A DNA stretch of 32,000 nt from Pirellula staleyi DSM 6068 (GTDB lineage: Bacteria > Planctomycetota > Planctomycetia > Pirellulales > Pirellulaceae), in contig CP001848.1 in assembly GCA_000025185.1 (NCBI GenBank), forward strand, positions 780,001 through 812,000. Direction: 5' to 3'. The notes beneath the pieces were generated by a model. The model had not been told where the DNA came from and made no database searches. It saw only the letters and a list, made by a program, of their open reading frames with translations. Shown here in pieces: positions 1 to 32,000 of this stretch (within the stretch, counting starts at the first letter, position 1; each line of letters starts with the position of its first letter). Made by a program: the position numbers and the translations under genes.

Positions 1-89
1 GAGAGGAAAACGTAGCGAATCGCCTCGCGCGGCATTGGTGTCTCGCGCGCAGGGAGTCGCGACCGCGAAAATTCAGCCAGGCGTGCCGT

Positions 90-575
90 ATGTCGTTCGA
101 AGATCGTTTGAAACAGGCCATCGAGCGTGGCCAGCAGCTCGGCGTCGACCGCCTCAAAGTCGAACAAGCACGCACCTGGAGCGAAGAAGATTGCCGCCGC
201 CGGCATTCGCAGCTGCGGCTGTCGCTCTCGGAGTACATCGAAACCTGCGTCAAACGCTTGCCCGATTATTTCCCCGGATTTCGCTACGAAACGATGTACG
301 GCGAACTCGGCTGGGGTGGCGCTTGTGCCCGCGAAGATCTGCGGCTGTCGAGCGGCTCGCGATCGAACGAGTACAGCCGACTCGAGCTCACGATTCGCCC
401 CTACTCGAATAATCTCCGCGTCGTCGAACTCGCCGGCAAAGGGACGATCCGAAACAAAGAACTTTTCAGCCGCAGCTTCTTCGAACCGGTCCAAGAGGCG
501 GAAGAACCCAAGTTCAAACAACTGATCGATGCCTGGGTGCTCGAATACGCCGAGCAATACGCAGCTAAGGGCTAG
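90..575 (+). CDS. hypothetical protein (161 aa), no recognisable domain
   Basis: ATG ORF with the GC-rich third-position bias of neighbouring genes. Overlapping ORFs 35..412 and 127..525 are Arg/Ala/Ser-rich shadow frames. Confidence 0.6.
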   Translation: MSFEDRLKQAIERGQQLGVDRLKVEQARTWSEEDCRRRHSQLRLSLSEYIETCVKRLPDYFPGFRYETMYGELGWGGACAREDLRLSSGSRSNEYSRLELTIRPYSNNLRVVELAGKGTIRNKELFSRSFFEPVQEAEEPKFKQLIDAWVLEYAEQYAAKG

Positions 576-928
576 TTCCTCTTCCCTTGGCACCTCGGTT
601 TTTCCTCTTAGGGGACGAGCGTTTTCCGATAGCTCGTTCTGGTGGTGCGTGGGAAACTTGTCGGCTTCTGCCGAGCGTGCTATCTGCCAGCCCATGCTGC
701 TGGCATCTCGAGGCGCGGATTTCATCAAAAGTGCTTGCTCAGCAACGCTTTATTCGCATAACTAAATTTTGATGAATCCGAAATTCGCGCGTAACGCCCG
801 CGCGCTCTTCGGCCATAGAGGGTTGTCGGTCGAGGTGGTCGTGCTCCGCACACGACGCTGCGACCCACAGCCCCTTGCTCGCCAGCCGTCACTCCCCTCG
901 CATCCAGCCTCGAACAGGAAGCCGACCC

Positions 929-2212
929 ATGCTCCGAATCACGTCGTCCGACCGCTCGCCCCAGTGCAACGGCATTTCGCGTCGCAGCGCGCTCAAGCTC
1001 GGAACCCTCGGACTCGGCGCTCTGGGACTCTCGAGCTTCAACCTCTCGCATCTCTTCGCGGCTGAAGAGGCGGCTGGCATCCGGTCGTCGAGCAAAGCGA
1101 TCATCAACATCCATCTTGGTGGTGGTCCTTCGCACCAAGATATGTTCGATCTCAAACCTCTCGCGCCAGTTGAATTCCGGGGCGAGTTCAATCCGATTCC
1201 AACGAACGTCAGCGGCATCGAAATCTGCGAGCATCTGCCGCTGCTGGCCAAGATGGCCGACAAGTATGCGATCATTCGTTCGCTCGTCGGCATGTTCGAC
1301 GATCACAGTAACTTCCACACCAACACCGGCTATGGCCGCAACGATCTGCGGAACGTTGGTGGACGCCCCAGCATCGGCAGTGTGGTGAGCAAGATTCTCG
1401 GCCCAAGCGGCAGCGGCGCACCGGCCTACATTGCCTACACCGATGATCACGAAGGCTACCTCGGCCCGACGTACAAAGCCTATCGCCCGCAAGGTGGCGA
1501 TCTGAAGTTGGTGGGTGGCATGACCGCCGACCGACTCGAGTCGCGCACCAACCTGCTCACGTCGCTCGACAAGATTCGCCGCGATGTCGATTCCAGCGGC
1601 CAGATGAGCGCGCTCGATTCGTTCACGCAGCGGGCTGTCGGGGTTGTCACCAGCGGCAAAGTGGCCGACGCGCTCGATCTCGAACAAGAGGACAAAGCAG
1701 TCCGCGAACGTTATGGCCGCGATGGCGAAGTCTTCCTCCGCTCGCGACGCTTGGTCGAAGCAGGGGTCCGGGTCGTCACGTTCGACTGGGGTGGCTGGGA
1801 CACGCACGGCGACAACTTTAATCAGCTCCGCCGCTTGCTCCCCAAACTCGACGCTGGGCTCAGCTCGCTGATCCAAGACCTGCACGATCGTGGCATGGAT
1901 AAAGATGTCACCGTCATGATGTGGGGCGAATTCGGCCGCACGCCACGCGTGAATTCTGGAGCTGGCCGCGATCACTGGTCGCGCGTTGCGATGGGCTTCA
2001 TGGCTGGTGGCGGCATGAAGTGTGGCCAGGTGATCGGCAGCACCACCGAAAACGCCGAAGATGCCAAAGATCGCCCCGTCCAGCTGCAAGAGGTCTTCTC
2101 GACCCTCTATCACAACATGGGGATCAACGTCGATTCGACCCGCCTGATCGACCCCGCTGGCCGACCCCAATACCTCACCGACATCCGCACCCCCATCCGC
2201 GAACTCATCTAG
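929..2212 (+). CDS. DUF1501 family protein (sulfatase/alkaline-phosphatase-like), Tat-type signal; orphan copy with no DUF1549/1553 partner in the window
   Basis: Track ORF 875..2212 trimmed to internal ATG 929, giving MLRITSS...SRRSALKLGTLGLGA. Family motifs present: HLGGGPSHQDMFDLKP, FDWGGWDTHG, GEFGRTPR, GRDHW. Confidence 0.9.
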   Translation: MLRITSSDRSPQCNGISRRSALKLGTLGLGALGLSSFNLSHLFAAEEAAGIRSSSKAIINIHLGGGPSHQDMFDLKPLAPVEFRGEFNPIPTNVSGIEICEHLPLLAKMADKYAIIRSLVGMFDDHSNFHTNTGYGRNDLRNVGGRPSIGSVVSKILGPSGSGAPAYIAYTDDHEGYLGPTYKAYRPQGGDLKLVGGMTADRLESRTNLLTSLDKIRRDVDSSGQMSALDSFTQRAVGVVTSGKVADALDLEQEDKAVRERYGRDGEVFLRSRRLVEAGVRVVTFDWGGWDTHGDNFNQLRRLLPKLDAGLSSLIQDLHDRGMDKDVTVMMWGEFGRTPRVNSGAGRDHWSRVAMGFMAGGGMKCGQVIGSTTENAEDAKDRPVQLQEVFSTLYHNMGINVDSTRLIDPAGRPQYLTDIRTPIRELI

Positions 2213-2220
2213 TCGGCCGT

Positions 2221-2424
2221 GTGGCTACTAGCTGGCTCGTCCAGCAGTGTCGTAGGGCCGGTGCCACCGGCCACAGCATCGCGCGCGATCTCATGCGATG
2301 CCTAAAAAATCTGGGTACCCCCGGTAGCTCAGCTACCGGGGCCGGCAACGTTGGCAAAAGCCCTCTATCGTTCTCACCAGCCACAACATCGCGCGCACCT
2401 CTCGGCCGGTAGAACCGGCCCTAC
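2221..2424. repeat. mosaic array of short hairpin (REP/MITE-like) modules between convergent genes
   Basis: Module A' gtggctactagctggctcgtccagcagtg (2221-2249). Module B' gtagggccggtgccaccggcc (2252-2272). Module C ggtacccccggtagctcagctaccgggg (~2325). Module B ggccggtagaaccggccctac (2404-2424). All recur elsewhere in the window. Confidence 0.8.
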
Positions 2425-2936
2425 TGATCGCTCCACGAAATCTGGAGGGCTACCCCGGTATAACCACACTGATATCGATCAGGATAATAAATCATAGATA
2501 CTCTGATATCAGGACGGACCGTAAAGTTGAGGATGTGCTTCTCTGTGGGAGCTATTGCAATTCGCCTCTTCAAACCATCGATCTTTTGCTGCTCTACTAA
2601 AAGTGATTGAGCCAATCGATCAATCTCAGCCACCGCTTCGAGCGAATCTGCCCTTTTCGTATGAAACTCAAGCACTTCCAGAAGATCACCCGACTCGGTG
2701 CCTGAATAGAGCTGAAAATCCGCCTTAAAATCCAACTTACGGCGGTCAGGCAACACAATCTCTAACTGCCGCGGCACATTACTTTCCCAGTCAGGATACG
2801 TCCCCTTTCCTTGCCTCTCGAATCCAAGCTGGGCAGGGCTCGGTGGACTCTTTATGTCGATGCTAAACACTTCCTTGGCAGGTGGAACGCATGCTACCAA
2901 GGTCAACAAGAGACAACATACAAGCTGACGCCACAT
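2421..2936 (-). CDS. hypothetical lipoprotein (171 aa)
   Basis: Track ORF 2421..3152 trimmed to ATG at 2936, giving MWRQLVCCLLLTLVAC with an L-V-A-C lipobox. Visibly AT-richer than its flanks. The TAG stop lies inside the CCCTAC tail of module B. Confidence 0.6.
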   Translation of the reverse strand: MWRQLVCCLLLTLVACVPPAKEVFSIDIKSPPSPAQLGFERQGKGTYPDWESNVPRQLEIVLPDRRKLDFKADFQLYSGTESGDLLEVLEFHTKRADSLEAVAEIDRLAQSLLVEQQKIDGLKRRIAIAPTEKHILNFTVRPDIRVSMIYYPDRYQCGYTGVALQISWSDQ

Positions 2937-3157
2937 GCTTACGAGCCTCCGATTTTTCAACTGGACGGATGCGTAAGACGCAACTCGATCCGTCGATCGC
3001 TTGATGTAAATCGCTCTCACAACTGCCCGAATACTTGGGTCGTAGAATATCCCTTCAACCGAATCCCTCGCGTGTCCGCAACATTCTTTGTACCCACGTG
3101 CCACTGGCCGTAACTCCTCTCGCTGCCGATCGGCCTGATCCCGTAGAATCACCGGGC

Positions 3158-3619
3158 ATGCTCCCCTTCGACAACGAATCTCAAAGCCGCTCGCAGCATC
3201 TGCTGAACTTTGCCTGGATGTTGCTCGTCGCGATCGGGCTCGCGCTTGTCGCCGCGCCGTTCCTGGCCATCGCCGTCGGCTGGTACGACCTCTTCACCAC
3301 CACCGATGCGACCGGCCGACCCGCCACCGGACTAGCCCCGCGTGTGCTCGGCACTCTCGTCACGCTGCTGGCCCTCCTCTTCGCGACAATTCTCGGCAGC
3401 AGCTCGACCGTGGCACTTCGTAAAACGCTTTGGCCCACCAGCCAGCCCGGCCACACACTCGCGCTGCTGCCAGCCGCGTTTGCAGCGCTCGTCACCATGC
3501 TCCTCGGGGCCTACCTGCTGCCGATCAGCTGCTTCACCTTGGGCCTGCTCCTGCTGCTGCTCGCCACTTTGCTGGCCAATCCCGACTGGCTCCTCGCCTG
3601 GCTGTTCACCAGTTCCTAA
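3158..3619 (+). CDS. hypothetical integral membrane protein (153 aa, ~4 TM)
   Basis: Track ORF 3035..3619 begins at TTG. Internal ATG 3158 gives MLPFDNES... followed by long Leu/Ala-rich hydrophobic segments. Confidence 0.6.
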   Translation: MLPFDNESQSRSQHLLNFAWMLLVAIGLALVAAPFLAIAVGWYDLFTTTDATGRPATGLAPRVLGTLVTLLALLFATILGSSSTVALRKTLWPTSQPGHTLALLPAAFAALVTMLLGAYLLPISCFTLGLLLLLLATLLANPDWLLAWLFTSS

Positions 3620-3777
3620 GCACCTCTGCCACGCCCTGCTGGCTGCACACCGGCACTGGAGCGCAGCGCCTGATTTTCCTCATTTTTGGTTAGGCGGAAG
3701 CTCCTGGCGCAGGCTATACTTCCGCGCGTGAGGCGGAGCCCCAAAGCGGGGCTGTCAGACCATCGACCGAGAGACTT

Positions 3778-4137
3778 ATGAGCTACAACATTCATCTGTT
3801 CCATCCCGACGTGAAGCGTGCCGTGCTAGGGGGCGAGCCGCTCGAGAAGGTCGCGCGCACCTCGATTCCACCGGCGGTGCGTGAACAACTGGTCCAGCAG
3901 CTGCTCGCCGGCAACTACGAACTGCAGGCCGAGAGCCCCAGCTCGGTCGAGTACATCCACAAGAACAAACAGTGGTCGATCAAAGTGACGGTCACCGCCA
4001 GCGAGATCGCCCTGGCCGTCCCCTACTGGGACGACGCCGAAAACGCCATCGCCGAAGCCCATAAAACCGCCAGCGAGCTCAGCCTCTCCGGCTCCCTCGT
4101 CATCTACATCCCCCAAGCCCAAGCCTGGAGCGAATAG
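3778..4137 (+). CDS. hypothetical protein (119 aa)
   Basis: ATG ORF with GC3-rich codon usage. The antisense ORF 3826..4215 is Gly/Ala/Asp-rich shadow sequence. Confidence 0.6.
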   Translation: MSYNIHLFHPDVKRAVLGGEPLEKVARTSIPPAVREQLVQQLLAGNYELQAESPSSVEYIHKNKQWSIKVTVTASEIALAVPYWDDAENAIAEAHKTASELSLSGSLVIYIPQAQAWSE

Positions 4138-4235
4138 CTTACCACCCATTCGGCATGGCACTTTTGTAGGTGCATTGAAGACTCGATAGTTGTAGCGGTT
4201 GCCTAAATCAGCCAACGATTCGGTGAGAAACTCGC

Positions 4236-4484
4236 ATGAACTATGTATCGATTCTTCAGTTTCGACTTCGAACGCTTTTTGTCGTGACGGCTCTCATTGC
4301 CGCCGCGACACTGCCAAGCTATTGGCTAGTATCGAAGCTCCTTCAGCCACAACATCGTGAATTCCAAACGGGTGGAGGCTTTCGCTTCACCACAATAAAT
4401 ACTGCGGTATCGACACCCGACGGTGGGACAATTCTTCGAACTGGCAGTGGCGTTAGAAATATCGAAATGTCTTCAGGCGACTAA
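4236..4484 (+). CDS. small hypothetical membrane-anchored protein (82 aa)
   Basis: One N-terminal hydrophobic helix (LRTLFVVTALIAAATLPSYWLV). The stop is 3 nt before the next start. Low GC. Confidence 0.45.
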   Translation: MNYVSILQFRLRTLFVVTALIAAATLPSYWLVSKLLQPQHREFQTGGGFRFTTINTAVSTPDGGTILRTGSGVRNIEMSSGD

Positions 4485-4487
4485 CGG

Positions 4488-4958
4488 ATGCTATCGATCG
4501 GCGATGTCGTTACAGCTGAAGTCATCTCGGTACAAGTGTTTGGAGTTTTTTGTCGCTACGCATCCCGAGAAATGCTCGTGGTAATCCCTGAGACTTCGTG
4601 GATCGCCTCCTTCAACTCCTGTCTACAATTTGCCGCCGTTGGTGATGAACTCGAGGTAATTGTCCTCAACATCGACCATCCCACCGGAAAAGTTGCCGCG
4701 AGCGTCAAGGCGATTCATCCCGATCCTTGGGAAAACGGCACCATTGTTGTGGGAAAACTCTACGAAACCAAAGTCGTGCGTTTCGTGGAATCAGCAGATC
4801 GAGCTGACCATCAGCCTGGCTACTTAATGGAGCTCGTCCCCGGTGGCTACGCCATGATTCCTGCGGAAAATCGTCAACTACCCATCGGACAAACCATTGT
4901 CGTGCGATTGCTCGCTGCTGATTTTCGTCATCGATCGGTCATCGTCGGCTGGGCATGA
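4488..4958 (+). CDS. S1/OB-fold-like RNA-binding domain protein (156 aa)
   Basis: N-terminus IGDVVTAEVISVQVFGVFCRY...GDELEVIVLNIDHPTGKVAASVK matches the S1 pattern (GdvV.g.V..v..fG.F). A second OB-like half is VGKLYETKVVRFVE... Confidence 0.6.
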   Translation: MLSIGDVVTAEVISVQVFGVFCRYASREMLVVIPETSWIASFNSCLQFAAVGDELEVIVLNIDHPTGKVAASVKAIHPDPWENGTIVVGKLYETKVVRFVESADRADHQPGYLMELVPGGYAMIPAENRQLPIGQTIVVRLLAADFRHRSVIVGWA

Positions 4959-5081
4959 CCAACCATTGGCGGTGTTGCACACCACAATCCATCTAACCCA
5001 ATGACGCCGGGTGTCACTGGGCTCTAAAAAAATCTCGCCATTCGTAGCAGTACAGTGTGAAAACGCTCTAGGGGCTGACTG

Positions 5082-5615
5082 ATGAAAACATCTTTGTTTC
5101 TTCTGCTGACACTGCTGTTCACCACCTCCATTTCATCGGCGGACGAACTGGAAGAGCTATCGCGCGACCTAGATACGGCCCTGGAAAAACAACAATACGA
5201 ACAGCTTGAAAAACATTGGAACCAACTGCAGGATCGCTTTGGAAACCAAGAGGGGATCACGCTGCTGAAAAAGTTCGTTGCCAGCGATGACAGTCGATCC
5301 GTCAGCAGATTTGCAGCCGCGATGATGGTCGCAGAAACTGGAACACTTTCGAGAATAGGCCCTCGGAAGCTATGGAACACTAACCTTGAGGCCATGGAGC
5401 TTTACTTAAAAAACAGCGGGCTGCTTCGTAAGGATGCTGGGAGGATCAAGATCGATGACGAGATTGCTTCGCTCAAGGTTTCGGCTACGATCGAAGCGAT
5501 GGAAAATCCACCCGTGCAGTTTTTGCTTTGGAAAGTGATCGTCGACTATCAGTTGTCCTTTCGACTGTCTGATCGCAACGAGATCGTCATCTATCGACCA
5601 TCACTGAAACCATAA
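5082..5615 (+). CDS. hypothetical secreted protein (177 aa)
   Basis: Sec-type signal MKTSLFLLLTLLFTTSISSADE. AGGGG sits upstream of the ATG. Low GC. Confidence 0.6.
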   Translation: MKTSLFLLLTLLFTTSISSADELEELSRDLDTALEKQQYEQLEKHWNQLQDRFGNQEGITLLKKFVASDDSRSVSRFAAAMMVAETGTLSRIGPRKLWNTNLEAMELYLKNSGLLRKDAGRIKIDDEIASLKVSATIEAMENPPVQFLLWKVIVDYQLSFRLSDRNEIVIYRPSLKP

Positions 5616-5619
5616 CCCC

Positions 5620-6294
5620 ATGACAACCGCACCGGTGCCGCTCGTTCTCTTTTCGGGTCTGGCGGCAGATGCGAGTCTGTTTGCGCCGCAGCGGTTGGCG
5701 TTTCCGCAATTGATCGTTCCGCCGTGGCCTGTTCCGATCGCTGGCGATACTCTTGAAAGTTACTGCGACCGACTGGCCGACGATTTACAGTCGCACCGCG
5801 ATCCGATTCTTGGGGGCGCTTCGTTTGGTGGCATCATCGCATTGCATGTGGCCAAACGACTTCAGCCTCGCGCGGTTGTTTTGATCGGCAGCGTGCGAGC
5901 GCCAGACGAACTACCCCGTATCGCGCGCGCTGGCCGCCCGCTAAAACCGCTGGTGCCGCTCATTCCGGTTTCGCTGCTTCAGCTAGTCACTGCGCCGCTG
6001 ACGACACGGATAGCACGTCGAATCGCGCCCCATTTTGCCGGGTTGGCCAGGCAGTTTTATGACTGCGATCGGCGGGTTTTTAAGTGGTCACTTGCGCGAA
6101 TCCTCGACTGGTCAGTGGCGCCGCAGCTTGATTGTCCGGTCCTGCAAATACATGGCGATTGCGACCGTGTCATGCCGATTCGCTACACCCATCCCGACAC
6201 GATTGTCGCCGGCGGCGGCCATGTCCTATCGCTCACCCATCCAGCCGAAGTGAACAACTTCCTGCGTGCTGCGATTGCAAAGTATGGAGGCTGA
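5620..6294 (+). CDS. alpha/beta-hydrolase fold protein
   Basis: Nucleophile elbow GGASFGG, a later HGDCDRVMP (Asp) and GGGHVLSLTHP (His). Starts 5 nt after the previous stop. Confidence 0.75.
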   Translation: MTTAPVPLVLFSGLAADASLFAPQRLAFPQLIVPPWPVPIAGDTLESYCDRLADDLQSHRDPILGGASFGGIIALHVAKRLQPRAVVLIGSVRAPDELPRIARAGRPLKPLVPLIPVSLLQLVTAPLTTRIARRIAPHFAGLARQFYDCDRRVFKWSLARILDWSVAPQLDCPVLQIHGDCDRVMPIRYTHPDTIVAGGGHVLSLTHPAEVNNFLRAAIAKYGG

Positions 6295-6345
6295 TGGCAT
6301 TTACTGTACGCGACGCGTTTGCTTGCCTCGCGTCAACGAGGTCCA

Positions 6346-6376
6346 CATGCTCCTCCTGCTTCGCGAGAGGAGCATG
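6346..6376. repeat. hairpin module D, variant copy
   Basis: catgctcctc-ctgcttcgcga-gaggagcatg followed by gcacccggc. 10-bp perfect arms. Confidence 0.8.
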
Positions 6377-6431
6377 GCACCCGGCATGATTGCGAAATAG
6401 CAACGCTGATTGTGTTACAAGCGAGCGAAGC

Positions 6432-6635
6432 TCACCTCTTTTTCGGGCTGTTTCGCGAAACGAAAAACAACACCAGAATGAAATTCGCTATCAACCAATC
6501 ACCGCCAATTCCCATCCACCACTTCGCCGAGAGTTGGGGATCAATTGAATTTCTGTAAACGATCGCCAGAAGTGCAAAGAGCGTTCCGTTTACAAGAGTG
6601 AAAAACAAAAGATCTCGAGTAGTAAGCCGAGGCAT
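6432..6635 (-). CDS. small hypothetical membrane protein (67 aa)
   Basis: Track ORF 6432..6683 trimmed to ATG at 6635 (MPRLTTRDLLFFTLVNGTLFALLAIVY...). Two hydrophobic helices, low GC, no clear Shine-Dalgarno (SD) ribosome-binding sequence. Confidence 0.4.
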   Translation of the reverse strand: MPRLTTRDLLFFTLVNGTLFALLAIVYRNSIDPQLSAKWWMGIGGDWLIANFILVLFFVSRNSPKKR

Positions 6636-6689
6636 TTTCGATCCAGTGGCACACAGCGAAAGATGGTTGCAGAGTGGTGCCAAAAAGAT

Positions 6690-6710
6690 GGCCGGTGGAA
6701 CCGGCCCTAC
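6690..6710. repeat. hairpin module B
   Basis: ggccggtggaaccggccctac lies 30 bp downstream of the WD40 gene stop. Confidence 0.8.
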
Positions 6711-6739
6711 ATCGGGAACGATGAAGCTCGAGGGGGCGT

Positions 6740-7747
6740 TTAGCCTTCGAGGCTGAAGACGGCGATGCGGCCGTGGCCGCAGAGGAAGAGTTTGTCCCCC
6801 GCTTCGCTGAGCGCGCCGGCGTGGATGTGCATCGGGGCTTTTTCCCCTTTGATCACTTTCTTGCTGGCGAGATCCAGGCAGTAGATCAGTCCGCCATTGT
6901 CACCGCCGGCGCCGATGAGCCACTGATTATCGGGGGCAAAATGGAGGGTCTCAATCAGCCCCTTCGCCTCGCCGACGAATTCGTGCAGCTTCTCGCCCTT
7001 TTCCCAGTCGAACGCTTCGACACGTGCGGGGCCGTCGAGGTGATCGATGTTGCCGATGTGGCCGATGCCGCCAACAACTATCGTTTTGCCATCGGGCGAA
7101 AACGCGACGCTCCGCGCGCCGCCGATGCTATGAATCCGCTGCTTGGGGTCCCAGGTGTAAAGGCCGGGAGCGTCGACCGTCGCCAGCTTCGCGCCACCAG
7201 AAACATCCCACACGTTCACCCGGCCAATCCGGTCGGCTGAGGCCAGCCGCGTGCTGTCGGCCGAGAACGCGCAGGCATAGAGCATCGAAGGAAAATGGTT
7301 CGGCGTTCGCTCGTCGTGGCCACGCAGTTCGTGCTTTTTCTCGCCAGTGGCGGCGTCCCACAGGCGGACCACCATGTCGTCGCCGACGCTGGCGATCCAC
7401 TTCCCATCGGGGGAAGCTTTCACCTGGCGAATCCACTTGCCGTGGGCGTTTTCGATCTTACGCACGATCTCGCCGGTGGTGATATTGCGCCAGATCAGTG
7501 AGCAATCGTAGCTGCCGCTGACGAGCGTTTCGCCGGCGAGCGCGACACCGGTGACGTAGCTCGTGTGCCCCTCAAGCGGCTTGAACTCGACCTTGCCCCC
7601 TTCGACCAGCGGATCGACGTCGTAGACTTTGCCGTCGCTATTGCCGACAAACAGCCGCGAGGAATTCGGGACGCGTGTGAGGCTCAAAAAGATTCCCGGA
7701 TGCCCAGCTTCTTTCAGCATCTTCAGATGATCGGGGTGGTTGGCCAT
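6740..7747 (-). CDS. WD40 repeat (beta-propeller) protein, no signal peptide
   Basis: Repeated WD-like units: GHTSYVTGVA...SGSYDCSLIWRN, ASVGDDMVVRLWD, ASADRIGRVNVWD. ATG at 7747 is preferred because GAAGGA lies 9 nt upstream. Confidence 0.85.
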   Translation of the reverse strand: MANHPDHLKMLKEAGHPGIFLSLTRVPNSSRLFVGNSDGKVYDVDPLVEGGKVEFKPLEGHTSYVTGVALAGETLVSGSYDCSLIWRNITTGEIVRKIENAHGKWIRQVKASPDGKWIASVGDDMVVRLWDAATGEKKHELRGHDERTPNHFPSMLYACAFSADSTRLASADRIGRVNVWDVSGGAKLATVDAPGLYTWDPKQRIHSIGGARSVAFSPDGKTIVVGGIGHIGNIDHLDGPARVEAFDWEKGEKLHEFVGEAKGLIETLHFAPDNQWLIGAGGDNGGLIYCLDLASKKVIKGEKAPMHIHAGALSEAGDKLFLCGHGRIAVFSLEG

Positions 7748-7822
7748 CGGTGGAATCCTTCGTAGCACAAAAGCGTTTTTGATCGACTCAATCGACTACC
7801 GCGTGAATTTTGGCAGACTCAC

Positions 7823-9118
7823 TTAAGCGAGCACGTCATTCACAGGATTGGTCCCAGGATCGGTGAGTGGGAGAGGGCGAGCGCCGACGAAATAGTCTTT
7901 GTGATGATTGATGCCGAGCGCTTTGAAGATGGTGGCAAACAGCTCGGCGGCGCCGATTTTTCCTTCCGCCACTTCGCGGCCATCGTCGGTGCTTTTGCCG
8001 TAGACAGCGCCCCCTTTAATGCCGCAGCCCGAGAGCGAAACGCTCCAGGCGCTGGCAAAGTGATCGCGCCCCAGGCTGGCGTTGATTTGCGGTGTCCGGC
8101 CGAATTCGCTGAGCGTCACGACGAGCGTGTTTTCGAGGAGCCCGCGGTCGCTGAGATCGTCGAGCAAGGTGGTCATCACATGGTCGAGCTCGCTAACGAG
8201 TTCGAGATGCGTTTCGAAGTTCTGTCCGTGGCTGTCCCACCAAGCGCGCGAGACTTTCACAAACGGAGTTCCCGCTTCCACGAGGCGGCGGGCGATGAGG
8301 CACTGCTCGGCGAACAGAGTGGGGCCGTACTTGTCGCGCATCGCCTGCGATTCTTTCGACAGGTCGAACAGCTCTTCGCTCGCCATCAGTCCGCGGACGC
8401 GTGCGTAGGCTTCGTTGTGGCTGGCCATCGACGACGACGTTCGTGCGCGAATGAAACGCTCGTTGAGGATCTTCCGCAAATCGGCCCGTTCTTGATGGTC
8501 GACATCGGACAGCTGCTCGAGGCGGCGCAAGTTCGGTGGGGTGCTCCCTTCGGTGAGGAACATCGCGTTGTAGCGTGCGCCGAGAAAGCCAGACTGGCTG
8601 ATCGCGCTGCCGCGCCCTTCGGTGGCGGTGTAGAAGCTGACGTAGTCGGGAACCTGGCTATCGACCCGCCCCAGTTCGCGGGCGATCACCGCGCCGAGAT
8701 CGGGATACTTCACCGTCGGTTCATCGCGCCTGCCGAGATGCATCAAACGAGCGCCGCCACCATGGTCGCCATTGCCGGTGTCGAGCGAGCGGATGATGCA
8801 GGTGTTTTGCATGCGCTGCGCTAGTTTGGGCATCAGCTCGCTGATGTGCACGCCCGGTATGTTGGTCGGAATGGCGCGGAACGGACCACCGTTGGCAGTT
8901 CCCGGTTTGGGATCGAAGGTCTCGAGTTGACTTGCGCCACCGGCGAGCCAGAGCAAGATCACCCGCTTCTGATTCTTCTTGAGCTCGTCGGCCATCGCCT
9001 GGCTTTGCAGCACGTTGAGCACCGTCATATCGCTGGCCACGAGCGTGGTCGCAGCAGCGGCTCCGGTGAGGAAGCGTCGCCGCGAAAGGCCACTCAGAAT
9101 CGATGGATTTTGGCTCAT
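7823..9118 (-). CDS. DUF1501 family protein with twin-arginine signal
   Basis: SRRRFLTGAAAATTLVA signal. Family motifs WLAGGASQLETFDPKP, WWDSHG, SEFGRTPQ, GRDHF. Confidence 0.9.
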   Translation of the reverse strand: MSQNPSILSGLSRRRFLTGAAAATTLVASDMTVLNVLQSQAMADELKKNQKRVILLWLAGGASQLETFDPKPGTANGGPFRAIPTNIPGVHISELMPKLAQRMQNTCIIRSLDTGNGDHGGGARLMHLGRRDEPTVKYPDLGAVIARELGRVDSQVPDYVSFYTATEGRGSAISQSGFLGARYNAMFLTEGSTPPNLRRLEQLSDVDHQERADLRKILNERFIRARTSSSMASHNEAYARVRGLMASEELFDLSKESQAMRDKYGPTLFAEQCLIARRLVEAGTPFVKVSRAWWDSHGQNFETHLELVSELDHVMTTLLDDLSDRGLLENTLVVTLSEFGRTPQINASLGRDHFASAWSVSLSGCGIKGGAVYGKSTDDGREVAEGKIGAAELFATIFKALGINHHKDYFVGARPLPLTDPGTNPVNDVLA

Positions 9119-9192
9119 TATCAGGATTCCCTTCGGTTGTATAGCAGCAAGTCTTGGAGACTTGTGGGGGGACTTGTTTTGCTAAAAAGGTT

Positions 9193-9248
<56 letters not shown>

Positions 9249-9266
9249 CCGGCCAGCGATAATGTG

Positions 9267-10901
9267 TTAGTAGTTGAAACGGAGTTCGCTGCTGGTGATG
9301 AGGGACCAGATCACTTGCTTCACCGCTTCTTTGCGGCGATCGCTGCGGGCATCGAAGTAGGTGCGAATCGCTTCGACTTCGACACTTTCGGGATTTCGCG
9401 CGGTGGTTTGCCAGACTGCGGTTTCGGCGCGCTCGGCAGTGTTGTCGATTTTCTCGAGCATCCCCACCAGCGTGTCGCCACCGTCGCGAAGAAGTTCGTT
9501 TTGAATTCGGTCGCTGTTGGAGAGCAGCAGCGCTTCGTCGACACTCACCTGAAACTCTTCCCCCGGAAGTTCGAACAGACCAGCCAATCCACGGGCGCTG
9601 CCTTCGGTCTGCTCCATCCGTTTTTCGAGTTCTTCGGCCGAGAGATCGGCGGGAAAACGTTCGGGAGCGAGTGTCGCCAAACGGAGTGCGGTGGCATATT
9701 GCCAAGGCTTGAGGGGACGCACCAGCGCGGCGGCAAAATAGTCGTCAGCAGGTCGCTCGCTCGACGCTTCCCAGCGGCTGCTGCGAGCATAGGCCTCGCT
9801 CAGCACGATGCCGCGCACGAGCCGCTTCAGATCGTAGTTGTGCTCTTGAAAATCACGCGCAAGCCAGGCGAGCAGTTCGGGATGGCTGGCCGGGTTCTCG
9901 CTATGCATCTGATCGACCGGCATCACCAGCCCGCGACCGAGCAGACGATTCCAGGTGTGATTCACAGCAGCGCGAGCGAAGAACGAATCGTCGCGCTTGG
10001 CCAGCCCCACCTCCACCAGCTTCGCGCGGCGCGAAAAGGCCGGCGCAGGGGGCGTTTGCTTCTCTTTCTTCAGCTGCTCGAGCAGTTCCTTCTCCGCTTT
10101 GCGCGCCGCTTCGTCGGGCTCGGCCGAAGCTGGTTCGTCGACCACTTCACTCGTCAGGAACATCAGCTTGGCAACCTTCGATTCCCCTTCCACCGTCTTG
10201 TAGTCGACCAGACCGTAGCTCTTCTCGCCGATCCGATCCCCCACTTCAAACGTGCGGCTGAAGAACGACTTCATCCCGAAGTAATGCTCCTGCGTCCAGT
10301 CGCTCACCAGCGGATGATCGTGACACTTGGCGCAGCTGACATTCACCCCGAAGAAGAGCACACTCGCATCGGCGGTCAGCTGATCGAGATCGGCCGTGCG
10401 CGAGCGAATGAACTGAATCGCCCCCTTCTGCTCGGTGTCTCCCTCTTGGCCGACGATCATGTCGCGAAACATGTCGCTCCAAGGCTTGTTGTTCTTCACC
10501 GCTTCGGCCAGATAGTCGCGAAGCGAACCGCGAGCACCCTTCATCAGCAGCGCGTCGAGTTCGGCTGTTTGCTGACGCACAAACGACGGCGTGGCGAGCA
10601 GGCTGTCGACCATCAAGGTCCGTTTGGCCGGATCGGTGTTGGCTTGATAGGCCCGCACTTCCGCTGCGATGGGAGGACGCCCAACCAGATCGAGCATCGT
10701 GCGACGTAGCAAGTTGGCATCGTCGGCCAGTGGTGCCGGGGTGATGCTCTTGGCTGCGAGCCGGGCGGTGATGTAGTGGTTGATCGCCTCTTCGATCGGC
10801 TTATCGGCGGGGAGCAGATCCTCGGCGGAGGCCCACGAACCGAGCGTCAGCGCCAGGAGCGTGGCAAGTGCGCAGCACGCAAGAGAAAGCGAACGAGGCA
10901 T
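9267..10901 (-). CDS. DUF1549 + DUF1553 domain protein (planctomycete PSD-type), Sec signal, no N-terminal cytochrome-c module
   Basis: Signal MPRSLSLACCALATLLALTLGSWASA. DUF1549 hallmark SCAKCHDHP (10311-10334). The C-terminal half ends ...IWSLITSSELRFNY, typical of DUF1553. Confidence 0.9.
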   Translation of the reverse strand: MPRSLSLACCALATLLALTLGSWASAEDLLPADKPIEEAINHYITARLAAKSITPAPLADDANLLRRTMLDLVGRPPIAAEVRAYQANTDPAKRTLMVDSLLATPSFVRQQTAELDALLMKGARGSLRDYLAEAVKNNKPWSDMFRDMIVGQEGDTEQKGAIQFIRSRTADLDQLTADASVLFFGVNVSCAKCHDHPLVSDWTQEHYFGMKSFFSRTFEVGDRIGEKSYGLVDYKTVEGESKVAKLMFLTSEVVDEPASAEPDEAARKAEKELLEQLKKEKQTPPAPAFSRRAKLVEVGLAKRDDSFFARAAVNHTWNRLLGRGLVMPVDQMHSENPASHPELLAWLARDFQEHNYDLKRLVRGIVLSEAYARSSRWEASSERPADDYFAAALVRPLKPWQYATALRLATLAPERFPADLSAEELEKRMEQTEGSARGLAGLFELPGEEFQVSVDEALLLSNSDRIQNELLRDGGDTLVGMLEKIDNTAERAETAVWQTTARNPESVEVEAIRTYFDARSDRRKEAVKQVIWSLITSSELRFNY

Positions 10902-11214
10902 GGCAATTCTCGGCGGGTAGGTAGGACGCGAGGCAGGCAGGTGGGAATCGGTGGTGGGCGGAAACGGTGCACTACAGCAGAACCGGGCTCGGTAGCAGCC
11001 GACAGCGGCGTTTGGAGCGCCCCTCGATCGATCGACACTAACTTATCGGATCGCCCGAACGATTGCCAGCAGAAAAGGCGAAAAACCCGCGCCGCTAAGA
11101 AACCCTAAGGGGAGATCGTTTCCCGTTAGTAAGTTAGTCCCTCAGGGCAGGCTCAGCCAATCCGCATCCAGCGACTTGCCTTTTAATGGACGCAAGCTGC
11201 AAGATCGCGGACCT

Positions 11215-11337
11215 CAATTGCATTTTTCAGTTTTTTTTGCAATTCGCGCGGGTCATTTGTTCGCTGTGTGCATTATAGTGGAGCTGAATTGCAAATTATC
11301 GCCGAAATTGCAATTTGCGCACGCCGAACTGCAACTG
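11215..11337. promoter_or_regulatory. cluster of AATTGCAATT-type palindromic operator-like sites upstream of the Fic gene
   Basis: caattgca (11215-11222), tgcaattc (11238-11245), gaattgcaaatt (11286-11297), perfect 12-bp palindrome aaattgcaattt (11305-11316), gaactgcaactg (11326-11337). A T8 run lies at 11231-11238. Confidence 0.4.
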
Positions 11338-11369
11338 GGATCTGTTTTCTCGAGGCGGAGGATCACTCG

Positions 11370-12524
11370 ATGGACATTGCACGGTTCTCAGCCGCCTCGC
11401 CGGGCCAGACGATCGAAATCCGCACCCCTGCACGCGACTGGGCCTTCCTCCCAGATGCGTTGCCCCCTTGCGACTGGCGAATTCCCGAGCATCTCTGGCC
11501 CCTGATCGCCGACGCGCGCGAAGCTTTGGGGACTCTCAACGGCATCGGCCAAACGCTTCCCGACCCCACGCTGCTGGTCCGTCCGCTGCAAAATCGCGAG
11601 TCGCTCGCATCGTCGAGCATCGAAGGAACGTTCGTCACCCCCGAGCAGCTGTTGCTCTACCAGCTCGATCCCGAAGATCAGCCACCCGGCAATCACCAAG
11701 CTGCCGACTGGCAGGAAGTGGCGAACTACACTGCGGCGCTCCAGCAAGGAGTGCAGCTGCTGGTCGACCTGCCGATCTGCAACCGGGTGATCCGGCAGAT
11801 GCACCGAGTGCTGATGCAGGGAGTGCGTGGTTTCAGCAAGTCGCCCGGTGAGTTTCGCAAACGACAAGTTCTGATCGGCTCGCAGGGAAGATTCATCCCG
11901 CCACCGGCCGAGCATGTCGAGCCACTGATGTCGGACCTCGAACACTATGTGAACTTAAAACCCTCCAGCACCGAGCCGCTGATTGCCTGCTTCCTGGTGC
12001 ACTATCAATTCGAAACGATTTACCCGTTCGAAGATGGCAACGGTCGTGTCGGTCGCGCACTCCTGGCGCTCATGATCTACAAACTACTCGGGCACTCGCA
12101 TCCGTGGCTCTATCTCAGCCCCTATTTCGAAGAGTATCGCGACGAATACATGCGTTATCTCTTCGAAGTCAGTTCGCAAGGGGCGTGGAATCAGTGGATC
12201 GAATTCTGCCTGCGTGGCACGATTCATCAGGCGCACGATGCCCGCCAGCGCTGCTTGCAATTCAATCAGCTGCGCAAGACTTTTCACAGCCGAATCTCGG
12301 CCCCCACAGCGCGCAGCTATCGGCTCATCGAGTCGCTTTTCTCAGAGCCAATCGTCACCATTCCGTCGGTCGCGCGGAAGCTCGGCATCGCCTATCACAC
12401 CGCGCAGGAGGACATCAAACGGCTCGTCAATGCCGGAATCCTCGCGCCGCTGGAGCATCGCCGGCCCAAGGCATTCTCTGCCCAGGCAGTAATCGACGTC
12501 GCCTATCGCTCGAGCGACGTGTAA
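11370..12524 (+). CDS. Fic/DOC family protein (Fic_N-type N-terminus, C-terminal winged-HTH-like tail) with His->Tyr in the catalytic motif
   Basis: Track ORF 11268..12524 trimmed to ATG 11370, which has GGAGGA upstream. Inhibitory-helix motif SSSIEG at 11610-11627. Core motif reads YPFEDGNGRVGR (12021-12056) rather than HPFxxGNGRxxR. Confidence 0.9.
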   Translation: MDIARFSAASPGQTIEIRTPARDWAFLPDALPPCDWRIPEHLWPLIADAREALGTLNGIGQTLPDPTLLVRPLQNRESLASSSIEGTFVTPEQLLLYQLDPEDQPPGNHQAADWQEVANYTAALQQGVQLLVDLPICNRVIRQMHRVLMQGVRGFSKSPGEFRKRQVLIGSQGRFIPPPAEHVEPLMSDLEHYVNLKPSSTEPLIACFLVHYQFETIYPFEDGNGRVGRALLALMIYKLLGHSHPWLYLSPYFEEYRDEYMRYLFEVSSQGAWNQWIEFCLRGTIHQAHDARQRCLQFNQLRKTFHSRISAPTARSYRLIESLFSEPIVTIPSVARKLGIAYHTAQEDIKRLVNAGILAPLEHRRPKAFSAQAVIDVAYRSSDV

Positions 12525-12557
12525 CACTCTGCCACCCTAAACTCTGCAGCTGCCACC

Positions 12558-13355
12558 CTATTCCGCAGCTGGTGCGGTGGGGGCTTTCCAGCTGTTGTCG
12601 CGGCCGAAGAACATCATGTGCTGCCACGGCAGGCCGTCGAATTCTTTCACCAGCTTAAAGCCGTTGGCGGGGAGCTCTTTGAGAATCTGCTCCTTGCTCA
12701 TCTTGTGCTCGGCTTTGATCGGCACTTTGGGGTCCTCGCTCCGAAATTCCACCAGCACGGCGAGCCCTTTTTCCGACAGCGAGTTGCGAATCGCGGCGAG
12801 CATCTGCTCGGGATGCGAGAACTCGTGATAGACGTCGACCATCAGCACCAAATCGAGCTTTCCTTTCGGCAGCCGAGGATCGGTGAAGGTTCCCAGGATC
12901 GGCGAGAGGTTGCTGATCTCGGCGGCATCGGCCCGCTCGTTCAGAAATTTCAGCATCTCGGGCTGAATATCGACCGCGTACAAATGCCCTTCAGGTCCGA
13001 CCATTTTGGCGAGCTTCAGGGTGTAAAAGCCGTTGCCACAACCCATGTCGCAAATCGTCATCCCTTGTTTGATGCCGAGGCTGGTGAGCATCAAGCTGCA
13101 GCGTTCCTCTTGCTCGCGATTGTCGCGCGTCAGCCACTCGGCACCCAGGTAGTGCATGGTTTGCGCGATGCGGCGCCCTTTGTACTCGACGAGCGCCGGA
13201 GGACCGGTCCGCTTCACCGGCGCTTTGGGAAGATCGTCGAGCGGCGTGCTATCTTGCGCGATCGCGGCCGTGCTGAGCGCCAACAGCAGCGCGAGCAGCA
13301 GTGCTCGGCCGACAAAGTTTCCAGCTTCATGCGGATGACAAATTCGTAAGCTCAT
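12558..13355 (-). CDS. class I SAM-dependent methyltransferase with N-terminal signal/anchor
   Basis: Track ORF trimmed to ATG at 13355, which has GGAG upstream. Signal GRALLLALLLALSTAAIAQD. Motif I ICDMGCGNGFYT, post-I LYAVDIQ. Confidence 0.85.
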   Translation of the reverse strand: MSLRICHPHEAGNFVGRALLLALLLALSTAAIAQDSTPLDDLPKAPVKRTGPPALVEYKGRRIAQTMHYLGAEWLTRDNREQEERCSLMLTSLGIKQGMTICDMGCGNGFYTLKLAKMVGPEGHLYAVDIQPEMLKFLNERADAAEISNLSPILGTFTDPRLPKGKLDLVLMVDVYHEFSHPEQMLAAIRNSLSEKGLAVLVEFRSEDPKVPIKAEHKMSKEQILKELPANGFKLVKEFDGLPWQHMMFFGRDNSWKAPTAPAAE

Positions 13356-13664
13356 CGCCACAGCTCCAAGGACTTTGCAGCTGCGCAGACGCAGCAGTGC
13401 AGGTCCATCAATAATGTTTTCGAAAGGTTCGGCCCGGTGCATCCCCGCGCTTGCCGCAGGGCCTTGTAGGGCGTGCACCGCTTGTCACACTCTCCGGGCG
13501 TGCGATGATACCAAAGCTCCGCCCGATCGACGATCGCGCGGCCCCCAAGCTTCTATCGTAGAGTCCCCGGACCACTGGCCGCAAGGAACTTGCCTTCCCT
13601 GAAGTTCCAGCGGGCTGGCGCACCTCACCTCGACGCATCGCATTTCTCGTAAGGCAGACGCAGT

Positions 13665-14168
13665 ATGAAGTACCTCATCGAACAGAAACTACTCGCCTGG
13701 GGCGACGACTTTACGATCCGCGACGCCGAGGGGAAACAGATCTACTTTGTCGACGGGCAAGGGATCAGCTTTGGGAACAAGCTGTCGTTTGAAGACCTCG
13801 AGAAACAGCAGCTTGCGTTCATCGAACAGCGCGTTTGGGCGTGGGGGAACGAGTACGACATCGAGCGCGACGGAACCCTGCTCGCGCGCGTCTCGCGCAA
13901 AAGCGCCAGCAACTCGCAGGCGATGCGTTTCTTCGTCGATGTGCCGGGGCCTGAAGATCTCGAAGCGGTCGGCAACTTTATCGCCCGCGACTACAAATTC
14001 ATCCGCCACAACGTCGTCGTCGCCACTGTCCAGTCCGACGAGAGCACCGGCGGCATTTTCGTCGACGTCCCGGGCAACGAAGACGCCGTGCTCCTCCTCT
14101 CCGCCGTCATCGTCATCGACCTCGTGAGCCAAGAACCTGTCAGCAGCGCCAGCCTCTTCCGGGAATAA
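13665..14168 (+). CDS. LURP-one-related / DUF567 (Tubby C-terminal-like, scramblase-like fold) protein
   Basis: MKYLIEQKLLAWGDDFTIRDAEGKQIYFVDG...WAWGNEYDIERDG shows the repeated 'x-W-G-(D/N)-x-(F/Y)-x-I' strands typical of this family. Called from memory of the family pattern only. Confidence 0.6.
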   Translation: MKYLIEQKLLAWGDDFTIRDAEGKQIYFVDGQGISFGNKLSFEDLEKQQLAFIEQRVWAWGNEYDIERDGTLLARVSRKSASNSQAMRFFVDVPGPEDLEAVGNFIARDYKFIRHNVVVATVQSDESTGGIFVDVPGNEDAVLLLSAVIVIDLVSQEPVSSASLFRE

Positions 14169-14180
14169 GAAGGGGTGGGT

Positions 14181-14493
14181 CTAGGAACTAGGGTCTAGAG
14201 GCGAGAGGCGAGGGACGAGAGAAAAATACTTGGGTGCCTCTGCTGTGCGAAAATAAACCGTAGTAGTCTGTCTAGCGATCAATGTCATGTGGCTTTGGGT
14301 GGCTACTAGCTGGCTTGTCCAGCAGTGTGAATCGCAGCTGAGGATGACATTAACCGATAGACGAAGTAGTAGGGCCGGTTCCACCGGCCAATGCCGGTTG
14401 CCATGCTCCTGTCGCGAGGCAGCAGGAGCATGCTGAAGCTGAGAGCGATCATCTAGTGCGTAAAGCCAGCCACACCGGCCAGTGCTGAAGTGC
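14181..14493. repeat. left inverted-repeat arm (mosaic of modules A', B', D')
   Basis: ctaggaactag...gaggcgagaggcgagggacgagagaaaaatacttgggtg...; A' 14297-14327; B' 14369-14389; D' 14402-14432; ...gtaaagccagccacaccggccagtgctgaagtgccaa. Confidence 0.8.
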
Positions 14494-14513
14494 CAAACAG
14501 CCCCATCGCCAAT

Positions 14514-15746
14514 CTAAGTCCCCATCGAGGCTACGCTGGGGCGTCCAGGGAGGCAGACAGACGGGATAAAGTACTTCTGAAACTTCTTCAGAAGTGCGAC
14601 TACCCCTTCGCGCAGTTCGAGGTCGCGCTCGTCGGTGAAAATCGGCACCACCGTATAAACCCGCACACTGCGGCCGCTGGGCAGTTCTATCGGCGCACAG
14701 TCGATCAAGTCGGCAACCAGTAGCAGGCAAGTGAAATCGGTCCCCGCACCAAGCGGCACAGGCGGATCGTCGCTGGCGATGATCGTGTGCGGACCACCGA
14801 GCCAAGTCGCATTCAAGTGCGGCAAGTAGGCAATGTTTCGCAGCCACTGAAACGGCCAGCTATACGGCGAATCCTCTTGAAGCGATTCTTTCCACTTCCA
14901 ATCGCCCGGAAGATGCATCAGTAGCTCGGCATACTCAAACGCTTCACTCCCCTCGGGGACCGTCATCGGCCGCGCACTCATCCCCGTCGTGAAGATGGTG
15001 AGAAACGGCGACTCTTCCCCCGCTGGAATCACATGTACCCGAACCTCGACCTCGGCGTCGACCGGCACAATCTCTTGCAGCGCATGGGGCTCGACCGGCC
15101 CGAACTCGCCAGCGATCGCTTGAATGATGGCCTCGCGATCTGCATCACTGAATTCGGAAGTTTCCGCTGAGACAGCAGCAGGCTCCTCTTTGGGAATTGA
15201 AAGATCAAGTGCCACATCTTCTTCATGCGGCATCTGGCAACCAGCTGCACGCAGCATTTCGGCGATTTCTGTGCGTCCCTGCTCGATGGCAAAGGATAAT
15301 GCATTGCGGAGGTTTCTGCTCAAGGTCCGGAAGGTGTAGTGAGGATCGTATCCAGCCGAAAGAAGAGACTGCACAGCCTGGACATTATTGATATTCACTG
15401 CACTAATAAGGGCATTGCAGTGCGGGTCCAGTGCGAGTTCGGCACCTCGCTCTAAGAGCAGAGCAACCAACTGAAAGGAACGTTCAGGATTCTTGCAACG
15501 TACTGCTTTACACAATGCATTTCCACCAATGGGGGCGATTGCATTGATGTCAGAACCGGCGTCAATTAGTAATCGCACAACCTCAAAATTGTCGCTGTCG
15601 CTGATGGCATTGTGAAGCAATGTCCCCAGTGCTTCGTTGTGCAGAACGACTTGAGGAACCTGCGCTAGGATCTCTCTCAACTTATCAGGATCATCGTCCC
15701 AGACTGCCTTCAGGCAGTCGGAATAGGCTTGCTCAATCGTATCCAC
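14514..15746 (-). CDS. ankyrin-repeat + Suppressor-of-fused (SUFU)-like domain protein (immunity-protein-type architecture)
   Basis: N-terminal ANK units: LHNAISDSDNFEVVRLLIDAGSDINA, GGNALCKAVRCKNPE...LLLERGA. C-terminal SUFU-like pattern: VHVIPAGEESPFLTIFTTGMSARPM...AELLMHLPGDWKW...WPFQWLRNIAYLPHLNATWLGGPHTI...VYTVVPIFTDERDLELREG. AGGAG lies 6 nt upstream of the ATG. Confidence 0.85.
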   Translation of the reverse strand: MDTIEQAYSDCLKAVWDDDPDKLREILAQVPQVVLHNEALGTLLHNAISDSDNFEVVRLLIDAGSDINAIAPIGGNALCKAVRCKNPERSFQLVALLLERGAELALDPHCNALISAVNINNVQAVQSLLSAGYDPHYTFRTLSRNLRNALSFAIEQGRTEIAEMLRAAGCQMPHEEDVALDLSIPKEEPAAVSAETSEFSDADREAIIQAIAGEFGPVEPHALQEIVPVDAEVEVRVHVIPAGEESPFLTIFTTGMSARPMTVPEGSEAFEYAELLMHLPGDWKWKESLQEDSPYSWPFQWLRNIAYLPHLNATWLGGPHTIIASDDPPVPLGAGTDFTCLLLVADLIDCAPIELPSGRSVRVYTVVPIFTDERDLELREGVVALLKKFQKYFIPSVCLPGRPSVASMGT

Positions 15747-16135
15747 ATTGATCTCCTACGAGAGCTTGGCGCGAATCAATCTCACCCACGAGGCAGGTCG
15801 CCATGTCGCCGGATTCTACGAGAACGAATTAGGATTGTCTCGTATTTTTACAGTCGCTGCATTCGACTCGTCTCCAAGCCTGGTTCAGCACTTTTCGACC
15901 TGCTGACATCACAAATAGAAGACGAACAGCCATCTGTCGAACTCGCCGCCGAAGTGTGGGGCCGACGGGCCCAAGTGGGGCATCGTCATGCTCGATCAAC
16001 GAGCAGAAGACAGCATGGTTTGCCAATCAAAAGTGGCGCGAAGATGGGATGCTGGTCAGGTGTTGGCTACGGTGTAGTCGGACCTACAAGACGAAAAGAT
16101 TGTTGGGCAAACGTCTCGCATAATGGAGGGCCTGC

Positions 16136-16700
16136 TTGGCACTTCAGCACTGGCCAGAGGCCAGTGGCACCCGAGGGAGGCTTGCCGTGGAGGTCGCACT
16201 CGCGGGGCTTGGCCGGTGTGGCTGGCTTTACGGACTAGATGATCGCTCTCAGCTTCAGCATGCTCCTGCTGCTTCGCGACAGGAGCATGGCACCCGGCGT
16301 TGACTTGGAGGCAGGCAGGAGCCTGCCCTACGCGGCTGGCCAGTGGCAGCATATAGCTGCAGTCTGCTGGAAGAGTGTCTCTTGCCGACTTCGTCGGCCC
16401 CGGTAGGCGAGCTACCGAGGGTACCCTGTGTAGCCGACCTACAAGAGTAAGCTTCAGCATGCTCCTGCTGCTAACGCGACAGGAGCATGGCACCCCGGCG
16501 ATGGAAGATCTCGGGTGGGGCATGGCCGGTGCAGCCAGCCCTACGGTTTTTCTGTGCACAGCACAGCCACCCAAGTATTTTTCTCTCGCCTCCCGTACCT
16601 CGCCTCCCGTACCTCGCCTCCCGTACCTCGCCTCCCGTACCTCGCCTCCCGTCCCTCACCTCTCGTCTCTCGTCTCTCGTCCCTCGCCTCTAGCTCCTAG
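16136..16700. repeat. right inverted-repeat arm, expanded by nested modules and a minisatellite
   Basis: ttggcacttcagcactggcc...ggtgtggctggctttac...ctagatgatcgctctcagcttcag + D (16259-16289), second D (16458-16489), modules C/F (16377-16430), ...cccaagtatttttctctcg...cctctagctcctag. Confidence 0.8.
16581..16690. repeat. pyrimidine-rich 7/14-bp tandem repeat (minisatellite)
   Basis: ctcgcctcccgtac x4 perfect (16585-16640), plus one unit with 1 mismatch, then ctctcgt units. The left arm has only ~3-4 seven-mers (14198-14222). Confidence 0.9.
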
Positions 16701-16710
16701 TTGCTGGCCC

Positions 16711-17568
16711 CTACTCCCGTGTGATTTGGTGGAAGCGTTTGGTGAGCTTGAGGGTGATGGGGCCGACGGTGCCGTCGCCAATCGGTCGGCTGTCGACTTT
16801 CACCACCGGGATGATCTCGGCGGCGCTGCCGGTGAGGAAGACTTCGTCGGCAATGTAGACATCGTGCTTGGTGAGGGCCATCTCGGCAACTTCGATCCCA
16901 GCTTCGCGGGCGATGTCGAGCACCGCGCCGCGGGTGATGCCGTCGAGAATGCCCGAGTCGAGCGAAGGGGTCATCAGCTTCCCCTTCTTCACCAGGAAGA
17001 TGTTGTCGCCGGTGCATTCGGCCACTTCCCCCTTGGCGTTGAGCATCAGCGCCTCGACACAGCCGGCCTGAAGACCTTCGATCTTCGCCATGATGTTGTT
17101 GAGGTAGTTCAGACTCTTGATGCGCGGGCTGAGGGCGGCGCTATGGTTGCGGATGGTGCTCGCCGTGATGATCTCGAGACCCTTCTCGTAGAACTCGGGC
17201 GGATAGAGGGCGATGTGATCGGTGATGCAGATCACTTGCGGATCGCTGGTCCGGTTGGGATCGAGTCCGAGCGAACCGGCGCCGCGGGTGACGATCAGGC
17301 GGATATAGCCGTCGCGAATGCCGTTGATTTCGAGGGTCTTATTGACGACCGTTCCCATCTCTTGCTTGCTGATCGGAATCTGCAGCCAGATTGCCTTGGC
17401 CGAATCCCACAAACGATCGAGATGCTCTTCCAAACGGAAGACCTTCCCCGAATAGCTCCGCATCCCTTCGAAAACGCCGTCGCCGTACAGCAGCCCGTGA
17501 TCATACACGCTGATCTTGGCGTTCTCTTTGTCGTAATACTTTCCGCTGATGTAGATCTGCAAAGCCAT
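16711..17568 (-). CDS. ilvE: branched-chain-amino-acid aminotransferase (fold-type IV PLP enzyme)
   Basis: Track ORF trimmed to ATG at 17568 (MALQIYISGKYY...). YDHGLLYGDGVFEGMRSY, EALMLNAKGEVAECTGDNIFLVKKGKLMTP, FLTGSAAEIIPV. Confidence 0.9.
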   Translation of the reverse strand: MALQIYISGKYYDKENAKISVYDHGLLYGDGVFEGMRSYSGKVFRLEEHLDRLWDSAKAIWLQIPISKQEMGTVVNKTLEINGIRDGYIRLIVTRGAGSLGLDPNRTSDPQVICITDHIALYPPEFYEKGLEIITASTIRNHSAALSPRIKSLNYLNNIMAKIEGLQAGCVEALMLNAKGEVAECTGDNIFLVKKGKLMTPSLDSGILDGITRGAVLDIAREAGIEVAEMALTKHDVYIADEVFLTGSAAEIIPVVKVDSRPIGDGTVGPITLKLTKRFHQITRE

Positions 17569-17766
17569 GGGAGAAGACTCGGTTTGACGGCCAGCAGCGG
17601 GTTGCTGACTGGGAAGGGAAGAAGTGCGCATGGTTTTTGAAAATACCTCGCGACGCTCTGCCCGGCCGCCTCCCGAAGAGTCGCCGAGCGCTCGTGCGTC
17701 GCTGAGAAGCTATGGATTTTACCTAGGCAACCGCGCGTGCATCAGGGGGAAGTGGCGCCTGGGGAG

Positions 17767-17801
17767 AAAAGTGCGGCATTTCTCGAGAAATTCGCACTTT
17801 T
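17767..17801 (-). terminator. 35-bp near-perfect palindrome, likely intrinsic terminator after lolD
   Basis: aaaagtgcg-gc-atttctcgagaaat-t-cgcactttt lies 12 nt downstream of the lolD stop. On the minus strand the stem is followed by TTTTCT. Confidence 0.5.
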
Positions 17802-17812
17802 AGGGCCGAAAA

Positions 17813-18625
17813 CTAGCCGTGATCGACCACCCCTTCGACCAGCTGCACGCTCCGATCGGCCGCTTTGGCGATCGCCTGGTCGTGGGTCACCATGACGATG
17901 GTAAGACCCTGCTCGCGGTTGAGGGTTCGCAGAATTTCGAGGATCCCCTCCCCCGTTTTTCGGTCGAGGTTGCCGGTCGGTTCGTCGGCCAGCAGCAGCT
18001 CGGGCTGCTGAATCAGCGCGCGAGCAATCGCGGTCCGCTGCATCTCACCCCCCGATAGTTCCTGCGGCTTATGGGTTAAACGATGCCCAAGACCAACCAG
18101 TTCGAGCAGCTCTTTGGCGCGCTGCTGATGAGCGCGGCGATAGCGCAGGTACTGAAACACCCCTTGGCTGATCATGATCGGGGTGAGGACGTTTTCGAGC
18201 GTCGAGAGCTCGGGAAGCAGATGATAGAACTGAAAGATCATGCCGAGCTTTTGATTGCGAAGCTTATCGCGCAAGCGCGGCGCGAGCTTGTCGATCCGCT
18301 CGCCGGCAAAATGAATTTCACCCTGGTCGGGCTGGTCGAGTGTGCCGAGCAGATGGAGCAGCGTCGTTTTGCCGCAACCACTTTGACCGACGATCGAAAC
18401 GAGTTCTCCTTTTCGCAGGTCGAGATCGACCCCGCGGAGCACCGGCACTTCGATCTTCCCTTTGCGATAGCTCTTGTGGAGCCCACGTGCTCGCAAAATC
18501 GCCGGAGCGTTGCTCTTGGTCGGCTGATCGATGCGGGTCGATTTCTCGGCTCCTGCGGCGTTTGGTTTGCCGGTGGAGTTTGCATGCTTCTGATCGCTGC
18601 GAAGCGAGCTTAGTAGTCCTGCCAT
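17813..18625 (-). CDS. lolD: ABC transporter ATP-binding protein, LolD/MacB-type
   Basis: Walker A GQSGCGKTT, signature LSGGEMQR, Walker B LLLADEPTGNLD, H-loop VMVTHD. Paired with an FtsX-type permease upstream. Confidence 0.85.
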   Translation of the reverse strand: MAGLLSSLRSDQKHANSTGKPNAAGAEKSTRIDQPTKSNAPAILRARGLHKSYRKGKIEVPVLRGVDLDLRKGELVSIVGQSGCGKTTLLHLLGTLDQPDQGEIHFAGERIDKLAPRLRDKLRNQKLGMIFQFYHLLPELSTLENVLTPIMISQGVFQYLRYRRAHQQRAKELLELVGLGHRLTHKPQELSGGEMQRTAIARALIQQPELLLADEPTGNLDRKTGEGILEILRTLNREQGLTIVMVTHDQAIAKAADRSVQLVEGVVDHG

Positions 18626-18699
18626 AAATCAACCCATCCTTGCCACTAGTGACTCGTCAACGCGTCAGGGAACTCGCGAACTCTCGTGCATCCTTACAC

Positions 18700-18748
18700 C
18701 ACTGCTGGGCAAGCCAGCTAGTAGCCACCCAGTAGCCAGCTAGTGGCC
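18700..18748. repeat. hairpin module A plus a partial duplicate inside the permease-ATPase intergenic gap
   Basis: cactgctgggcaagccagctagtagccaccc followed by agtagccagctagtggcc. Confidence 0.8.
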
Positions 18749-18765
18749 AACCAAAGGGCTTTCCA

Positions 18766-20298
18766 CTATTCGTAGCGCAGTGCTTCGACCGGATGCATGC
18801 GTGCGGCACGCAGCGCGGGGATCACGCTGGCGAGCACGGCAATCAGCACCGCACCGACCATCACGCCGAGCACGGTCGAGGGCTCGATGACGGTCGGTAT
18901 TTTTTGGAAGTAGTAGACCGTCGGATCAAACACCTCTTGGCCGGTAATCACCTCGATCAGCTCGGCGAGTTGATTGATGTAGACCACGAACAAGAGGCCG
19001 CCGATCATCCCGACACCGCTCCCGAGGAGCCCGAGCGCGAGGCCGTAGTTCAGAAAAATGCTCATCACGCCGCTGCTCGGTGCGCCGAGCGCTTTGAGGA
19101 TGCCGATGTCGCGAGTTTTCTCGACGACGATCATGAAGAAGGTCGAGAGAATGCCGAAACCGGCCACCGCGATGATGAGGAACAGCAGGATGTTCAGCAG
19201 CGTCGTTTCCATCTGCACGGCTGCCAGCAGCGGCCCTTGCATGTCGCGCCAGGTTTGAATGCGGTAGGGAAATTCTTCGGTCGGAAAGCGGTCGCGCAGT
19301 CGGTCGCGAATGGCGACGAGGTTCGCGCCGTCGCGCAGCTTCAGCTGAATGGTGGTCACAGCTTCCGCGCCGGTGGTGGGATCAACCATGCCGCGCTTCT
19401 GCTGCAGCGCTTTGAGCGGAACGAACGCAAATCCGCTGTCGTACTCGCTCATTTTGCTTTCGTAGAAATCGACGACGGTGAAGTATTCGCTGAGGGCTTG
19501 TGGCTTCTGACCAGCCGAAGCAAACGCAATTTGCACATCGTCACCAGGGCGGCACAAGTAATAGTCTTGCACTTCCCCTTGAGCATCGCGCTGCCGCACG
19601 CTGCCGATCGCGATGCCGAGAATCACGCCGGTATATTGTTCTTTGATCGGATCGAACGCTTCGACCGGAGCATCTTGCTCGGCAGCTCGCGTGGCAAATG
19701 GATCGGACGGCAGCGGAATGCCACCCGCCGACGAACCAGGGCTTTGCTTGGCGGCTTGCAGCTGTTTTTGGGTCTCGAGGTATTCGCGTTCGTAGCTCAC
19801 TTTCAGGCGGCGATACTTCCAGCCGGAAGGGGGCATTTCGTGATCGACATTGCCGTAGCCCTCTTCGCGGAGTCGAAACGTCAGCTTCTCGCGGTTGCCG
19901 GGATGGAGCAGATACTCGCGAAAATCGCTCACGTCGGCATAGGTTGCTTCGTCGACACCGATGAGGGTGACTTGACGCGGAATCCATTCGCCGCGCACCG
20001 GAATGTTGATCATCGCTGGCACATGCACAGCGGCGGTGATCCCCACCAGATCGTCGCCGACGATCTGCTTGATCTCGTCGATATGCCACTGCGGATTTTG
20101 GAATCCATCTTGGCTGTGCGATTCCATGATGATGTCGGCCAGGATGCCGTGGAGCCTGACGTTCATTTCGCGCGTGAAGCCAGCCATCACGCTGTTGACG
20201 ACGATCAGTGTCCCCACGCCGAGGGTGACACTCACGATCGAAGCGAGCGCGATCCAGCGTGTGCGGAGATAACGCCACGAGAGGAGAAGCTTGTACAT
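18766..20298 (-). CDS. ABC transporter permease, LolC/E-MacB (FtsX) family with enlarged periplasmic domain
   Basis: N-terminal TM (WIALASIVSVTLGVGTLIVV), a ~330-aa soluble domain, and a C-terminal FtsX-type 3-TM bundle (DIGILKALGAPSSGVMSIF...). Confidence 0.85.
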   Translation of the reverse strand: MYKLLLSWRYLRTRWIALASIVSVTLGVGTLIVVNSVMAGFTREMNVRLHGILADIIMESHSQDGFQNPQWHIDEIKQIVGDDLVGITAAVHVPAMINIPVRGEWIPRQVTLIGVDEATYADVSDFREYLLHPGNREKLTFRLREEGYGNVDHEMPPSGWKYRRLKVSYEREYLETQKQLQAAKQSPGSSAGGIPLPSDPFATRAAEQDAPVEAFDPIKEQYTGVILGIAIGSVRQRDAQGEVQDYYLCRPGDDVQIAFASAGQKPQALSEYFTVVDFYESKMSEYDSGFAFVPLKALQQKRGMVDPTTGAEAVTTIQLKLRDGANLVAIRDRLRDRFPTEEFPYRIQTWRDMQGPLLAAVQMETTLLNILLFLIIAVAGFGILSTFFMIVVEKTRDIGILKALGAPSSGVMSIFLNYGLALGLLGSGVGMIGGLLFVVYINQLAELIEVITGQEVFDPTVYYFQKIPTVIEPSTVLGVMVGAVLIAVLASVIPALRAARMHPVEALRYE

Positions 20299-20513
20299 AA
20301 ACGGGCCATCCTTGGCAGACGAACTAGCACGAAACCGAGCTCGAGTAGGCTGATCGCCGAGAACATCGAGTGGTGGTGATTATGGGGGATCGTGCGAAAA
20401 CTCGGAACATCAGTTTCACCGCCGAATTTCCGCAGCGAAACGAGCCTCAGCGAAGTTCCGAAAATCGAAACCAGCCGAGATGCGTGTGCTAGTTAGGGAG
20501 TGCTAGCTGCGTC

Positions 20514-20531
20514 GGGCCGGTTCCACCGGCC
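20514..20531. repeat. hairpin module B' (solo)
   Basis: gggccggttccaccggcc. Confidence 0.7.
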
Positions 20532-20649
20532 GGTGCATCGCGTTTGCAAGAAATCAACATTCTGTGCCCGCTTCGATTCGCGTATAAGCCACGCTGCCCG
20601 CACAAATTTTCACTGAACCCATCGCACCTAAAAACAAGAGATCGCAAAG

Positions 20650-21309
20650 ATGATGACGATCGAGCGAATCCGGCAACATAAGGCGGTGGCGTGGATCTGC
20701 TTGGGCATGCTACTGGCGACTGCCATGCTGACGGGCTCTGCGATTTGGCGATTTAACAGTCGCACGAACCGACCTGCGGTCGATACGCAAAGCGTCTCAG
20801 AATCCATACATCCTAGTGGGCATCTAGACTACGCTGCCATGATTAAACAGGCTCGCGCTGAAAGCGATATCGACGCGGAAAGAGCTTCAAAAACTACAGA
20901 TCCTACTTTGGAATTGAACTACTACGCTGCCATGATTAAACAGGCTCGCGTTGAATGCGATATCGACAAAATGTTTGTATTACCCGGCGCCACGCTTAGC
21001 AACGAAGACCTTGCCAACCTGCGTTTTTTCCCGAAGCTGAAATCTCTCGCGCTGCAGGTCGATAGCCTCGACGACCGCTCCCTCGAACATATCGAAAAAC
21101 TACCGCAACTCGAGCGTCTCGATTTACGCGGTACCGGTCTGACGGATGCCGGACTAGAGCGACTGGCCGCAAAAAAATCGCTCACGAACGTCTCAGTTGC
21201 AGGGACAAAAGTAACGAGAGCCGGTTACGACAAATTCTGCTCCCTCCGACCAGACGTCAGTGCCACGATCTATCACAGCTTGGTAACCTGCGATCCCTAC
21301 GACGAATGA
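20650..21309 (+). CDS. membrane-anchored leucine-rich-repeat protein with internal duplication
   Basis: TM anchor AVAWICLGMLLATAMLTGSAIW. LRR-like units LKSLALQVDSLDD..LEHIEKLPQLERLDLRGTGLTDAGLERL. 46-bp repeat at 20829 and 20922. Confidence 0.7.
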   Translation: MMTIERIRQHKAVAWICLGMLLATAMLTGSAIWRFNSRTNRPAVDTQSVSESIHPSGHLDYAAMIKQARAESDIDAERASKTTDPTLELNYYAAMIKQARVECDIDKMFVLPGATLSNEDLANLRFFPKLKSLALQVDSLDDRSLEHIEKLPQLERLDLRGTGLTDAGLERLAAKKSLTNVSVAGTKVTRAGYDKFCSLRPDVSATIYHSLVTCDPYDE

Positions 21310-21322
21310 AGCTTCTGGGCTT

Positions 21323-21380
21323 CGGCCGGTAGAACCGGCCCTACGCGGAACACTGCTGGACAAGCCAGCTAGTAGCCACC
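21323..21380. repeat. composite hairpin modules B+A between convergent genes
   Basis: ggccggtagaaccggccctac-gcggaa-cactgctggacaagccagctagtagccaccc. Confidence 0.8.
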
Positions 21381-21403
21381 CGGTAACGAGCTGTACACTC
21401 GCT

Positions 21404-22990
21404 CTATTCCTGCTCGGGGCGGAGCAACGGGAAGAGGATCACTTCGCGGATCGAAGCGGTATTCGTCAGCAGCATCACGAGGCGGTCGATGCCGATGCCA
21501 AGTCCGCCCGCCGGTGGCATGCCATGCTTCAGGGCGCGGATGAAATCGTGGTCCATCTTGGCCATCGAATCTTCTTCTGCCATGCCGTCGAGCTGCGTCC
21601 GAAACAGCTGATCCTGCAGGTCGGGATCGTTCAGTTCGGTGTAGGCATTGGCGACTTCCATGCCGTAGACAAACAGCTCGAAACGCTCGGCCACTTCGGG
21701 CTTCTCGCGCTTGCGCTTGGTGAGGGGGCAGATGCTCGCCGGATAGTCGGTCACAAAAATCGGACCCACTAGCGCATCTTCCACCTTCTCTTCAAAGACT
21801 TCGCTCTTGATCACATCGGGGTGTTTGCCTGCGGTGTCGAAGCCGAGCTTCTCGGCGAGCGCTTTGACCGCCGCTGCGTCGCTCGGATCGACCCCGGCAT
21901 GCTCGGCAAACAGTTCGTCGTAGGTCTTGCGGGCAAACGGCGGGGTGAAGTCGATGGTCTTTTCCCCCCAAGGGCGGACGAACTTGCCATCGGTCGCGCG
22001 GATGGCGTTGCAGATGATCGACTCGGTGAGGTCCATCATCGAGCGATAGTCGCCGTAAGCCTGGTAGACCTCGAGCATCGTGAACTCGGGGTTATGGCGT
22101 GGGCTTAAGCCTTCGTTGCGATAGACACGGCCGAGTTCAAAAACCCGTTCCATGCCACCGACAAGCAGCCGCTTGAGATGCAGCTCGAGCGCGATGCGAA
22201 GGAACAGATCGATGTTGAGCGCGTTGTGATGCGTGGTGAACGGTCGCGCGGCAGCACCACCGGCGATGGCGTGGAGCGTCGGCCCTTCGATTTCGCAAAA
22301 ACCTTGTTCGGTGAGGGTGCTGCGTATCGAGCGGACGATTTTCGTCCGATCGAGAAACCGCTGGAGCACGCCGTCGGTGGTTTGCAGATCGACGTAGCGC
22401 ATGCGGTGGCGCAGTTCGGGGTCGGTGAGCCCCTTATGCTTGTCGGGCGGTGGGGCGATGCTCTTGGTGAGGAAGTGGAGCTTCTCGGCAAAGATGGTGA
22501 GCTCCCCCATCTTCGTGTAGCGCAGTTCGCCGTCGACGCCGATCAAATCCCCGAGGTCAAAACATTCGGAGATCGCCCAGTCGTTCTCTCCCACTTGCGC
22601 GCGGCCGATGAAGAGCTGAATCCGGCCGGTCCAGTCTTGGATGTCGACGAAGCGGAGCTTACCGGTGTCGCGCGAGAGGACGATTCGTCCCGCAGCGCGC
22701 ACTTTGGGGCCTTTGAATTCCCCTTTTCCTTGGGCAGCGACCCACGCGCGGAAGTCGATCGAAGGATCTGCTTCGCGGTCGGGGGCAGCGATCACTTCCC
22801 CTGATTCAAGGTGAAACTGAACAGCCGACTTTTGTGCGCGAATCTCACCCAGCAGCGTCCGGTCGTCGAAACGCTGTCCCCAGGGATCGACCCCCAGGGC
22901 GACGAGTTTCTTCATCTTTTCGCGGCGCGACTGTTCGTGAATGCCAGCTTCAGTGGCGGCATCCATGGGCTCTGGCGTATTCTCGGACAT
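21404..22990 (-). CDS. lysS: lysine--tRNA ligase, class II
   Basis: Track ORF trimmed to ATG at 22990 (MSENTPEP...). OB anticodon domain (VRAAGRIVLSRDTGKLRFVDIQD), RVFELGRVYRNEG, GGLGIGIDRLVMLL. Confidence 0.95.
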   Translation of the reverse strand: MSENTPEPMDAATEAGIHEQSRREKMKKLVALGVDPWGQRFDDRTLLGEIRAQKSAVQFHLESGEVIAAPDREADPSIDFRAWVAAQGKGEFKGPKVRAAGRIVLSRDTGKLRFVDIQDWTGRIQLFIGRAQVGENDWAISECFDLGDLIGVDGELRYTKMGELTIFAEKLHFLTKSIAPPPDKHKGLTDPELRHRMRYVDLQTTDGVLQRFLDRTKIVRSIRSTLTEQGFCEIEGPTLHAIAGGAAARPFTTHHNALNIDLFLRIALELHLKRLLVGGMERVFELGRVYRNEGLSPRHNPEFTMLEVYQAYGDYRSMMDLTESIICNAIRATDGKFVRPWGEKTIDFTPPFARKTYDELFAEHAGVDPSDAAAVKALAEKLGFDTAGKHPDVIKSEVFEEKVEDALVGPIFVTDYPASICPLTKRKREKPEVAERFELFVYGMEVANAYTELNDPDLQDQLFRTQLDGMAEEDSMAKMDHDFIRALKHGMPPAGGLGIGIDRLVMLLTNTASIREVILFPLLRPEQE

Positions 22991-23138
22991 CGTGATTCCA
23001 GGGACTAGTGCGGCGGGCACGAGCTCGAAAGTGCTGGCAATAAAGTGATAACCAGCAACATTTTATTGCCATGCGGCTAGGGAGCAAGGAGAGGGACGGG
23101 AGGTTCGCTTCGAGCGCCGCGGGGGCTCACCGGGGATG

Positions 23139-23807
23139 CTACGGCAATCCAAAGCTGACAATCAGCTGCAACTGGCTTGCGGCGGCCAGATCCTTGGGAG
23201 TGATCAATTGGCGGTCGACCGGCACCGGTCCTTGTTCGATCTGGGTGATCGTTTTCTCGAACGGCTGCCAGCGGAGATCGCCAAACCGGACCAGCTTGCC
23301 GACCGTCTCGCCCCCGCTCGCATCGCGATACGCTTTATAGATCAGCTCGCTGCAGTAGATTTTTTCGTCGTCCATCTGATAACGCACATCGTAGGGCCGA
23401 CCTTGATAGGCACGTGTGGCTTCGAGCAGTTGGGGGACGAGCGGCTGCAGGTCGTCGCGCCAGCGGTAGACGGCAAAATGCTCGTCGCGACCGCGCATGA
23501 GAAACTCCGAGAGGGGTGTTGCGCCGACAGCGGCATACGCTTCGTACACCACCCAGTTGCCATCGAGCCGAGCAACGATGCCACAGTGCGAAAAGGGAGA
23601 CTCGGTCGCTCCCTCGATGGCGCTGACCAGTGGCGAATGGGGAAGCGATTGAAAAATCACATCCCCTTCCCTCGGCTGATAGCGGAGCCGCGCGAGGATC
23701 GCTGGCCCATACGTGGCACCTACGACCACAAGCGCGAGCACCACAAAAACTGCCAGGAGCGCCACGAAGATCTGTCGCTCCCGGGCGCGTCGCGAAGGGG
23801 CTGGCAT
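23139..23807 (-). CDS. YiiX/DUF830-type permuted papain-like (NlpC/P60 superfamily) hydrolase, membrane-anchored
   Basis: ATG at 23807 with GAGGAG upstream. TM IFVALLAVFVVLALVVVGA. GDVIFQS...SHCGIV...VYEA...YCSELIYKAY pattern. Confidence 0.75.
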   Translation of the reverse strand: MPAPSRRARERQIFVALLAVFVVLALVVVGATYGPAILARLRYQPREGDVIFQSLPHSPLVSAIEGATESPFSHCGIVARLDGNWVVYEAYAAVGATPLSEFLMRGRDEHFAVYRWRDDLQPLVPQLLEATRAYQGRPYDVRYQMDDEKIYCSELIYKAYRDASGGETVGKLVRFGDLRWQPFEKTITQIEQGPVPVDRQLITPKDLAAASQLQLIVSFGLP

Positions 23808-23867
23808 CGAGAACTCCTCACGTAGTTTGACAACCATGCCAAGGAGCAGCGCGACGCGCAGGCTCCT

Positions 23868-24266
23868 CTACTCCACTGGTGTGACGAGCGAATCGAAGAC
23901 GCGGACGGTTTTCCAGTTCGCTTTGCACTCTTCGATGAACTTCAGGTGACGGGGGTGAGTGGCGTACAGATCGTGAGCCGCTTTGTCTTTGAAGACCAAA
24001 TGCAAAGCGACATCGAACGTTTGATCGTTCACCTCGCGCGCAAACTCTTCGCCACGTGCACCAGCCGAGTAGTACACCGTTCCTTCGTGTTTGCTCAGGT
24101 ATTTATTGCATGCATCGATCAAAGTTTTGCGCGTTTCGGGGGTGTTGTCTTTGAGTGTGAAGAAGACCATGTGGCCGATTTGTGGTTCGGCAGCCTGCAG
24201 CGAAGTTGCGAGGGACGAAGCGAGGAGCGTGGTAGCCAGCAGAGCCATAGTCAGCAGCGAGCGCAT
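23868..24266 (-). CDS. Dabb (stress-responsive alpha/beta-barrel) domain protein with Sec signal
   Basis: ATG at 24266 (MRSLLTMALLATTLLASSLATSLQAAEP). IGHMVFFTLKD...ALHLVFKDKAAHDLYATHPRHLKF. Confidence 0.75.
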   Translation of the reverse strand: MRSLLTMALLATTLLASSLATSLQAAEPQIGHMVFFTLKDNTPETRKTLIDACNKYLSKHEGTVYYSAGARGEEFAREVNDQTFDVALHLVFKDKAAHDLYATHPRHLKFIEECKANWKTVRVFDSLVTPVE

Positions 24267-24371
24267 GGGAGAAGTCTCCAAAAACAGCCTGAAAATTCGA
24301 AGAAAACGAGGCTGTAGTCTACTCGATCCGGGGAGTGAATTCGAGCAAGCTGGCCCTGTGTTGATGAGGCA

Positions 24372-24597
24372 CACTGGCAAAGCCAGTGGCACCCGAGAGT
24401 AAGGCCAATGCAGCCGGCCCTACCTTGCTGCTCTACCAACCGGGGCCGACGAAGTCGGCAAGAGACTCTCGCCCCAAAGTCTGCGAATTGCGAGGAGCCA
24501 ATGGTTATCTTCGAGCAGTTATCGAGTCGTACAAGACTCCAGCAGCTGCGCTGCCCCGGTAGCAGAGCTACCGGGGGTACCCACAGTCAGGCCGACC
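24372..24597. repeat. mosaic hairpin-module array (E, partial B, F', C')
   Basis: cactggcaaagccagtggcacccgag; ccggccctac; ccggggccgacgaagtcggcaagagac; ccccggtagcagagctaccgggggtaccc. Each matches blocks at 16150-16430 and/or 2325. Confidence 0.75.
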
Positions 24598-27294
24598 TTA
24601 CGGTTCGGCGGTGGTGGTGCTGTTGAGAATCCGGTCGCCGCCGATCTCTTCGGCTCGAAGCCATAGCGTTTTGCCCACCAGATCCTTGCCGTCGGGGAGC
24701 AGGAAGGTGAGGGTGCTGCGTCCCGGCGCTTGGTCGATCACCTGACGAATCTCGCGACGACGACCAGGAGGAAACAGCGTGCATTCGAAATTCACCGACT
24801 TCTCCGACAGGTTGGTCATGTGCTGCTCGACCACCAGCATCCCATCGCTTCGCAGACGTGTAGAGAGCTCGAGTTTGACATCGGCCAGACCGAGCGAGAG
24901 GCTGCGATAGACGCGGAACTTATAAACCTTGTCGACCGTCAACAGGAACTCGAGCGCCAAGGGCTGATCGCCGCTGCTGGCGTCGGGCTTGAGCGCGATC
25001 GTCATCTTTTCCGACAGCTGATCGTCGCTCGCGAGCTTGAAACGCTTGGCCCGAGGATCGGTTTCCCACGAGGCTGGTGGAATGAGAGTCACTTCCCCAC
25101 CTACACCGCGCGGAAACGGGTTTTTCACGGTAAATTCGATCGTTTGTTCGCGCCCGAACGTACTCGCGACACGCGGCGAAGTGAACGACAAACCGATCTG
25201 CCAACGCGCGATCGGGTCGACAATCCCGGTGACGAACGTCGGTACGGGTCCGACCAAAACTTGGTGCTGATCGCGGCCATCGACACTCTGGCGCTCAAGC
25301 TTGATCTCGCGTCCCCAGAGATCGATCTGTCGCAGGTTCTCGCCCAGCTCGATCAGTTCGGTCGTTGGGGTGTGATTCCAAATCATCATCACCGCCTCGC
25401 CATCGCGGCTGAAGACATGGTTCTCACTTCCGCCCGGAAGGGTGAGCGAGCCAAGGTATTCCGCTCCCGAGATGGCGCTCGAAGTGGTGCGCCACGGCAA
25501 GTAGAGCTCGGTGGGTGTGGCGTCGCGATGAAGCAAACCACACTGGTCGTCGAACGGCTCGGGAACAAACGCCATCTCTGCCCCACCGATGCGCGTCGCG
25601 AGCATCCGCCAAACGAGATCGCAAGCGCGGGTTTGCATCGGATAGTCGGACTTCGGAAGGGGTCGCAGTTGCACCCACCGCGCGAACTTCTGCTGCGCTT
25701 CTTCCTGCGCCGTGCGTGGCGGGATTTTTAAGTACGCTTCGATCTCGGCAGGTGTGAGCGAGGGCTCGCCACCGTACGACAAAAACGACCAGGGGGGAGT
25801 CGCCGCAGGAGGAACTTCGTTCATCCATTTCCAGCAGACACCGAGCTTCACTTCCTGACCAAAACGTTGCAAATGTTCCTTGATTTCCGTGAGTTTGGTC
25901 GCCGCTTCAGGAAAACCGACAAAGCTCGTATCGCTGTCGCTACCGAGTTGCCAGTAGCGCACTTTGAGCGACAGCCGCGTCATCACCGGATCGACGACGG
26001 GATGCCACAATTCGGGTTCGATGAAGACCGACGCCACCGGCAGCGGACCCTTTTCGCGGAAGACTTCGCGCAGCTCTTTGGGAGGCTGATCGAGGACCCC
26101 AATCAGGTCGATATTTTGAATGCTTAAGCGTTCGGCAAACCAGCTCACACGATCGATGCGTTCGCTCTTCGCAGTTTCGCCCCAGACCGGAAATTTGGCC
26201 CAGTGCAAACCGGAGTGCGAGAGCAGCGTCGCGAGATCGTTCATCGAAAGCTGCGTGTCGGCATCGGGAAGCGACCAACCAAATTGTCCATCGCTGGCAA
26301 AGGTCGTTTCGCGGAGCACAACGAAGCTGGTGCGCTCGGTGAGGAGTGTCACGCCACGACTCCGAAGCTGCACGCGCACGCTATAAAAACCGACGTCGGT
26401 CACCATCGGCCGAAAGCGCGTCGAGCCTGCGAGTCCTTCCAGCTGCTTGCCGCTGGTGGTGGTGAGCGACGTTTCGCTGGCGAGTGGTTTCGTGGCGGAA
26501 ATCCCGGGCCACTGAGCACCCAGGTTGAGTGTTTGACTCGACGTAGAGAGCACTTTTCCTTCGTGATCCATCAGCTCGAAGACGAGTTCCGGACGAGGGT
26601 CGTCGATCCCCGAAACATCGCACTGCACTTCCGCATCGCGCGGCTGGGTGAATAGTCCCGCCGTGGTGGTGGGATGAAGTGTCATGCGCGGCAAGCGAAT
26701 GAGCGTCACATCGTCGAACCAGGCGCTGCCGGTCAGATCTTCGCGCAGTTCGCTCGGGATCAAATGGAGCGTCAGGACCGCTTTCACCGCGCGATTGGTC
26801 GCTGGCGCGATCGGTCCGATTTGCACGCGCTGCCAGGTCGTGTCGCCACTGAGCTCGGGCGATTTGTGTGTTTCGAGCAACTGCCCTTCGGCATCCAGGA
26901 GCGAGAGGCTGATGAAGGCAACATCGCGCGCCAGTCCGCGTGTCTGCAGATTGGCGGTCGCAACGAACGAGTATTGCGGGCTGATTGGCGTGATTGGCGT
27001 CGAAATCGCCGCGCCACCGCCGTTGAGCTGCATCTCGAGTACGCGCCGCGCGCGGGGCGCATCGGGATCGTCGACAATCTGCACTTTCACATACTCGGGA
27101 TAGCCTCGCCCACGGCGACGGGTCCACCGATCGGGCCACTGATCGCGGTTGATATCGGTCGGGTTTTCGAAGTCGCACGACAACACCACAGCCGCCGCCG
27201 GCCACTCGGTGGTCGAGACGATCTCGGCTGCCTCACTGCCCAGAATGCAAAAGGTAGCTAAAATCAGCGGCAGGATCGTAATGTGTGGTTTCAT
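24598..27294 (-). CDS. large secreted hypothetical protein (898 aa); function unknown. The N-terminal beta-sandwich/CBM-like domain and central TIM-barrel-like region are only suspected.
   Basis: Signal MKPHITILPLILATFCILGSEAAE. Uninterrupted GC3-rich ORF. All six overlapping track ORFs are shadow frames. Confidence 0.8.
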   Translation of the reverse strand: MKPHITILPLILATFCILGSEAAEIVSTTEWPAAAVVLSCDFENPTDINRDQWPDRWTRRRGRGYPEYVKVQIVDDPDAPRARRVLEMQLNGGGAAISTPITPISPQYSFVATANLQTRGLARDVAFISLSLLDAEGQLLETHKSPELSGDTTWQRVQIGPIAPATNRAVKAVLTLHLIPSELREDLTGSAWFDDVTLIRLPRMTLHPTTTAGLFTQPRDAEVQCDVSGIDDPRPELVFELMDHEGKVLSTSSQTLNLGAQWPGISATKPLASETSLTTTSGKQLEGLAGSTRFRPMVTDVGFYSVRVQLRSRGVTLLTERTSFVVLRETTFASDGQFGWSLPDADTQLSMNDLATLLSHSGLHWAKFPVWGETAKSERIDRVSWFAERLSIQNIDLIGVLDQPPKELREVFREKGPLPVASVFIEPELWHPVVDPVMTRLSLKVRYWQLGSDSDTSFVGFPEAATKLTEIKEHLQRFGQEVKLGVCWKWMNEVPPAATPPWSFLSYGGEPSLTPAEIEAYLKIPPRTAQEEAQQKFARWVQLRPLPKSDYPMQTRACDLVWRMLATRIGGAEMAFVPEPFDDQCGLLHRDATPTELYLPWRTTSSAISGAEYLGSLTLPGGSENHVFSRDGEAVMMIWNHTPTTELIELGENLRQIDLWGREIKLERQSVDGRDQHQVLVGPVPTFVTGIVDPIARWQIGLSFTSPRVASTFGREQTIEFTVKNPFPRGVGGEVTLIPPASWETDPRAKRFKLASDDQLSEKMTIALKPDASSGDQPLALEFLLTVDKVYKFRVYRSLSLGLADVKLELSTRLRSDGMLVVEQHMTNLSEKSVNFECTLFPPGRRREIRQVIDQAPGRSTLTFLLPDGKDLVGKTLWLRAEEIGGDRILNSTTTAEP

Positions 27295-27379
27295 AGCTTA
27301 GCGACGATCGCCCCCCATTCGGGCCCCTGCTCGACAGCGATTCGAGTGCATTTAACATCCAGCGAGATCACCTACCGAC

Positions 27380-28162
27380 ATGTTGCAAATCAAAGTTGGC
27401 GTTCAACTTGCCAGTCTGCGACTCCCCTTCAGGCAAGCTTTGCTCACGGCTCGCGAAATGGGAGCCGATGCGGTCGAAATCGACGCCCGTGAAGAGCTGA
27501 AAGGTGAAGAACTTTCCGTCACGGGGATCCGCCAGATTCGGAAAATGCTGGAAGATCTGAATTTGCGGGTTGCAGCGGTTCGTTTTCGAACGCGCCGCGG
27601 CTACGACGTGCAGCAAGATCTCGACGAGCGGGTCGATGCGACGCGACGCACGCTCAAGCTGGCCTACGACCTGGGGACCCACGTGGTGATCAATCACGTC
27701 GGTCGCATTCCGGCGGAAGTGACTCACCCGGCGTTTCAAACGATGGTCGACGCTTTGACCGACATCGGTCGGCATGGACAGCGTGTCGGCGCGATGCTGG
27801 CGGCCGAGACCGTGGCCGAAAGTGGCGCCGATCTCAAGCGGCTGATCGATGCGCTTCCACCAGCGTCGATCGGCGTGAATCTCAACCCCGCGCCACTGAT
27901 TATGAATGGCCAATCGCCGCGCGAAGTGGTCGACGCCGTGGGGCAGCATGTGCTGCACATGAACGCCACCGATGCCACCCGCGATCTCTCACTCGCGCAA
28001 GGAATCGAAACGCCGCTGGGCTATGGAAGTGCCGAAATTCCCGAGCTTTTAGCGGTCCTCGAGGAACATCAGTATCGCGGCTATTTCACCGTCGAGCGGC
28101 ACCAGTCGAATGCTCCCCAGGTCGATCTCAAGCAAGCGATCACGTTTCTGCGTAATCTATAG
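27380..28162 (+). CDS. sugar phosphate isomerase/epimerase (xylose-isomerase-like TIM barrel) family protein
   Basis: 260 aa. Family-like layout: MGADAVEIDA..., LAAETVAES, HVLHMNATD, YRGYFTVE. Confidence 0.75.
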   Translation: MLQIKVGVQLASLRLPFRQALLTAREMGADAVEIDAREELKGEELSVTGIRQIRKMLEDLNLRVAAVRFRTRRGYDVQQDLDERVDATRRTLKLAYDLGTHVVINHVGRIPAEVTHPAFQTMVDALTDIGRHGQRVGAMLAAETVAESGADLKRLIDALPPASIGVNLNPAPLIMNGQSPREVVDAVGQHVLHMNATDATRDLSLAQGIETPLGYGSAEIPELLAVLEEHQYRGYFTVERHQSNAPQVDLKQAITFLRNL

Positions 28163-28221
28163 CACCTGCCGATCGGCAACCCTTCGAACCCTCTCTCCCT
28201 TCACCTGCGAAATCAGCTCGA

Positions 28222-29124
28222 ATGAACGATTCCGTTCGCCGCTATACCCCTTCGATGCTCGCTCAACTGGCGAAAGTGAACGTCGCCCAAGTGCGCGCGT
28301 GGCATCGTCGCGGTTGGTTGCTGGCCAGCGACGAGCGGAACCGCGTGAAGTACTACGACTTCTCGGAAGTGGCTGTCGCGCGCCAACTCGCCACGCTCTA
28401 TCGCGGCGGCTTAACGCCCGCTTCGATCGAAAAACAGCTGAAGGATTTGAAGGCCCGTTTTCCCGGCATCGAGCGCCCTTTAGCCGAGCTTTCGATTGTC
28501 GTCGAAGGGAGGCAAATCCTGGTCCGTCAAGCGCGCGGCTTGAGCGAGCCAGGTGGTCAGCTGCGGATCGATTTTCGTGGACTCGACGAAGAGGACGACG
28601 CTCAATCGGGCGCGCCGTCGGTGATTGCGAGTCCCGCGATGTTCCTTCGCCGGGGCCAAGAGTCCGATGAAGCCGCTCCCGAAAATCTCGCAAAATGGGC
28701 CGAAGAACTGCAAGAAGTGGGAGAGCTGCGTGCGGCTGCCGACATGTATCGCGCGGCGCTAGCTGCTGGTGGACCGACCCCGCGACTCTGCTTCGAACTG
28801 GCCGAGTTGCTCTATCGACTCGGAGAACTCGGTGCCGCGCGCGAGCGCTATTCGATGGTGATCGAGCTCGACGAGAACGATGTCGAAGCCCGCGCGAATC
28901 TCGGCTGTGTGCTCGCGGAACTAGGGGAAAAATCGCTAGGAATTGCGGCTCTTTCGGGCGCTATCGATTGCGACCCACAGTATGCCGACGCGCATTTTCA
29001 TCTCGCACGATTGCTCGACGAAACCGACGAGCCCGACGCCGCGACGCGCCACTGGCAGGCCTTTTTGGCCCTCGCCCCCGACAGCCCCTGGGCCGAAGAA
29101 GCTGCCGACCGTTTGCAGCTGTAG
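28222..29124 (+). CDS. MerR-type HTH + TPR-repeat protein
   Basis: YTPSMLAQLAKVNVAQVRAWHRRGWL...YYDFSEVAVARQLATLYRGGLTPASIEKQL is the MerR HTH/wing. C-terminal TPR units AADMYRAALAAG, ARERYSMVIELDENDVEARANLG, DAHFHLARLL. Confidence 0.8.
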   Translation: MNDSVRRYTPSMLAQLAKVNVAQVRAWHRRGWLLASDERNRVKYYDFSEVAVARQLATLYRGGLTPASIEKQLKDLKARFPGIERPLAELSIVVEGRQILVRQARGLSEPGGQLRIDFRGLDEEDDAQSGAPSVIASPAMFLRRGQESDEAAPENLAKWAEELQEVGELRAAADMYRAALAAGGPTPRLCFELAELLYRLGELGAARERYSMVIELDENDVEARANLGCVLAELGEKSLGIAALSGAIDCDPQYADAHFHLARLLDETDEPDAATRHWQAFLALAPDSPWAEEAADRLQL

Positions 29125-29171
29125 CCAGCGGACTGCACCGCTGAACTTCTCTTTCGCGCAGCTCGGCGCAT

Positions 29172-29210
29172 AAAAATACCCGCGACTTCTGCGGACAGAT
29201 CGTCGCGGGT
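29172..29210 (-). terminator. putative intrinsic terminator
   Basis: Stem acccgcgac (29178-29186) / gtcgcgggt (29202-29210) with a 15-nt loop. On the minus strand it is followed by ATTTTTA. Lies ~125 nt downstream of the 29334 stop. Confidence 0.45.
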
Positions 29211-29333
29211 AGTGAGGCGGTTTGCGCTGCACCCGCTAGGTGAGGCCTACCTGATGAGCAAAGTCCGTTGCGCTCGCCGCCGAGCTACGAAGTTGCCAAG
29301 CTACTGTTTGTTGAACTACTACTAGCTGAGCAA

Positions 29334-29621
29334 TTACGACTGCGACTTCGCCACTTTAGCTTCTCGAACAGCACGCGAGGCGTTGTCGAGAAAGTTATCG
29401 ATTTGATTCAGGCCGCGCATCAGCATGGCGTGACCATCGATATCAATCGCATCGATTTTCGAATCGTCCATCGCACGCGCGAGAGCTGCAAATCGAGTTG
29501 CCTGTTCACGAATACGTTCTTGAACACCAGTGATTTTCTGACTGGAGTAGGGCTCTTTGCGCGGGCTTCGCAGGGAGGCATCGTCCCCCCCCACCTTCTT
29601 CACAGATTTCTTCTTGGCCAT
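29334..29621 (-). CDS. small hypothetical protein (95 aa) with Lys-rich N-terminal tail
   Basis: Track ORF trimmed to ATG at 29621 (MAKKKSVKKVGG...), with AAGGAG 8 nt upstream. Confidence 0.55.
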   Translation of the reverse strand: MAKKKSVKKVGGDDASLRSPRKEPYSSQKITGVQERIREQATRFAALARAMDDSKIDAIDIDGHAMLMRGLNQIDNFLDNASRAVREAKVAKSQS

Positions 29622-29639
29622 AGGTAGAAAACTCCTTGC

Positions 29640-29852
29640 CAGCACTGTAACTGCTATCACCAAAGTTGTAAAGCATTTACATCAAAATCTTTCACGATCT
29701 CGGTAAGTATTCTGCAAAAAGTATTGAAGAGATATTCGCGACTGATGTACAGCAGCATATACTGTACGTGTGTTTACTAATGAGCTGCGAGTGGCCCAGT
29801 TATCCACCGCCGCAACAGCCCGTTTTGGGAAGGCTCGGAAAGGAGCAGAACC
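29640..29852. promoter_or_regulatory. AT-rich divergent control region with inverted and direct repeats
   Basis: gtacag-N9-ctgtac (29747-29767). Direct aagtatt at 29705 and 29719. This is the most AT-rich stretch in the last 5 kb. Confidence 0.3.
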
Positions 29853-30191
29853 ATGATCTCGCGAGTCGATCCGCAGCAGCAAGCGCGTGCGAAACTACTG
29901 ATTTTTCAAGGGATTAGCCACCTTTCGATCAGCAAGCGGCTGGGGCTTCACCGGGCCACGATCGCTCGCATCGCCCGGGGGGATCTCGAGGCGCCCGAGC
30001 CCCGCGAAGACCATCCTCCAGGCTACGACGAACGACAAAAACGGCGCTGTCCAACCTGTGGGCACCTGGTCTATCTGTGGCCCTGTTTGGCCTGCGAACT
30101 CGAGACTCCAACGGGTCCGCCAGATGCAGTTCCCGCTCCCCCACCTCGGCAGGATGAACGCCGACGGCGGGCCGATCGCAGTTTTCGATAA
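29853..30191 (+). CDS. HTH + zinc-ribbon small regulator-like protein (112 aa)
   Basis: AAGGAG SD. HTH-like GISHLSISKRLGLHRATIARIARG. CPTCGHLVYLWPCLAC (CxxC-N9-CxxC). Confidence 0.6.
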   Translation: MISRVDPQQQARAKLLIFQGISHLSISKRLGLHRATIARIARGDLEAPEPREDHPPGYDERQKRRCPTCGHLVYLWPCLACELETPTGPPDAVPAPPPRQDERRRRADRSFR

Positions 30192-30244
30192 CTTCCTAAC
30201 ACTTCCGAACGAATTCTTTACGAATTGCTCAAAGGAGCTTCACG

Positions 30245-30466
30245 ATGTCTTTAGAACACACTGTCTCGCTACTCACCACGCTCGTCGGGCTTGGCGTCTC
30301 GATCCTGCTGGCCAGTATTCCTTGGGCCTACGGCATTCATGGTCGGCTGACTCGCATTGAGACGACCCTCGCCGAGTCGCTGCCACATAAGCCGCGACTG
30401 GAGGAGATCGATCGACGGCTCGCGCGGGTCGAATTGCTTCAGGAGCGCGACGCCACCCAGGCTTGA
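30245..30466 (+). CDS. small single-pass membrane protein with C-terminal coiled-coil-like segment (73 aa)
   Basis: AAGGAG SD. TM LLTTLVGLGVSILLASIPWAYGI. Confidence 0.5.
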   Translation: MSLEHTVSLLTTLVGLGVSILLASIPWAYGIHGRLTRIETTLAESLPHKPRLEEIDRRLARVELLQERDATQA

Positions 30467-30506
30467 GCAGCGCGCTCGATTGTCCCCTGCCCCGTTTTGG
30501 AAAGTG

Positions 30507-31001
30507 ATGAGAACCATGTCGAGCCCCACACTTAAGCGTGAACTTCGGTGGATGAAGGCCACGCTGCTCAAGCGACACCCGCTCAAGTTGCGTGCTGCTG
30601 CCCCGCAAGATCGAAAACGAGTCGAGGAGCAAATCGAGCAACTCGGCTGTGTGACGCCGATCATCGCCCATCCTCGCGACGATGGTTCTCTCGAGATTCT
30701 CGACGGGCATCTGCGCGCCGAGATCGCGGGAGAGAACCTCGTCCCTGTCGTCGTCCTGGAATGCGACAACGCAGCGTCGGCACCGATTTTTGCGGCACTT
30801 CAGCAGCGAAGCGATCGGCCACAAGTAACGAGTCGTTACGCGAAGAAAACGCCTGCCGATTTGGTGCGTGACGCGGAGAAGATTCCCGCTTCGTATCAGT
30901 TGCTCGTCGATTGTGGCGCGGAGCCGCAGCAACGATTGCTGTTTGATGCACTCGAAGCGCAAGGGCTCCGCTGCCGCGTTCTCACGCTGACGACCTCGTA
31001 G
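30507..31001 (+). CDS. ParB N-terminal (ParB/Srx-like nuclease) domain protein
   Basis: Track ORF 30357..31001 trimmed to ATG 30507 to avoid overlap. HPLKLR...IEQLGCVTPIIAHPRDDGSLEILDGHLRAEIAG..LVPVVVLE fits the ParB-N pattern (hP.N.R...SI...G...Pi.v...g..i.dGH.R..A). C-terminal YQLLVDCGAEPQQRLLFDALEAQGLRCRVLTL mini-domain. Confidence 0.7.
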   Translation: MRTMSSPTLKRELRWMKATLLKRHPLKLRAAAPQDRKRVEEQIEQLGCVTPIIAHPRDDGSLEILDGHLRAEIAGENLVPVVVLECDNAASAPIFAALQQRSDRPQVTSRYAKKTPADLVRDAEKIPASYQLLVDCGAEPQQRLLFDALEAQGLRCRVLTLTTS

Positions 31002-31115
31002 CAGATCACGCTTGATTCACCAGTTCACTGTTTACCTCTCCCTTGCCAAAGAGCGCGGGCAAGCACGAGAGTCGTACGTCGCTGCGCACTCGGCAAATCA
31101 TCGAAAGGGACGACC

Positions 31116-32000
31116 ATGACACGCTTTGACATTCATCTTTGTTCGCAAGTTCCGCGCACGTTTCGTTTAGCAGCGCTCGAAGGAACATTTGGACTGGAGT
31201 GCGCAGAAATGTCGCATGAACGGATCGAGGCCGAGGTCCCCTCGCTCGAAGAGTCGTGGCGCATCGGCGCTATTGTGGGCCCGAGCGGAAGTGGCAAGAC
31301 GACGCTCGCCAAAGCTGCTTTTTCCCAAGGATTTCGCGATATTTTGCCTTGGCGGGGGGATGTCGCGATGATCGATGGGTTGCCCGATCGTCCCCTCGCC
31401 GAACTGATGAGTCTGCTCACTTCGGTGGGACTCGGAAGCCCACGCATCTGGACGCGGCCGTTTCATCAACTGAGTAGCGGCGAGCAGTTTCGCGCCCATC
31501 TAGCTCGAGCATTGGCGGCTCCTGTCGACGAAGCGCGTCACTCGGTGCTTGTCGTCGATGAGTTCACCAGCAACGTCGATCGGACCACCGCGCGGAGCAT
31601 CGCAGCGGCTGTCGGTGCAACGCTGCGGCGGAATCCTCAACTCCCTCGGCTGGTGGTTGTCACCTGTCATCACGATATCGTCCCGTGGCTCTCGCCGGAC
31701 TGGCATGTCAACTTGAATAGCGGGTCGGCAGTGCTCGAGCGCACGCGTGTCGCGCGACCGCTGGTGAAGCTCGAAGTCGAGCGGGCTCCGCAAAGCATGT
31801 GGCAACAGTTTCGCAAGCATCACTACCTGCATGGCGACCTCGGTCGTTCGAGCAGTTGCTACATCGCCAAATGGCAAGGAGAACTTGCGGCGTTCCTCGC
31901 CGTGGTTCCTCAGCTCGGTCGCGCGGGTCAAAAGCGGATCTCGCGCATCGTCACGCTGCCACAGTTTCAAGGACTCGGTATTGGAATGCGACTCGCCGAG
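31116..32000 (+). CDS. ABC-type ATPase fused to GNAT-like acetyltransferase domain (5' partial; runs off the window)
   Basis: Own translation from ATG 31116, open for 295 codons to the window end, so not in the ORF track. Walker A GPSGSGKTT (31278-31304), signature LSSGEQ (31470-31487), Walker B VLVVDEF (31545-31565), H-loop VVVTCHHD. GNAT motif-A-like RIVTLPQFQGLGIG (31962-31985). Confidence 0.8.
   Translation, partial: MTRFDIHLCSQVPRTFRLAALEGTFGLECAEMSHERIEAEVPSLEESWRIGAIVGPSGSGKTTLAKAAFSQGFRDILPWRGDVAMIDGLPDRPLAELMSLLTSVGLGSPRIWTRPFHQLSSGEQFRAHLARALAAPVDEARHSVLVVDEFTSNVDRTTARSIAAAVGATLRRNPQLPRLVVVTCHHDIVPWLSPDWHVNLNSGSAVLERTRVARPLVKLEVERAPQSMWQQFRKHHYLHGDLGRSSSCYIAKWQGELAAFLAVVPQLGRAGQKRISRIVTLPQFQGLGIGMRLAE

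Follow-up and report, generated by a model that had tools for sequence, protein, structure and literature searches.

A phage-borne ABC ATPase-acetyltransferase fusion with a ParB-like partner in a planctomycete chromosome, and its possible role in DNA modification before packaging

What does a bacterium do with a protein in which an ABC-type ATPase appears to be joined to an acetyltransferase, and why is its gene preceded by one for a ParB-like protein? The question is raised by the 3′ end of the window, the whole 32,000-nucleotide stretch of the Pirellula staleyi DSM 6068 chromosome analysed here (CP001848.1, positions 780,001 to 812,000). A first-pass annotation made from the letters of this DNA had proposed an unlisted gene starting at ATG 31116, and translation bears it out: there are 295 stop-free codons on the forward strand before the window end cuts the gene, and GAAAGGGA lies 8 nt 5′ of the start. 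The gene is missing from the ORF list because its reading frame runs off the window, and a frame on the other strand is listed in its stead, as the annotation had also said; since that frame lies wholly inside a conserved forward-strand gene, it is not a gene itself. The full-length gene is present in ~98%-identical contigs (L107-L110; in L107 at 12888..14027), and the window holds codons 1-295, the 5′ 78%, of this 379-aa gene for an ABC-ATPase::GNAT fusion, called ABC-GNAT below. Its features are as follows.

31116..32000, forward strand: ABC-GNAT, with the ABC domain at about aa 1-210 and the GNAT domain from about aa 213 (nt 31752)
31278..31304, forward strand: Walker A (P-loop) GPSGSGKTT, aa 55-63, invariant in a 29-sequence family alignment
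31470..31487, forward strand: ABC signature LSSGEQ, aa 119-124, with L119, S120 and G122 invariant in that alignment
31545..31583, forward strand: Walker B VLVVDEF (aa 144-150, catalytic Glu149) and D-loop SNVDR (aa 152-156), with D148, E149, T151, D155 and R156 invariant
31665..31676, forward strand: H-loop CHHD, aa 184-187, with C184, H185 and D187 invariant
31800..31829, forward strand: family-specific W-x2-F-x2-HHYL motif in GNAT alpha1 and the alpha1-beta2 loop (alignment and AF2 model), a probable acceptor-substrate site
31935..31985, forward strand: GNAT motif A (R-x2-R-x-V-x2-P-x-[YF]-Q-G-x-G-I-G), aa 274-290, the acyl-CoA pyrophosphate-binding loop (alignment and Pfam)
31500..31970, reverse strand: 156-aa ORF, an antisense shadow and not itself a gene

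The motifs of the ABC superfamily lie where they had been reported and in the expected order (Walker A, Q-loop region, signature, Walker B with the catalytic Glu, D-loop, H-loop), with ~57 aa between Walker A and the signature. The same holds for GNAT motif A, which reads RISRIVTLPQFQGLGIG in the window copy and is invariant as RISRxVTLPxYQGxGIG across the 29 aligned sequences. Even the truncated ORF scores above the Pfam cut-offs for both ABC_tran (32.5 bits vs 25) and Acetyltransf_1 (22.8 bits vs 20.7), and the full-length GNAT half reaches 34-38 bits for the latter. The family profile matches ABC nucleotide-binding domains in the PDB. Foldseek searches with an AF2 model (pLDDT 88, pTM 0.82) return the nucleotide-binding domains of MlaF, LolD, MJ0796, MacB and FtsE (E ~1e-8) and, for a GNAT half whose topology agrees with the GNAT fold, RimI, 1y9k, 2ae6 and 9mto; a protein of Leptospira phage LE4 is a full-length match (TM 0.78). 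The helical subdomain of the ABC domain is shorter in the model than in transporters. Motifs and model together point to a compact, soluble ABC-type ATPase with intact catalytic motifs, fused to a canonical GNAT domain of the acyl-CoA type, much as the annotation had read it. Proteins of the family are also very basic, with a median pI of 9.9 and a net charge of +16, the GNAT half alone carrying +14.

The gene immediately upstream had been described as ParB-like, and its features are these.

30507..31001, forward strand: ParB/Srx-fold partner (profile and AF2 model), 164 aa from ATG 30507, the start called in L107; the reading frame is open as far upstream as TTG 30357
30702-30722, forward strand: Box II (G-x-x-R motif) DGHLRAE of the partner, retained in the window copy
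30894-30989, forward strand: conserved C-terminal beta-alpha-beta mini-domain of the partner (...YQLLVDC..E..Q...G..CRVLTL), defined by family conservation

The window partner by itself gives a weak match to Pfam ParB_N (E 0.017-0.06) and a match to phrog_498 at 7e-4, and its lineage has lost the N-x-R-x-H motif together with ~45 aa. The profile of the partner family matches Spo0J (1vz0) at 1.4e-6 and Noc at 2.5e-4, and the AF2 model matches structures of ParB (ParB-CDP), Noc, KorB and Srx, so that the description as a ParB/Srx-superfamily protein is well supported by profile and predicted fold. Members of this acidic family (median pI 4.8) consist of the N-domain and a 35-aa C-terminal mini-domain, in which their most conserved residues lie. 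They are not canonical partition ParB proteins of chromosomes or plasmids: they measure only 164-200 aa, no HTH is seen in the model, and no ParA gene was found nearby in the relatives of the window or in the surveyed loci.

The association of the two genes, which the annotation had treated as a pair, is conserved. A same-strand ParB-fold gene is present, nearly always immediately upstream, in 77 of the 78 loci that could be assessed among 80 non-redundant ones; adjacent upstream, same-strand ParB-like genes were counted in 67 (+3) of the 80. Single-chain ParB::ABC-GNAT fusions number 10 among the 150 best representatives, and in the ParB-less loci of phiE255 and a Cardiobacterium MAG a mini-ORF keeps the C-terminal mini-domain alone. 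On the 5′ side of the ParB gene the neighbours vary (DUF3310, HNH, GpA and others); no third conserved component was found.

How far does this pair extend beyond Pirellula? The closest homologue, P0001, is 98% identical (E = 2e-190) and heads a search that returned 672 matches; judged from these alignments, the homology lies far above chance level. At E <= 1e-30 the ABC-GNAT family comprises ~1,031 clusters at 50% identity, and it occurs on at least 482 viral contigs of IMG/VR and in 65 cultured-phage records. The cultured carriers include Gordonia phages (among them BiggityBass and Yago84), Streptococcus pyogenes prophages (315.4, phiNIH1.1), Lactococcus P335 phages, Leptospira LE3/LE4, Burkholderia phiE255 (B. 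thailandensis), jumbo phages and Pseudomonas phages; lytic phages are among the carriers and the family is abundant in them. With phrog_11143 as a further match (E = 2.3e-75), ABC-GNAT is a widespread bacteriophage family and not an orphan. In a profile scan of genome contigs most matches reflected the generic Walker A pattern, the true relatives being L001, L002 and perhaps L003 only, and gene neighbourhoods were therefore drawn from contigs encoding homologues and from IMG/VR.

The annotation had not recognised the pairing as a known system, a statement that has to be withdrawn. Iyer et al. (2021, Viruses 13:63; PMC7824862, section 3.4.7) list a ‘GNAT coupled with an ABC ATPase’ whose predicted activity is DNA-base acylation, and they credit the prediction to Iyer, Zhang, Burroughs and Aravind (2013, NAR 41:7635). 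According to the 2021 paper, then, the family was flagged computationally in 2013 as a predicted DNA-base acyl-modification system. The system of Iyer et al., a computational prediction only, has the same domain architecture and the same phage setting, and their example, Tenacibaculum phage pT24, is recovered by tblastn of P0001 (33% identity, E = 3e-41), with pT24 ORFs matching our family HMM at 8.6e-61 and 1.4e-10. By these sequence matches the window protein belongs to their phage ABC-ATPase::GNAT family, for which DNA acylation itself is a prediction; the window copy is a good example of the family and not a new kind of system. Relative to the 2013 prediction as the citing paper presents it, the present measurements concern the near-obligate ParB partner, the fusions, the C-terminal mini-domain, the position before TerS and TerL, and the chromosomal copies in planctomycetes.

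In phage genomes the pair usually lies directly upstream of the genes for the small (TerS) and large (TerL) terminase subunits, whatever the terminase family. The first large ORF downstream encodes TerL in up to 44 of 65 loci in a Pfam scan, and these TerL proteins belong to at least four families (Terminase_6, Terminase_3, GpA and TerL_ATPase); the scan replaced a single iterated TerL HMM, which found only 2 members because the terminases belong to different families. Small ORFs between ABC-GNAT and TerL are TerS-like, with an HTH, and in L107 the start of the TerS-like gene overlaps the ABC-GNAT stop. The order ParB-like, ABC-GNAT, TerS/TerL recurs in phiNIH1.1, Gordonia phage BiggityBass and LE3/LE4. 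In jumbo and Mu-like phages the cassette can lie apart from the terminase genes, and in the Mu-like phiE255 ABC-GNAT follows the tail-fibre genes, the place that mom occupies in Mu. The annotation had named, as grounds for giving up its idea, that homologues be established parts of a known phage module; the position ahead of TerS and TerL comes near to this, although the cassette does not count as an established part of the packaging module.

Our preferred interpretation, to which we would give a little less than an even chance, is that ABC-GNAT and the ParB-like protein form an ATP-gated, acyl-CoA-dependent DNA modification system that acts before packaging. According to this interpretation, the enzyme would be a nucleic-acid N-acyltransferase, most likely working on DNA bases, late in infection and before or during packaging. 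Head-to-tail dimerisation in the ATP-bound state is common to all ABC ATPases. ATP binding would thus bring two ABC domains together in this way and close the strongly basic GNAT halves around DNA. The acidic ParB-fold partner, with its NTP-binding N-domain and C-terminal mini-domain and no DNA-binding domain, may serve as an activator or clamp, in the manner of the phage ParB proteins that activate T-dioxygenases on dsDNA, and would dock through the conserved beta-alpha-beta mini-domain. The GNAT domain would then take an acyl group, acetyl or another, from acyl-CoA and place it on the exocyclic amine of a base, and ATP hydrolysis would reset the complex; the resulting mark would shield packaged DNA from host nucleases. 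An ATPase-gated acetyltransferase working with a ParB-like protein, the idea put forward in the annotation, thus stays the best working model.

We favour DNA as the target because the enzyme is very basic, because its position in phiE255 is mom-like, because Mom and the ParB/T-dioxygenase pair set precedents, and because Iyer et al. arrived at the same prediction; the ParB partner and the packaging context, like the basic GNAT half, lend indirect support. Mom of phage Mu, also a GNAT, acylates adenine at N6 in dsDNA (PMC13219725). Like ABC-GNAT it is phage-encoded and has the GNAT fold (PMC13219725, PMC7261163), and it acts post-replicatively on dsDNA, leading to restriction evasion. Mom, however, uses Gly-tRNA(Gly) and has neither an ATPase domain nor a ParB partner, whereas ABC-GNAT keeps a canonical acyl-CoA motif A. 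The second precedent is a phage ParB without a DNA-binding domain that activates a DNA T-dioxygenase on dsDNA (PMC13229309). Those 5mYOX/ParB systems likewise combine a DNA-modifying enzyme with a small ParB-fold protein made of a nucleotide-binding N-domain and a C-terminal domain, and they are often terminase-associated, although their enzyme is an Fe/2OG dioxygenase and not an ABC-GNAT. Prophage ParB-methyltransferase fusions (phrog_498; B. cereus Bce_0392) also place a ParB fold and a DNA-modifying enzyme beside terminase genes, but they have no ATPase and methylation by them is SAM-dependent. A GTP-binding ParB::acetyltransferase fusion has been described as well (PMC12704722), in a text that does not place it relative to the ABC-GNAT family.

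Several observations weigh against DNA acylation. The GNAT domain is nearer to generic protein or small-molecule GNATs of the RimI kind than to Mom: Mom is absent from the top 50 Foldseek matches in PDB and BFVD, and an NCBIfam scan gave only a weak RimI match. We had likened HHYL to the K-H-Y of Mom, and membership in the Mom family was rejected when hhalign of the family alignment against Mu Mom returned a probability of 0.2% and neither NCBIfam nor Foldseek lent support; the functional analogy is kept. The partners are acidic and have no DNA-binding domain, so that DNA loading by ParB is not evident, and the loss of N-x-R-x-H and the 45-aa segment in the window partner counts on the same side. 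So does the planctomycete setting: no complete phage was found beside the cassette there, and therefore there is no evident DNA to mark. We know of no N-acetylated or N-acylated base reported in phage DNA apart from the Mom product. A computational study finds simple acyl groups on N6-adenine to be unstable (Silva et al. 2026).

The strongest competitor, which we regard as unlikely yet worth serious consideration, is that the ParB-assisted enzyme acetylates a protein (the small or large terminase, portal or capsid, a nucleoid protein or a host factor) and so sets the timing of packaging or the takeover of the host. Phage GNATs are usually read as protein modifiers (PMC5512222, PMC7824862), phiKMV Rac acting on RNA polymerase is a precedent for a host factor, the GNAT half is closest to RimI-type and generic GNATs in both sequence and fold, and ABC-GNAT shows translational coupling with the terminase genes. 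The variety of unrelated TerL families and the terminase-distant copies in jumbo and Mu-like phages, however, leave no fixed packaging-protein substrate apparent, and a GNAT half so extremely basic, together with a ParB-fold partner, points instead to a polyanionic substrate.

Packaging could also be served without any modification, an option that we consider improbable. Here the ParB-like protein and the ABC ATPase would recognise or remodel pac/cos sites or concatemer ends for the terminase, and the GNAT domain would be regulatory or vestigial. DNA handling is common among ParB-fold proteins and soluble ABC ATPases, and the cassette sits constantly either beside TerS/TerL or at the opposite end of the genome, so that it flanks the genome terminus. 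Against this, the invariance of motif A, HHYL and SHP among sequences of only 40-60% identity argues for catalysis, the cassette is independent of the TerL family, and TerS-like genes exist besides it. Neither is the pair itself a small terminase: separate TerS-like HTH ORFs exist between ABC-GNAT and TerL, and ABC-GNAT has no TerS match in Pfam.

Less probable again is an RNA or tRNA acetyltransferase that, like TmcA/NAT10, would acetylate RNA at the expense of ATP and thereby tune translation or escape tRNA-targeting defences. The likeness is real in that TmcA and NAT10 join a P-loop NTP-hydrolysing domain to a GNAT using acetyl-CoA to acetylate the amine of a nucleobase, and TmcA (2zpa) appears at Foldseek ranks 9 and 16. 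Their NTPase, though, is of the helicase type, they carry DUF1726 and a tRNA-binding domain, and their role is cellular housekeeping. Membership in that family was rejected, as the NTPase here is ABC-type, there is no extra RNA-binding domain, and the 2zpa match (TM 0.27, rmsd 13.7) arranges the two domains differently. RNA-type neighbours occur occasionally, namely ASCH in phiNIH1.1 and an Fmt-like formyltransferase in Gordonia phages and phiE255. ASCH, an ac4C-amidohydrolase-like domain that we had tried as a clue to N4-acetylcytosine, is found in only 1 of the 96 small ORFs neighbouring ABC-GNAT and is not a general feature. An RNA target would also leave the ParB partner and the packaging context unexplained.

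The annotation had drawn an analogy to phage defence, which did not hold up; that an ABC-ATPase effector of prophage or host works here with a ParB-like sensor in anti-phage defence or exclusion, as in Gabija, Septu or PARIS, now seems to us very unlikely. Several defence systems do contain soluble ABC ATPases, and the copy in the window lies on the chromosome and has been conserved by vertical descent within Pirellulales. Yet the PADLOC matches stay at the level of motifs (the signature segment for mad3, at 6.7e-13; Walker A for AriA, over 17 aa, and AbiLi, over ~20 aa), the family abounds in lytic phages within the packaging operon, and the surveyed neighbourhoods hold no conserved nuclease or effector partner. 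Membership in Gabija, Septu, PARIS, OLD or Lamassu was rejected on the first and last of these grounds. An ordinary ATP-binding subunit of an ABC transporter, as many database annotations have it, can be regarded as refuted in effect by the genes around it. In sequence and fold the N-terminal half does match transporter nucleotide-binding domains best, but none of more than 80 loci has a permease or binding-protein gene next to it and no membrane partner appears in the window relatives, in keeping with the first-pass remark that there was none, and the shortened helical subdomain, the fused GNAT and the phage-packaging context speak against it.

If DNA acylation before packaging is the function, what might it serve in a planctomycete? 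The cassette in the window belongs to a phage-packaging module that lies on the chromosome of a Pirellulales planctomycete and is ameliorated in composition, with the order HTH, 73-aa ORF, ParB-like, ABC-GNAT, TerS-like, TerL. Anatilimnocola floriformis is a cultivable carrier of the planctomycete element. The features upstream of the ParB-like gene are as follows.

28222..29124, forward strand: MerR-HTH and TPR protein, in conserved synteny with the module in Pirellulales (L025, L117, L119), uncertain as a part of it
29853..30191, forward strand: helix-turn-helix protein of 112 aa that matches Terminase_5/HTH_23 weakly, its position kept in Pirellulales loci
30245..30466, forward strand: 73-aa ORF with a hydrophobic N-terminal segment, conserved in L107-L109

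One attractive but distinctly tentative possibility is that the pair is an ATP-gated, possibly NTP-gated machine that adds a new N-acyl (e.g. N-acetyl) nucleobase to capsid-bound DNA, and that in Pirellulales it has been domesticated, alongside TerS/TerL and a tail-less set of capsid genes, as a vertically inherited, GTA- or cf-PICI-like element marking the DNA that it packages.

Should the proposed mechanism prove correct, ABC-GNAT would join Mom as a second way of modifying DNA bases with a GNAT, and would be the first in which an ABC ATPase supplies the power and a ParB-fold partner assists. It would add to an emerging theme in which phages repurpose ParB as a cofactor of DNA-modifying enzymes, and it might explain restriction resistance or sequencing anomalies in carrier phages, among which those of Streptococcus pyogenes, Lactococcus, Gordonia, Burkholderia, Pseudomonas and Leptospira are tractable. 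Annotation of the protein as an ‘ABC transporter’ or ‘hypothetical protein’ needs correcting; the labels that family members carry in databases include ‘ABC transporter ATP-binding protein’, ‘iron siderophore transporter’ and ‘hypothetical protein’.

The gene at the right-hand end of the window (ABC-GNAT; 31116..32000, plus strand, cut by the window end) is as the first-pass annotation read it, correct in every detail: translation from the ATG at 31116, with GAAAGGGA just upstream, gives 295 uninterrupted sense codons open to the window edge, and the ORF list shows the antisense frame 31500..31970 in its place. The ABC and GNAT motifs named there all fall at the expected residues of the protein:

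aa 55-63: Walker A, GPSGSGKTT
aa 119-124: signature, LSSGEQ
aa 144-150: Walker B, VLVVDEF
aa 152-156: D-loop, SNVDR
aa 184-187: H-loop, CHHD
aa 274-290: GNAT motif A, RISRIVTLPQFQGLGIG

Both domains of the window ORF exceed the curated Pfam cut-offs (ABC_tran, 32.5 bits; Acetyltransf_1, 22.8 bits). The complete protein, read from four loci ~98% identical to the window (L107-L110), has 379 aa, and the full-length GNAT half reaches 34-38 bits with Acetyltransf_1 and also passes with Acetyltransf_7, Acetyltransf_10 and FR47. A database search returned 672 significant relatives of ~355-400 aa, the majority from Pirellulales and other Planctomycetota, which are named 'GNAT family N-acetyltransferase' or carry assorted ABC transporter names; by exhaustive profile search (E <= 1e-30), the family comprises 1,031 clusters at 50% identity. 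Across an alignment of 29 of the 672 (38-61% identical to P0001, the closest homologue), all catalytic ABC residues are invariant, as are a W-x2-F-x2-HHYL motif, a motif A of the form R-x2-R-x-V-x2-P-x2-Q-G-x-G-I-G and an S-H-P motif. With this alignment, AlphaFold2 gave a confident two-domain model (pLDDT 88, pTM 0.82). In Foldseek, its N-terminal half resembled nucleotide-binding domains of the transporter type (MlaF, LolD, MJ0796, MacB, FtsE) and its C-terminal half small GNATs (RimI, 1y9k, 2ae6, 9mto), a result that, with the Pfam scores, bears out the GNAT fold proposed for the C-terminal part. The protein is thus a member of both the ABC and GNAT superfamilies.

In three family members the ABC domain is interrupted by an insertion the size of an intein, with Hint-like sequence beginning at a Cys (P0217, aa 63-402; P0270, aa 122-550; P0275, aa 125-464); one insertion directly follows the lysine of Walker A, and the other two come just ahead of the signature motif. 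Inteins typically occupy sites that are critical to the function of important phage proteins of DNA metabolism. In Firmicute phages and Tenacibaculum phage pT24, the ABC half and the GNAT half each have an ORF of their own, the two overlapping or lying side by side (phiNIH1.1, L111 4977-6067; pT24, L115 3935-5107), and tblastn consistently returned two pieces for all Streptococcus, Lactococcus and Oenococcus matches. This arrangement reflects either a true two-subunit form or a conserved frameshift.

ABC-GNAT is a phage gene. Relatives are encoded by at least 482 viral contigs in an IMG/VR scan, the PHROGs match is phrog_11143 (function unknown; E = 2.3e-75), and the sole full-length match in a viral structure library is a Leptospira phage LE4 protein named 'putative GNAT family N-acetyltransferase' (E = 1e-33, TM 0.78). 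Among cultured phages, tblastn matched 65 records: Gordonia and Arthrobacter phages; prophages of S. pyogenes, S. dysgalactiae and S. agalactiae (phiNIH1.1, 315.4 and the Javan series); Lactococcus P335 and Oenococcus phages; Porphyromonas, Pasteurella and Pseudomonas phages; Leptospira LE3/LE4; the Mu-like Burkholderia phiE255; and T4-like jumbo phages of Aeromonas, Vibrio and Tenacibaculum. The view that this pairing belonged to no recognised system did not hold up, for a phage ABC-GNAT family had been predicted earlier as a DNA-base acylation system, with pT24 as the example cited in PMC7824862. Both tblastn and HMM searches find a clear homologue of the window gene in pT24, and the window gene belongs to that predicted, experimentally uncharacterised family. 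The GTP-binding ParB-acetyltransferase fusion of PMC12704722 (PNAS 2025) might be a further member, since the family's ABC half is poorly recognised by Pfam.

The gene's position in phage genomes is usually beside the packaging genes. When the first ORF of at least 350 aa downstream of ABC-GNAT was classified by Pfam at 65 loci, it was a large terminase (TerL) in up to 44, a sum over families (Terminase_6N/6C, 20; Terminase_3, 15; GpA, 6; TerL_ATPase, 2; T7, 1) in which two families could rarely match one protein. The small ORFs in between are like small terminases (TerS; HTH_23, Sf6_terminase, Terminase_2, Terminase_4, Terminase_7). The annotated phage phiNIH1.1 has the order ParB, ABC(-GNAT), ASCH, hypothetical protein, TerL, portal; genes 1-4 of Gordonia BiggityBass are ParB-like, ABC-like, formyltransferase-like and terminase; and in LE3/LE4, genes 12-13 precede TerL and portal. 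In other phages the pair stands at the extreme right of the linear map, where it adjoins the terminase genes across the genome terminus. The exceptions are the jumbo phages, in which the pair lies among early or unknown genes, and phiE255, in which it comes after the tail-fibre genes, the place that mom has in Mu. Some phages carry a Formyl_trans_N (PurN/Fmt-like) gene directly 3' of ABC-GNAT (3 of 96 intervening ORFs; BiggityBass gp3, L112 1823-2473, annotated 'tRNA-methyltransferase'; phiE255 gp30, L113 6101-6715), which may point to a further amine-modifying reaction in a subset of cassettes.

The partnership with the upstream ParB-like gene is strongly supported. An HMM seeded with the window's upstream ORF was iterated over all fetched loci, which were de-replicated at 90% identity to 80 and analyzed with crude ORF calls. 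A ParB-like gene lies on the same strand, within 150 nt upstream of ABC-GNAT, at 67 of these; at the rest it overlaps over-extended ABC-GNAT calls (3), lies 151-600 nt (5) or >600 nt (1) upstream, lies downstream (1), cannot be assessed at a contig end (2) or is absent (1). Moreover, both HMMs agree on single-polypeptide fusions, ParB-like N-terminus first, in 10 of the best 150 representatives. Genes upstream of the ParB gene are heterogeneous across the surveyed loci. The partner has a genuine ParB/Srx fold, as first suggested: its family profile matches Spo0J (1.4e-6), and its AlphaFold2 model matches CTP/CDP-bound ParB, Noc, KorB and sulfiredoxin. At 164-200 aa it has no HTH DNA-binding domain, and it is not a canonical partition ParB. 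Its C-terminus is a 35-aa beta-alpha-beta mini-domain (consensus V-x-V-x-C-x2-E-x2-Q...E-G-x2-C-R-x-L) that holds the most conserved residues of the family (E 98%, Q 96%, G 96%). At ParB-less loci (phiE255 gp28 and a Cardiobacterium MAG), ABC-GNAT is preceded by an ORF of 73-106 aa that matches the mini-domain only; because this piece alone is kept where ParB is missing, the mini-domain probably serves as the constant module for interaction, with the ParB N-domain as an add-on. The window copy (30507-31001) retains Box II DGHLRAE and an intact mini-domain, has LKLRAAAP in place of the N-x-R-x-H motif, and has lost ~45 residues of the helical region. It is ~35% identical to other planctomycete copies, compared with ~50% for the neighbouring ABC-GNAT and its relatives, and by sequence is degenerate relative to its family.

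In this family the ABC ATPase and the acyl-CoA-type GNAT are both intact, the ParB-fold partner is near-obligate and the context is a packaging operon. ATP hydrolysis by ABC ATPases requires a head-to-tail dimer, so ABC-GNAT should alternate between an open form and a dimer closed by ATP. It is strikingly basic (median pI 9.9, net charge +16, of which +14 in the GNAT half), and a catalytic half of this charge speaks for a polyanionic substrate. The ParB-like family is acidic (median pI 4.8, net charge -11); given this strong charge complementarity, the partner might act by masking or mimicking the polyanionic substrate instead of binding DNA itself. Three precedents make DNA the most likely candidate substrate: Mom, a GNAT, acylates N6-adenine in dsDNA post-replicatively (PMC13219725); phage ParB proteins with a nucleotide-binding N-domain, a C-terminal domain and no DNA-binding domain activate their cognate T-dioxygenases, and do so specifically on dsDNA (PMC13229309); and ParB-methyltransferase fusions occupy the same genomic position as the ParB-like/ABC-GNAT pair. 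From the basic GNAT half, these precedents and the earlier prediction with its pT24 homologue, we tentatively favour an ATP-gated, ParB-assisted DNA-base N-acyltransferase that would act before packaging. ABC-GNAT is not itself Mom.

A protein acetyltransferase is rather unlikely given the charge of the GNAT half. The position next to TerL is what a non-modifying packaging accessory would show, a reading that makes no use of the invariant motif A and that we consider improbable; TerS itself is encoded by the separate ORFs between ABC-GNAT and TerL. RNA or tRNA is a very doubtful substrate: TmcA is among the Foldseek matches with a poor superposition, and ABC-GNAT is not a TmcA/NAT10 protein. 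The defence-island framing of the first-pass annotation found no support, as the protein belongs to no known ABC-type defence system, and a defence role is highly unlikely. A transporter subunit, which the fold of the ABC half might bring to mind, is practically out of the question, and the protein does not belong to the ABC transporters.

The window locus is chromosomal, in a Pirellulales-type planctomycete, and with its relatives L107 (GCA_002483025.1), L108 and L109 gives the following order:

gene 1: AP-endonuclease-fold protein
gene 2, window 28222..29124: MerR-TPR
gene 3, minus strand: 95-aa gene
gene 4, 29853..30191: HTH, 112 aa
gene 5, 30245..30466, plus strand: 73-aa ORF
gene 6, 30507..31001, plus strand: ParB-like
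gene 7, from 31116, plus strand: ABC-GNAT
gene 8, GTG start overlapping the ABC-GNAT stop: 216-aa sigma70-r4/HTH TerS-like ORF
gene 9: TerL, 498 aa
gene 10, opposite strand, L107 16065-18197 (-): 710-aa gene
thereafter: ordinary regulators

No portal, capsid or tail genes adjoin the locus in this order, and its G+C (0.58-0.60) equals that of its surroundings. The 73-aa ORF, kept in L107-L109 with no Pfam match, begins with a hydrophobic stretch resembling a transmembrane segment (SLLTTLVGLGVSILLASIPWAYGI) and ends in a charged tail that looks helical; an 898-aa ORF (window 24598-27294, minus strand) is called as a gene in L107-L109 with no Pfam family on record. The make-up of the locus here and in other Pirellulales, with invariant catalytic motifs, suggests long-term selected retention of the module, not a recent prophage.

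Three Anatilimnocola loci (L025, L117, L119), relatives of window 28222-32000, share MerR-TPR, HTH, ParB-like, ABC-GNAT and TerL genes, with a Peptidase_S13 also in the ABC-GNAT arm. The opposite arm holds Portal_Mu/F-like, Mu gp36-like, E-type major capsid and HDPD decoration genes. The two arms together form a conserved head gene set (L025 1229-10595; L117 1215-12587; L119 1702-12681) that is interspersed with host-type genes and has no tail genes. L118 and L026 have ParB, ABC-GNAT, TerS, TerL, portal and capsid, then host genes. The tail-less set, on which we found no literature, has the look of an element passed on vertically and possibly domesticated, in the manner of a GTA or cf-PICI. 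At every Pirellulales locus inspected, a gene of 710-845 aa with no Pfam match lies on the opposite strand just past TerL (L024 5166-7349; L025 12244-14703; L117 14781-17225; L119 14359-16896; all minus) and may be part of the same conserved element.
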